A stretch of DNA of 43,736 bases from positions 38,405-82,140 of the forward strand of contig CAYUXQ010000001.1 in the NCBI GenBank assembly GCA_964448925.1, given 5' to 3'. The position numbers were made by a program, and so were the translations under genes. Positions 1 to 43,736 of the stretch are shown piece by piece. Under the pieces are notes generated by a model that was not told where the DNA came from, made no database searches, and worked only from the letters and a program-made list of their open reading frames with translations. The stretch is from an uncultured Candidatus Saccharibacteria bacterium. Its GTDB lineage: Bacteria; Patescibacteriota; Saccharimonadia; Saccharimonadales; UBA10212. The number at the start of each line of letters is the position of its first letter. The first letter of the stretch is position 1.

Positions 1-2
1 GT

Positions 3-1253
3 GGATTCCTGTGGGGCACCGCTACCGCGGCACACCAGGTGGAAGGCAATAACCATAACCAATGGAGTGTTTGGGAGCTCAATCATGCTTCGCAGCTGGC
101 TCTTACAGCCGAAAAACGCCTGGGGCGATTGCCAAGCTGGTCTCGCATCCAAAAACAAGCATTGAATCCATCCAACTACATCAGTGGACGAGCAGTAGAC
201 CATTACAACCTCTATAAACAGGATTTTAAAATAGCCAAAAGTCTCAACCTAAACTCATTGCGATTTGGTATAGAATGGTCGCGTTTAGAGCCGGAAGAGG
301 GCGTATGGGACGAAGACGCCATAGCCCACTATCATGACTATATAAAAGAGCTTAAAAAACTGGGCATCGAACCAATGCTCAATCTTTGGCACTGGAGTAT
401 GCCGGTTTGGTTTACTGATAAAGGCGGTTTTAAATATCGGCGCAACATCAATCACTTCAAGCGATTCGCCCAAAGAGTGGCTGATGAATACGGCCCGCAC
501 TTGAACTGGTTGATAACGCTGAACGAACCCAATGTATTTGTAACCTTTGGCTATTTGGTGCCAGAACCGCTTAGTGGCCCCTGGCCGCCGGGCGAAAAAA
601 ACCCGATTAGTTTTGCTAGAGTGTATAGGAACCTTATAAGAGCACACAAAATAGTCTATAAGGTATTTAAATCAGTAAATCCTCATATTCAAGTCGGTCT
701 AGCGATTCAATTAGCCAACATTCAGGCCAAGCGCCCACATAACGAAATCGATGAGTTTACTACTCGCTTTATGCGTTATTTCTGGAACTGGTGGTTTATG
801 ATGAGGGTGCGTTTGCAAATGGATTTTGTTGGGTTTAACTACTATTTTACAGACTATTACAGAGGTCTCGGTCAGCGAGCTGATGCCAAGGTACCGCTTA
901 GCGACATGGGCTGGTATATGGAACCAGAGGGGCTTTACCCACTACTACTAAGCGTTTCCCGGCGATTTAAGCGCAAACCAATTATTGTGACCGAGAACGG
1001 CGTTGCCGACGGTCAAGACGAATTCCGCCGGTGGTGGATTGAGCAGACAATAGTAGCCATGGAAAGAGCAATATCTGAAGGTGCCAATATAGTCGGCTAT
1101 TTTCATTGGAGCCTACTGGACAACTTCGAATGGCTTAACGGCTGGTGGCCCAAGTTTGGTCTGGTTTCGGTGGACCGTCATCACGGCATGAAACGCACGG
1201 TACGGCCTAGCGCCAAGTGGTTCGCTGATAAGATAAAAGAACTCCAGAAATAG
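3..1253 (+). CDS. Glycoside hydrolase family 1 beta-glucosidase (5' end cut by window edge)
   Basis: The reading frame stays open back to nt 3 and encodes GFLWGTATAAHQVEG, the GH1 N-terminal signature. The TLNEPN acid/base motif and VTENG nucleophile motif are both present. The ORF-track start at 39 is an internal GTG. Confidence 0.9.
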   Translation, partial: GFLWGTATAAHQVEGNNHNQWSVWELNHASQLALTAEKRLGRLPSWSRIQKQALNPSNYISGRAVDHYNLYKQDFKIAKSLNLNSLRFGIEWSRLEPEEGVWDEDAIAHYHDYIKELKKLGIEPMLNLWHWSMPVWFTDKGGFKYRRNINHFKRFAQRVADEYGPHLNWLITLNEPNVFVTFGYLVPEPLSGPWPPGEKNPISFARVYRNLIRAHKIVYKVFKSVNPHIQVGLAIQLANIQAKRPHNEIDEFTTRFMRYFWNWWFMMRVRLQMDFVGFNYYFTDYYRGLGQRADAKVPLSDMGWYMEPEGLYPLLLSVSRRFKRKPIIVTENGVADGQDEFRRWWIEQTIVAMERAISEGANIVGYFHWSLLDNFEWLNGWWPKFGLVSVDRHHGMKRTVRPSAKWFADKIKELQK

Positions 1254-1289
1254 AATAAGCTTGACCATTTTAGTAATCTGTGCTAATAT

Positions 1290-1718
1290 ATGTTCATGTC
1301 TTCAAAATCAAGTGAACGAAAACAAAAACAATCAAAATCAAAAGAAGCACCGAAGGTTGATAAAGTGATTGCAATCGGCGCATCTGTTATTGCTTTAGCT
1401 ACGGCAGCTGGACTCTACAAGGTCCATGAAGCTGTTGCCGAATCCAAGCCTAAACCGATGAGCGAGATGACCTATCATGCTGATAAAGATCACACCGTTT
1501 ATGGTTTTGCGGCCAGGCATCTTAAGGGTGATCCGCGGCAGTATCTTGCAGAGCTACGAGCTCAGCTACCTAAAGAAGCTCAAGATACATATAATGTTCC
1601 CGATGACTTTGTCTTCAAGGTCGAATCCGAAGACATTGCTAAACCGAACTCTGTTGAAATTGGTAGTGCGGCTTATTCCAATGAGGCTAGTGATAAAAGC
1701 TCCCAAAACGACGGCTAG
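1290..1718 (+). CDS. Hypothetical small membrane-anchored protein
   Basis: A Lys/Ser-rich N-terminus is followed by one hydrophobic helix (VIAIGASVIALATAAGLY). I recognise no family. An intrinsic terminator follows the gene. Confidence 0.5.
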   Translation: MFMSSKSSERKQKQSKSKEAPKVDKVIAIGASVIALATAAGLYKVHEAVAESKPKPMSEMTYHADKDHTVYGFAARHLKGDPRQYLAELRAQLPKEAQDTYNVPDDFVFKVESEDIAKPNSVEIGSAAYSNEASDKSSQNDG

Positions 1719-1787
1719 TAGCTACAAGGCAAAGCCGGGCGCTATATATTGTGTATAAAGTGTGACAACCACATATTTGTGGAAAAG

Positions 1788-1812
1788 TAACCTCACCAGA
1801 GGTTATTTTTTT
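1788..1812 (+). terminator. Rho-independent terminator
   Basis: Stem TAACCTC/GAGGTTA (7 bp) with loop ACCA, followed by a T7 run. Confidence 0.7.
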
Positions 1813-1829
1813 ATAAAAACAGTTGCGTG

Positions 1830-1876
1830 TGGGTACAAATGGGTAGTAGACTGTTTCCAGTGGGTAAAAGTGGGTA
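1830..1876 (+). promoter_or_regulatory. Putative MraZ operator: four phased TGGGTA direct repeats
   Basis: TGGGTA occurs at 1830-1835, 1840-1845, 1861-1866 and 1871-1876, with start-to-start spacing of 10/21/10 bp. The array lies 59-105 bp upstream of the mraZ ATG. It resembles the TGGGN direct-repeat operator with 10-bp periodicity known for E. coli MraZ. Confidence 0.6.
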
Positions 1877-1934
1877 GAGCCAAATAGTCTACTCGCTGAA
1901 AAACAAAAACCACTAGCAGTTACTTAAAATCACC

Positions 1935-2288
1935 ATGGGAGACTACTTCGAAAGAAAGCTTGACGACAAGCGGCGGCTAACCATTCCGACCGAGCTTCGA
2001 GCCGAGTTTGAAAGCGGAGTAGTACTAACCAGAGGATTTGGCAAGTACCTGCATCTTTACCCGAAGTCCGTTTGGGACGAACAAGTCGAACCGGCTTTGC
2101 AAGGTAATATCCTTGACGAGGCGACGGCCGACAAAAATGTTCAGTTCCGGATGGGCAAAACCGAGGAACAGCTTGACGGCAAACAAGGCCGCGTGCAGCT
2201 TCCTGGACACCTTTGTAGCTACGCCGCTATCGAAAAAAGCGTAGTAGCTGTTAGGGCAGGGCGCTACTGGCGGCTGATGGCCGGGTAA
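1935..2288 (+). CDS. mraZ: Transcriptional regulator MraZ (short form, 117 aa)
   Basis: Two SpoVT/AbrB-type half motifs are present (DDKRRLTIP and DGKQGRVQLP). It is the first gene of the dcw cluster. Confidence 0.85.
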   Translation: MGDYFERKLDDKRRLTIPTELRAEFESGVVLTRGFGKYLHLYPKSVWDEQVEPALQGNILDEATADKNVQFRMGKTEEQLDGKQGRVQLPGHLCSYAAIEKSVVAVRAGRYWRLMAG

Positions 2289-2450
2289 AGAACAGGATAT
2301 AGTACCTTAACAACTAGTGTTCGGAAATGCCAATAGAAAATGAAAGAGTCTCTTCTTTGCGAAATTGGGAAGAGCAGTCCGACAAATTGTATACCTTTTT
2401 GCCGGACAGGTGAGAAGCCCTGCGAGGGTATCTCATAAACCCTCGAGGTT

Positions 2451-2688
2451 AGCTAATTGGCAGCCAGCCGGTGGGAAAAAAGGGGCACCACCGTTATAAA
2501 CACCCTTGCACATTCTTAAAAATCGTAACACCTCCCAAAACTCCACCTCACAAAAAGTCTCTCTCAAGACCTTTTCAGAGCCTAGGATAAGAAATTCGTT
2601 TCGCATTCTGAGCTCCACCGTCCGTTATCTGACGGACAAAACAAAAACAAAAACCACAAAAAAACAAAAAGCTGGCTGCTAATTAGGT
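2451..2688 (+). repeat. Long-range 18-nt imperfect inverted repeat bracketing a CA-rich spacer
   Basis: AGCTAATTGGCAGCCAGC (2451-2468) is complementary to GCTGGCTGCTAATTAGGT (2671-2688), with 16 Watson-Crick pairs, 1 G-U pair and 1 mismatch. The right arm covers the GTG at 2687. Confidence 0.7.
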
Positions 2689-3604
2689 GACCTTGCAAAA
2701 ACAAAAAATGCCAAAACAAAAACAAACAAAGAAAAAAGACCTACACATACCAGTTCTGCTTGCAGAAGTGATACGCTGCCTCGGTCCAAAACCCGGGGAG
2801 TCTTATCTGGACTTAACCGCCGGTTACGGTGGTCATGCGCAAGCTGTTCTGGCGGCTACCAAGGCGGCTGAAAATGCTGTTTTGGTAGACCGAGACGCCG
2901 AGGCGACGGATTGCATAAGTGATCGGTTTGCCGGCCGCGGGACTGTAATCATGAAGTCTGATTTTTTGGCCGCTGCACATAGTTTGCACCAAGAAGGCCG
3001 ACAGTTTGACATGATAATGGCAGATTTGGGACTAAGTTCACCGCACCTTAATAGGGAAGACAGAGGGTTTTCGTTTCGGGCAGATGGGCCGCTAGATATG
3101 AGAATGGATAGGTCACAGGATTTAGACGCCGCCCAAATAGTAAACACTTGGAGCAAAGAGAAAATAGCCCGCATATTGCGAGAGTATGGCGAAGAGCCCA
3201 AAGCCAATGTCCTAGCTGGTAAAATCGTTCACCAGCGGCCGATAAATTCCACAGTACATCTGAGTAACCTAGTAAAAAGCGTCTACCCGGGTCATAGCCG
3301 GGTGCACCCGGCTACCAGAACTTTTCAGGCGCTTAGAATTGCTGTAAACGACGAATTAGGCCAGCTAGCGGCTGTTTTGCCGGTAGCGATGGAATTACTT
3401 GCTCCTGGCGGGCGTTTGGCTGTTATTAGCTTCCATAGCCTCGAAGACCGCCTGGTAAAACAATTTATGGCCGAGTACTCGGCTGATTCCTACGACTCAG
3501 AAGCAGAACTGATTACCAAAAAACCAATATTACCCAGCCAGGCAGAAATTGTTTCCAATCCGCGGGCCCGTAGTGCAAAACTGCGAGCTTGCCGCAAAAA
3601 ATAA
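2687..3604 (+). CDS. rsmH: 16S rRNA (cytosine1402-N4)-methyltransferase RsmH
   Basis: HIPVLL, DLTAGYGGHA, SFHSLEDR and NPRARSAKLR motifs are present, and the gene follows mraZ. The start is uncertain (GTG 2687 or ATG 2708). Confidence 0.9.
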   Translation: MTLQKQKMPKQKQTKKKDLHIPVLLAEVIRCLGPKPGESYLDLTAGYGGHAQAVLAATKAAENAVLVDRDAEATDCISDRFAGRGTVIMKSDFLAAAHSLHQEGRQFDMIMADLGLSSPHLNREDRGFSFRADGPLDMRMDRSQDLDAAQIVNTWSKEKIARILREYGEEPKANVLAGKIVHQRPINSTVHLSNLVKSVYPGHSRVHPATRTFQALRIAVNDELGQLAAVLPVAMELLAPGGRLAVISFHSLEDRLVKQFMAEYSADSYDSEAELITKKPILPSQAEIVSNPRARSAKLRACRKK

Positions 3605-3715
3605 AAACAAAAAGAAAGGAAAGGTGCCAACTCAACAAAATGAGAGTTGAAGTACAAAACAAATCCCGAGCACAGAAAGTACATGTAAGAGTACTCTCCT
3701 AAACAGGGACAAGCC

Positions 3716-3745
3716 GGCAGCGCCAATAGTGCAAAAGGCGCTGCC
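3716..3745 (+). other. Perfect 9-bp stem hairpin in the rsmH-ftsL spacer
   Basis: GGCAGCGCC (3716-3724) pairs with GGCGCTGCC (3737-3745) across a 12-nt loop. It is followed by an A-run rather than a U-run, so it is not a canonical terminator. Confidence 0.5.
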
Positions 3746-3762
3746 CCAAAAAAAACAAATAT

Positions 3763-4107
3763 ATGACATATTCTTCTTCAGTAGCTTACAATCGCCGTTC
3801 GGTCGGCCGTCGTAATCAAAACAGCGTCAGTTTTAGCCCTCAAGGCCGGACCTTGGGCCCTATCAGCAACAGTATTGTTCTTATTCTGCTTGCTTGCATG
3901 ATAGGTCTTCTGTACCTAACACAGGTGACGAAGACAAATAGTTATGGCTATACAATTAACAGTTTAGAGCAACAGCAAAGCGAGCTTAGCGACCAACGGT
4001 CTAACCTAGAAGTGACATCGGCAAGACTGCAGTCTTTGCAACGGGTAGCTGGTAGTGAAGTTGCCAAAAATCTAGCTGCTACAACGCCATCAGGAACGGT
4101 TCAGTAA
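3763..4107 (+). CDS. ftsL: FtsL-like cell division protein
   Basis: The gene sits between rsmH and ftsI. It has a single TM helix (IVLILLACMIGLLYL) followed by a Q/L/E-rich coiled-coil-like segment. Confidence 0.6.
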   Translation: MTYSSSVAYNRRSVGRRNQNSVSFSPQGRTLGPISNSIVLILLACMIGLLYLTQVTKTNSYGYTINSLEQQQSELSDQRSNLEVTSARLQSLQRVAGSEVAKNLAATTPSGTVQ

Positions 4108-4141
4108 AGGTTGGTATTTTTTCGACTGTAGATATTATTTT

Positions 4142-5938
4142 ATGGCACCTACTAGCGGCTCAATAAAGGGCGACCACCCGGCAAACCCAAACCGCCGTAT
4201 CCAACTGTGGTACGGTGTTTTACTGTTTATTCTCAGTATTTTTGCTATTCGCTTGTTTTATCTACAGATTATTCGATACGATCACTATCACCAGCAGGCT
4301 ATGGCTGGTCAGCAAAAAGAGTATACAATAGCTGCCGATAGAGGCGTAATTAGCGCCTACGACCACGACAACACAGTGCCTATTGTACTTAACGAAAAAC
4401 TCTATACCCTTTATGCTGATCCAGTGTTGATAAAAGACTCCAAAAAAACCTCGTCTAAGCTCGCGAGCATAACAAATGGTGATGAAGCCCAGTATCTGAA
4501 GCTACTACAAACAAAAAACTCACGCTATGTTGTTCTTGCAAAAAGGTTAAGCGAGAGCCAAAAGGATCAGCTGTTAAATCAAAAGTTACCCGGGGTTGGC
4601 TTGCAGGCAAATTCGTACCGGACTTACCCGCAAGGTTCGTTGGCTGCTCAACTACTTGGTTTTGTCAACAACGACGGACAGGGTACTTACGGTATTGAAC
4701 AAGCTTTAAATAAAACCCTTAAGGGCCAGCCGGGCCGTTTAAAAGCCATTACTGATGCTAATGGTGTCCCGCTGGCAGCTAGTAAGGACAATATTCAAAT
4801 AGACCCTATACCTGGCGACCAAGTAGTGTTGACAATCGATGTCTCAATGCAACAACAAGTTGAGGAGCTACTCAAAAAAGGCCTAGATAGGGCTAAATCC
4901 AAGGCTGGAAGTGTGGTAGTAATGGACCCAAACACTGGCGCCATTAAAGCAATGGCTAATCTGCCCAGCTACGACCCATCACAATATTTCAAGGTCGAAG
5001 ACAGCAGTTTGTTTACTAACGCCGCTGTTGCAACGCCGCTAGAAGTTGGTTCGGTTATGAAGACTCTAACCGCGGCAGCGGCGTTGGACCAGGGAGTGAT
5101 TAAACCAGAAACCAGCTATTATGATCCAGCAATCTGGCACCTAAACGGGCATGACATTACTAACATCGAAGAAGACGGGGGTGCTGGCACCCACAATGTT
5201 GCCGAAATTCTAGATTTATCAATTAACACCGGTGCTACTTGGATGCTTATGCAAATGGGCGGGCAAACAGGTGTAGTCAACCAAAAAGCTCGCGATCAGT
5301 GGTACGACTATATGGTCAATCATTACCGTTTGGGTAAACCAACTGGTGTCGAACAAGGGTACGAAGCAGCAGGCTATATTCCTGACCCGAAGGACGGCTA
5401 TGCTTTGCAGTTAGCCTATGCTAATACTAGCTTTGGGCAAGGTATGACTGCTACGCCATTGCAGATGGCGGCCGCACTCTCAGCTGTTGTAAATGGCGGC
5501 ACATATTACCAACCGCACTTGGTAGATCGAACGATTAACGGCCAAGATAAAGCTTCCACAGTCAAATCTAAAATCGTTCGTAAAAATGTTGTTTCTAACC
5601 AAACTTCTTCTGAAATCCGTGATCTGATGGAATATGTCGTAGAAGGGCACCTAAAGGCTGGCTTCAGCTATCTTAGATTTCCTGATGGCTATAGTGTTGG
5701 CGGAAAAACTGGCACAGCCCAGATCGCCAAAAAAACCGGCGGCTACTATGAGGACAAGTATAACGGTACCTACCTAGGGTTTGTCGGTGGCGACATGCCT
5801 GCTTATGTGATAATGGTCAAGGTCGCCGAACCCGGAATTGGTGGCTATGCTGGCTCTCAGGCGGCACAACCATTATTTGCTGATGTTGCTCACATGCTAA
5901 TAAATGGCTTTAATGTACCTCTTAAAACCGGCAGCTAG
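4142..5938 (+). CDS. ftsI: Penicillin-binding protein, class B transpeptidase (FtsI/PBP2-like)
   Basis: N-terminal TM helix plus SVMK (SxxK), SIN (SxN) and KTGT motifs; located in the dcw cluster. Confidence 0.9.
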   Translation: MAPTSGSIKGDHPANPNRRIQLWYGVLLFILSIFAIRLFYLQIIRYDHYHQQAMAGQQKEYTIAADRGVISAYDHDNTVPIVLNEKLYTLYADPVLIKDSKKTSSKLASITNGDEAQYLKLLQTKNSRYVVLAKRLSESQKDQLLNQKLPGVGLQANSYRTYPQGSLAAQLLGFVNNDGQGTYGIEQALNKTLKGQPGRLKAITDANGVPLAASKDNIQIDPIPGDQVVLTIDVSMQQQVEELLKKGLDRAKSKAGSVVVMDPNTGAIKAMANLPSYDPSQYFKVEDSSLFTNAAVATPLEVGSVMKTLTAAAALDQGVIKPETSYYDPAIWHLNGHDITNIEEDGGAGTHNVAEILDLSINTGATWMLMQMGGQTGVVNQKARDQWYDYMVNHYRLGKPTGVEQGYEAAGYIPDPKDGYALQLAYANTSFGQGMTATPLQMAAALSAVVNGGTYYQPHLVDRTINGQDKASTVKSKIVRKNVVSNQTSSEIRDLMEYVVEGHLKAGFSYLRFPDGYSVGGKTGTAQIAKKTGGYYEDKYNGTYLGFVGGDMPAYVIMVKVAEPGIGGYAGSQAAQPLFADVAHMLINGFNVPLKTGS

Positions 5939-5975
5939 AATGCTATAATCGAGAAAGTGAGATATCAAAGAAAAA

Positions 5976-7013
5976 ATGAGTAGCCTACAAATCTTAGCTG
6001 ATTCAAAAGCTATTGAGCACATTTTTACACTTGGTTTCTTTGGTTTCTTAATAAGCATGTTGCTAACCCCGGTGTATACCACAGCAGCCTATGCAGGACA
6101 GTGGTGGAAAAAAATCCGTACCCATTCAATTAGCGGCGAAGCAGCCAAAGTTTTTCACAAATTACACGCCGATAAGCATGCTCGTAATATCCCAACTATG
6201 GCAGGGGCAATTTTTATTGTTGCTACGGCTGTAGTCACGCTTAGTGGAAACTTATCAAGGTCGGAAACATGGTTGCCTCTGGCGGCGATGGTTGGTGCTG
6301 GGGCAGTGGGGCTGCTTGACGACATTATCAATATTCGTGGAATTGGTGGAAGCGTAGCTGGCCTCCGGCCTAAAGTTAAAGCCGCGCTACTGATAGGGGT
6401 GGCTCTAATCGGCGGTTGGTGGTTTTATGAAAAACTAGGAGTTCATGCCATTCATATTCCGTTTAATGGGAGCCTTGAAATCGGTTGGTTAATTGTTCCG
6501 CTGTTTGTATTGGTGGTCTTTTCGTCGGCAATTTCGGTTAACTTTACTGATGGTTTGGACGGTTTAGCCGGTGGCTTGGCAGCTATAGCTTTCGGCGCCT
6601 ATGCTGTGATAGCTGTTATTGAAGCAAAGTACGGGATTGCCGGATTTTGCATGACTGTAGTCGGGGCACTTCTGGCCTATACATGGTTTAATGTTTTTCC
6701 CGCACGGTTTTTTATGGGAGATATTGGATCGTTTGCTCTAGGAACGGCTCTTGGGGTAGTTGCGATACTGACCGACACAATTTTACTGCTGCCAGTCATA
6801 GCTCTTGTTTTTGTAGGCGAAACTGGCTCAGTAGTACTCCAACTAGCCAGCAAAAGGCTCCGCGGTGGAAAGCGGATATTTAAATCTACGCCTATCCATC
6901 ACCACTTTGAAGCCATTGGCTGGCCGGAAACCAAAGTTACCATGCGGTTTTGGATTATTGGTGAAATCGCGGCATTAGGAGGCATAATATTGTTCATCTT
7001 AGGTCGTACCTAG
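5976..7013 (+). CDS. mraY: Phospho-N-acetylmuramoyl-pentapeptide transferase MraY
   Basis: Polytopic membrane protein with LLDDIINIRG, NFTDGLDGLAGG and IHHHFE motifs. Confidence 0.95.
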   Translation: MSSLQILADSKAIEHIFTLGFFGFLISMLLTPVYTTAAYAGQWWKKIRTHSISGEAAKVFHKLHADKHARNIPTMAGAIFIVATAVVTLSGNLSRSETWLPLAAMVGAGAVGLLDDIINIRGIGGSVAGLRPKVKAALLIGVALIGGWWFYEKLGVHAIHIPFNGSLEIGWLIVPLFVLVVFSSAISVNFTDGLDGLAGGLAAIAFGAYAVIAVIEAKYGIAGFCMTVVGALLAYTWFNVFPARFFMGDIGSFALGTALGVVAILTDTILLLPVIALVFVGETGSVVLQLASKRLRGGKRIFKSTPIHHHFEAIGWPETKVTMRFWIIGEIAALGGIILFILGRT

Positions 7014-7044
7014 CAGTAAGTTATTTCTTAAAAAAAACAAAAAA

Positions 7045-8346
7045 ATGAATCTTGCTAACAAAAATCGCCCCAGACATTCAGCCGGCTCTCGGTATATCAC
7101 AGACCAGTCTGTTGCAAGTAAGCTCGGGCGCCGTCACAAACCTGATTATTGGTTACTTATATTGACAGCTTTGCTCTTGGTGATTGGGCTTGTAGTAGTC
7201 TATTCAATCAGCCCAGGCCTGGCTGCAAGTCAGGGTGTTAGTCAGAGTTATTTTGTAACCAAGCAGCTACTTGATGTCATCTTGGCTGGGGTGGTCTTTG
7301 CGGTTGCCTCATATATTCCAATTAGCTGGTGGCACCGTTCGGCTAAGGGGCTAGTGGTTGCAGCTTTACTGGGCTGTGTGGTTGTTATGCTGGTGCCGGT
7401 CGATAGTGTTTATCAGGCGCATCGCTGGATTAGATTGGGCGGAGTCTCTTTTCAGGTAGTTGAGCTTGTAAAGCTAGCCTTAATCGTCTGGCTGGCAAAG
7501 TTTTTGACTGCTCAAGCAAAAATGGGTCTGGTCAATGATTTTAAAGAAACCCTAAGGCCTCTATTGCTAGTAACCGTTGCGGGTGGGTTTGTGGTTGCCA
7601 AGCTACAAAGTGATTTAGGGTCAACAGCAGTCATGGTTGCCATTATTGGACTGATGGCTTTTGTGGCTGGCATTTCTTTAAAGAAGGTTAGTATAATTGC
7701 TGGAATTATTTTTCTTTTGGGCATAATTGCTATTTCCAGCAGCCCATATCGACGCGATCGTTTAGCGACTTTTTTAAATCCAGGTAAAGATTGCCAAAGT
7801 ACCGGTTATCAGGCCTGCCAGGCGCTTATTTCTGTTGGTTCTGGGGGTCTTTTTGGAGTTGGTCTAGGATATAGTGTACAAGCCTATGGTTATACTCCAG
7901 AAGCTTCTGATGACTCAATATTTGCAATCATGGGTGAACAGTTTGGTTTTATTGGTTCCGTTATTATAATAGGCCTCTACGGAGCGTTCATTGCTAGACT
8001 GAAGGGTATAATAGAGAAGAGCGCCGATATGTTTAGCCGATTATTAGTGGTTGGGGTCATGGCCTGGCTAAGCACCCAAATGATTATTAATATCGGTGCT
8101 ATGCTGGGGCTATTACCGCTAAAAGGCATAACTTTACCACTAATCAGTCAAGGTGGCACAAGCTTACTTTTTATCACTGCTGCAATCGGGATAGTTTTTC
8201 AGGTTTCACGCTATACTAGTTACAGTAAAATAAAGCTATTACCAGACCAAAATGAAACAAAACACCAATACTATAGTTCTCACCGGCGGCGGGTCGGGGG
8301 GGCACATAACGCCGCTACTTTCACTGGCACAGGCCATAAAGGATAA
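7045..8346 (+). CDS. ftsW: SEDS-family peptidoglycan glycosyltransferase FtsW/RodA
   Basis: Polytopic membrane protein with PEASDDSIFAIMGEQFGFIG and LPLKGITLPLISQGGTS motifs. Its last ~32 codons overlap murG in another frame. Confidence 0.9.
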   Translation: MNLANKNRPRHSAGSRYITDQSVASKLGRRHKPDYWLLILTALLLVIGLVVVYSISPGLAASQGVSQSYFVTKQLLDVILAGVVFAVASYIPISWWHRSAKGLVVAALLGCVVVMLVPVDSVYQAHRWIRLGGVSFQVVELVKLALIVWLAKFLTAQAKMGLVNDFKETLRPLLLVTVAGGFVVAKLQSDLGSTAVMVAIIGLMAFVAGISLKKVSIIAGIIFLLGIIAISSSPYRRDRLATFLNPGKDCQSTGYQACQALISVGSGGLFGVGLGYSVQAYGYTPEASDDSIFAIMGEQFGFIGSVIIIGLYGAFIARLKGIIEKSADMFSRLLVVGVMAWLSTQMIINIGAMLGLLPLKGITLPLISQGGTSLLFITAAIGIVFQVSRYTSYSKIKLLPDQNETKHQYYSSHRRRVGGAHNAATFTGTGHKG

Positions 8347-9445
8347 AGACCCAACATGCCAAGTAGCCTACATAGGGTTGAAAGGCGAAAAAGTTGAAGG
8401 CTTACAAAGTGGCTACAAAGCGTTTGACAGTGTTTGCACTGTCCCCGCCGGTAAGTTTCGCCGTTACCATGGCGAGAGTTTTTTGGCGCATCTAGTAGAC
8501 ATTAAAACCCTGTTGCTTAATGTTCGAGATTTTTTTCGGGTCGTAAGGGGCTTTTTTGTTTCACGCAGATTACTTAAAACAATTCGCCCCCGTGTGGTTT
8601 TTTCTAAAGGTGGCTTTGTGGCGGTCCCAGTTGGTCTGGCTGCCCGCACGCTTGGGATTCCGATTATCACACACGACTCTGATGTTGTGCCGGGTTTGGC
8701 AAATCGACTGCTTAGCAGGTGGGCTGTCTTGCACGCTGTTGGAATGCCAAAGCAATATTATTCTTACTCTGAAAGAAAGATGGTTTTTACCGGAATACCG
8801 CTGAACAAAAATATATCCGTGGTCGATCGATCGGCTAAGCAGGCCTTCAAGAAAGACCTTGGCTTATCGAGTGAGACAAAGGTACTAACTGTCGCTGGCG
8901 GTGGGCTAGGCTCGGTACGGGTAAACAAATTGGTTGCGTCAATTGCGCCAAACTTGCTAAACAGATATAAAAATCTGCGAATTTTTCATTTTTGCGGTGC
9001 TTCAAACCTAGAGCAGACTAAAGCACTCTATGCCGAAAAGCTTGGTGTTGAAGAGGCTAGCAGGCTAGTACTGAAAGGCTTTAGTGACCAATTCTATAAA
9101 TATACTGGTGTAGCCGATGTAGTCATAGCAAGGGCAGGGGCTACAACGATTGCCGAACTGGCTTTGCAAGCTAAGGCATTGGTTGTCATTCCCAGCCCGT
9201 TTTTAACGGGTGCCCACCAGTTAAAAAACGCCGATATGTTAGCCAAAAACCAGGCGGCGGTGGTTTTTTCCGAAGATAAACCAGCGGACGAACTGGAAGC
9301 TGTAGTAGATTCACTCCTAAATTCTCCGGCTAATCGAAAAAGACTAGCGCTATCGCTAGCCAAACTAGCTAAGCCGAACGCGGCTAGTGAACTGGCCGAA
9401 GCTGTTCTAAAAATCGCAGCTAGCAGTACAGAGAATACACAGTGA
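8252..9445 (+). CDS. murG: UDP-GlcNAc:lipid I N-acetylglucosaminyltransferase MurG
   Basis: N-terminal G-loop LTGGGSGGHITP and the ARAGATTIAELA motif; located in the dcw cluster. Confidence 0.9.
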   Translation: MKQNTNTIVLTGGGSGGHITPLLSLAQAIKDKDPTCQVAYIGLKGEKVEGLQSGYKAFDSVCTVPAGKFRRYHGESFLAHLVDIKTLLLNVRDFFRVVRGFFVSRRLLKTIRPRVVFSKGGFVAVPVGLAARTLGIPIITHDSDVVPGLANRLLSRWAVLHAVGMPKQYYSYSERKMVFTGIPLNKNISVVDRSAKQAFKKDLGLSSETKVLTVAGGGLGSVRVNKLVASIAPNLLNRYKNLRIFHFCGASNLEQTKALYAEKLGVEEASRLVLKGFSDQFYKYTGVADVVIARAGATTIAELALQAKALVVIPSPFLTGAHQLKNADMLAKNQAAVVFSEDKPADELEAVVDSLLNSPANRKRLALSLAKLAKPNAASELAEAVLKIAASSTENTQ

Positions 9446-10311
9446 GATTGTTGCAGGGAAAACAACGGGAGCGTAAGTCAATCGCTCGCCAAACTAAACC
9501 ACCTTTGACCAAATATTACCGTTCAGACGGCGCTTCTGATAAACCTAGCCCCTTCAACAAGAGAGTCAAAAAACAATCTCTAAAAAAAATATTGCTCGCC
9601 TCGGCCGACACTCTGGCGATAGTGGCCCTGTTTTTGGTAATAGCCTATAGCTTGGCCGTCAGTGACTCGCCGCTTGTCAAATCGACCAGTAGTGCCTACC
9701 ACAACCAGCAGACCTATCAAGCAGCCGTAAAAAAAGAATTGAGTGGCATAAAAAACCGCAACAAATTTACTTTTGATGAGCAGAAGATTAGTCAAACACT
9801 TAAGCGTCAGTTTCCTGAAATAAGCTCGGTGAGTGTTGAGCTGCCAATTTTTAGCCCAAAACCTACTATTAGACTAACAATCGCAGAGCCAAGCTTTATT
9901 TTAAACAGTGGTAGTCAACTATATATAGTCAGTAGTTCAGGTCGGGCCATTACCAGTGCTAACGGCTTTCCAAACCTTGCATCACTAATAGTAGTAAATG
10001 ATGAAACCGGTTTTCGCTCATCGCTAGGACAGCAGGTTATCAGTAAAGAAGGTGTGGCTTTCCTGGACAACCTCTTAGCCCAGTCAAAAAAGAATAATGT
10101 TCCGATTAGCAACCTAACCCTTCCAGCTAAGGCACAGGAGTTGCATCTGCGAACCTCAGACACTAACTACTTTGTAAAGTTTTTCCTAGATGGTGACTCT
10201 GACACACAGATAGGTCAGTTTCTGGCGGCTAGACACAATTTTGAGGCCAGGGGGGTTAGCCCCAGCGAGTACTTAGATGTTAGAGTTCCTGGAAGGATCT
10301 ATTATAAATAG
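9442..10311 (+). CDS. ftsQ: FtsQ/DivIB-like cell division protein
   Basis: The GTG start overlaps the murG TGA (GTGA). A basic N-terminus and one TM helix are followed by a POTRA-like extracytoplasmic region. The call rests mainly on position. Confidence 0.6.
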   Translation: MRLLQGKQRERKSIARQTKPPLTKYYRSDGASDKPSPFNKRVKKQSLKKILLASADTLAIVALFLVIAYSLAVSDSPLVKSTSSAYHNQQTYQAAVKKELSGIKNRNKFTFDEQKISQTLKRQFPEISSVSVELPIFSPKPTIRLTIAEPSFILNSGSQLYIVSSSGRAITSANGFPNLASLIVVNDETGFRSSLGQQVISKEGVAFLDNLLAQSKKNNVPISNLTLPAKAQELHLRTSDTNYFVKFFLDGDSDTQIGQFLAARHNFEARGVSPSEYLDVRVPGRIYYK

Positions 10312-11011
10312 AGTAGGGTAGTTGAGTGAGCCTGGCTCTTTATGGTTATACTTGCCGTTTAGTCTTCCCGAACAATGTATATTAGAGCAAGTCAGGTCGA
10401 TATATTTATATTGATAGAGACAAAACAATGTCCCCGCTTTCCCCTCCTAGTTCGTAATTTGTTCGACAACTAGAAATACCTCGGAACTTTAAAAAAACAT
10501 ATGTCAATATAGCAAATGTGAAAAGTCAAATTTACGAATAATTGAGCAAAGCAGGGGAAATCATAAAATTATAACGAAAAACGAAAAAGTCTAATATCAT
10601 TGTGGATAAGTATTTCGCTTTTCACATCATTTCACGCCCGTGAGGAGATCATAAGGCCAGCTAAAGGCTGTTTTTGGAAGCAATGAAAGACTAGAAAGCA
10701 GTTATGGTCAAAATAAAGACATATCGACAGTATATCCCCTGTTAGGAAAGTATTGGCCTATAGCTTAACTATTATATATGGCAGACGCAAAATATACATT
10801 GTGCGACATATAATCTTTATGCCTTTCAGTATTCTGCACCGGCTCGTGTACTTAGTTTTTAATGCTCGATTTAGTTTTTTTCTGGATGCCCCCTTTTTTT
10901 ACTTATACTCTAGCCTTTGTTTCAAAAGTAGCGATGAGCTTCTAGCCGAATTGTTAGTTCGCAAAATGTTCTGAACTAGAAGTCTATTGCGAACTCCTTT
11001 TGTCTGTGAAT

Positions 11012-13645
11012 CTAATGTATTTTGACTACTAAGTCATCGACATCTGAGTTCGGTCTGAGCTCTTCAGACGGCTTGATAGGCCGAGGGGTTTGTGTGCCCC
11101 CGCTCTTGCGCCTGCGACGGCGTCTTTTTTTGGGTGTCTGATTATTGTTGCTAGCTATTTGAGTGTCTTTTATAAATGAACTTAAAATGCTAGAGCCAAC
11201 CTTGATAGGATTGGTTGCTTGAGCGGTAGGGGCTTTAGTGACCTGATTAAGTTTAACCTGAGCTTTAGGCCGCAATGGGGCTTGTTGGGCCGGCTGGGGG
11301 CTTCTGGGCGCGTCTACAGCCAAACCGGCGGCTCGTCTGACTATGGCTTCGACTACTGAGCGTTCTTGCGCATATCGGCTGCGAGACAATTCGATTATTT
11401 GAGCAGAGTTGTTCTGGGGAGTTTGTGGCAAGTTGAGTGTTTTAGCCGAAAAAGCCGGTGCTTTTTCGTCACTAATCATCATTGTAGCGACAAAGTACCT
11501 GCTGTGCTGCTGTATTAGGTCGGCAGCCTCAAATTGAGGCGCAAAGTATTTTTCTAGGAGGGGCGCGTCATCGGGGCTAATTCTAAAGCACAAAATAGTG
11601 CCGACATTTCCAAAAACTGCGTCTCTAACAGGTTCGCTCATTTGAGAAATGTACTGGTTCGCTACCGTCAAATTGAGTCCATACTTACGAGCTTCAGATA
11701 AAATTACAGCAAACGAGTCGGTGGCAAAGTTTTGAAATTCATCAACATACAAATAAAATTGTCGGCGTTGCTCCTGGGGTAAATCAGCCCTTCCCATAGC
11801 CGCCAGTTGAATTTTGGTGACCATCATAGCACCTAAAATGCCGGCGTTGTCTTCACCAACTAATCCTCTGGATAAGTTAACGATTAAGATCTTGCCCTGA
11901 TCCATTATTTGGCGGATGTTAAAGGTACTTTTGGGTTGGCCAATGATATTGCGCACCATCGGATTGGCAGTAAATGCACCGACTTTATTAAGTACTGGAG
12001 CAACTGCTTCAGAAGCGAATTTGTCGTTCCAGGAGGCGAATTCTGTTACCCAAAAGTTCTTAACCACTGGATCATCTATATGGTTGATAACACCTTCGCG
12101 AAACTTTTTATCGACTAACATCCGGGTGATGTCAAGCATCGTTGAATTCGGATAGTCCAATAGCGCAAGCAAAGTGTAGCGTAAGATATACTCCAATCTT
12201 GGCCCCCAGCTTTCTGCGAATAATCTTTTTAGCACTCCTACTAGCTCGGAACTAATATGCCCTTTTAGACTAGGGTCTGTAATTTCTAGAGGGTTAAACC
12301 CAATAGGATGGGCGGTATCAGCCGGATTGAAATAAACGACATCGTCTACCCTGCGTTGTGGTATAAAGCTCAAAACAGCCTGTGCATAGTCACCATGTGG
12401 GTCAATGACTGCAAAACCTTGGTCGTAATATATGTCAGATAGTGTCAGAAGCTCCAACGCCCCCGACTTTCCTGTCCCAGTTTGACCGAGAATGTAAATA
12501 TGGCGACCCCTGTCGCGGCGCCAAGCACCAAAGATTGTATTATCTCCCCTAAAATTCGTAACTCCAAAAAGACTTATTTCGCCTTCTTTCCCGACCTCAG
12601 CTATTGGAGTATTGGGTGGTGGTTCAGCTGTTTTGGTGGTTGCCCACAAAATATTAGGTGTTTCGACAGAGGTATGCGGTAAGTGGAACAAGCTGGCGAG
12701 TTCTTCAATATTCAGAATATAACCGCTATCAATAAAATGTCTGGCAGTAAATTCACTCTGCTTGTCTCTCGAATAACTGTATGCTTTTGCTTCAAAACCG
12801 TTTAGATTGGTGGTATTAAATTGTTTAAAAGCACCAACAGGTGCTTGCATTCGCAGGCGTGCTGTATGCTGGTCGTGGCCGGCATACAGAATGCGGATTT
12901 TAACCTGATACCCCAATTTAGTTGATTTTTCTTCTATCCCGCTAATACGGGATTTGTCTCGTTCTGACAGTTCAGTGGTCTTGGTACCTTCACCACCCGG
13001 TCCGGCTTCAGGTGGCTTTGACAAGGCTCCAAAAACTTGTGCTGCATAGGACAGCGTAGCGCCCCCAACGCCGTTCCCAAATAACCCGCTGCCGGATTTA
13101 ATCCGTGTCACCATTCGCGTGCCTTTGCGGTGCCAATCGTCTGATACAGGCCGGGCTATCATCTGGATCCACATTTCTTCGTCTTCCTTGTCGAGTTTGG
13201 CAAGGGTGGCGGTGATTGCCGCTAAGGGGTCTACTTCAAAACTCGGGAAAGTCTTAATAGGCAATGTCTCGTGGTCGCTAAGAACTAGCTCGCAGGTGTG
13301 TAGCACGGTTTGATGCAAAGTGCGGTCTGCATAATCTTCAGATTGCTCGAATATTTGAGCGGTCGGGTATTGAGCATAAACTTGCCCTTCCACGAAAGCC
13401 TTAAGGTGTTTTGGCGTCCAAATAAAAAATCGTATTCGTTGACCGATAGCAGCTATTTCGAGACTGATGTGTTCTTGGAGCGTACCGGACGATTTAATTT
13501 CTTTCTTAGTTCGTAGTATGCCATGTAGGGCGGCAAGCATCTGTTCAGCGGAAAGTTCTTTTTTGTCATTAGTCCGCGGTACTTCTAACATAAGCAAACA
13601 ATGCTCATGCGCCGTTTTCGTTGTTTTTGGTCCAAGTATTCCCAT
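11012..13645 (-). CDS. TraD/VirD4/HerA-like P-loop ATPase (T4SS coupling-protein-like) with an uncharacterised N-terminal domain
   Basis: Walker A (GQTGTGKSG) and Walker B-like (FYLYVDEFQNF) motifs are present. About 380 aa at the N-terminus have no motif I recognise. The C-terminal tail is Pro/Gln-rich and contains KKRRRRRRK. Confidence 0.75.
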   Translation of the reverse strand: MGILGPKTTKTAHEHCLLMLEVPRTNDKKELSAEQMLAALHGILRTKKEIKSSGTLQEHISLEIAAIGQRIRFFIWTPKHLKAFVEGQVYAQYPTAQIFEQSEDYADRTLHQTVLHTCELVLSDHETLPIKTFPSFEVDPLAAITATLAKLDKEDEEMWIQMIARPVSDDWHRKGTRMVTRIKSGSGLFGNGVGGATLSYAAQVFGALSKPPEAGPGGEGTKTTELSERDKSRISGIEEKSTKLGYQVKIRILYAGHDQHTARLRMQAPVGAFKQFNTTNLNGFEAKAYSYSRDKQSEFTARHFIDSGYILNIEELASLFHLPHTSVETPNILWATTKTAEPPPNTPIAEVGKEGEISLFGVTNFRGDNTIFGAWRRDRGRHIYILGQTGTGKSGALELLTLSDIYYDQGFAVIDPHGDYAQAVLSFIPQRRVDDVVYFNPADTAHPIGFNPLEITDPSLKGHISSELVGVLKRLFAESWGPRLEYILRYTLLALLDYPNSTMLDITRMLVDKKFREGVINHIDDPVVKNFWVTEFASWNDKFASEAVAPVLNKVGAFTANPMVRNIIGQPKSTFNIRQIMDQGKILIVNLSRGLVGEDNAGILGAMMVTKIQLAAMGRADLPQEQRRQFYLYVDEFQNFATDSFAVILSEARKYGLNLTVANQYISQMSEPVRDAVFGNVGTILCFRISPDDAPLLEKYFAPQFEAADLIQQHSRYFVATMMISDEKAPAFSAKTLNLPQTPQNNSAQIIELSRSRYAQERSVVEAIVRRAAGLAVDAPRSPQPAQQAPLRPKAQVKLNQVTKAPTAQATNPIKVGSSILSSFIKDTQIASNNNQTPKKRRRRRRKSGGTQTPRPIKPSEELRPNSDVDDLVVKIH

Positions 13646-13761
13646 ATCAGAGTAAGCTTTGCTCTAGGTAAGCTCTAGCACTAATTATACACTTTTCTTA
13701 GGGGTAAATCGCCACCAAGAAAAAATGACGAGGTATGTTTTTTCCTAATTCACTAAAAAAG

Positions 13762-14796
13762 CTATTCAGTGAGAGCGTAAGTTGCTTTAGCAACTCTCTT
13801 AAACTGTGGTTTGCCCTGCAAGTTAAGCAAAATAGTTGTTTCTTTAACACGACGCGTCTTAAGCACTCGGCGAACTATTTCATCACGGTGAAGCGGTCCA
13901 CTTTCTTTCTTCAGGACTTCTGCAATCACATCGGCTACAGTACCCTTTTTGTATCCCCACTCCTTGAGTGCGTAGATTCCCCGGCCGATTAACACAAATC
14001 GCTTATCTTTAATGAGTTCGTTATGGATAGCTTGGGTTGTAACATCTTTGCGTTTGAAGTCACTTTTTTTGATAGCAGCAGCAATTTCGGAAAAATGCAT
14101 TGGTTCTTTGGCTTCAAATAGGATTACATAAATTTTGTCGCGAATATTTTTGGGGTTGACCATTGGCCACTTGACTAGGCCCCAACGGTTGTTTAGATGC
14201 GCAATATCCTTAGATATACTGGCCAGCGCCTTAACATGGGCGGGGTCTTTAGAGCCAATTTTTTCAGCAATAGTTTCAATAGAAACTGGTTCGGCGATTT
14301 CTTTTATGGCGTCGATGATGTTACTAACTCGGTCTCGGATTGCCTTCTCGGTGTGCTGAGTGCTTAGTCCTACAGCTTGATAAAAACGGTCGTTATCTTC
14401 GATAACCGATAAGTCGGGGCTTAAAAGAGCCAAGAAAGCAACTCTAGATTGGTCGACTCGGGAGTTTTCTTTGGTAAAATCTTTGGCTAATTCGCTAACT
14501 CTTGCAATCTTTCCGTCACTTGTCAGCTTTTGCCCGAAACCTGTATTGATGTTGGTCATATGCGGCAGGTCTTTGGCAGCTATTTTTAGTTTGGTTAACA
14601 CAGCCTTTTCTAACTGCCTTACTCTTTCGCGAGTTATACCGAGAAGTTCGCCGATTTGCTCTAGTGTTTCTTTGCGATCATACAGACCAAACCGACGAGC
14701 AATAATTTCTCGTTCTCGCTCGCGTTCAATAGTTGCCAAAATATCGTCGATGGCACTAGCTATATTAAGTGAATTTGTTGCTGTTTCTTCTTCCAT
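13762..14796 (-). CDS. Sigma-70 region-4-like HTH protein with C-terminal winged-helix (HARE-HTH-like) repeats
   Basis: The N-terminal RRFGLYDRKETLEQIGELLGITRERVRQLEKAVLTKL matches sigma region 4, and no region 2 is present. C-terminal segments such as MHFSEIAAAI..RFVLIGRGIYALKEW and VIAEVLKKESGPLHRDEIV..FKRVAKATYAL resemble HARE-HTH. Confidence 0.6.
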   Translation of the reverse strand: MEEETATNSLNIASAIDDILATIEREREREIIARRFGLYDRKETLEQIGELLGITRERVRQLEKAVLTKLKIAAKDLPHMTNINTGFGQKLTSDGKIARVSELAKDFTKENSRVDQSRVAFLALLSPDLSVIEDNDRFYQAVGLSTQHTEKAIRDRVSNIIDAIKEIAEPVSIETIAEKIGSKDPAHVKALASISKDIAHLNNRWGLVKWPMVNPKNIRDKIYVILFEAKEPMHFSEIAAAIKKSDFKRKDVTTQAIHNELIKDKRFVLIGRGIYALKEWGYKKGTVADVIAEVLKKESGPLHRDEIVRRVLKTRRVKETTILLNLQGKPQFKRVAKATYALTE

Positions 14797-14983
14797 ATTT
14801 TCCCTGTTTCACGGCCCATTTACGCTAACGGTTTATATAATTATAAAACTTATAGTTTCGAAAGTCAAACAATTTTTAAAACTAACTATATTTTAACACT
14901 ATTTAGACAGGTAGCCTAAATATAGATATGTTAATTTTGCCACAAAAAATTGTTGCCAAACAGTAAAGCTTGTGGATAACTTC

Positions 14984-17293
14984 CTATTTTCGACTAGCCT
15001 TTCGGCGCCAGCCTGATTTGGCGGGTTGTGCAGCTTTTTCAGAGAGGATTTTTTTAGCTTCAGGTTCCGTCAACTTTTTGGGTTCGATATCTTTGGGGAT
15101 TTTGGCGTTTTGTTTGCCGTCGCTGACATATGGGCCAAAGCGACCGTTCAGGACTTGTATTTGTCCAAAGTCAGCTATAATTCTTTCGGCCTCAGCCATG
15201 GCTTTGGCTTTTAAGATGTCGCGAGCTTGGGCTTGACTGATATGTAGCGGGTCGAAATCTTTGATGCTGGTGAATGAATCACCGACCTTTATGTATGGTC
15301 CGAAACGACCAATGTCGGCTGTAATTATTTCACCCTCAGAGGTAGTGCCGACTTGCCTAGGTAGGTTGAACATTGGTAAAGCTTCTTTCAACGAAACGGT
15401 TTCGAGCTCAGCCCCAGCCGGTAGTGGTGCGAATCGAGGTTTTGGCGTGGTTTTATCTTTTTTGTCTTTTGGTGTTTCGCCCATTTGCAGAACGGGTCCA
15501 AATCGGCCGTAGCGAGCAAATACATTTTGGCCTGTTTTTGGGTCTATACCGAGTTTTCGGGCTTGGAGTGTTTCAGCTCGAGAAACCGATTCAGACTTTT
15601 CAATATGTGTGTGATAAGGTTTGTAAAAATGACTTATCATTTCTTGCCATGCGAGTTTACCTTCGGCAATATCATCTAATTCCTTTTCGGCTTTGGCAGT
15701 AAAGTCGTAGTCCATTACGCTCGAAAAATGTTTAATGAGAAAATCGGTCACAATGTCGGCTAGCTGAGTCGGTATGAGTTTTCCGCGGTCAGCACCGGTG
15801 ATTGTTGTTTGAATTTTTTCAGTAATAGTATTTTTTTCAAGAGTGAGTTCTGTCAATTGGACTTCTTGACCGTCTAGGTCTTTTTTCTCAACATACTCTC
15901 TGGCTTGAATTGTGCTAATTGTGGGAGCATAAGTACTTGGGCGGCCGATGCCAAGCTCTTCTAATTTTTTTACTAGGCTAGCTTCAGAAAATCTAGCTGG
16001 CGGTTTAGAAAAAGTTTGCTGAGCGAGTACAGATTGTCTAGTTAACTGCTGTCCAATCTGTAGTTCTGGCAGTATCCGATCGTCTTTTCCGCCGCCATAT
16101 ACCTTTAGAAAGCCGTCGAATTTGAGTACTTCTCCGTTGGCAATAAATTTATTGCGGCTACCTGTAATATTAATAATAACCTCTGTTTTCTCGATACTAG
16201 CTGCCGACATTTGACTGGCCAAAGCTCGGCGCCATATCAACTGGTATAGTTTGATTTGCTGTGAGTCCTTGCCGGCGGTTGTCTTATCAAAGTGAGTTGG
16301 GCGGATGGCTTCGTGGGCCTCTTGGGCAGAGGAATTTTTAGTTTTGTACTGTCTAGTTTGAGAATATTTTTCACCAAAGTTACTTTTGATATATTTCTCG
16401 GCCATTTTGATGGCTAAACCAGATAGGTTGGTGCTATCGGTACGCATATAGGTAATATGACCTGACTCATACAACCTTTGGGCTAAGGTCATGGTCTGGC
16501 GTACTGAATAGCCTAATTTACGCGAAGCTTCCTGCTGGAGAGTACTGGTAGTAAATGGCGGGCTCGGGCTACGCTGACCGGGTTTTTCGCTTACGGCTGC
16601 AACAGTAAAGCTAGCCTTTATGAGTGATTCAAGCAGCTTTTTGGCTGTTAATTTATTGGCAAGTTTAGTGTTAAGCTCGGCTTTTACTTCGTGACTTCCA
16701 GCTAGAAATATAGCTGTAACTTTGAAAGATTCCTGTGGTTTATGATCTTTTATTTCTCTTTCTCTTTCAACAATCAACCTAACTGCTACACTTTGCACTC
16801 TTCCAGCGCTCAGACCAGCTCGAATTTTTTTCCATAAAACGGGGCTGAGCTCATAGCCGACTAATCTATCCAAGACTCTTCTGGCTTGTTGGGCATCAAC
16901 TAATTTCATATCAACAGTTCTTGGTTTTGTGATGGCCTCAGTGATGGCTGATTTAGTTATTTCGTGAAAAACAATCCTTTTGGTTTTGGTGGGTTGCAAG
17001 TTAAGAGCTGTACAAATATGCCAAGCAATAGCTTCGCCTTCACGATCTTCATCGGATGCTAACCAAACTGTCTTGCCTTTAGCAGATTTTTTGAGGCCGG
17101 CTACTACTTTTTGTTTGTCGGGACTAATTTCGTAGTTCGGGGTAAAGTTCTTATTGATGTCCACGCCAATTCCTTGTTTCGGCAGGTCTCGGATGTGACC
17201 GAAGCTACTTTCTACACTGTAGTCACTGCCCAAAAAACGGGCGAGAGTACGCGCTTTGGCAGGACTTTCAACAATAACTAGGTTTTTGGACAT
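14984..17293 (-). CDS. topA: DNA topoisomerase I
   Basis: IVESPAKARTL Toprim start and the GHITYMRTDS active-site Tyr region are present. The C-terminus has Cys-free GRFGPY-type repeats. Confidence 0.95.
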   Translation of the reverse strand: MSKNLVIVESPAKARTLARFLGSDYSVESSFGHIRDLPKQGIGVDINKNFTPNYEISPDKQKVVAGLKKSAKGKTVWLASDEDREGEAIAWHICTALNLQPTKTKRIVFHEITKSAITEAITKPRTVDMKLVDAQQARRVLDRLVGYELSPVLWKKIRAGLSAGRVQSVAVRLIVEREREIKDHKPQESFKVTAIFLAGSHEVKAELNTKLANKLTAKKLLESLIKASFTVAAVSEKPGQRSPSPPFTTSTLQQEASRKLGYSVRQTMTLAQRLYESGHITYMRTDSTNLSGLAIKMAEKYIKSNFGEKYSQTRQYKTKNSSAQEAHEAIRPTHFDKTTAGKDSQQIKLYQLIWRRALASQMSAASIEKTEVIINITGSRNKFIANGEVLKFDGFLKVYGGGKDDRILPELQIGQQLTRQSVLAQQTFSKPPARFSEASLVKKLEELGIGRPSTYAPTISTIQAREYVEKKDLDGQEVQLTELTLEKNTITEKIQTTITGADRGKLIPTQLADIVTDFLIKHFSSVMDYDFTAKAEKELDDIAEGKLAWQEMISHFYKPYHTHIEKSESVSRAETLQARKLGIDPKTGQNVFARYGRFGPVLQMGETPKDKKDKTTPKPRFAPLPAGAELETVSLKEALPMFNLPRQVGTTSEGEIITADIGRFGPYIKVGDSFTSIKDFDPLHISQAQARDILKAKAMAEAERIIADFGQIQVLNGRFGPYVSDGKQNAKIPKDIEPKKLTEPEAKKILSEKAAQPAKSGWRRKASRK

Positions 17294-17341
17294 AGACTAG
17301 GTTAAGTCTATAAATCCATGTCTTTCTGTCAAGTTTTTTGA

Positions 17342-18208
17342 TTAGTTTAGCCCCCAATTTCCGCTACCTAACGGGCGGATATAACCTGAAATTTCAAGCA
17401 TTGTTAATGTCGAGGCAATTTCGGCGCTGTCTAGTTCAGAAGCTAGCGCTAAGTCTTCTTGGCTTGTTAAGCCTTCGGTGATTAGCTTTAACAGGCTTTT
17501 TTCTTTATTTGTACCGGCAATAACTGGTTTAGTCGGGGACGACCGTTTTTTGTAGTCGAGTGCAAACAGAACATCACTAACATTAGTGACCGGCAGGGCC
17601 CCGCTCTTTATAAGATTATTAGTGCCTTCCGAACCAGGGCTGGTGATATTGCCAGGTATTGCCATGACCGTTTTTCCCTGCTCTAGCGCAAATTTGGCAG
17701 TATGCATAGTTCCGCTACTAGCCGAGGCTTCAGTAATGAGAAGCACATCGGCCAGACCGCTGACAATTCGGTTTCGGGCTATAAAGTTTTGCTTTAGCGA
17801 GGGTGCACCCTGGGGATATTCCGAAAAAATAGTACCCCCGTTTTTTATAAGTTGGTTTGCGACACTGGCGTGACTTGCAGGGTAATATCTATCTAGCCCT
17901 CCCGCAAGAACGGCGACTGTTAGCCCGCCAACATTTAACGCTGAGCGGTGAGCAACTATATCAACACCATAAGCTAGCCCGCTAATTATCACAACTCCGC
18001 ATGTTGCCAGTTCACTGGCCAGGCTGCGAGTAACAGCTTCGCCGTAAACGCTGATTTTACGACTACCGACTACGGCAACCTTTGGTTTTTTTAACCAGTT
18101 ATCAGGGTTGCTGCCTGACCAGTAAAGTTGTTTTGGAGCATTCGGTATATTTCGAAGAATTTCCGGAAAATCCGGGTGAGTAAGCATAAGAGTATTGACA
18201 GTCGGCAT
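17342..18208 (-). CDS. dprA: DNA processing protein DprA/Smf
   Basis: VVGSRKISVYGE, GLAYGVDIVAHR and EQGKTVMAIPG motifs, plus a C-terminal winged-helix-like tail. Confidence 0.9.
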   Translation of the reverse strand: MPTVNTLMLTHPDFPEILRNIPNAPKQLYWSGSNPDNWLKKPKVAVVGSRKISVYGEAVTRSLASELATCGVVIISGLAYGVDIVAHRSALNVGGLTVAVLAGGLDRYYPASHASVANQLIKNGGTIFSEYPQGAPSLKQNFIARNRIVSGLADVLLITEASASSGTMHTAKFALEQGKTVMAIPGNITSPGSEGTNNLIKSGALPVTNVSDVLFALDYKKRSSPTKPVIAGTNKEKSLLKLITEGLTSQEDLALASELDSAEIASTLTMLEISGYIRPLGSGNWGLN

Positions 18209-18224
18209 AATATATGAAAAGGTA

Positions 18225-18253
18225 TTGACACCAGTACACTTTTTTGATAAAAT
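18225..18253 (+). promoter_or_regulatory. Sigma-70-type promoter (TTGACA-N17-TAAAAT)
   Basis: TTGACA lies at 18225-18230 and TAAAAT at 18248-18253, with a 17-nt spacer. The promoter faces away from dprA and into the ORF-poor gap. Confidence 0.45.
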
Positions 18254-18259
18254 TGCAAC

Positions 18260-18711
18260 TTGTAATCGTTCTAACGAATGAATTACGCACCTTATACCCC
18301 CATATCTAACATTTTGTTAGATTGTTTAAGAGAATTGAACAAATCATTTTCAATGAGTAGTTACCCTCCACTCGGAAGTTGATTGTTCAACTAGCCTGCC
18401 CCCTTTTGTACTTGTTAGTATAAGTCGATAGTCAGACTGTGCCTATCGATGAACTAACAATTACAACATGGGGGCAGGAATTCTTAAACAAACTAACCCC
18501 TTTAACTTTCACGTTCCCTCATTCAGTGTGGGTGAGTGAGTCCTTTTACGGATTTTCGCCAACGAGGCGATCGGCTCAAATTGTTTTTGCGTTTTCAGCA
18601 ACATTTGACGCTTCACGACAGGTGGGTTGAAGGGTGTATTTAAGGGAGGAGCCCTATGCTCGTCCCCTAAAATGGCCTCTAGCGGTGCCCACCCCCTCTA
18701 GAGGCCTTTTT
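18260..18711 (+). ncRNA. Candidate unclassified structured RNA (~450 nt transcription unit)
   Basis: The unit is bounded by the consensus promoter and an intrinsic terminator. It contains nested hairpins (ATCTAACA/TGTTAGAT; TTGAACAA/TTGTTCAA; the three-tier hairpin at 18395-18478). It has no convincing ORF and no RBS. Confidence 0.35.
18674..18711 (+). terminator. Rho-independent terminator
   Basis: GGCCTCTAG (18674-18682) pairs with CTAGAGGCC (18698-18706) and is followed by T5. On the minus strand it is followed by ATTTTA, so it may also act weakly for pth. Confidence 0.6.
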
Positions 18712-18818
18712 AGTGCCTTCACTAGCTAGTCCTTTTTAAGTTTAAAAAAGCTTACCGTACATAATGCCAAAGAGTATGTCTACTTACCTATCGGCCAAAA
18801 AAAAGCAGTTGGTCTGAA

Positions 18819-19445
18819 TTAGATTACTTTGCGGGTTTCGGAAGATAAGCCATTGCCGGTAGAAAACTCGCCGATTATGCTTACTGCCTCATTGATAATT
18901 TGCGGCAAGTGTTTATTTTCGGCGGACGAGAATTTTTTGAGTACAAAAGCAGCGTTGTCTATGATGTTGTCTTTACCAATACCAACCCGAAGTCGGATAA
19001 AGTCTTCTCCTAAGTATTCAATCAGCGATTTGACGCCATTATGGCCGGCATCGCTGCCGCCTGTTCGGGTTCTGATTTGGCCAAAGGGAATGGCTAGTTC
19101 GTCGTACACCACTAATGTATCGGCGTTTATAATACGAAAATAGCGCTGAGTTTTACTGGCTGCTTGCCCGCTAAGATTCATAAAGGTTTGAGGTTTGCAC
19201 AAGACTAACTTTGTCCCGGCTATTTCGCCAGTATTTACTATACATTTTTGATCCTTTTTATTAACCCACCCCTGAAAGTTACTATTTTTTGCGAGCTGGT
19301 CCAAAACTGTAAAACCAACATTATGCCGAGTTCCTTCATACTCTTTACCAGGGTTGCCCAGGCCAACAACTAGCAAGCTGCGGCTAGCGCCGATCCTGTA
19401 AAGTGGTGCTGTGTTACTAATTTGTTTTTTTTGGAATAGGCCCAT
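18819..19445 (-). CDS. pth: Peptidyl-tRNA hydrolase
   Basis: GLGNPGKEYEGTRHNVGF and DAGHNGVKS motifs. Confidence 0.95.
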   Translation of the reverse strand: MGLFQKKQISNTAPLYRIGASRSLLVVGLGNPGKEYEGTRHNVGFTVLDQLAKNSNFQGWVNKKDQKCIVNTGEIAGTKLVLCKPQTFMNLSGQAASKTQRYFRIINADTLVVYDELAIPFGQIRTRTGGSDAGHNGVKSLIEYLGEDFIRLRVGIGKDNIIDNAAFVLKKFSSAENKHLPQIINEAVSIIGEFSTGNGLSSETRKVI

Positions 19446-19548
19446 GAATAAAGAATAAAGGAGTGAAATAAAAGATTAAAGATTAAAAAAAATCGATAGG
19501 CTGGGTTCTACAGTGAATATCTTGCTAGTTGTTCTGTATCTTTTTGGG

Positions 19549-20898
19549 TTATCTTTCTTTGTGCTGTTCGATAAACCAAAATTTTATCGGTGTGCCCTCC
19601 ATCGGCCAGTTTTTACGGAAGTCTCTTTCTAAATACCTTTTATAGCTCCAGTGCAATAAACCTACACTAGAGCCAAAAATCTTGAAGCTAGGGATAGGGT
19701 TGCCCGCTTCGTGAGCTGTATAGCGAAGCTTTGGCTGGCTGTTTTTTAACCCAGCTGGAGGATGGTTAGTTATGGCAGTTTGCAACCATTTGTTGAGCTC
19801 GGAAGTTTTGAATAAAGTCTGGCGTGTTTTGGCAATTTGAGTGGCTAGTTCATAGAGTTTGGTTACATTCTGGCCACTTACAGAGCTTATAAAGACTAGC
19901 GGAGCCCAAGGTACAAAATCGTACTCTCGAGCAATTTGCCGAGCCAAGCGGTCTTTAGTAGTGGTTTCTTTTTCTAAGCTGTCCCACTTACTGACTACCA
20001 ATATTAAGCCTTTGCCGGCCTCCTTGATCAGGCCGGCAATTTTTTGGTCTAAAGAAACATTTAGTTCGTGGACATCCATCACAAGCATACAAATGTCAGC
20101 CTCTTCGATTGCCGATAAAGCTCGTAAGACACTAAAGTGCTCTACTCCGCGTTCGATCTTACCACTACGCCTAATGCCAGCAGTGTCAAGCAGTTGAATC
20201 TCAATCCCTCTAAATTTGATACTGGTTCGGTTGATATCACGAGTAGTGCCAGCTCGGGCTGCAACAATCGCCTGTTGTTTTTTAGACATTGCATTAAAAA
20301 GGCTACTTTTGCCAACATTTGGTCGGCCCAGAAGCCCCAACCGAATGATTTTGTCCGATTTCGTAACCTTCCCCGGCTTCAAATGCTCTTGCAAAGCCAT
20401 TACAAGCTCATTTAAACCCTTTTTCTGGGTTGTTGAAGTAAATATAAGCTGTTTGATTCCTAGGCCCAAATAGGGCGTCCTAGACGGTTTTCTCACTTGG
20501 TCGGCTTTATTTACTACCAGAATAACCGGTTTTCTTGTTTTCAGAGCCAGAGTGGCTACGCGCCGATCGTCGTCACTCAGCAAGGAGGCGGCTTCGATTA
20601 CTACCAAAATGCATTCAGCCGAGGCTGCGGCTTCGGTTATTTGCTCCTGGATAGTTAGTTCAAAGTCGTCTTCGGCGACTTTTACACCGGCGGTGTCGAC
20701 CAGCCAATAATCACCTTGGGGTGTGCTTAAGCGTGCAGCGATGCTATCTCTGGTAGTCCCGGCTTCGCGGGCGACAATTACTTCACGGCGGCCAATAAGC
20801 GCGTTAAATATGCTGCTTTTACCAACATTTGCCCGACCTACTATTGCAACAAACGGTACTTTTGGAGACATTATCTTAGCATTATACTTCGAAACCAA
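19549..20898 (-). CDS. der: Ribosome-associated GTPase Der/EngA
   Basis: Two tandem G domains (GRANVGKSS..DTAG..NKAD and GRPNVGKSS..DTAG..SKWD) plus a KH-like C-terminus. Confidence 0.95.
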   Translation of the reverse strand: MVSKYNAKIMSPKVPFVAIVGRANVGKSSIFNALIGRREVIVAREAGTTRDSIAARLSTPQGDYWLVDTAGVKVAEDDFELTIQEQITEAAASAECILVVIEAASLLSDDDRRVATLALKTRKPVILVVNKADQVRKPSRTPYLGLGIKQLIFTSTTQKKGLNELVMALQEHLKPGKVTKSDKIIRLGLLGRPNVGKSSLFNAMSKKQQAIVAARAGTTRDINRTSIKFRGIEIQLLDTAGIRRSGKIERGVEHFSVLRALSAIEEADICMLVMDVHELNVSLDQKIAGLIKEAGKGLILVVSKWDSLEKETTTKDRLARQIAREYDFVPWAPLVFISSVSGQNVTKLYELATQIAKTRQTLFKTSELNKWLQTAITNHPPAGLKNSQPKLRYTAHEAGNPIPSFKIFGSSVGLLHWSYKRYLERDFRKNWPMEGTPIKFWFIEQHKER

Positions 20899-20952
20899 TA
20901 AAACGCCCCTGTTAAATGAGGCGTTTTAATGTATCGAGCCTTTTAAATGGTT

Positions 20953-21735
20953 TTATAAGCCGCTAGGCGGTGCCGAAGGGTCGGTAGCTTGGTCTGCTTG
21001 GTCCGTTGGCGCGGTTGGGTCGGCCGTCGGTGTGGCTGAGCCAGCAGGCGGTTCAGCGACCGGTACATCAGCGTGTTCGGCTGGTGCAGCTGGGTCAACC
21101 GATGCAACCGGGTCAGCAGCTGGAGCTGGGTCACTAACAAAGCTATTTACTTGATCGTTGACTGCACTTTGTTCTTGAGCGCTTGACTGTTGGTCGTCAA
21201 CTGCCGGAGTAGCCGGATCAGCTGGCGGTGTGCTAATTGGATTAGCGCTCGGGTCAGCAGCTGGAGCTGGATTGGTTGTTGGGTTGTTGTCTTCGGGCAT
21301 TTTTTTCTCACTTTCTTCTTTAGTATTTTGTGAAGCTGATTCTTTTTTTTCATCAGTGGCTGGTTCGACAGAACCTAATACCTCTTTGATGACTCTGGCG
21401 AAATCTTCCAGCGTTACTTGAGATTTCACTAGGTACTTTACCACGCCAAGCTTTTCGCCGCGAGCTTGGTCTTCGGCCTGTCCAAGAGCCGTCATCATAA
21501 TAACCTTGGTATTGGCCATTTCTGGAGCCGCTCTTAATGTTTCCAACATTTCAAAACCCGATAGTTTGGGCATCATCACATCGGCAACAATTAGGTCTGG
21601 CTTTTCTTTCATTGCTACAACTAAGCCTTCTTCGCCGTCGCCGGCAACAACCGTGTCAAAACCTTCGGCTTGAATGCGCATCTCGAAGATTTCGCGAAGG
21701 TTATTGTCGTCTTCTACCAGTAGGACTTTGGCCAT
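20953..21735 (-). CDS. Response regulator: CheY-like receiver plus a Pro/Ala/Asp-rich low-complexity tail, with no output domain
   Basis: The receiver carries LLVEDD, the phospho-acceptor context IVADVMMP and the conserved K in YLVKS. About 140 aa at the C-terminus are PAPAADP-type low complexity. Confidence 0.85.
   Translation of the reverse strand: MAKVLLVEDDNNLREIFEMRIQAEGFDTVVAGDGEEGLVVAMKEKPDLIVADVMMPKLSGFEMLETLRAAPEMANTKVIMMTALGQAEDQARGEKLGVVKYLVKSQVTLEDFARVIKEVLGSVEPATDEKKESASQNTKEESEKKMPEDNNPTTNPAPAADPSANPISTPPADPATPAVDDQQSSAQEQSAVNDQVNSFVSDPAPAADPVASVDPAAPAEHADVPVAEPPAGSATPTADPTAPTDQADQATDPSAPPSGL
21109..21270 (-). repeat. In-frame 21-bp exact direct repeat inside the response-regulator tail
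   Basis: CGGGTCAGCAGCTGGAGCTGG occurs at 21109-21129 and again at 21250-21270. The offset is 141 bp (47 codons). Both copies encode the PAPAADP motif on the minus strand. Confidence 0.9.
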
Positions 21736-21808
21736 TTTTATCTACTTAGTTATGCTTGTGCTTATTTATGGGGTAATTGTATCATGGCTTTGGCAAATTA
21801 TTGCAACT

Positions 21809-23035
21809 TTATATAGCAGGATTGATGACTGAGGCTTGATTTTTTTGCATCTCAAGAGCCTGAGTACTAGTAAGCCTAGGCAAGTTAACATAGAAAACGC
21901 TACCTTTGCCGAGCTGGCTGGTTACCCAAATTCGTCCATTGTAGAGCTCCAATATCTTTCGGCATATAAACAGTCCTAGACCAGTCCCGCCTATAGTGCG
22001 CGTCATAGAAGAATCAACACGATAGAATTTTTGAAACAAATGTGGAATATCCTCGGCGGGAATTCCGCCACCGGTATCGGCAATCTGCATTTGGACTACG
22101 CTCGGATTACCTGTAATAGCGAGAGTAATGCTCCCTTCGGCAGTATATTTGATGGCGTTATCAACAAGATTCTGCAACACTTCACGCAGGCGGTTGGGGT
22201 CGGCAAAGGCATACAACAGCGGTCTGATTGCCTTGCCTCCAGTAACATCTTTGTTACTACTGACCACAAACTTTAGCTGAAGGCCTTTCTTTTGGGCGTT
22301 AAACCGAGCGCTGTCAGCTACCTGCTGAAAAACTTCGCCAACTTCAACCACTGTTGGGTAGCTGGCTAGTCGCCCGTCTTCGGCTTTTGAACTGGTCAAA
22401 AGGTCGGCAAACAACTCGCCCAAGTGCTGAGTAGAATTGTGGGCCTTTTCTATGTAGCTGCGAGCTCGTTTGTCCATGGTGGCGACTTTTTCATTTAAAG
22501 CAAGAGCCAAGTAGCCTTCAATAGCTGCTATCGGAGTGCGCATTTCATGGCTGGCGGTGCTGATAAATTCGCTTCGTTGTTTTTCTTCGGCTTTTTCAGT
22601 AGATATGTTACGCAGCACGCCGATTACGCTTGCAGGAGCGTGGCCATCGTTACCCATTACTGGTGAAACCAGTAGTGACACAGGAACTTGTTTATTGCCA
22701 CGGGTTGCTAGCATTGCCCGGCTGTCTCGAGCTGATTTGCCAGTGGCAAAAACCCGAGCAATAGGATGGCTGTCCGGCGGGTAGGCTTCGCCTTTTTCGT
22801 CTACTAGAGAAATGACATTGTGGTAATCCATGCCTACCGCATCATCTGCCGGCCAACCGGTTATAGCGCTGGCACCAGGGTTAAAAAGGCTAATTGTCAT
22901 GTCTTGCCCCACCAACACTACGCCGTCTTCGATAGCGCTAAGGATAAAGTCAGAGTCCAGCGCTTGACCCTTTTTACTTACGGTCAGACCGCCACGGTGC
23001 TGCTTGCTTCCATTTACGCCCTTATTCCAGAACAC
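21809..23035 (-). CDS. Soluble PAS-domain sensor histidine kinase
   Basis: No TM segment is present. A PAS-like N-terminus is followed by the H-box ASHEMRTPIAAIEGY and the HATPase N/G boxes (DNAIKYT, DTGGGI, GGTGLGL). Confidence 0.85.
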   Translation of the reverse strand: MFWNKGVNGSKQHRGGLTVSKKGQALDSDFILSAIEDGVVLVGQDMTISLFNPGASAITGWPADDAVGMDYHNVISLVDEKGEAYPPDSHPIARVFATGKSARDSRAMLATRGNKQVPVSLLVSPVMGNDGHAPASVIGVLRNISTEKAEEKQRSEFISTASHEMRTPIAAIEGYLALALNEKVATMDKRARSYIEKAHNSTQHLGELFADLLTSSKAEDGRLASYPTVVEVGEVFQQVADSARFNAQKKGLQLKFVVSSNKDVTGGKAIRPLLYAFADPNRLREVLQNLVDNAIKYTAEGSITLAITGNPSVVQMQIADTGGGIPAEDIPHLFQKFYRVDSSMTRTIGGTGLGLFICRKILELYNGRIWVTSQLGKGSVFYVNLPRLTSTQALEMQKNQASVINPAI

Positions 23036-23166
23036 TTACTGGTTCCACCTCTTGCAACGATGCCACTTGTATTAAAAATTTATCATAAAAGCTAATGGCT
23101 ATATTATCCGTTGCCCCGCCCTACATTGCAACTGCCTATGGCCGTGACGCCTTATGGCTTCTACTC

Positions 23167-23243
23167 TGGTGACCCCTACGGGATTCGAACCCGTGATCTT
23201 CTGGATGAGAACCAGATATCCTGAACCGCTAGACGAAGGGGCC
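23167..23243 (-). tRNA. tRNA-Glu (anticodon CUC), CCA encoded
   Basis: The reverse complement GGCCCCTTCGTCTAGCGGTTCAGGATATCTGGTTCTCATCCAGAAGATCACGGGTTCGAATCCCGTAGGGGTCACCA folds as a cloverleaf. The anticodon stem is TCTGG/CCAGA, the loop is TTCTCAT, and the T-loop is GGTTCGAATCC. Confidence 0.9.
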
Positions 23244-23384
23244 GCTAATTGATGTCTTGCAAACCGTTAAACAACGAGATCGCACTGACACATTTTAACA
23301 GATGTATTTCGCAGATAGCGGATTAAGTTGTGTGTTTGAATGCAGAAGATTAACAAATTAAAAAATTGTGCAGCTAAACCATGA

Positions 23385-24713
23385 CTAAGGCGTGTAACTA
23401 AGTAAGCTACTTTTCGCCAGTAATGTAACCCAGGTCTGGCCGGGGTTTAGTTTAATGTCGGCCCCGGCTGAGTCTTTAAAGGCAAATTGACTAGCTCGAC
23501 TAGTTTTGCTCCAGGAGCCAACAGTTACTCCGCCGTCTTGAAAAACATAAGCCTCGCCGCTGCCGTTTGTGTTGTAGCCGCTATGGCCAGCGCTGTCGAC
23601 GATACTGTAAGGAACCACCAACGCTATCACGACCTTAGGATGAAGTTGCTGTGGCGCGGCGTCGTTTTGAGAAGTTGTTGCCAAGTGAGCTGCACCGCCT
23701 TCACTACGCAGGTAGCTGTTAGTCGCAGCGTCGTACTCGTAATGGTTATTGTAGTAGTAGCTAGAAATATTTAAGTTGATCGATTTGGCTGTTGGAACCG
23801 CAGTAACCTTTTTTTCTACTTTGCGAGGCCAGACTTGGACATTGCTGGTAGTAAAACCCTTCTGGGCATTAAGTGCGTCTAGCTTGTCGAAGCTGGTGTA
23901 AACATTATGCGGTGCGTAACGGGTACTTACCCGCCAATAGCTACCGCTGTTGAAAAACTGGTCTAGGTCCTTCATGCCGGGCGCTCGGCTGCGGATTTGG
24001 GCAAGGGCATCGGGGCTACCACCTACATGGGCAATTGAAGCGTCAAATGGTACCGCAAAATCAATGTAATAAGGTCTCAGAGATCGCACCGGACCGACAT
24101 AGTCGGGTCTGGCTTCTTGGTAAAGAGTCAAAAAGCGAGTTATGCCACCTTCGGCAATTGCTTCAAACACCACACCTGCATCCTGTATTCCGGACTGGGG
24201 CCTGGCATCGGGGCTGTTTTCTATCATTACTCCGGTAACTGGCCTGGCAGCATCTTCAGGTGTAACCTGGGCTCCTGTTAACGGAGAGGCAACGGTAGTT
24301 GGCGGCGAAGGTGGTTTGGGGTGGTGCTTAACAATATATAGCTCTGGTTCGGAAACGCGCCAAAAAAAACTATACCCGGCAATACTGGCGGCACCTGTTA
24401 GCAGTAATAAAGTAACGAAAACCGTAATAATTTTTCGTGGTCTGCCCCATGCCCGCCACCAATCCATGGGTCTTGGTCGGTGTAGTCGCAGCCGTCTGCG
24501 GGCTTGGGCTTGTTCGGTGCTTGGTTCGTCTGGTTCTTCAGCCGGTGGCGTGTGTACTGGCTCGGTAGGTTTGGCAGCTGTTGCAAAGCCGCCCAATAGT
24601 CGCTGGCGGGCTGAATCAAGCGTGTGTCCCTGGAGTCTTTGGCTTTGTTGGGGTTTTCTGTTTTGTGGTCGTAAGTCGGACCGCTTAGGAGGCAAAATAT
24701 CTTGCATCGGCAA
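23385..24713 (-). CDS. DUF3048-like (YerB-like) membrane-anchored extracytoplasmic protein
   Basis: A disordered basic N-terminus and one TM helix are followed by PDARPQSGIQDAGVVFEAIAEGGITRFLTLYQ...RSLRPYY, which is typical of DUF3048. Confidence 0.7.
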   Translation of the reverse strand: MPMQDILPPKRSDLRPQNRKPQQSQRLQGHTLDSARQRLLGGFATAAKPTEPVHTPPAEEPDEPSTEQAQARRRLRLHRPRPMDWWRAWGRPRKIITVFVTLLLLTGAASIAGYSFFWRVSEPELYIVKHHPKPPSPPTTVASPLTGAQVTPEDAARPVTGVMIENSPDARPQSGIQDAGVVFEAIAEGGITRFLTLYQEARPDYVGPVRSLRPYYIDFAVPFDASIAHVGGSPDALAQIRSRAPGMKDLDQFFNSGSYWRVSTRYAPHNVYTSFDKLDALNAQKGFTTSNVQVWPRKVEKKVTAVPTAKSINLNISSYYYNNHYEYDAATNSYLRSEGGAAHLATTSQNDAAPQQLHPKVVIALVVPYSIVDSAGHSGYNTNGSGEAYVFQDGGVTVGSWSKTSRASQFAFKDSAGADIKLNPGQTWVTLLAKSSLLSYTP

Positions 24714-24837
24714 TTATTATAGCAAAGAAATGCTTATGTTTAATCGGTAGTAGGCATTCGAAAGTATGCTTTCGAGGTTAGCCCAACGGGTTTCTAGCCT
24801 GCCGATGGTGTGGACTTAAAGATAGTTCACCGCCAAG

Positions 24838-26295
24838 TTAATTTTCCAGCAAAGATGCAGCCTTGCTTAACCGAGGCAGTGTTTTTTCCCTGCCAAGAAC
24901 AGCGATGGTCTCGGCTAGGCTTGGACTGGCTGGCGCCCAAGTAGTAGCAACCCGAATCAAGCTAAAAAGGACTCGGGGTTTTTGCTGAGTCTGAATAAGC
25001 AAAGAATTAAGACACTGGGTAAGTGCGCTTACCGAAAAATTGGTCTGTTCGAGCGCATGCTGACTTTGCCGTAGCCAACCTGCCAGCTGGTGATTGGCGA
25101 ACTTTGTTAGCTGCTTGTTGCTTTCAATTAATTTTAAGTCTGGCTTAGGCTCTATGAAGAAAAAACTACAAAGCTCTGGCAGCTCGGCCAAATATTTGAG
25201 CCTTTCTTGGACTAAACCAAGCACCTGTTTAAGATAAGCCGTATCACTATTTGAGGCGCACTCTGGCCAAAACTTTTTAGCAACCAACATAAGTTCATCG
25301 AGAGGCATCTGGCGGATAAAATGTCCATTTGTCCAGGACAGTCTTTGTTCGTCAAAATGCGCGCCACTCCTACCCACCCTGTCTAGACTGAACTTGTCTA
25401 CTAGCTCTTGGCGGCTAAAAACTTCCTGCTCGGTACCGTCATTCCAGCCGAGTGTGGCAATAAAACTGACTAAAGCATCTGGCAAAAAACCTTCGTCAAT
25501 ATACTCCAAAACATCCTTAGCACCGTCGCGTTTGCTTAGCTTTTTCCCACCTACCGGAGCCAAAATGTGAGGCACAGTAGCCAGTTTTGGACGGACTAAG
25601 CCTAATGCTTCGTAGAGGTTCAAATAATTCGGTACGCTAGCCAAAAACTCTTGGCCTCGAATAACATGGCTTATTTGCATTTGTTCATCGTCGACTATAT
25701 GAGCAAAATTATAGGTTGGAAATCCGTCAGACTTTATTAGCACAAAGTCGTCAACAACTTCTGCTCTTGTGCCTAAGTCGCCCATGACTTCGTCATGCCA
25801 TTTGTATTCTTTTGGCTCAGACCTAAATCTTAAGGGAAGCTTGCCGAAAAAGTTGCCTTTTGGTGTCTCGGATGGTCGATGGTTAATAAATCTAAAAGGT
25901 CTGCCAGCCTGCTTGGCACCTTTTCTTAGTTTGTCTAAATCTTCAGGTAAATTAATGTCCCAATAAGCTCGATTGGACTCGATCAGTTTTTGTGCCCATT
26001 GGTGGTAAATTTCGAGTCTTTCACTTTGGCGGTATGGCCCGAATGAACCCTGCTTGTTTGGTCCTTCGTCGTAATAAAGTCCAAGCTCTTCAAGGCATCG
26101 AATAATGTGCTGCTCGGCACCCTCAACCTGCCGCTGTTGGTCGGTGTCTTCTATGCGTAGCACAAACTGGCCTCCAGCTTGCCTTGCCACCAGCCAGGTA
26201 AACAGAGCCGTTCGAATCCCCCCAACATGCATATAGCCAGTTGGGCTAGGTGCAAACCTAGTCCTGGTGGGTGTCTTTGTGTTACTTTCACTCAT
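24838..26295 (-). CDS. gltX: Glutamate--tRNA ligase
   Basis: PSPTGYMHVGG (HIGH) and KLSKRDG (KMSKS) motifs. ATG 26295 (MSESN...) is preferred over the ORF-track TTG at 26349. Confidence 0.9.
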   Translation of the reverse strand: MSESNTKTPTRTRFAPSPTGYMHVGGIRTALFTWLVARQAGGQFVLRIEDTDQQRQVEGAEQHIIRCLEELGLYYDEGPNKQGSFGPYRQSERLEIYHQWAQKLIESNRAYWDINLPEDLDKLRKGAKQAGRPFRFINHRPSETPKGNFFGKLPLRFRSEPKEYKWHDEVMGDLGTRAEVVDDFVLIKSDGFPTYNFAHIVDDEQMQISHVIRGQEFLASVPNYLNLYEALGLVRPKLATVPHILAPVGGKKLSKRDGAKDVLEYIDEGFLPDALVSFIATLGWNDGTEQEVFSRQELVDKFSLDRVGRSGAHFDEQRLSWTNGHFIRQMPLDELMLVAKKFWPECASNSDTAYLKQVLGLVQERLKYLAELPELCSFFFIEPKPDLKLIESNKQLTKFANHQLAGWLRQSQHALEQTNFSVSALTQCLNSLLIQTQQKPRVLFSLIRVATTWAPASPSLAETIAVLGREKTLPRLSKAASLLEN

Positions 26296-26389
26296 AAGCA
26301 ACAGTATATAGTCTAGAACTCGAAACCAACCAATCAAAACATAAGGCAAGCCTTTTGTTTTTGTCTTTTGATGTCGATGCCGAGGTGAG

Positions 26390-27529
26390 TTAGCGCAAAC
26401 TGTCGACTATTTTTAGAATCTGATCAGTGTCAAGTTTGGCGTTGTCTTCTATTGTGTATCGGACACCGTGGTTAACCCAAGTAGCATGGTTTTGGTCACC
26501 ATAAATGTAGACTGTAGTGCCGTTTATTTGTGAAGTTTGAACTTTGTTGTTGCTTAAGCTGTTAGCAACCAGCGAAGGGCTAGTTTCGTTTGAGGACTGT
26601 TGGGTCAAAACATATTTCCTAGAATCATCAGAGTTGGCCCGGTAATCTATTGCAACTGTTTTATCGCTATACTCAATCGGTCCGGAAAAACTAAACCCCG
26701 GGGGCGTATAAGCAGGAACGGCAGCGGCCACATTAGCTCTGTTGGCGGCTAAACGCATAGAAACCTGTGGAATATTTTGCCAAGCAAAAAACCCGCCTAA
26801 AATCGCTATAGCTAAGGCTAGCGAACCTAGACTGGCCCACTTTGGAGCGTCTAAAACTTTTTGCCACCAATTTCGGCCAGGCAACTTTCCTTGCATGGCC
26901 TTTTTGTGAGCATCAGCTCGATGCAAGGCCTGGTCGAGCAATCTTTCTAGGTTTTGGTGCGAAACTGTAGTAGTCAAACTTGGTAGAGATTTGGCATTTA
27001 CGGCTTGAGTCGTTTGTACAGCAGCTGTTCTTGAAGGCACGGGTGCTGTGTTGGTTTTGGGCGTGTTCGAATAACCCTGAAACTTATTAACAGTACTAGC
27101 TTTACTAGTCTGACTTGCTCTAAAAGCCCTTGAACTATTTATTTTCGAAACTCGGGTGCGGTTGGCTGAAGATATAAATAGGCCGGTGCCCTTGTTCTTC
27201 AGTGATAAAGGCTTGCTTACACCACTTCGAACAAGAGTTTTGGAACGCTGGGTGCCTCGGTGCATTGTTCTGGTTGTTGTTCTTTTGAGACTTGCTGCTA
27301 CTGCAGTAGTTGTACCAATGACTGGGCTGGTGCTGCCTCTTGCTTTAGCAGTAAAATTTTTCATTTTGCTAGCTGGTAGCGACTTTTTGTTAAAAAAACC
27401 GTCCATTATCTTTCCTCCAGTTGAGCTTTTGGAGATTTTTTTTGTCTTTTTCTGAGTGCCCTCGCTGGGCTGCTCTGGAGACGGTACCAGCTCGGCTCCG
27501 CTTGGATCGGAGTTATTATTGCTACTCAC
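26390..27529 (-). CDS. Hypothetical single-pass membrane protein with a DUF4367-like C-terminal domain
   Basis: GTG start. A long Ser/Thr/Lys-rich cytoplasmic region precedes one TM helix (WASLGSLALAIAILGGFFAW). The C-terminus ends ..ATWVNHGVRYTIEDNAKLDTDQILKIVDSL, reminiscent of anti-sigma-associated DUF4367. Confidence 0.45.
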   Translation of the reverse strand: MSSNNNSDPSGAELVPSPEQPSEGTQKKTKKISKSSTGGKIMDGFFNKKSLPASKMKNFTAKARGSTSPVIGTTTAVAASLKRTTTRTMHRGTQRSKTLVRSGVSKPLSLKNKGTGLFISSANRTRVSKINSSRAFRASQTSKASTVNKFQGYSNTPKTNTAPVPSRTAAVQTTQAVNAKSLPSLTTTVSHQNLERLLDQALHRADAHKKAMQGKLPGRNWWQKVLDAPKWASLGSLALAIAILGGFFAWQNIPQVSMRLAANRANVAAAVPAYTPPGFSFSGPIEYSDKTVAIDYRANSDDSRKYVLTQQSSNETSPSLVANSLSNNKVQTSQINGTTVYIYGDQNHATWVNHGVRYTIEDNAKLDTDQILKIVDSLR

Positions 27530-27668
27530 GGTCTTTTAATTTTAACCGCCATATTTATAACAAACATTATACTACACTCCGATTTCTTGCTAATTGAATG
27601 GTAGATGCAAAAAAAGCCATCTGTTATGCTAAAAACACTCATTTAATGAATACTAATAAAACAGTTAA

Positions 27669-29153
27669 ATGGATTTCTTAGATCCCCGCAAACAGCGAGC
27701 CCACCACCGGCGGATAATGGTCGGATATTTATTAATGTCTATCGTGGTACTGCTTGGCACCATAATTTTGGTTTATGGCGCCAATGGCTATAGTGTAAAT
27801 ACCAAAACAGGTGCGGTTATCGAAAATGGGCTTTTGTTTGTTGACTCTAAGCCCAGCGGCACCGAAATATATCTAAATGGTCAAGATACCGGTGAACAGA
27901 CATCAGCAAGGAAAGTTCTCCCGACCGGTACTTACAGCCTCAAACTTTCTAAGGCAGGCTATCGTGACTGGGCCCGCAGCTTCGTTTTGGAAGAACACAG
28001 TATCGAGCGTTTTGTGTATCCTTTTTTATTCCCAGTTAAACCAGTATCTTCTAGCTTAAAAAAATACTCCGCCCAACCCAGTTTGTTAACTGTTAGTCCC
28101 GACCGTCATTGGTTGCTTATTTTTTACTCTGAAAACGGTAACGATAAAATTGACCAGATTGATACTACTAACTTAGACATTCCTGCAACCACTCTTGGCC
28201 TACCGGCAAGTTTGCTAACTAGTCCGGGGGCTACTTCAGGCTACAAGTTAGTCGAGTGGTCGACCGATAACAAACATGTGCTGGTTGAGCGGTCATACCC
28301 TGGTGGTTCAGAATTTTTGATGTTAAACAGGGATACGCTCGCTGAATCATTAAATGTTAATAAAACACTTAACATTAACCTCAATAAAGTTGTCTTGCGT
28401 GATAAAAAGTTCGATCAGCTTTATGTTCGTACAACTGATGGACAGCTATGGCAAGCAGACCTAGATGGTACGCAGTTAACATCTATTTTGAAAAATGTTT
28501 TAGAGTTTAAGGCCTATGGCAACAACCTACTGCTATATACAACCAATGGCCTCGCAGGCGGTCAAGAAGTAACCGCCAAGCTTTGGGATAATGGGCAATC
28601 CTATATCCTAGCAAAGCTAATCCCCGGTCAGGTGTATTTACTAGATATGGCTAAGTTTCAAAATGGCTTTTATGTTGTGGTTGGTAGCAGTGGGGGAGAT
28701 GGCGTTAGTTTGTACAAAGACCCCTTTGACAGTCTCAAAGATCCAAAAAACGGAAAAGCATTGCCGTTCATTACATTACGGCTTAGTAACGCTCAAAAAA
28801 CCGCATTTTCAGATAATGCTCGGTTTGTCGAAGCGCAGTCCGGTCAGAAATTTGCTGTCTATGATTTAGAAGCCAAGCGATATTACAAATACGCTACCGC
28901 CGCTAAGCTAGTGCAACCGGTACAATGGATGGATGGTCATCGTCTAATTGGTATGGCTAGCGGCAAAGTATTTGTAATGGACTTCGATAGGACTAACCAA
29001 CAGTCATTAGTTAGTACGGTTTGGATGGGCGGCGGAGTGTTTGACCGTGACTATAACAACCTTTTTACTCTCTCAGCAGCCTCGGGTGGTGGGTTTAGCT
29101 TGGTTGATGTTGATATGCGGGCTGGTAGTGACCTGCCAGCAAACAAGCGTTAA
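27669..29153 (+). CDS. PEGA-domain membrane-anchored protein with a large beta-rich C-terminal domain
   Basis: N-terminal TM helix and a PEGA-like block (LFVDSKPSGTEIYLNGQDTGEQT..LPTGTYSLKLSKAGYRDW). Confidence 0.7.
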   Translation: MDFLDPRKQRAHHRRIMVGYLLMSIVVLLGTIILVYGANGYSVNTKTGAVIENGLLFVDSKPSGTEIYLNGQDTGEQTSARKVLPTGTYSLKLSKAGYRDWARSFVLEEHSIERFVYPFLFPVKPVSSSLKKYSAQPSLLTVSPDRHWLLIFYSENGNDKIDQIDTTNLDIPATTLGLPASLLTSPGATSGYKLVEWSTDNKHVLVERSYPGGSEFLMLNRDTLAESLNVNKTLNINLNKVVLRDKKFDQLYVRTTDGQLWQADLDGTQLTSILKNVLEFKAYGNNLLLYTTNGLAGGQEVTAKLWDNGQSYILAKLIPGQVYLLDMAKFQNGFYVVVGSSGGDGVSLYKDPFDSLKDPKNGKALPFITLRLSNAQKTAFSDNARFVEAQSGQKFAVYDLEAKRYYKYATAAKLVQPVQWMDGHRLIGMASGKVFVMDFDRTNQQSLVSTVWMGGGVFDRDYNNLFTLSAASGGGFSLVDVDMRAGSDLPANKR

Positions 29154-30304
29154 AAAAAATCACCTAAACGCGACCACAAACTTGGTGAGTTTCCAGGGAT
29201 AGTTGCACCTTCGCTGGCAGGCGAGGCTGGCGCGACACTAGAATTAGTCGAAACAGCCGGGCTAATTTGTTCTCCGACTACAACTAAGCGGTTGGTACTG
29301 GTACCAGGCGGGTCGCAGGTTATCAGTGTTGCCACGGCTGTTTTGCCGGTGGCCGGTCCCAGTACACCAACCTCTGTTGGTTTGACGATTTTTTTTTCGT
29401 AAACTTCGTAAGTATATCGTTTGCCGTCTTTTTGCAGATAAAAAGTATCGCCGACTTCCAAGCGGCTTAGTAACACAAAAGCAAATTTATATTTGCCTTT
29501 GTTGAATATGTTGTTGGAGGAATGGCCTACTATTGCCACATTACCGTTTTGGCCCGGTAGGGCTGTGCCAGTGTAGTGCACTACCCCTCCCTCCAAAGCT
29601 CTCTGAGTTGCCATTTCATCTGCTGTGTTAGCACCATAAACCACCGGGATCTCGACATTAATTTTTGGGATAATGACTTCTGGGTTAGGCCCAACTGCCA
29701 ATGTACTATTTATTATTTGGCTGCTAGCTTCGGCCCGGCTGGGCTGAATGAATGGGGCTATAAACCGTTCGTTGAAAAAGCTAAACAAAAATATCACTAA
29801 AACTACAGAACCGAGACCCAGACCAAAAGCTAACGACTGTAGATGTTGAGTCGGTTTTAGTTTGGCTCGTTTGTTGGTGCTGCCAGCAAGTTTGTCTCGG
29901 ACATCGGCATATGTAGTATTAACGGGAGCAAGGTTGTGAGAAGTTTTGGTTGGCTTGGCATTTTCGCTCACCGGCACGCCTAAAACAAAATGAGACGACT
30001 TTTCCTGCATAGCATAAAACTCGTTCCATACTTGGTGCTTGTCGGCGTCAGTTAGGCCGGCGTAATATTCATGCCAAGCGGTTTGAATTTCAGCTACAGT
30101 TTTGCCAGAATTTACCAGGTCGAACATATATTGCTGATGACGAGATTTTGGCTGACCGCTCAGTCCAGCAACATCCAATGCGTCATCTTTGGCGCCAGGA
30201 GCATTTTTGTAACTAGTGTTGACCTTTTTACGGATAAATTCGGTAGCCGCCAGGACATGTTTATCCATTTGGCTTTTTTTGGGTGGGTCAATCTTTTTCA
30301 TCAT
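29150..30304 (-). CDS. Sortase-family transpeptidase with a long N-terminal extension
   Basis: IVGHSS (catalytic His), TLITCDP (TLxTC catalytic Cys) and a downstream Arg (NRLVVVGE) are present. There is one TM helix, preceded by about 160 aa of cytoplasmic sequence. Confidence 0.8.
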   Translation of the reverse strand: MMKKIDPPKKSQMDKHVLAATEFIRKKVNTSYKNAPGAKDDALDVAGLSGQPKSRHQQYMFDLVNSGKTVAEIQTAWHEYYAGLTDADKHQVWNEFYAMQEKSSHFVLGVPVSENAKPTKTSHNLAPVNTTYADVRDKLAGSTNKRAKLKPTQHLQSLAFGLGLGSVVLVIFLFSFFNERFIAPFIQPSRAEASSQIINSTLAVGPNPEVIIPKINVEIPVVYGANTADEMATQRALEGGVVHYTGTALPGQNGNVAIVGHSSNNIFNKGKYKFAFVLLSRLEVGDTFYLQKDGKRYTYEVYEKKIVKPTEVGVLGPATGKTAVATLITCDPPGTSTNRLVVVGEQISPAVSTNSSVAPASPASEGATIPGNSPSLWSRLGDFF

Positions 30305-30401
30305 GGCTTAATGTTCATGTCTTATTGTACAATAACACCTGTAGTTTAGCTTAAGAGCTCAGGCTGCCCAACAGGTGTATGAGCGATTTTGGTTTTTCTG
30401 C

Positions 30402-30488
30402 GCCGCGGTGGTGGAATTGGTAGACACGCTGGACTCAAAATCCTGTGAACGCAAGTTCGTGACGGTTCAAGTCCGTCCCGCGGCACCA
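30402..30488 (+). tRNA. tRNA-Leu (anticodon CAA), CCA encoded
   Basis: GCCGCGG/CCGCGGC acceptor stem, anticodon loop CTCAAAA, long variable arm, T-loop GGTTCAAGTCC and a terminal ACCA. Confidence 0.9.
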
Positions 30489-30594
30489 TCGACATGTGTG
30501 TTCAATCCTGTCTACCGTCAGGCAGGCCCACTCCACCCACCAAGCATCTAATCCATATCAGCCACTAATCAAAAATTGGAACCAAGTACTCTTT

Positions 30595-31437
30595 ATGCCC
30601 CAAGAACAGAAAGAACTTATCGCAACTTACTACGACCAAACTCTGAAGCTTTACGAAAGATTTTGGCACAAAAAAACCTACGGTGTACACTATGGTTTTT
30701 GGGATGATAGTACAAAAAATTTAGAGCAAGCTTTAATAAATGAAAATCAGTTCATGGCTGATCTTTTAGGGCTTAGCAAGGGCATGAAAGTTTTAGATGC
30801 CGGTTGCGGCGTAGGAGGTAGCTCTGTGTGGCTAGCCAAAAACTATGGCGTAGAAGTGAAAGGGATATCTTTAAGCAACAGACAAGTAAAAAAAGCAAAA
30901 GTGATAGCAAAGCAAGCGGGTGTGTCACACCTAACAAGTTTCGAAGTAAACGACTATTTAAAAACAAACTACTCTGCTAGAAGTTTTGACATAGTTTGGG
31001 CTGAAGAGAGTGTATGCTACGCGGAGAACAAGCAGGATTTCCTAAAAGAAGCCTACAGGCTTCTAAAGCCCGCGGGTAAACTAGTCGTAGCCGATGGGTT
31101 CTTGCTACGAAATGTAAGGGACAATGAGAAGAAGGATTTTAATACCTTTCTTGAGGGTCTAGCTCTCTCCAATCTCGCGTCAGTTGATAGCTTTAAGAAA
31201 AATATGCAAACAGCCGGTTTTAAAAAGGTAAAAATGCATGATGCCACTAAGGCCGTAGAGCCTTCTTCTGCTCTGATGTACAAGCGCGTTAGAAAGTTCT
31301 ACCCACTTGCTTGGTTTCAGCACAAAATTGGGTTAATATCTTCAGTATTATTAAACAACCAAAAAGCAGGGCTAGCTCAATACAGACTGGTTAAAAAAGG
31401 TATAGCCGGATATGCGGTCTTTACTGGAGAGAAATAA
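30595..31437 (+). CDS. Class I SAM-dependent methyltransferase (gamma-tocopherol/SDMT/sterol-C-MT-like branch)
   Basis: N-terminal YYDQTLKLYERFW..HYGFWD block and motif I VLDAGCGVGG. ATG 30595 is preferred, because the ORF-track start at 30496 abuts the tRNA. Confidence 0.8.
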   Translation: MPQEQKELIATYYDQTLKLYERFWHKKTYGVHYGFWDDSTKNLEQALINENQFMADLLGLSKGMKVLDAGCGVGGSSVWLAKNYGVEVKGISLSNRQVKKAKVIAKQAGVSHLTSFEVNDYLKTNYSARSFDIVWAEESVCYAENKQDFLKEAYRLLKPAGKLVVADGFLLRNVRDNEKKDFNTFLEGLALSNLASVDSFKKNMQTAGFKKVKMHDATKAVEPSSALMYKRVRKFYPLAWFQHKIGLISSVLLNNQKAGLAQYRLVKKGIAGYAVFTGEK

Positions 31438-31460
31438 AAAAATAAACCACACAAAATAGC

Positions 31461-31781
31461 ATGGAACAACTAGATTATATAAAGTGGTTTGCGGTCTTTG
31501 CTTGGACACCAATAATAATCGTCTGGGCATTTTATTGGAGGTACTTAATAAAGTTCTCCAAGGTGTTTTTGTATTGCATAATCGGTTCAGTTATTTTCGG
31601 GACGGTATGGGACTACTGGGCTACACACTACTGGTTGTGGCACTTCTCACCTGACCACACCTTAGGTGTTAATATTTTAGGTCTTCCTGTTGAAGAGTAT
31701 GTATTTTTTATCTCATTCACTATCTTGTATGCCAGTATCGCGCTTGTGCTTAAGGATAAGATGAGAATTAAAAAATTATGA
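31461..31781 (+). CDS. Lycopene-cyclase-domain membrane protein (CrtYc-like subunit)
   Basis: About 106 aa with three hydrophobic helices. The W-D-Y-W..W-H-F..LGLPVEEYVFF segment matches the PxEE-FF signature of the lycopene cyclase domain. Confidence 0.6.
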   Translation: MEQLDYIKWFAVFAWTPIIIVWAFYWRYLIKFSKVFLYCIIGSVIFGTVWDYWATHYWLWHFSPDHTLGVNILGLPVEEYVFFISFTILYASIALVLKDKMRIKKL

Positions 31782-32095
31782 GGTGGGCCTACCTAGTCAG
31801 CAATTTTATACCGATCTTGATTGCTTTTATACTAATTTGGCGAAAGGGTTTGCCAAGCAAGCGTACTTGGTATTTGCTAGCTATCTTAGGGACGCTAGGA
31901 CTTATCAATGCCCTTGGCGAAAACCCTGCTCTGCATTGGGGTATCTGGCATTATAATCTCCCTAAAACCTTAGATATTCAGATATTTGGTGTGCTTTTTG
32001 AGACATATGTTTACTGCATTATGGTTCCGATCGTTATAGGTTCAGCCGCACTTAAGTTTGCAGAGAGACAAAATGCCAAAAAGTCTAAAAAATAG
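31778..32095 (+). CDS. Lycopene-cyclase-domain-like membrane protein (CrtYd-like, degenerate motif)
   Basis: ATGA start/stop overlap with the preceding gene and the same size and topology. The WGIWHY..FGVLFETYVY segment aligns to the partner signature but keeps only one Glu. Confidence 0.5.
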   Translation: MRWAYLVSNFIPILIAFILIWRKGLPSKRTWYLLAILGTLGLINALGENPALHWGIWHYNLPKTLDIQIFGVLFETYVYCIMVPIVIGSAALKFAERQNAKKSKK

Positions 32096-32100
32096 CAACA

Positions 32101-32108
32101 AAAAAAAG
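32101..32108 (+). other. A7G run containing an A AAA AAG heptamer (candidate -1 frameshift or homopolymer indel site)
   Basis: In the frame of ATG 32073 the codons read A AAA AAG. A -1 slip lands exactly in the methyltransferase frame at GAT 32108. Confidence 0.3.
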
Positions 32109-32239
32109 ATGTAGAAAACTATTATTTCCGTCGTGAGTCGCGCTGGGGGTATAAGTATCTTTTAAAAGGTACCAAGCACTATAGCTACCACCCTAAAGGT
32201 GTCGTAGGTGGGCTAACTCTGGCAGAATCCCAGTTAGAG

Positions 32240-32938
32240 ATGGAAAAACAACTAGCAATTCGAATCGGGCAGAAGCACGGCGCGCGAATACTGGATGCTG
32301 GATGTGGCGAGGCGTTAGTAGCAATCCGTTTAGCAAAGGAGAAACCCTGGATAATTTATGGGATTGATTTGCTCAAACCATATGTGGATATAGCCAAGAA
32401 AAACGTGTCAAAAGCTGGTCTTGAAGGTAAGGTTATAGTTGAGGTTGGTGATTACACTCATTTGGACTTCCCAGACAATTACTTTAATGCCGTATACACA
32501 GTCGAGACATTAGTGCACTCACCTGACTATAAAAGAACACTAAGAGAATTCTATAGGGTTCTTAAGCCTGGCGGTGTGCTAGTTAACTTTGAGTACGCTC
32601 TTGAGGATGATATGACCCCCGAGCAAGAAGAGCCTTGGCGACATATATACGAGAATGGTGCGATGATGGGTGTATTTAAAGACTTTAGGATAAAGAGAAT
32701 GCAACAAATATGGGATCGGGCTGGGTTTGTAGATGTGAGAGTCGATGGTGTGACTAAAAACGTAGCTCCGTTTATGAAACGTCTCTATCAGATTGCATTT
32801 GTGCCTTTCCATATCCTAAAACTATTCGGTAAAGAAAAAAACTACACAAATACCTATGTAGGCTATATTTCTTTTGGGCTCCGCGACCAGTTTCAGTATT
32901 CTCTTATAAGTGCGGTCAAACCGAGTAGTCGTAAATAG
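32240..32938 (+). CDS. Class I SAM-dependent methyltransferase, paralogue of 30595..31437 (N-terminus unresolved)
   Basis: Motif I is ILDAGCGEA. Homology to the first methyltransferase (VENYYFRRESRWGY..HYSYHP) continues upstream in frame to 32096 with no ATG/GTG/TTG. The conservative start is ATG 32240. Confidence 0.75.
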   Translation: MEKQLAIRIGQKHGARILDAGCGEALVAIRLAKEKPWIIYGIDLLKPYVDIAKKNVSKAGLEGKVIVEVGDYTHLDFPDNYFNAVYTVETLVHSPDYKRTLREFYRVLKPGGVLVNFEYALEDDMTPEQEEPWRHIYENGAMMGVFKDFRIKRMQQIWDRAGFVDVRVDGVTKNVAPFMKRLYQIAFVPFHILKLFGKEKNYTNTYVGYISFGLRDQFQYSLISAVKPSSRK

Positions 32939-33728
32939 AGGAGCTCAAAGCTTCTAAAGGTTTTGTGGGGTTTTGTAGGAGCCAGACGGCGGCATAAGCA
33001 GCTAACTCGGTTTGCCAACTTTGCTCTTTGTTAACCGGCGTGGTACTTACTTTGCCGCTATACGCGGTAATGTAGCTGTTAGCGTGTTTGGTTATAAAAG
33101 CTGTCGGTACACTGTTAGTCCAATCTGACAGCACACTTACCAGTTCTTGCAGGCTCATGTTGTGAAACACCGGCGTGGTTGGGCGGTTAGACTTGGCTAG
33201 CTTTTGCAGCTGGCTAACTTCGCTGACTACCACTGTATTTTGGCGAGCTAACAAAGAGCTGTTTTTGCCCAGGAAGTAATCCAAGCAATCACCCGAAACA
33301 CAGAGCGGTCCGGTAAATTTACTAACCAAGGACTCAACGAATACGGCCGTTTCGGAGTTGCGGCCAAAACCTCCGGCCAGAAGTACCCCGTTGGCCCATT
33401 GGGCAGCTTGTAGCGCCTCTGCGAGCGCCTGGCGGCCAAAACTACCGCTTGGTGTAGCCGGTGCAAATTCAGCTTCGATAAATGCCTTTCCCAATGTTTT
33501 TTGCAATGACTGCGGTAGCAGGACCCGAGTACTGCCTATACCAGCTTCGCCAGCAGCAGCGAATGCGCCGGCCGGCACGGCAAAACCAGCACTGTTGCCG
33601 CCAATTATCAAAAGTTTGCCGCGAGCCTGCTTGGTTTCGGGTCGGCTCCAAATTAGCTCATCAAAAAGTGGCTTATCCGGAGTTTGTTTTAACCAGTTGG
33701 TAATTTCCATCTTTTTGCTCCAGCTCAT
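32916..33728 (-). CDS. YjeF_C / NAD(P)HX-dehydratase-like carbohydrate-kinase fold protein (divergent)
   Basis: GKLLIIGGNSAGFAVPAGAFAAAGEAGIG, VLLAGGFGRNSE and PLCVSGDCLDYF align to blocks of the YjeF C-terminal family. The C-terminal GxGD nucleotide-binding motif is not evident. Confidence 0.45.
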   Translation of the reverse strand: MSWSKKMEITNWLKQTPDKPLFDELIWSRPETKQARGKLLIIGGNSAGFAVPAGAFAAAGEAGIGSTRVLLPQSLQKTLGKAFIEAEFAPATPSGSFGRQALAEALQAAQWANGVLLAGGFGRNSETAVFVESLVSKFTGPLCVSGDCLDYFLGKNSSLLARQNTVVVSEVSQLQKLAKSNRPTTPVFHNMSLQELVSVLSDWTNSVPTAFITKHANSYITAYSGKVSTTPVNKEQSWQTELAAYAAVWLLQNPTKPLEALSSSIYDYSV

Positions 33729-34401
33729 ATACCATATTTTTGCGTTCCAGGACTATTTTCCAGCCGGCTTGGGCGGCAGCTTCAAACAAAGCCTTTTCGG
33801 GGTTAAAAGCAATCGGCAGCTGGACAATCTGCATCATACTGATGTCGCTGGCACTGTCGCCCACAGCCAGGCTGCCTTCAAGTCCCAACCCGTGTTTATT
33901 CATCAGTTGGTGCAGTGTGGTGGCTTTGTCGCCCGAACCAATGATTTTTTGACCGGTAAACTTGCCGTTTTCCTGCTGGTAGATGGTACCTACGCAGTCA
34001 TCAAACCCGTAGTGGTCGGCAATTTTTTTGACAATTTCGATTTGCGACCCGGAAATGGCCAGCAAAAAGTAACCTCGATTTTTTAGTTCGGCGGCTAAGT
34101 CGCGTGTGTAGGTATATACTTGGTCTTTATATTCTTCAAAAACTCCCCGGGTTACGGTTTCTAACTGCTGGGGCTCAAGATTGGTCAGAATTTCTTCAAA
34201 CGCGTCAATTAAGTATTTTTCGTACTCCGAAAATGAGTCGCCGGTTTCGCGCCTCTTCCATGACATACGGGCTTCCTTAATAGGCAAAAATGCTTGCGGG
34301 TCGGCGAATCCGGCTTTGACTAAACCGTCGGTTAAGGCATGGTAGAGTTGCCAGCGGATCAGCGTACCGTCTAAGTCAAAAACAGCAAATGGCTGGCTCA
34401 T
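33673..34401 (-). CDS. HAD-IB family hydrolase (phosphoserine-phosphatase-like)
   Basis: FAVFDLDGTL (DxDxT) and AVGDSASDISMM motifs. ATG 34401 forms an ATGA overlap with the xth stop, while the ORF-track start is 34431. Confidence 0.75.
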   Translation of the reverse strand: MSQPFAVFDLDGTLIRWQLYHALTDGLVKAGFADPQAFLPIKEARMSWKRRETGDSFSEYEKYLIDAFEEILTNLEPQQLETVTRGVFEEYKDQVYTYTRDLAAELKNRGYFLLAISGSQIEIVKKIADHYGFDDCVGTIYQQENGKFTGQKIIGSGDKATTLHQLMNKHGLGLEGSLAVGDSASDISMMQIVQLPIAFNPEKALFEAAAQAGWKIVLERKNMVYELEQKDGNYQLVKTNSG

Positions 34402-35204
34402 TTGCTGTCCAGTTCTATACTTACCGGGCAATGGTCACTTCCCATAATGTCTGAGTGTATTTTAGCGCTTTTTAAGCGCGATTTTAAGACCTTCGAAACC
34501 AAAAAATAATCAATTCGCCAGCCCACATTGCGTTCGCGGGCATTGGCCCAATGCGTCCACCAGGAGTAATGCCCGTTGCCTTTTGTAAACTCTCGGAAAG
34601 TATCAACGAACCCATGATCGATAAGTGCCTCAAAACCGGCTCGTTCTTCGTCAGTAAAACCGCGTTTGCCAACATTTTCTTTAGGGCGGGCTAAGTCGTC
34701 TTCGGTGTGGGCGACATTTAAATCGCCGCAAAAAATTACCGGTTTCTGGCTTTCCAGTTGTTTCAAATAAGACAAGAAGGCTTTGTCCCAGGCTTGGCGG
34801 ATAGGCACACGCGAAAGGTCGTCTTTTACATTGATTGTGTAAACGCCGACTATAAAAAAGTCGGGGTATTCAGCCGTGATTACCCTGCCTTCTTTGTTTG
34901 GTTCGCCGTAAACATCGCCATGAACACCGTATTTTTTAATAATATCCTCAGGCAAGCCGTTAATAACATTGAGCGGTTTTGTTTTGGTAAATATTGCTGT
35001 TCCGCTGTAGCCTTTTTTTTCGGCCGAATTCCAGTATTCTTGATAATCTGGCAAGTCAACCGGTGACTGGTCTGGTTGGGCTTTGGTTTCTTGCAGACAC
35101 AGAATGTCTGGTTGGTGGGCTTCAATAAACGGTGCAAAAAGACCTTTGTTGTAGACCGCTCGGATACCATTCACATTCCAAGAATAGATTTTTAAAGCTC
35201 TCAT
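34398..35204 (-). CDS. xth: Exodeoxyribonuclease III
   Basis: YSWNVNGIRA, LCLQETK and GSDHCPV motifs. Confidence 0.9.
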   Translation of the reverse strand: MRALKIYSWNVNGIRAVYNKGLFAPFIEAHQPDILCLQETKAQPDQSPVDLPDYQEYWNSAEKKGYSGTAIFTKTKPLNVINGLPEDIIKKYGVHGDVYGEPNKEGRVITAEYPDFFIVGVYTINVKDDLSRVPIRQAWDKAFLSYLKQLESQKPVIFCGDLNVAHTEDDLARPKENVGKRGFTDEERAGFEALIDHGFVDTFREFTKGNGHYSWWTHWANARERNVGWRIDYFLVSKVLKSRLKSAKIHSDIMGSDHCPVSIELDSK

Positions 35205-35653
35205 AGCACGCTTCTCTCAATATCGCGTTCTTGTTGGCGTTTTTTGATGGTTTCGCGCTTGTCATAGCGTTTTTTCCCCCGCCCAGTACTGATACGCAGT
35301 TTTATAAACCGTCCACCAGTCAAAATTTCAAGCGGTACAATGGTTTTTCCGGTTTGTTTGGCGACGACTAGCTTGTCTATTTCTTTGCGCTTGGCTAGCA
35401 GTTTGCGGCTGCGGCCAACTTCTGACTCGGCTATTGGTACGCCCGAGCTTCCTTTTATATGTGAATTGATCAGCCATAGTTCGCCTCCTAAAATGTTTAC
35501 ATGCGCCCCCTGTAGCTGACCGTGACCCATGCGTAGGGCTTTGGTCTCAGCCCCGCTCAGAGAAATTCCAACCACCAAAGAATCGTCTAGCTCATAATCA
35601 TGTCTTGCCCGTCGGTTACTGACTTTTCCAGCTTGGGGCTTCTTCTTAGCCAT
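35201..35653 (-). CDS. smpB: SsrA-binding protein SmpB
   Basis: NRRARHDYEL, the LxGxE block and a basic C-terminal tail. ATGA overlap with xth. Confidence 0.95.
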   Translation of the reverse strand: MAKKKPQAGKVSNRRARHDYELDDSLVVGISLSGAETKALRMGHGQLQGAHVNILGGELWLINSHIKGSSGVPIAESEVGRSRKLLAKRKEIDKLVVAKQTGKTIVPLEILTGGRFIKLRISTGRGKKRYDKRETIKKRQQERDIERSVL

Positions 35654-35687
35654 AAGGCTTATTATACCCCTGCTTTGTCTCTGTTAA

Positions 35688-36815
35688 CTATTCTTTTTGC
35701 AAAAGTCTTTGGTTCTGGGCATTTGTCTGGGCAACTTCAGATTTAACTACATTCCAAATACCAGGCTGGTTTTTGGTGGTTTTAAGCCAGTACCACCATT
35801 CTTCACCCCACAAATATATTTCGCGCATGCCGGTAGCTTCGCCGTAGGCTATGCGTGTCTTCATGCGCTTTGGATTCATTGACTTGTACATTTCGTTAAT
35901 GCTCAAGTTTTGAATATCTTCGCCGTTGGGAGTCCACGATTCTGCCTGTAACTCGTGGATTATCATATTTTTGCCGGTCAGCAGTTCTGCCCAGCCAGCA
36001 AGCATTGAATAAAACCAGGCAGGCAATGGATACTCGAAATAGCGGTGAGTAAAGGTTGCATCCCATACCCTTTTATAGACTGAAATACCAAATTCGTCTG
36101 GTCGAGGCTGTCCCAGTGGCAGGCCCACCCAGTTATTACTTCGGCTGACTATGACTGGCTTTGACGGGTCAAGTTGCTTGACCATATTGAACTCTTCGAC
36201 TAGTCGAGTTCGGTCAAAGTTTTTGCACTCGCCAAAAACACTCATAAAAAATTCGTTTTCCAGTTGGTATGACTGTAAGCTTGGGCGGTTTTTGTAACGG
36301 TCTATTACTGCACCCATATATTTGTAAAGCTGGGGTTTCCAAGTATTTTCAGGCGCTGAAATGTTAACCCAGCTTGGCTCATGGCATTCTGGCCAACGGG
36401 GCTGACGAAGCCCAACCGCTAAGCTTACTTTAGCGTCATACTTTTCGGCCATATCAAACTGCCAATCAAGATCTGAAAAGTCATAAGTTCCGGGGTCTTT
36501 TTCAATATTGTTCCAGTAACTGACCAGCCTAACTTGGCGCATTCCCAGCTCTGAAAAAGCTGCCTCTAGAGTCTGTTTGGGGTCTAGCCCAAAACTGCGG
36601 GCGTAGTCTGATACAAAGGTGGTCCCCAGTGCCAGCGGCTCCTTGTTGTGTTTATGGATATACCACTGGGCTACAGCGTAATTTAAGCCAACCAGTGCTA
36701 GTATAAAACCCGTGAAAACCACCGCAGTTTTGCGCCAGCGCGAACCGTGCCAAATAAAATTAGCCACCCCCTTCCAGCCGGCTTGCCTAGTTGTGGACTT
36801 CTTCTTGGTCGGCAT
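35688..36815 (-). CDS. Membrane-anchored clan GH-A (GH5/GH42-like) glycoside hydrolase
   Basis: N-terminal TM helix, then VRLVSYWNNIEKDPGTYDFSDLDW (GH42/GH5-like). QLENEF is a candidate acid/base and IIHELQAESW a candidate nucleophile. Confidence 0.55.
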   Translation of the reverse strand: MPTKKKSTTRQAGWKGVANFIWHGSRWRKTAVVFTGFILALVGLNYAVAQWYIHKHNKEPLALGTTFVSDYARSFGLDPKQTLEAAFSELGMRQVRLVSYWNNIEKDPGTYDFSDLDWQFDMAEKYDAKVSLAVGLRQPRWPECHEPSWVNISAPENTWKPQLYKYMGAVIDRYKNRPSLQSYQLENEFFMSVFGECKNFDRTRLVEEFNMVKQLDPSKPVIVSRSNNWVGLPLGQPRPDEFGISVYKRVWDATFTHRYFEYPLPAWFYSMLAGWAELLTGKNMIIHELQAESWTPNGEDIQNLSINEMYKSMNPKRMKTRIAYGEATGMREIYLWGEEWWYWLKTTKNQPGIWNVVKSEVAQTNAQNQRLLQKE

Positions 36816-36833
36816 TAAATGGTATTCTAACTA

Positions 36834-37685
36834 GTGATGCTTAATAACAAAAATAAAACTCTTAAGCTCACACTAGTTATACCAGTTTATAACGAGCAAA
36901 ACCACCTGGAAGCCTGTCTAGCTTCGGTTGCTAAACAAACCTTTGTTCCTTATGAAGTTATTGTGGTAGATAACAACTCAACAGATAGTTCTATCCAAAT
37001 GGCTCGGAATTTTCCATTTGTAAGCCTTGTCACAGAAAAAAAACAGGGTGTTCTGTATGCTCGAACCCGAGGTTTCGACAAGGCCAGGGGGGACATTATC
37101 GCCCGAATAGATGCCGATACTATGTTACCCCCCCGTTGGTGCGAGAAACTTACAGCGGTCTTTGAAGAATCCAAGATCAGTGCAGTAACCGGGCCGGTCT
37201 ATTACTACGACATGCCTTTTGCTGCCAGTAACCACCACCCCGACCATTTTATGCGTCACTCTATTTATAATTGGTCACCAAAAAGTCCCTTTCTCTTTGG
37301 ATCAAATATGGCCATAAGGCGTAGTGCATGGGAGCAAGTTAAAGCGGATCTTTGTAGTCACAGCCAGATACATGAAGACCTAGATCTCGCAGTACATCTC
37401 TTTAATGCTCATCATATAATCCATTACACCAAAGATTTGCTAGCCGGCGCTTCCGGTCGTCGCTACAATGACAGTCCGGCTAAATTCTACCGTTATTTGT
37501 CTATATACCGTCAGACATATTTACAGCATGGCATGCACAGCCTGGCCATTTATAGCGCAACAGGGGTTTATGCTTTTGGCTATATTGTGGTTCACCCTTG
37601 GCTGAGTATATGGTACAGAGTTTGTGGTATTACCAAGCCTTTGGTGCCATTTGTACGCGGTTCGCGCCGCAGCCCCAATTGGTAG
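36834..37685 (+). CDS. Glycosyltransferase family 2
   Basis: LVIPVYNEQNHL, VVDNNSTDSS and RIDADT (DxD) motifs. ATG 36837 is an alternative start. Confidence 0.85.
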   Translation: MMLNNKNKTLKLTLVIPVYNEQNHLEACLASVAKQTFVPYEVIVVDNNSTDSSIQMARNFPFVSLVTEKKQGVLYARTRGFDKARGDIIARIDADTMLPPRWCEKLTAVFEESKISAVTGPVYYYDMPFAASNHHPDHFMRHSIYNWSPKSPFLFGSNMAIRRSAWEQVKADLCSHSQIHEDLDLAVHLFNAHHIIHYTKDLLAGASGRRYNDSPAKFYRYLSIYRQTYLQHGMHSLAIYSATGVYAFGYIVVHPWLSIWYRVCGITKPLVPFVRGSRRSPNW

Positions 37686-37698
37686 TATTATTTAGTAA

Positions 37699-38448
37699 AT
37701 GTCAACTGCTAAACCGACTGTTTCGGTGATTATTCCGGCCTACAACGAGGCGACATACATAGACAGGTTGCTAGAAGCCCTCACTAAACAAGATTTTGAT
37801 GGGTTTGAAGTAATTGTTTCAGACGCCGAGTCTGGTGATGGCACTAAGGAAGTTGTAGATGGTTTCAAGAAAAAACTCGATGTAAAATTCGTAACTGCCC
37901 CGCCCTACGGGCCAGCACATGGTAGAAATGTAGGCGCTAAAAAAGCTACCGGCGAATGGCTACTATTCTTGGACGCCGATGTTGATATTGATGATCCGGA
38001 GTTCATAAGAGAACTGGTTGATGGGACTAAAAAAAATGGCTGGCACACATCAAGTGCTAAAATGGATGCCCACGGGAACGCTGGAAAATCTTATGCGAGA
38101 CTGTATAAGTACCAAAGACTTCTTTCTCATACTAAGCGTCCGGTAGCCTCAGGTTATTGTCTATTTACGAATTCCTCTGTATTTAAAAAAAGTGGCGGTT
38201 TTAATGAAAATATTCATTTTGGAGAAGATTATGAATATGTATCCAGGACTGGTACAGGGGGCAAGTTCGGTTTTGTAAACACAACATATTATTATGTTGA
38301 CCCACGACGGAATGAAAAAGATGGCTGGAAGCTTACATGCCAAGGGACCTTAAACGAGTTCTATAGACTTATATTTGGCTACAATAAACTCGAAAAAAAA
38401 CCTATAAAATACGAATTCGGAAAACATGCCAAGCGCGGTAGTAAATAA
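37699..38448 (+). CDS. Glycosyltransferase family 2 (small, polyprenyl-phosphate sugar synthase-like)
   Basis: VIIPAYNEATYI, VSDAESGDGT and FLDADV motifs. The gene overlaps the downstream GtrA gene by 23 nt. Confidence 0.8.
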   Translation: MSTAKPTVSVIIPAYNEATYIDRLLEALTKQDFDGFEVIVSDAESGDGTKEVVDGFKKKLDVKFVTAPPYGPAHGRNVGAKKATGEWLLFLDADVDIDDPEFIRELVDGTKKNGWHTSSAKMDAHGNAGKSYARLYKYQRLLSHTKRPVASGYCLFTNSSVFKKSGGFNENIHFGEDYEYVSRTGTGGKFGFVNTTYYYVDPRRNEKDGWKLTCQGTLNEFYRLIFGYNKLEKKPIKYEFGKHAKRGSK

Positions 38449-38866
38449 CTGGCAAAGGTATTCACGCCACCCCCGGGTAATCCAGTTTTTGGAATACATG
38501 GTTGGCGGCGGCGTGTACTTTTGGGGAGGTCTGGCTGTTTTTGCGTTGTGCTACAACCTGTTCGGCTGGCCTTGGTGGGTTTCTAAAGTCCTGGCCGATA
38601 TTATCGGTTGGAGCGCTAATTACCTTATCCAGCGATACTGGGCTTTTTATGACTCAAAACTAAAAGGACAAGACGGTCGGACAATCGCCAAATTTGTGCT
38701 GGTTAACGGTGTCGATCTGATATTTGACTATCTGATTGTTTGGGCTTTTGTACACAACGGCATAACGCCCTATGTCGGTTTCTTTGTTTCGGCGGCATTC
38801 ACCACCGTTTGGGATTATTTATGGTACCGTTTTTGGGTCTTTAAACCAAAAACCTCTAGAAATTAA
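38426..38866 (+). CDS. GtrA-family membrane protein
   Basis: Four hydrophobic helices, the IQFLEYMVGGGV start and the WSANYLIQRYWAF motif typical of GtrA. Confidence 0.8.
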   Translation: MPSAVVNNWQRYSRHPRVIQFLEYMVGGGVYFWGGLAVFALCYNLFGWPWWVSKVLADIIGWSANYLIQRYWAFYDSKLKGQDGRTIAKFVLVNGVDLIFDYLIVWAFVHNGITPYVGFFVSAAFTTVWDYLWYRFWVFKPKTSRN

Positions 38867-39692
38867 AATCTTCGGTAATTTTTTGGCCCAGCAGCCACTG
38901 GAGAAAACCGTACTTTTTGCGAAGTTGTTTTGCTGCTTCCATTCGTCCACCACTTTTTTCGCCAGCCGTATCATAAGTCTTGTGAGTCACGTCTAGGAGC
39001 GGATCAAATACCACCTTGTACCCACGGTGAGCGTTTTTTATAGCCAAGTCAAATATCTCGCTATATCTGAATTGGGGGTCATAACAACCAAGTCTTTCAA
39101 AAACTTCAGAGTCTACTACCATATTAGCTTCACTAACCCAAAATACTTCTTTACGTTGGGGTTCTTCGGTAATATTGGGCCATTTCCTGAGTGACGGCAA
39201 AACTTTTCTGGCAGCCTTGTCTAGTTTTGGGTTCTGCTTCGTCCAGAGTAGATACTGAACACCTGCCGTCAAGTCATTAATAGCCGATGGCCGGGGTCCA
39301 AAATTGTAAGGATTCTGTAGGCCGTTGGGGTTGCGCACCAGGCCGCCTGAAAAACCAACTAAGGCGTAGGAGGCTAACTCTCGGGCAATTTGCGGGCTAT
39401 CTTTAGAATTGAGTCTAACATCGGAATCCAAGAAATGTATAATAGACCGGCTACCTAGCGCTGGAATCACTCGATTGCGGTTGCCACCAGGCCCAATGTT
39501 CTCCTTGCCAGCTATGATGGTAACATCCGAACCATACGATTGAGCGAGTTCAACTGTCCCATCTCTCGATGCGTCATCCATTACAAACACTTGGTCATAC
39601 TCTTGGTTTAATACTTCATCAACAAGAAATTTAAGAGTGTGTTCAGCGTTATAGGCCGGAATAGCCGCGACAACAGGTCGCCTGTTTTCCAT
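38856..39692 (-). CDS. Glycosyltransferase family 2
   Basis: VAAIPAYNAEHTL, VMDDASRDGT and FLDSDV motifs. Confidence 0.85.
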   Translation of the reverse strand: MENRRPVVAAIPAYNAEHTLKFLVDEVLNQEYDQVFVMDDASRDGTVELAQSYGSDVTIIAGKENIGPGGNRNRVIPALGSRSIIHFLDSDVRLNSKDSPQIARELASYALVGFSGGLVRNPNGLQNPYNFGPRPSAINDLTAGVQYLLWTKQNPKLDKAARKVLPSLRKWPNITEEPQRKEVFWVSEANMVVDSEVFERLGCYDPQFRYSEIFDLAIKNAHRGYKVVFDPLLDVTHKTYDTAGEKSGGRMEAAKQLRKKYGFLQWLLGQKITEDFNF

Positions 39693-39726
39693 GTTGCGAT
39701 ATTATAACATAAATACGGCTATCAGT

Positions 39727-40347
39727 CTATTGGTTGTTGGTTTGTCCGCGGCCGTTGGACTCTACTGTGACTTGGCAAGCGCTCCACAAGCCTTTTTTAG
39801 CCGCTGAAGCGGTCTTTTCCAGCCGAGTGAAGGCTTCTGCTTTCTGAAACGGAAACTGGGTATAGGCAAAGGCATAGCCACCACTCAGCAGCTGTTCCTC
39901 GACCATGCGTCCGTCTGGCAAATATACGTACCTAAGCAGTCGGCCGTAGCGGTCGCGGTTGGTGCCGAGCGGGTCGGCTTGCAGCCGTACACTGGAGTTG
40001 CCTATCAGGTTTTTTGTAAAAGTCGCCGCTTCGGGGCCAAAACATTGCACCGGTGTGTTAGGTTTGTGGGTTTCGGGTGTGTCGACCCCTATCATGCGTA
40101 CTGTTTCGATGTTGCCGTTCATATTAACCGCTATAGTATCGCCGTCTACGAAATGGTCAATTTTGTAGTAGCCAGGTTGGCTTATTTGGCCGGTGTTAAA
40201 GCGCTTATGTAAAACATCGGACTGGATTATCAGCCAAGCGCCTCCCACGGCCAGTATTAGCAAGCCGGTAAAAAGAACCAGGCCAAATAGTTTTCCCCGT
40301 TTTTCTTGCTCCACCGGGCTAAAACTCACCTGCATTATCGCCCACAA
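39727..40347 (-). CDS. Secreted/membrane-anchored thermonuclease (staphylococcal nuclease fold)
   Basis: N-terminal hydrophobic anchor plus VRMIGVDTPE, RYGRLLRYVY and GGYAFAY motifs. Confidence 0.85.
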   Translation of the reverse strand: MWAIMQVSFSPVEQEKRGKLFGLVLFTGLLILAVGGAWLIIQSDVLHKRFNTGQISQPGYYKIDHFVDGDTIAVNMNGNIETVRMIGVDTPETHKPNTPVQCFGPEAATFTKNLIGNSSVRLQADPLGTNRDRYGRLLRYVYLPDGRMVEEQLLSGGYAFAYTQFPFQKAEAFTRLEKTASAAKKGLWSACQVTVESNGRGQTNNQ

Positions 40348-40440
40348 GTTGAGCCTTGAAGGCTTTGTGCACTTCAGTCGGCAAAGACTGCCTGAAAGAA
40401 GCCTGAGTACTAAAGAGATCCATAAAGCGAATTATACTCT

Positions 40441-41010
40441 TTAAAAATCAATACCTTTGTTGGCCAAAAACTTATCGTCAAAGTGATGCCGCAGTTTGGT
40501 CATATTGGTGGCAATATCGGCAAATTTTAGGTACTCCAGGGGAAAGTTCCTGCCCGTAAGACATAGGCTAGTCTTTGGCGCCCGGTCTTTTATGAGTTTT
40601 TTTAGGTCGGTTTTCTTTAGTAGTCCGTGATGTACGGCATTATTAATTTCGTCGCAAATAACAATGTCGAATTTACCGCTGGTGGCAGCTTTGTATGCCT
40701 TGTCATAGGTTTTATGAGCGGCTTTTTGATGCTCGGCCTGGGTAACACCTTTGGCACTAATGTCACCGGCGTTATAAAAACCTTTGCCGCCCTTATAAAA
40801 CAGCAGTTTGCTTTTAAAAACCGGTTGGATTTGGTGGATAAAGTCGTGTTCGCCAACATTCCAAGTTTTGATGAACTGTATGTAAGCTGCCCTCCAACCG
40901 TTGCCTAAAGCACGAGCCAGCAGGCCAACACTGGCGCTAGTTTTACCCTTGCCCTCGCCTGTATAGACCACCACTACAGCTGGTTTTGTTTTATAGTCCT
41001 CAAATGCCAC
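40441..41010 (-). CDS. CobA/CobO/BtuR-type corrinoid adenosyltransferase-like P-loop protein
   Basis: GTG start. YTGEGKGKTSASVG P-loop, YIQFIK and ICDEINNAV blocks. Confidence 0.75.
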   Translation of the reverse strand: MAFEDYKTKPAVVVVYTGEGKGKTSASVGLLARALGNGWRAAYIQFIKTWNVGEHDFIHQIQPVFKSKLLFYKGGKGFYNAGDISAKGVTQAEHQKAAHKTYDKAYKAATSGKFDIVICDEINNAVHHGLLKKTDLKKLIKDRAPKTSLCLTGRNFPLEYLKFADIATNMTKLRHHFDDKFLANKGIDF

Positions 41011-41034
41011 TGGACTATTAACTATAGCAAATAA

Positions 41035-41553
41035 TTAAGCAACCTTTTGGGCTTCAGCCGCTTTTAAACGGTGAATCATCCAATAAACACCGCTAGCCAA
41101 TGCCTTAGCTTCTTCTGTAGTATCGACCTGCTCGGTATCTCCCTGGAAGCTGTCACTAACCATTGCACGAAGCTCTTCCATTACTAGTGGAACGCCGTAC
41201 CTAATCTGGCCTCTGGCGTATAATCGAAGAGTTTTTATTTCGTCGCTGTCTTCGGTATATTGGCGCCTGAGATTAAGCATTTCGACTATAGTTTGTTGTA
41301 GGGCGTTTCTTTCGCCTTCTTCTTCGGACAGTGCTCTAATTGCCTTTTCGTCGCGGGCGTCTTTGAGCGGATTGTCGTCTGAAGGCCGAATAATGTCGGC
41401 AATCGGCTTCGTTACCTCTGCCAACGGCTTTATTACACCAGCCCTTTCGTAAGCCAAAAGTAAAATTTCCTCGGTTTCAAACACTCTTTGAACAGCTTCG
41501 TAGTCATTTAGGTCTTGGTCGGCCATCGGCGCTGGTTTAATTAGTTCTGCCAT
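41035..41553 (-). CDS. Hypothetical acidic protein
   Basis: Clean 172-aa ORF rich in Glu/Asp, with no motif I recognise. A good promoter lies upstream. Confidence 0.5.
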   Translation of the reverse strand: MAELIKPAPMADQDLNDYEAVQRVFETEEILLLAYERAGVIKPLAEVTKPIADIIRPSDDNPLKDARDEKAIRALSEEEGERNALQQTIVEMLNLRRQYTEDSDEIKTLRLYARGQIRYGVPLVMEELRAMVSDSFQGDTEQVDTTEEAKALASGVYWMIHRLKAAEAQKVA

Positions 41554-41563
41554 AGTAGATTTT

Positions 41564-41607
41564 ATTATACTGTGAACACCATATGGTCATATGTGATATA
41601 TCTCACA
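41564..41607 (-). promoter_or_regulatory. Class-II-like promoter: CRP-type palindrome TGTGA-N6-TCACA plus a perfect TATAAT
   Basis: TGTGATATATCTCACA lies at 41592-41607. TATAAT on the minus strand lies at 41569..41564, only ~11 nt before ATG 41553. There is no -35 hexamer, and the palindrome centre falls ~42 bp upstream of the inferred TSS. Confidence 0.4.
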
Positions 41608-41660
41608 AACGCTATATGTAGCGTAGTGCTGTAGACACACCAGGGATAGTGCTAATGCTG

Positions 41661-41915
41661 TTAGATTAGCTTAGCCGCTCTTAGGGCTAGGTCTATTTTG
41701 GGCCTGTCAAATCCCAGCATATATTCTTCGCCAATCTTTATTATCGGAATAGCGTTCCAGCCGGTTTTTTGAGAAATTTCTGTCGCTTTTTCCCTGTTTT
41801 CGTCGACATTAACATAGTCGAAAGGCACCCCACGGCTTTTCAGGTAGTTTTTGACCATATGACAAGGTGGGCACCATTCTGCACCGTAAATTGTTATTTT
41901 TAGCGAATCACTCAT
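41661..41915 (-). CDS. Glutaredoxin/NrdH-like small redoxin
   Basis: 84 aa with the IYGAEWCPPCHMVKNYL motif (CPPC) and a thioredoxin-fold pattern. Confidence 0.8.
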   Translation of the reverse strand: MSDSLKITIYGAEWCPPCHMVKNYLKSRGVPFDYVNVDENREKATEISQKTGWNAIPIIKIGEEYMLGFDRPKIDLALRAAKLI

Positions 41916-42051
41916 ATTGCTACTTTTATTTTACCAAATGCAAAGAGCATGGTTAATTTTACAAGCCTGTATCGTTGCATTTATTGGTATAAAGGTTATA
42001 GTTTAGTTATAGCAAACTAAGGGTAGAAGGGGTAAAAGAGGGGTTTTTAAA

Positions 42052-42738
42052 ATGTTTACTAAAGAGAAAACTGCACCAGTAGTTGCCGAGTTTTTTGGAG
42101 CTGCCATGCTGGCGATTATTGTGTTGGTTCTATCAGAAACAACAGCAGTCAGTTATTTTATTGCAACATCAGCAGCTGTAGCATTGGCGGCGATAGTAAT
42201 GCTATTTGGCTCAACATCGGGTGCGCACGCTAACCCTGCCATTACATTTGGCTTGTGGACGGCAAGAAAGATCGGGACCATCAGAGCAGTTGCCTATATA
42301 GTGGCACAGTTATTGGGAGGCTTAGCCGCTTGGCAACTTTATCAGTACTTTACTGAAAAAGCCCTGCCGGCCAAAACAGTTGCTTTTAGTACCAACATAC
42401 TAATAGCTGAACTGGTTGGCGCTGCAATTCTTACAGCGGCTATCGCAGCAATTGTTGTGCGTAAACTAGACGCTGCCCAGTCAGCTCTTATTGCTGGTAC
42501 GGCTATATTCACGGGTGTCGTTGTAGCCGCTACAGCTGGCGCTGGCTACATTAACCCGGCAATTGCGCTTAGCGAACGCGCCTGGAGCAGTGTGTATGTG
42601 CTAGGTCCGCTAGTTGGAGGCTTGGTTGGGGCAAACCTTTACGTTTATGTATTTGGCCCCGATTCGCCAAAGTCAATTCGTGCTTTTAAAATAAGTCGCA
42701 ACAGTTCAAAGCCAAAAACCACCAAGAAAAAGAAATAG
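42052..42738 (+). CDS. MIP-family channel (aquaporin/glycerol facilitator-like)
   Basis: Two NPA boxes (HANPAITFG, YINPAIAL) and six hydrophobic helices. AAGAGGGG lies upstream of the ATG. Confidence 0.9.
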   Translation: MFTKEKTAPVVAEFFGAAMLAIIVLVLSETTAVSYFIATSAAVALAAIVMLFGSTSGAHANPAITFGLWTARKIGTIRAVAYIVAQLLGGLAAWQLYQYFTEKALPAKTVAFSTNILIAELVGAAILTAAIAAIVVRKLDAAQSALIAGTAIFTGVVVAATAGAGYINPAIALSERAWSSVYVLGPLVGGLVGANLYVYVFGPDSPKSIRAFKISRNSSKPKTTKKKK

Positions 42739-42783
42739 TAAACCAAACCCGGAACCCAGATTTGGGTTTTACGGAGCTAAGAG

Positions 42784-42812
42784 AAGTGCCCGCTATTCGC
42801 GGGCACTTTTGA
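42784..42812. terminator. Hairpin terminator between convergent genes
   Basis: AAGTGCCCGC (42784-42793) pairs with GCGGGCACTT (42799-42808). The T-run 42807-42810 (TTTT) follows, sharing its first two Ts with the stem. The stem overlaps the stop codon of the minus-strand gene. Confidence 0.6.
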
Positions 42813-43736
42813 TTAGGTCGGCTTCAAACTGTTTAATGCCGGACAAATTCTGCGAGTATCCACTAGTGTCCGGGAAATCCAAGTTCATTATGTGGCTCCA
42901 AACGGCCCCAATCAGTCTTTTGAGATTGGGTAAGTTTTTGGAGTCTAATTCCAGGTCTAGCTGGGCGGTTGTTCCAGGTTTGGCTTCGACAAAATCCAAA
43001 GTACCTTTTTCAACCCGCCAGCCGACATAGCTGTGAGAACCTTCCACCAACAGCTTATAAACCATTAGTTGTTGAGCGTATTTGTGCAGTTTTACTACCC
43101 CACTTTGCCAACGGTCGTAGGCACGACCTGTTTTATAGTCAACTACAGTGGCGGTTTTAGATTTTTTATCGAATATCAGCCTGTCAATCTTGCCGCTTAA
43201 ATGAGCCTTACCAACAAAAACACCTTCTGTTCTGAAGTTCACCTCATTTCTGTCGAGCGAGTTATAGCCGCCAACCGGTCTTTCAAGGAAATTAGCGAAC
43301 AATTTAAAACCACGCTCTAGAAGCAATTCGAATTCGGCTGCCGGCAGGCGCTGGCTGCGCAGTTGGGCCGCGAAAATTTTCATTGTTTCTTCTTCTGTTG
43401 GAGCTTTCTTTCTCAAGCGCGCCGCGTCATGCAACCATTTTAGGGTGTTGTGGGTGGCTGTACCGAACTGCGCACTTGTATTTGGTCCTTTGGGAAACCG
43501 CAGTATGGAATTTAGAAAAAACTGCTGGGGCCCGCCACTTGTGACATCGGTAAACTGGTTTAAGTGCGTCGGACTGAGTTGGTAGCGTGACAAAACTGGT
43601 TCCAACAAAGCCGAAAGCTTGGGTTGGTGCGGTGGTAGATGGCGTAAATGCCAGTAGCTTTGGGCGTCTTTGCTACTTAACTGCTGGGTTTTGGTCTTGG
43701 CAGCGATTGGTTCTAGGCCTGCATGAGCGACCAAAT
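42793..43736 (-). CDS. PD-(D/E)XK (RecB/AddB-type) nuclease domain, C-terminal part of a larger protein (5' end outside window)
   Basis: The frame is open to the window edge. GKIDRLIFD...TVVDYKTG...YAQQLMVYKLL matches the D..(D/E)xK..QxxxY nuclease motifs. Confidence 0.6.
   Translation of the reverse strand, partial: LVAHAGLEPIAAKTKTQQLSSKDAQSYWHLRHLPPHQPKLSALLEPVLSRYQLSPTHLNQFTDVTSGGPQQFFLNSILRFPKGPNTSAQFGTATHNTLKWLHDAARLRKKAPTEEETMKIFAAQLRSQRLPAAEFELLLERGFKLFANFLERPVGGYNSLDRNEVNFRTEGVFVGKAHLSGKIDRLIFDKKSKTATVVDYKTGRAYDRWQSGVVKLHKYAQQLMVYKLLVEGSHSYVGWRVEKGTLDFVEAKPGTTAQLDLELDSKNLPNLKRLIGAVWSHIMNLDFPDTSGYSQNLSGIKQFEADLIKSARE

What the first reader, a model, noticed from the sequence alone, without database searches (positions are those of the whole stretch)
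30402..32938. tRNA-Leu-adjacent methyltransferase / split lycopene-cyclase-domain / methyltransferase cassette with no carotenoid context
Four tightly packed co-directional genes sit directly 3' of tRNA-Leu(CAA). The first is a class I SAM methyltransferase of the gamma-tocopherol/SDMT/sterol-C-MT/GPP-C-MT-like branch (YYD..ERFW..HYGFW plus VLDAGCGVGG). The next two are ~105-aa three-helix membrane proteins coupled by an ATGA overlap. The first of these carries the lycopene-cyclase-domain signature (LGLPVEEYVFF) and the second a degenerate version (GVLFETYVY), as in a heterodimeric CrtYc/CrtYd arrangement. The fourth gene is a paralogous methyltransferase. No phytoene synthase, desaturase or prenyltransferase is in the window, and reduced CPR genomes generally lack carotenoid pathways, so the canonical substrate is not evident. 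Both enzyme classes act on lipid C=C bonds (proton-initiated cyclisation; SAM-dependent C-methylation, as in methyltransferase plus terpene-cyclase pairs). This suggests an olefinic lipid or terpenoid tailoring module, possibly acting on host-derived lipid. By eye the cassette is AT-richer than the flanks, and it sits at a tRNA gene, which is compatible with horizontal acquisition.
Basis: partly seen in the sequence, partly recalled or inferred. Interest (0 to 1): 0.75.

Follow-up and report, generated by a model that had tools for sequence, protein, structure and literature searches.

The report
Orphan lycopene-cyclase pair with coupled methyltransferase
A group of Saccharibacteria, tiny bacteria that live attached to other bacteria, carries a conserved three-gene operon: a two-subunit membrane enzyme of the carotenoid-cyclase type plus a methyltransferase, with no carotenoid-synthesis genes seen within about 10-30 kb, so it may modify an isoprenoid lipid taken from the host, though this is untested.

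Summary
tRNA-Leu(CAA) is followed by a class I SAM methyltransferase (MT1). Next come two ~105-aa three-helix proteins of the lycopene-cyclase (CarR/CrtYc-CrtYd) domain family joined by an ATGA overlap, then a second methyltransferase (MT2).

1. The conserved unit is three genes, not four. cycA-cycB-MT2 recurs in at least four different neighbourhoods in Saccharibacteria. MT2's start overlaps or abuts the cycB stop, and all three genes are under purifying selection. MT1 is seen only in this strain, inserted between the tRNA and the cycA leader. Its family is widespread in CPR and DPANN genomes and is not linked to cyclase genes in the two other loci I examined.
2. MT2 is frameshifted in this strain. 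Its ancestral ATG (32073) is separated from the conserved body (from 32108) by a -1 shift in an A8 tract, identical in five read-set assemblies. MT2 also departs at 9 of 58 columns that are invariant in its closest homologues.
3. Evidence for recent horizontal acquisition is weak. GC is low, but GC3 is ordinary, no att repeat is present, and a 62-64%-identical relative has the same tRNA and flanks.

Function is unproven. Most likely the pair is a proton-initiated cyclase acting on the terminal isoprene unit of a lipid made elsewhere, with methylation by the coupled enzyme. I rate it a new variant of a known kind, of moderate interest.

The parts
30402..30488 (+). tRNA-Leu(CAA). It marks the 5' boundary of the locus. 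The same tRNA precedes cycA in relatives L006/L007.
   Evidence: ARAGORN; Rfam RF00005, 56.5 bits.
30595..31437 (+). MT1, a 280-aa class I SAM methyltransferase of the RebM/MitM/AtmM/TleD/PEAMT/SDMT structural branch. It is a strain-specific insertion between the tRNA and the cycA leader.
   Evidence: Pfam and NCBIfam hits fall below every equivalog cut-off. Nearest PDB sequence is 3bus RebM at 1.2e-26. The gene is absent from the same position in L006/L007. The family has 1442 homologues across CPR and DPANN.
31438..31460 (+). A-rich cycA leader, conserved with L006 (AAAT(A/G)AAAAA(A)TAAAC).
   Evidence: DNA alignment.
31461..31781 (+). cycA, a 106-aa lycopene-cyclase-domain subunit. The low-confidence model predicts three helices. 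Motifs are VWDYWATH and GLPVEEY.
   Evidence: PF18916 40.5 bits and TIGR03462 48.4 bits, both above cut-off. AF2 model shows 3 helices at pLDDT 66.5. Purifying selection.
31778..32095 (+). cycB, a 105-aa divergent lycopene-cyclase-domain subunit overlapping cycA by ATGA. Within its clade it has invariant E48 and E75-T76-Y77.
   Evidence: hhalign 98.1% probability against the cycA family. All 7 orthologues hit PF18916. Alignment A5. Purifying selection.
32073..32108 (+). Ancestral MT2 start. ATG 32073 overlaps the cycB 3' end by 23 nt, as in relatives. It is followed by 12 codons (MPKSLKNSNKKK) in a frame that ends at TAG 32112-32114.
   Evidence: Three-frame translation of the junction compared with L006, L009, L011 and L018.
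32100..32107 (+). A8 homopolymer containing the frameshift. An A9 tract would restore the frame. A_AAA_AAG lies at 32102-32108.
   Evidence: Identical A8 in five Logan assemblies of separate sequencing runs, accessions SRR166424xx and SRR277102xx. No frameshift in any relative. No significant downstream structure.
32108..32938 (+). MT2 body, 276 codons, a class I SAM methyltransferase. The conserved N-terminal lid (residues 1-44, DVENYYFRRESRWGYKYLLKGTKHYSYHP...) lies upstream of the first in-frame ATG at 32240. The reading frame is the same as cycB across a single TAG.
   Evidence: Translation. Homologues of 274-290 aa at up to 55% identity. AF2 model pLDDT 95.9. Foldseek top hits are AtmM, RebM, TleD, SpnF and MitM. 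Deviations from conserved columns.

Best explanation
The locus carries a conserved three-gene operon of one subgroup of Candidatus Saccharibacteria.

Proposed parts (inferred):
- CycA and CycB are predicted three-helix membrane proteins of the CarR/CrtYc-CrtYd lycopene-cyclase domain family. By analogy with CrtYc/CrtYd they should form a heterodimer in the membrane.
- CycA keeps the canonical acidic PxEE motif. CycB keeps one invariant Glu there (ETY) and a second invariant Glu in place of CycA's WD aspartate.

Proposed mechanism (inferred):
- As in all characterised members of the family, the pair most likely protonates the terminal C=C of an isoprenoid chain and closes a six-membered ring.
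- MT2 is a soluble RebM/TleD-like class I SAM methyltransferase whose start codon overlaps or abuts the cycB stop. It most likely methylates the same lipid or its cyclised product.
- No phytoene synthase, desaturase or prenyltransferase accompanies the operon in any neighbourhood seen. The substrate is therefore made elsewhere. The most plausible source is a carotenoid, or another polyprenyl lipid, obtained from the actinobacterial host membrane.

State in this strain (shown):
- MT2 carries a 1-nt frameshift in an A8 tract and has diverged unusually fast.
- A second methyltransferase (MT1), from a family common in CPR and DPANN genomes, has been inserted upstream of cycA.
- MT2 may be decaying, or expressed only at low level by slippage. 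MT1 may be substituting for it (inferred).

Shown versus inferred: gene identities, operon conservation, coupling, purifying selection, the frameshift and the absence of carotenoid context are shown. Heterodimer formation, cyclase chemistry, the substrate and its host origin are inferred.
For: Domain membership:
- cycA passes the curated cut-offs.
- cycB is homologous to the family over its full length.

Operon conservation:
- cycA-cycB-MT2 occurs in the window, L006/L007, L009, L011, L018, L070 and the 730-kb JGI contig carrying P0163.
- These represent at least four different flanking contexts.
- The MT2 start overlaps the cycB stop by 11-29 nt, or follows it by 1 nt, in every relative.
- Every MT2 homologue whose context was examined at 46% identity or more is cyc-linked. 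The three examined at about 40% identity are not.

Selection:
- pN is 0.22-0.39 against saturated pS of 0.71-0.97 for all three genes.

Context contrast:
- Distant cyc genes in non-CPR organisms sit beside phytoene synthase/Caroten_synth (L025), Blh (L016) or UbiA prenyltransferase (L013, and by eye L028).
- The Saccharibacteria, Nomurabacteria and Woesearchaeota loci examined have none of these.
- The 43.7-kb window holds only housekeeping genes.

MT2 fold:
- The model is high confidence (pLDDT 95.9). Its nearest structures include the terpenoid C-methyltransferase TleD as well as sugar O-methyltransferases and N-methyltransferases.

Frameshift and divergence:
-.

Host dependence:
- A published paper proposes that rhodopsin-bearing Saccharibacteria rely on host-derived isoprenoid products. 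They lack blh, and the authors propose that retinal comes from Actinobacteria (PMC9296517).
Against: - No biochemical data exist for any member of this clade.
- The rest of the genome could not be searched, so a carotenoid pathway elsewhere is not excluded.
- The methyltransferase fold family includes O-, N- and C-methyltransferases. No equivalog model is reached, so the methyl acceptor is open.
- I know of no precedent for a SAM methyltransferase coupled to a CrtYc/d-type cyclase (own knowledge; literature searches found none).
- cycB lacks the canonical PxEE motif.
- The heterodimer could not be modelled, and the cycA model is of low confidence.
- In this particular strain the operon may be partly non-functional because of the MT2 frameshift.
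Confidence: 0.45

Rival explanations
1. This is an ordinary carotenoid or retinal pathway step. CycA/CycB is a plain lycopene beta-cyclase. Its substrate is made by crt genes elsewhere in the same genome. MT2 is an unrelated neighbour or a late carotenoid-tailoring enzyme.
For: - All characterised CarR-domain proteins are carotenoid cyclases (family definition of TIGR03462/PF18916).
- Relatives in Microbacteriaceae sit next to Blh, and others sit next to phytoene synthase.
- Some Saccharibacteria have rhodopsins (PMC9296517).
Against: - No crt, blh or rhodopsin gene is present in the 43.7-kb window or within the up to 10 kb of flank retrieved for any triad locus.
- Saccharibacteria are described as lacking retinal synthesis.
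- The tight cycB-MT2 overlap across different neighbourhoods argues that MT2 is part of the function.
Confidence: 0.15
2. The module acts on a non-carotenoid isoprenoid. The candidate is the omega-end of undecaprenyl phosphate, or a polyprenyl quinone scavenged from the host. The product would be a cyclised and/or methylated tail.
For: - The only isoprenoid users evident in the window are undecaprenyl-phosphate enzymes: MraY, MurG, FtsW, GT2 and a GtrA-like protein.
- Terminal isoprene units of polyprenyl chains share the 1,5-diene that the cyclase attacks (established chemistry).
- Lycopene-cyclase-domain pairs occur among housekeeping genes in other CPR and DPANN genomes.
Against: - I know of no precedent for cyclised bactoprenol (own knowledge).
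- No quinone-using enzyme is seen in the window.
- The idea is not distinguishable from the carotenoid reading with sequence data alone.
Confidence: 0.2
3. In this strain the locus is a decaying remnant. MT2 is a pseudogene and the cassette no longer performs its ancestral function. MT1 is an unrelated insertion.
For: - The A8 frameshift removes the conserved 44-residue N-terminal lid from any product starting at ATG 32240.
- MT2 shows 9 of 58 invariant columns changed, including G69A in SAM motif I and D127N. Its homologues show 0-3.
- Its mean identity to the clade is the lowest of all members.
- MT1 homologues elsewhere neighbour NUDIX genes, not cyc genes.
Against: - cycA is as conserved as in any relative, deviating at only 1 of 35 invariant columns, and cycB is intact.
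- The 276-codon MT2 body has no further stop or frameshift.
- The same allele is present in assemblies of five separate sequencing runs.
- Slippage on A_AAA_AAG or the A8 tract, or TAG read-through from cycB, could still give some full-length product.
Confidence: 0.2

Closest known systems
Heterodimeric lycopene beta-cyclase CrtYc/CrtYd of Actinobacteria and Myxococcus, and the fused CrtY of Halobacterium (CarR domain superfamily, TIGR03462 / PF18916)
   Same: - Two adjacent genes of about 100 aa, each encoding one lycopene-cyclase domain with three predicted helices.
- The stop and start codons overlap.
- The acidic PxEE motif is present in the first subunit.
   Different: - No crtE, crtB or crtI, Blh, or elongase is nearby, unlike the non-CPR relatives.
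- The second subunit carries ETY instead of PxEE.
- A class I SAM methyltransferase is translationally coupled to the pair.
- The host organism is a reduced episymbiont.
- Identity to the nearest relatives outside the clade is only 35-41%.
C50 carotenoid cyclases CrtYe/CrtYf and LbtBC (same domain family)
   Same: They are heterodimers of small subunits that act on a terminal isoprene unit other than the plain lycopene psi-end (own knowledge of the family).
   Different: Those enzymes sit beside a UbiA-type lycopene elongase (compare L013). No UbiA gene is present here.
TleD / geranyl-diphosphate 2-C-methyltransferase / sterol C-24 methyltransferase type C-methyltransferases acting on isoprenoid C=C bonds
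   Same: - The class I fold and the N-terminal aromatic-rich lid are shared.
- TleD is among the top structural matches to MT2.
- JGI labels several MT2 homologues 'sterol 24-C-methyltransferase'.
   Different: - Sugar O-methyltransferases (AtmM, RebM) and N-methyltransferases (MitM, PEAMT, SDMT) match equally well or better.
- GPP-methyltransferase NCBIfam scores are 68.5 bits (MT1) and 44.1 bits (the L009 MT2 orthologue) against a cut-off of 400.
- No Sterol_MT_C domain was reported.
Frameshifts at poly(A) tracts partly rescued by polymerase or ribosome slippage (the dnaX A_AAA_AAG site; endosymbiont poly(A) tracts)
   Same: The heptamer A_AAA_AAG lies in the zero frame, inside an A8 run, exactly where the frames must switch.
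   Different: - No stimulatory structure is supported (z = 0.07).
- The frameshift is not conserved in any relative.
- It therefore looks like a recent mutation rather than a programmed site.

Membership tests
CarR / CrtYc-CrtYd lycopene cyclase domain family (TIGR03462, PF18916) | The domain HMM is matched above the curated cut-off. | tested here: met
   cycA scores 48.4 bits against a cut-off of 39.4 (TIGR03462) and 40.5 bits against 27 (PF18916). cycB falls just below (24.8 and 26.6 bits). It is nevertheless homologous by hhalign at 98.1% probability, and all 7 orthologues hit PF18916.
CarR / CrtYc-CrtYd lycopene cyclase domain family (TIGR03462, PF18916) | Two domains are present per enzyme, either as adjacent small genes or fused. 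| tested here: met
   cycA and cycB are adjacent with an ATGA overlap. The arrangement is conserved in 7 loci.
CarR / CrtYc-CrtYd lycopene cyclase domain family (TIGR03462, PF18916) | The conserved acidic PxE(E/D) motif is present in each domain. | tested here: inconclusive
   cycA has GLPVEEY. cycB has (L/F)ETY, with P and the second E replaced. However, E75 and a second Glu (E48) are invariant within the clade.
CarR / CrtYc-CrtYd lycopene cyclase domain family (TIGR03462, PF18916) | The genes lie in a carotenoid biosynthetic context (crtE/B/I, Blh or elongase). | tested here: not met
   None is present in the 43.7-kb window or within the up to 10 kb of flank retrieved around any triad locus. 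The whole genome could not be searched.
CarR / CrtYc-CrtYd lycopene cyclase domain family (TIGR03462, PF18916) | The enzyme cyclises the lycopene psi-end. | not testable with these tools
   This needs heterologous expression in a lycopene-producing host.
Named methyltransferase equivalogs (SDMT, GPP 2-C-MT, CFA synthase, UbiE/MenG, gamma-TMT-like) | The NCBIfam equivalog cut-off is reached. | tested here: not met
   MT1's best score is 92.6 bits against 550 (SDMT). MT2's best is 55.2 bits against 158 (UbiE/MenG subfamily). All other models fall far below cut-off.
RebM/AtmM/TleD/MitM structural clade of class I methyltransferases | The fold includes the N-terminal lid, with TM-score above 0.7 to clade members. 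| tested here: met
   The MT2 model has pLDDT 95.9. Foldseek gives AtmM at 2e-24 (TMq 0.75-0.82), RebM, TleD, SpnF and MitM. MT1 belongs by sequence, with 3bus at 1.2e-26.
Programmed -1 ribosomal frameshift (dnaX type) | A slippery heptamer is present in the zero frame. | tested here: met
   A_AAA_AAG lies at 32102-32108 in the frame of ATG 32073.
Programmed -1 ribosomal frameshift (dnaX type) | The site has a stimulatory downstream structure and is conserved among relatives. | tested here: not met
   The folding z-score is 0.07. All relatives encode MT2 in a single frame.
tRNA-linked genomic island | An integrase, a direct repeat of the tRNA 3' end, and foreign codon-level composition are present. 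| tested here: not met
   - No integrase is present in the window.
- No att-like repeat is found.
- GC3 of the four genes is 0.40-0.46, against a window mean of 0.439 +/- 0.044.
- The tRNA-triad arrangement is syntenic in L006.

The most novel reading that the evidence does not exclude
Saccharibacteria may use a membrane cyclase-methyltransferase complex (CycA/CycB/MT2) to remodel isoprenoid lipids that they cannot make and must take from their actinobacterial hosts. Two examples would be converting host acyclic carotenoids into cyclic or methylated forms (possibly feeding retinal supply for rhodopsins), or modifying polyprenyl tails. Coupling a SAM methyltransferase to a CrtYc/d-type cyclase would be a terpenoid-tailoring chemistry not described before. 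Paralogue expansion in related genomes (an extra fused cyclase in L070, extra pairs in L024 and L012) would reflect several substrates or ring types.
Probability: 0.15. Interest if true: 0.8.

Novelty: new variant of a known kind. Interest (0 to 1): 0.5.

Why it matters
CPR bacteria such as Saccharibacteria are thought to depend on hosts for lipids. Almost nothing is known about whether they chemically modify what they import.

This operon pairs a carotenoid-type cyclase with a methyltransferase, is conserved and under selection, and has no precursor pathway in view. It is therefore a concrete, clonable candidate for such modification.

It also bears on an open question: where rhodopsin-bearing Saccharibacteria get retinal or its precursors.

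If the operon turns out to be ordinary carotenoid cyclisation, with crt genes elsewhere in the genome, the interest falls to that of a routine annotation.

Tried and rejected
- cycA alone: the model reached only pLDDT 66.5, so no fold search was run on it.
- PDB: a profile search found no solved relative of the cyclase domain.
- Locus scanning: the wide alignment A1 was too diverse for scanning, so the close alignment A2 was used instead.
- Viral contigs: no relative was found.
- Literature: no paper was found on lycopene-cyclase domains in Saccharibacteria, CPR or Patescibacteria, and none on a cyclase-methyltransferase pairing. The sample accessions could not be traced to a habitat.
- Regulatory RNA: Rfam found only the tRNA, with no riboswitch.
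- Programmed frameshifting: rejected as the preferred reading. There is no significant downstream structure and no conservation in relatives.
- tRNA-island reading: rejected. There is no att repeat, GC3 is ordinary and synteny is conserved.
- Actinobacterial crtYc-crtYd-methyltransferase cluster (L058) as ancestor: considered, but its methyltransferase is UbiE/MenG-like and only weakly related to MT2.
- Catalytic-residue comparison to separate O-, N- and C-methylation: considered and dropped. From my recollection of reference sequences, the E...H motif of MT2 is shared by all three kinds.
- L069: the apparent absence of a cycA gene call is not a real difference. The DNA differs from the window by a single mismatch in 15,975 nt, and none was found in the cassette.


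Full report
**1. What is there**

The window reads as a Saccharibacteria (TM7) chromosome segment.
- It carries the dcw genes (mraW, ftsI, mraY, ftsW, murG), a T4SS coupling-protein-like gene, topA, dprA, pth, der, a two-component system, gltX, a PEGA protein and a sortase.
- Downstream of the cassette lie a HAD hydrolase, an Exo_endo_phos (PF03372) family nuclease/phosphatase, smpB and GT2 glycosyltransferases.
- The closest named relatives of the cyclase gene are 'uncultured Candidatus Saccharibacteria' MAGs.

| Feature | Coordinates | Key evidence |
|---|---|---|
| tRNA-Leu(CAA) | 30402-30488 | |
| MT1, 280 aa | 30595-31437 | class I SAM methyltransferase with the quoted motifs |
| cycA, 106 aa | 31461-31781 | PF18916 40.5 bits, TIGR03462 48.4 bits, both above cut-off |
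| cycB, 105 aa | 31778-32095 | ATGA overlap with cycA; 0.4 bits (PF18916) and 14.6 bits (TIGR03462) under the curated cut-offs |
| MT2 | 32240-32938 as an ORF | second methyltransferase |

cycB is firmly homologous to the family despite the borderline scores. BLASTP against cycA gives 1e-11. hhalign of its orthologue alignment against the cycA family gives 98.1% probability over the full length. All 7 orthologues hit PF18916.

MT1 and MT2 share 29% identity over 190 residues.

**2. The conserved unit is three genes, not four**

Word-indexed protein search found only nine close cycA homologues (59-100% identity). Their contigs, together with those of MT2 homologues, show cycA-cycB-MT2 in this order in:
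- the window strain (L001-L005, L068, L069);
- L006/L007/L023;
- L009/L010;
- L011;
- L018;
- L070;
- a 730-kb JGI contig.

The flanks differ between loci:

| Flanking context | Loci |
|---|---|
| sortase and tRNA-Leu on one side, a 270-aa protein, HAD, Exo_endo_phos and smpB on the other | window, L006 (L007 truncated; L018 and L070 show only the downstream side because the contig ends) |
| tyrS | L009 |
| ABC transporter | L011 |
| DUF1761/META and rhodanese | P0163 contig |

The MT2 start lies 1 nt after the cycB stop (L006) or overlaps it by 11-29 nt (L009, L011, L018, L070).

Among MT2 homologues whose context I could see, all at 46% identity or more are cyc-linked. The three at about 40% identity (P0184, P0186, P0188) are not.

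All three genes are under purifying selection. pN is 0.22-0.39, against saturated pS of 0.71-0.97.

MT1 is present only in the window strain.
- In L006 the tRNA is followed after 64 nt directly by cycA.
- The A-rich leader just upstream of cycA is conserved between the two genomes, so MT1 sits as an insertion between the tRNA and that leader.
- MT1's family is large: 1442 hits at E <= 1e-10, at about 50% identity in many CPR phyla, in DPANN archaea, and in Psychroflexus and Nostoc.
- In two other CPR genomes it lies within one to three genes of a NUDIX hydrolase, not near cyclase genes.

**3. MT2 is frameshifted in this strain**

The open frame of MT2 extends upstream of ATG 32240 to the cycB stop codon and is in the same frame as cycB. 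That upstream stretch (DVENYYFRRESRWGYKYLLKGTKHYSYHP...) aligns with the conserved N-terminus of every homologue, all of which are 274-290 aa.

The start codon equivalent to that of the relatives is ATG 32073, overlapping the cycB end by 23 nt. It is in another frame, which terminates after MPKSLKNSNKKKKM. The two frames meet in the A8 run at 32100-32107.
- One more A would give MPKSLKNSNKKKDVENYY..., colinear with MFNKNKKDIEKYY... of L011.
- The A8 allele is identical in five Logan assemblies of separate runs (accessions SRR166424xx and SRR277102xx). It is therefore not an assembly error.

The run contains A_AAA_AAG in the zero frame, so some ribosomal or transcriptional slippage is conceivable. 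However, there is no significant downstream structure (z = 0.07) and no relative shares the frameshift. I read it as a recent mutation.

A product starting at ATG 32240 would lack residues 1-44 of the modelled protein. That is the N-terminal lid, which carries three invariant and five of the nearly invariant family residues.

MT2 here also departs at 9 of the 58 columns invariant among its 16 closest homologues, including G69A in SAM motif I and D127N. Each homologue departs at 0-3 in leave-one-out tests. The window's cycA departs at only 1 of 35 invariant columns, like its relatives.

So MT2, but not the cyclase, shows relaxed or altered constraint in the one strain that has acquired MT1. This fits decay of MT2, possibly with MT1 taking over. 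That last step is inference.

**4. Horizontal acquisition**

The cassette is the lowest-GC and most tetranucleotide-deviant 2.3-kb stretch of the window (GC 0.407 vs 0.451, z = -2.5). However, the GC3 of its four genes (0.399, 0.458, 0.415, 0.408) lies within the window's 0.439 +/- 0.044. The deficit is in codon positions 1 and 2, so it reflects amino-acid composition.

There is no repeat of the tRNA 3' end, no integrase in the window, and no viral relative. The tRNA-triad arrangement with the same flanks exists in a genome whose proteins are only 62-64% identical.

The triad has clearly moved among neighbourhoods during Saccharibacteria evolution. The tRNA adjacency here is old, not a mark of recent insertion. 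Only MT1 looks like a recent arrival.

**5. What it most likely does**

The profile search over 1.84 billion representatives gave 422 relatives of cycA. The best are only 35-41% identical, and many are fused two-domain proteins of 240-340 aa.

In the loci I could read, non-CPR relatives have the canonical context:

| Locus | Organism or source | Neighbour of the cyclase gene |
|---|---|---|
| L025 | metagenome contig | phytoene synthase and Caroten_synth |
| L016 | Microbacteriaceae | Blh (beta-carotene 15,15'-dioxygenase) |
| L013 | Thermoplasmatota | UbiA prenyltransferase |
| L028 | metagenome contig | UbiA-like gene (assigned by eye, not HMM-tested) |
| L058 | high-GC (actinobacterium-like) contig | Nudix/Idi-like ORF (by eye) and a UbiE-like methyltransferase |

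The CPR and DPANN loci have none of these. L012 (Saccharibacteria) lies between pgk and eno. L014 (Woesearchaeota) lies after gatC and gatA, with gatB about 1.7 kb downstream. L017 is from Nomurabacteria.

Every characterised member of the domain family is a proton-initiated cyclase of a terminal isoprene unit. In this clade cycA keeps WD and PxEE. cycB keeps two invariant glutamates at the corresponding positions, E48 and E75.

The best-supported mechanism is therefore a membrane heterodimer that cyclises the end of an isoprenoid chain supplied from outside the locus. MT2 would methylate the same molecule.

The MT2 model is confident (pLDDT 95.9). Its nearest structures are AtmM and RebM (sugar O-methyltransferases), TleD (a terpenoid C-methyltransferase), SpnF, MitM, SDMT and PEAMT. 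No equivalog threshold is met. The fold therefore does not say whether O, N or C is methylated.

The identity of the substrate cannot be decided here. Candidates are a host carotenoid, a polyprenyl quinone or a polyprenyl phosphate. Published work shows that rhodopsin-bearing Saccharibacteria lack blh and proposes that they draw retinal from Actinobacteria (PMC9296517). This makes host-derived isoprenoids a reasonable source. No rhodopsin is present in this window.

**6. Comparison with known systems, and novelty**

The pair belongs to the CarR/CrtYc-CrtYd domain family by HMM and architecture. It fails the contextual criterion (no carotenoid genes nearby), and its second subunit lacks the canonical motif. 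Lycopene cyclase activity is untested.

I found no description of this domain family in CPR bacteria, nor of a cyclase-methyltransferase operon.

I rate it a new variant of a known kind. The interest is moderate and rests on the conserved, selected, orphan cyclase-methyltransferase coupling in a lipid-scavenging symbiont. It is limited by the lack of any functional evidence and by the unsearched remainder of the genome.

Noticed in passing
L070:1814-2551 (Logan SRR28232388): In a relative with the same downstream synteny as the window (HAD, Exo_endo_phos, smpB), cycA-cycB-MT2 is followed by an extra fused two-domain lycopene-cyclase gene of 245 aa. This accessory gene occupies the same locus, on the opposite side of the triad from where the window has MT1.
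   Followed up: partly
L024:1-1300; L012:4895-6619: Paralogue expansion is visible in two loci. L024 has a second cyc-like pair directly upstream of cycA-cycB. The Saccharibacteria MAG locus L012 has three CarR-domain genes plus two small membrane ORFs between pgk and eno, with no methyltransferase.
   Followed up: partly
L058:5-2341: A high-GC, actinobacterium-like soil contig carries a Nudix/Idi-like ORF (judged by eye), a crtYc-like gene, a crtYd-like gene and a UbiE/MenG-like methyltransferase in a row. This is a cyclase-methyltransferase adjacency in a likely host phylum, but the methyltransferase is from a different clade.
   Followed up: partly
L064:5001-6608; L066:4460-6357: MT1-family genes in two other CPR genomes lie within one to three genes of a NUDIX hydrolase. 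In one case an NTPase_I-T gene is also adjacent. This hints at a small-molecule or nucleotide-related role for that family rather than a lipid role.
   Followed up: no
window:31778-32938: Because of the 1-nt deletion, cycB and the MT2 body share one reading frame, separated only by TAG 32093-32095. Read-through would yield a 386-aa membrane-anchored CycB-MT2 fusion. In relatives the two genes are in different frames.
   Followed up: partly
window:32916-33728 (-): A conserved 270-aa protein with no Pfam hit converges on MT2 and overlaps its 3' end by 23 nt. It is syntenic in L006, L018 and L070, at 257-275 aa.
   Followed up: no
window:9301-11011: This is the second most deviant tetranucleotide region of the window, with a GC minimum of 0.392 at 10001-11000. 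It includes a 289-aa ORF with no Pfam hit (9442-10311) and about 700 nt with no ORF of 150 aa or more. It lies just before an 877-aa T4SS coupling-protein-like gene (11012-13645, - strand).
   Followed up: no
L017:2382-3620: In the Nomurabacteria locus, a 412-aa ORF lies about 2 kb from the fused lycopene-cyclase-domain gene. By eye its N-terminal GGGFGG dinucleotide-binding motif resembles a type II NADH dehydrogenase or pyridine-nucleotide disulfide oxidoreductase. It was not checked by HMM.
   Followed up: no

What the first reader, a model, noticed from the sequence alone, without database searches (positions are those of the whole stretch)
32073..32242. The second methyltransferase N-terminus is reachable only via an A AAA AAG slip or an in-frame TAG
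The frame of the second methyltransferase stays open upstream of its first ATG (32240), right back to the TAG (32093-32095) that ends the CrtYd-like gene. The two genes are therefore in the same frame, separated by one stop codon. The 48 upstream codons encode QQKKDVENYYFRRESRWGYKYLL..HYSYHP, which aligns with the N-terminal block of the first methyltransferase (ATYYDQTLKLYERFW..HYGFW). That stretch contains no ATG, GTG or TTG. The only plausible start is ATG 32073 in the +1-shifted frame (MPKSLKNSNKKK, compare MPQEQKEL of the paralogue). It joins the methyltransferase frame by a -1 shift exactly on A AAA AAG (32102-32108), the classic dnaX-type slippery heptamer inside an A7 run. There are four possible explanations: a homopolymer length error (true A8), a real frameshift mutation, programmed -1 frameshifting or transcriptional slippage, or TAG read-through producing a cyclase-methyltransferase fusion.
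Basis: seen in the sequence. Interest (0 to 1): 0.6.

Follow-up and report, generated by a model that had tools for sequence, protein, structure and literature searches.

The report
One-base poly(A) frameshift at methyltransferase start
An accessory methyltransferase gene in a tiny Saccharibacteria-like genome has its start codon knocked out of frame by a run of eight A's that is one A short, a real but ordinary kind of mutation that most likely switches the gene off.

Summary
The A run is A8 (32100-32107), not A7, so A9 or A6 would restore the frame, not A8.

The 48 start-less codons (32096-32239) are true coding sequence. They carry the family's invariant N-terminal block, and 41 of 42 related loci have an in-frame start upstream of that block. 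ATG 32240 is a conserved internal Met, not a native start.

Independent contigs from three runs in two studies all read A8, so a consensus error is unlikely.

TAG read-through is disfavoured. TAG ends 225 of 662 long ORFs, no suppressor tRNA was found, and no fused homologue turned up.

An evolved dnaX-type recoding signal is not supported:
- No relative shares the slip site.
- A tRNA-Lys(CUU) gene is present.
- In-frame A_AAA_AAG occurs 88 times in long ORFs.
- No significant stimulator structure is present.

Best reading: a genuine 5' poly(A) frameshift allele (OFF state or fresh pseudogene). It lies in a 2.4-kb cassette next to tRNA-Leu that both same-genus genomes lack, and MutS/MutL were not found in this genome. 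Some leak by RNA polymerase or ribosome slippage is possible but untested.

This scan has already noted the same kind of lesion in other Saccharibacteria and Patescibacteria genomes.

The parts
30402..30488 (+). tRNA-Leu(CAA). The cassette begins just 3' of it.
   Evidence: ARAGORN. In same-genus genomes G001 and G002, the tRNA is followed within about 20-47 nt by the homologue of window 32935 onward.
30595..31437 (+). First methyltransferase (MT1), 280 aa, intact.
   Evidence: ORF list. Pfam CMAS and Methyltransf_31/11 above their cut-offs.
31461..31781 (+). Lycopene-cyclase-domain protein (CrtYc-like), 106 aa.
   Evidence: PF18916 at 40.5 bits. TIGR03462 at 48.4 bits.
31778..32095 (+). Second lycopene-cyclase-domain protein (CrtYd-like), 105 aa, ending at TAG 32093-32095.
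   Evidence: PF18916 scores 26.6 bits, just under its cut-off of 27.
32073..32114 (+). Orphaned start of the second methyltransferase: ATG plus 12 codons, then TAG. It overlaps the last 23 nt of the cyclase gene.
   Evidence: Translation. Its N-x-N-K-K tail resembles homologue N-termini, whose consensus is M-x-N-x-N-x-x-x-V-x-x-Y-Y.
32100..32107 (+). A8 tract, the site of the frame break. A9 or A6 would give one ORF of 288 or 287 codons.
   Evidence: Contigs from runs X1, X2 and X7 span it with 0 differences and 0 gaps.
32102..32108 (+). A_AAA_AAG heptamer in the frame of ATG 32073.
   Evidence: Read from the sequence.
32096..32239 (+). 48 start-less codons that encode the conserved N-terminal block of the methyltransferase.
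   Evidence: Invariant residues in alignment A1. The PDB profile alignment begins at the K-G-t-k-H-y-G-Y motif inside this stretch. Mean pLDDT per 10-residue block over residues 1-50 is 77-89, with helices at 3-10, 13-22 and 42-57.
32240..32938 (+). Body of the methyltransferase, from a conserved internal Met to the stop. It contains the Rossmann core.
   Evidence: M49 is conserved in 90% or more of sequences in A1 and invariant in A2.
32123..32151 (+). Weak hairpin 14 nt downstream of the heptamer. It is not a convincing stimulator.
   Evidence: Folds of about -12 to -15 kcal/mol. z = -1.0 and -1.5; 32 and 11 of 200 shuffles fold at least as well.

Best explanation
The second methyltransferase is a normal stand-alone gene of about 288 codons. 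Its native start is ATG 32073, which overlaps the end of the cyclase gene. A run of A's in codons 10-12 is one base short (A8 where A9 would be in frame) in the real DNA of this population. The start codon therefore reads 13 codons and stops, and the conserved body (32096-32938) has no start of its own.

The gene is therefore off, or nearly off. It is either a fresh pseudogene or the OFF state of a mutable 5' poly(A) tract. Replication slippage probably produced the change (inferred); no MutS/MutL mismatch-repair genes were found in the genome. A small leak of full-length protein is possible but not shown. It could come from RNA polymerase adding an A at the tract, or from a -1 ribosome slip on A_AAA_AAG.
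For: Shown:
1. The upstream 48 codons are genuine coding sequence of the family. ATG 32240 corresponds to a conserved internal Met.
2. 41 of 42 related loci have a canonical in-frame start upstream of the conserved block. The 42nd is cut by the end of its locus. None of the 42 has an A run of 7 or more in the first 75 nt, and 3 have an A6.
3. A8 is the consensus in independent contigs: X1 (depth 7.5), X2 (depth 37.6) and X7 (a 221-nt contig at depth 5.5). These come from two studies and show 0 differences.
4. The assembly is not generally broken at such runs: 95 of 128 A/T runs of 8 or more lie in open frames of 150 aa or more.
5. The gene is accessory. The whole cassette 30495-32935 is missing from both same-genus genomes, exactly between tRNA-Leu and the next conserved gene. 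Only 1 of 48 other family genomes has even a 34%-identical homologue.
6. MutS_V and MutL_C were not found in a genome scored 100% complete. The same searches hit 11 of 14 control genomes.
7. Sense-strand A runs of 8 or more are enriched at 5' ends: 12 of 75 fall in the first 60 nt, against 6.4% of coding bases (binomial P = 0.003).
8. The protein keeps the fewest conserved columns of its 17-member group, 71 of 83. The others keep 90.5-97.6%.
9. One low-depth contig of X7 carries a further 1-base insertion after 32344, in the gene body.

Known analogues:
- Mycoplasma hominis vaa: 5' poly-A tract, 8 A = ON, 7 or 9 = OFF (PMC524362, passage read).
- Listeria inlA 5' poly(A) alleles (PMC2831843, abstract read).
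Against: - The 280-codon body is still fully open and keeps all family-invariant residues. That fits either a very recent lesion or continued use.
- The same A8 allele dominates in samples from 2022 and 2024.
- The break sits on the classic shift-prone heptamer, with a zero-frame stop two codons later. This would also suit recoding.
- Contigs cannot show minority A9 reads, so neither reversibility nor heterogeneity is shown.
- The higher count of deviations could simply reflect a long branch, since the nearest homologue is only 54% identical.
- The extra C in X7 is at depth 3.7 and may be an error.
Confidence: 0.68

Rival explanations
1. Evolved recoding. The gene is normally expressed from A8 DNA, either by programmed -1 ribosomal frameshifting on A_AAA_AAG or by RNA polymerase slippage that adds one A. 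This would set a low, fixed level of the second methyltransferase relative to the cyclase.
For: - A perfect X_XXY_YYZ heptamer lies in the frame of ATG 32073.
- A zero-frame stop follows two codons later.
- The gene body is intact.
- A8 dominates in two studies two years apart.
- For E. coli RNA polymerase, 8 A is the shortest run with any detectable slippage (PMC6260861, section 19 read).
- In the review passages read, T. thermophilus, which has two lysine tRNAs, uses polymerase slippage for dnaX (PMC5009743).
Against: - There is no conservation. 41 of 42 related loci start in frame, and 0 of 42 have an A run of 7 or more near the start.
- A tRNA-Lys(CUU) gene is present, which should hold AAG firmly (PMC5009743 passage).
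- In-frame A_AAA_AAG occurs 88 times in 662 long ORFs, so it cannot be very shifty in this organism.
- No SD-like element lies upstream (read by eye).
- The only hairpin starts 14 nt downstream and is not significant (z = -1.0 and -1.5).
- Efficient slippage is described for runs of 9 (PMC5009743 passage). Here 75 sense-strand A runs of 8 or more sit inside long ORFs.
Confidence: 0.1
2. Consensus or sequencing error. The true tract is A9 and the gene is intact.
For: - Homopolymers are the commonest site of indel errors.
- X1 and X2 may be the source reads of the assembly, so they are not fully independent.
- The sequencing platform is not on record.
Against: - Three separately built contig sets agree on A8 with 0 differences over the parts they cover, up to 1401 bases. 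One of them, X7, is a sample not flagged as a possible source.
- Contigs of 5.6 and 25.9 kb run through the tract without a break.
- 95 of 128 A/T runs of 8 or more are in frame within long ORFs.
Confidence: 0.05
3. TAG read-through or reassignment produces a cyclase-methyltransferase fusion.
For: The two genes share a frame and are separated by a single TAG.
Against: - TAG ends 225 of 662 long ORFs.
- No CUA-anticodon tRNA appears among the 39 tRNAs found, although that set is incomplete.
- A search with the read-through fusion gave 95 hits. None covers more than 77% of the query and none carries PF18916.
- None of the 120 hits listed carries PF18916.
- Homologues have their own Met a few to about 20 residues before the YY motif.
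Confidence: 0.02
4. The real product is the 232-aa protein from ATG 32240, working without the N-terminal block.
For: - It is the first canonical start in the frame.
- The Rossmann core and motif I lie downstream of it.
- Two homologues are called short at the N-terminus: P0020 (238 aa) and P0021 (254 aa).
Against: - M49 is a conserved internal residue of a helix spanning 42-57.
- The missing 48 residues hold 7 invariant positions. They also hold the H-y-G-Y motif shared with solved relatives such as 6uv6 and 3bus.
- No SD-like sequence precedes 32240 (read by eye).
Confidence: 0.08

Closest known systems
5' poly(A) tract frameshift alleles and phase-variable genes: Mycoplasma hominis vaa (A8 ON; A7 or A9 OFF) and Listeria monocytogenes inlA 5' poly(A) alleles
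   Same: - A run of 8-9 A's sits within the first dozen codons.
- One base more or less puts the start out of frame and gives a peptide of about 8-13 aa.
- The genome is small and no MutS/MutL was found.
- 5' enrichment of poly(A) tracts, as reported across prokaryotes (PMC2831843 abstract), is also seen here.
   Different: - The target here is a cytoplasmic small-molecule methyltransferase in a biosynthetic cassette, not a surface adhesin.
- No length heterogeneity or switching has been observed: 3 of 3 contigs spanning the tract read A8.
E. coli dnaX programmed -1 ribosomal frameshift (A_AAA_AAG)
   Same: The heptamer is identical and in the correct phase.
   Different: - There is no upstream SD-like stimulator.
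- There is no well-placed stem-loop.
- The organism has a tRNA-Lys(CUU).
- The shift would be needed to make the only product, rather than a second product.
- It is not conserved in relatives.
Transcriptional slippage rescue at poly(A) tracts (Thermus thermophilus dnaX; Buchnera and Blochmannia genes)
   Same: A sense-strand A run lies at a frame break, and adding one A to the mRNA would restore the frame.
   Different: - The run is 8, whereas the passages read describe efficient slippage at runs of 9 (PMC5009743).
- 8 A is only at the detection threshold for E. coli polymerase (PMC6260861, section 19).
- No RNA data are available.
RebM / AtmM / MitM-type class I SAM-dependent methyltransferases (PDB 3bus, 6uv6, 8zc8)
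   Same: Best solved relatives by profile search, E = 4e-35 to 5e-29. They share the H-y-G-Y N-terminal motif and the Rossmann core.
   Different: The substrate is unknown. No NCBIfam equivalog reaches its cut-off. The neighbours are lycopene-cyclase-domain proteins, not sugar or antibiotic pathway genes.

Membership tests
dnaX-type programmed -1 ribosomal frameshift site | Slippery heptamer X_XXY_YYZ in the zero frame | tested here: met
   A_AAA_AAG at 32102-32108, in the frame of ATG 32073.
dnaX-type programmed -1 ribosomal frameshift site | Stimulators: an internal SD-like element about 10 nt upstream, and a stable stem-loop about 5-9 nt downstream | tested here: not met
   No G-rich element in 32076-32101 (read). 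The hairpin starts 14 nt downstream, with z = -1.0 and -1.5.
dnaX-type programmed -1 ribosomal frameshift site | A sole tRNA-Lys(UUU) decodes AAG weakly | tested here: not met
   ARAGORN finds tRNA-Lys(ctt) as well as two tRNA-Lys(ttt).
dnaX-type programmed -1 ribosomal frameshift site | The shift site and two-frame layout are conserved among orthologues | tested here: not met
   41 of 42 related loci have an in-frame start. 0 of 42 have an A run of 7 or more in the first 75 nt. DNA of the closest homologues (50-54% identity) could not be obtained.
Productive transcriptional slippage site | A or T run of 9 or more, giving heterogeneous mRNA lengths | tested here: not met
   The run is 8. mRNA heterogeneity is not testable here.
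Homopolymeric-tract contingency (phase-variable) locus | A homopolymer in the 5' coding region whose +/-1 change toggles the frame | tested here: met
   A8 at codons 10-12. A9 gives a 288-codon ORF.
Homopolymeric-tract contingency (phase-variable) locus | Tract-length variation within or between populations | tested here: inconclusive
   3 of 3 contigs spanning the tract read A8. A fourth run's contig ends inside the tract at depth 2.8. Contigs hide minority variants.
Homopolymeric-tract contingency (phase-variable) locus | High-frequency reversible switching with a phenotype | not testable with these tools
   This needs cultures, or deep raw reads over time.
Class I SAM-dependent methyltransferase | Pfam methyltransferase domain above its cut-off, plus motif I | tested here: met
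   Methyltransf_11 at 75.7 bits against a cut-off of 21.2. Motif I reads L-D-A-G-C-G-E-A, with the last G replaced by A.
Stop-codon (TAG) reassignment or programmed read-through | TAG is rarely used as a stop, a cognate suppressor tRNA exists, and fused homologues exist | tested here: not met
   TAG ends 225 of 662 long ORFs. No CUA tRNA among the 39 found. No fusion among 95 hits.

The most novel reading that the evidence does not exclude
In Saccharibacteria and other Patescibacteria in which MutS/MutL are not found, 5' poly(A) tracts of 8-9 A may act as a general, selected on/off or throttle device for accessory genes. Here it would uncouple one methyltransferase of a horizontally acquired methyltransferase/cyclase-domain cassette. 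The population would then hold both A8 (off or leaky) and A9 (on) cells, or would rely on polymerase slippage for a low dose of the enzyme.

Two things fit this reading. A runs of 8 or more are enriched at 5' ends. Similar lesions have been noted by this scan in other such genomes, though I did not check those notes.
Probability: 0.2. Interest if true: 0.5.

Novelty: new member of a known kind. Interest (0 to 1): 0.25.

Why it matters
For annotation, the gene should be described as a frameshifted methyltransferase of about 288 codons whose native start is ATG 32073. It is neither a 232-aa protein starting at 32240 nor a cyclase fusion.

Biologically, the finding adds one more example of 5' poly(A) tracts as fragile points in tiny genomes in which mismatch repair was not found. 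The scan has now seen this lesion in several Patescibacteria. If raw reads showed mixed tract lengths, that would give a cheap handle on phase variation in uncultured episymbionts. On the present evidence it is an ordinary homopolymer frameshift in a dispensable, recently acquired gene.

Tried and rejected
- RNA evidence: no RNA holder was listed for this stretch, so expression and slippage could not be examined.
- Run X8 (third study): its contig ends at 32105, inside the tract, at depth 2.8. This is uninformative.
The genome scan returned 43% or less. Whether the nearest relatives also sit behind a cyclase gene or carry an A tract therefore remains open.
- Cyclase neighbours in relatives: tblastn with the window's two cyclase-domain proteins found none in 42 related loci at E <= 1e-3. 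These short membrane proteins diverge fast, so this is weak evidence.
- Short-called homologues P0020 (238 aa) and P0021 (254 aa) may be similar N-terminal lesions or mis-called starts.
- Screen for other split genes at A/T runs of 8 or more: 4 of 128 were flagged. All are small gains or gene ends, and none was followed up as a clear split gene.
- Flanking direct repeats of the cassette (att-like): none found.
- Three paper-tool calls failed on term syntax and were resent in corrected form.

Full report
**Observation**

The sequence and translations confirm the layout.
- The CrtYd-like ORF 31778..32095 ends at TAG 32093-32095.
- The next 281 codons, in the same frame, are open to the stop at 32936-32938.
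- The first ATG, GTG or TTG in that frame is ATG 32240.
- The only near-cognate start before it is CTG 32219, which lies downstream of the conserved block.
- ATG 32073 lies in another frame and reads 13 codons to TAG 32112-32114.
- A -1 shift on A_AAA_AAG (32102-32108) joins it to the methyltransferase frame.

One correction matters. The tract is A8 (32100-32107), not A7. A script that varied the run length showed that A9 gives one ORF of 288 codons and A6 gives 287. A7, A8 and A10 all stop within 13-21 codons.

**Are the upstream 48 codons coding?**

Yes.
- A search with the 280-aa read-through found 1136 relatives, of which the best 120 were listed. The top hits are 268-288 aa, 46-54% identical, and cover 94-99% of the query.
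- In a 25-sequence alignment, Y9, E14, S15, G18, Y19, G25 and H28 are invariant. All of them lie within the start-less stretch. M49, the residue encoded by ATG 32240, is conserved in 90% or more of sequences and is invariant among the 17 closest.
- A profile search of solved structures aligns from the K-G-t-k-H-y-G-Y motif (profile position 27-30) onward. The matches are sugar O-methyltransferases and MitM: 6uv6, 3bus and 8zc8, with E = 4e-35 to 5e-29.
- An AlphaFold model (mean pLDDT 92.3) folds residues 1-48 into helices 3-10 and 13-22, with helix 42-57 spanning M49. Mean pLDDT per 10-residue block over residues 1-50 is 77-89.

ATG 32240 is therefore an internal Met, and a 232-aa product would lack a conserved part of the fold.

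**Where is the native start?**

Homologues begin with their own Met a few to about 20 residues before the YY motif. The consensus of the 17 closest is M-x-N-x-N-x-x-x-V-x-x-Y-Y. The tail of the ATG 32073 frame (N-S-N-K-K-K), followed by D-V-E-N-Y-Y in the other frame, fits that pattern.

In 42 related loci from public genomes (32-43% identity), 41 have a canonical in-frame start upstream of the block. The remaining locus is cut by its end. None has an A run of 7 or more in the first 75 nt, and 3 have an A6. The two-frame layout is therefore peculiar to this genome among those I could examine.

**Is A8 real?**

Independent contigs were laid on 31500-32900.
- X1 (study P1, depth 7.5) and X2 (study P2, depth 37.6) cover the whole stretch with 0 differences and 0 gaps.
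- X7 (study P1, another sample, not flagged as a possible source) has a contig 31961-32181 across the tract with 0 differences.
- X8 (study P3) has a contig that ends at 32105 at depth 2.8, which is uninformative.
- X1 and X2 may be the source of the assembly, and contigs hide minority variants.

Genome-wide, the counts of A/T runs are 119 of length 8, 9 of length 9 and none longer. Of the 128 runs of 8 or more, 95 lie inside open frames of 150 aa or more. The assembly is therefore not systematically miscounting such runs. I put a consensus error at about 5%.

**TAG read-through**

- TAG terminates 225 of 662 long ORFs.
- ARAGORN finds 39 tRNAs and none has a CUA anticodon. The set is incomplete: for example, no Asn, Asp or Ile tRNA was found.
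- A search with the read-through fusion (386 aa) returned 95 proteins. None covers more than 77% of the query and none carries the lycopene-cyclase domain.
- None of the 120 hits listed carries that domain either.

This reading is very unlikely.

**Programmed recoding**

The heptamer is the classic one, but the context does not support an evolved signal.
- The genome encodes tRNA-Lys(CUU) as well as tRNA-Lys(UUU). Passages I read in the Atkins et al. review (PMC5009743) attribute the shiftiness of A_AAA_AAG in E. coli to its sole lysine tRNA pairing weakly with AAG. They note that Thermus, which has two lysine tRNAs, uses polymerase slippage on 9 A's or T's instead.
- In-frame A_AAA_AAG occurs 88 times in 662 long ORFs of this genome, so it cannot be strongly shift-prone here.
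- No SD-like element lies upstream (read by eye).
- The only downstream hairpin (32123-32151) begins 14 nt after the heptamer and is not significant (z = -1.0 and -1.5).
- On transcriptional slippage, section 19 of PMC6260861 reports no detectable slippage by E. coli RNA polymerase on runs shorter than 7 T or 8 A. A8 is therefore at the threshold. In this genome, 75 sense-strand A runs of 8 or more sit inside long ORFs.

A leak of a few percent at most is plausible but untested. No RNA run holds the stretch.

**Context**

- The four genes are MT1 30595-31437, two lycopene-cyclase-domain proteins at 31461-31781 and 31778-32095, and MT2.
- They lie directly 3' of tRNA-Leu(CAA) at 30402-30488.
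- In both same-genus genomes, the tRNA is followed within about 20-47 nt by the homologue of window 32935 onward. The 2.4-kb cassette is therefore absent there.
- Only 1 of 48 other family genomes has a homologue, at 34% identity. Among the 60 relatives searched, the figure is 1 of 60.
- Cassette GC is 39-43%, against 45.1% for the genome.
- MutS_V and MutL_C were not found in a genome scored 100% complete. The same searches hit 11 of 14 control genomes.
- Sense-strand A runs of 8 or more are enriched at gene starts: 12 of 75 are in the first 60 nt, against 6.4% of coding bases (P = 0.003).
- MT2 keeps 71 of 83 columns that are 90% or more conserved in its 17-member group, the lowest value. 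The others keep 90.5-97.6%. A long branch could explain this as well as relaxed selection.
- One low-depth X7 contig carries an extra C after 32344 in the gene body.

**Conclusion**

The best reading is a genuine one-base-short 5' poly(A) frameshift allele in an accessory, horizontally acquired methyltransferase gene. It is the same kind of lesion as the M. hominis vaa poly-A switch, where 8 A is ON and 7 or 9 is OFF (PMC524362, passages read). It also matches the Listeria inlA 5' poly(A) alleles (PMC2831843, abstract read). Whether it is a fresh pseudogene or the OFF phase of a reversible switch cannot be told from contigs.

This scan's notes record similar 5' poly(A) frameshifts in other Saccharibacteria and Patescibacteria genomes. 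I did not check those notes. This is a new member of a known kind, and interest is low to moderate.

Noticed in passing
window 30495-32935 (flanked by tRNA-Leu 30402-30488): The whole methyltransferase / split cyclase-domain / methyltransferase cassette is absent from both same-genus genomes, exactly between tRNA-Leu(CAA) and the next conserved gene. It looks like a 2.4-kb insertion at a tRNA 3' end. Its GC is slightly lower than the genome's (39-43% against 45%). No flanking direct repeat was found.
   Followed up: partly
whole genome G000: MutS (PF00488) and MutL C-terminal (PF08676) domains were not found in a genome scored 100% complete. The same searches hit 11 of 14 control genomes.
   Followed up: partly
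whole genome G000: The A/T homopolymer length distribution has a sharp ceiling: 119 runs of 8, 9 runs of 9 and none longer. Under an iid model the expected counts are 26, 7 and 2. Sense-strand A runs of 8 or more are about 2.5-fold enriched in the first 60 nt of long ORFs.
   Followed up: partly
G000:C2:9264-10136 (locus L172): A YihY/BrkB-family membrane protein gene (PF03631, 131.8 bits) whose domain match begins 6 residues upstream of the first ATG, GTG or TTG. The start-less extension holds a T7 and an A8 run. It also holds an ATT preceded by AAGGA, which could be a non-canonical start.
   Followed up: partly
window 32344-32345: One contig of run X7 (214 nt, depth 3.7) has an extra C in the CCC run inside the methyltransferase body. 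This is either a second frameshift variant in that sample or a low-depth error.
   Followed up: no
proteins P0020 and P0021 (homologues, about 47-50% identical): Two homologues on contigs of 12-17 kb are called 238 and 254 aa and begin inside or after the conserved N-terminal block. They could be further N-terminal lesions or mis-called starts.
   Followed up: no
window 31778-32092: The second cyclase-domain protein scores just under the Pfam and NCBIfam cut-offs (26.6 against 27 bits; 24.8 against 39.4 bits), while its partner passes both. No carotenoid pathway gene was seen nearby in the ORF list.
   Followed up: no
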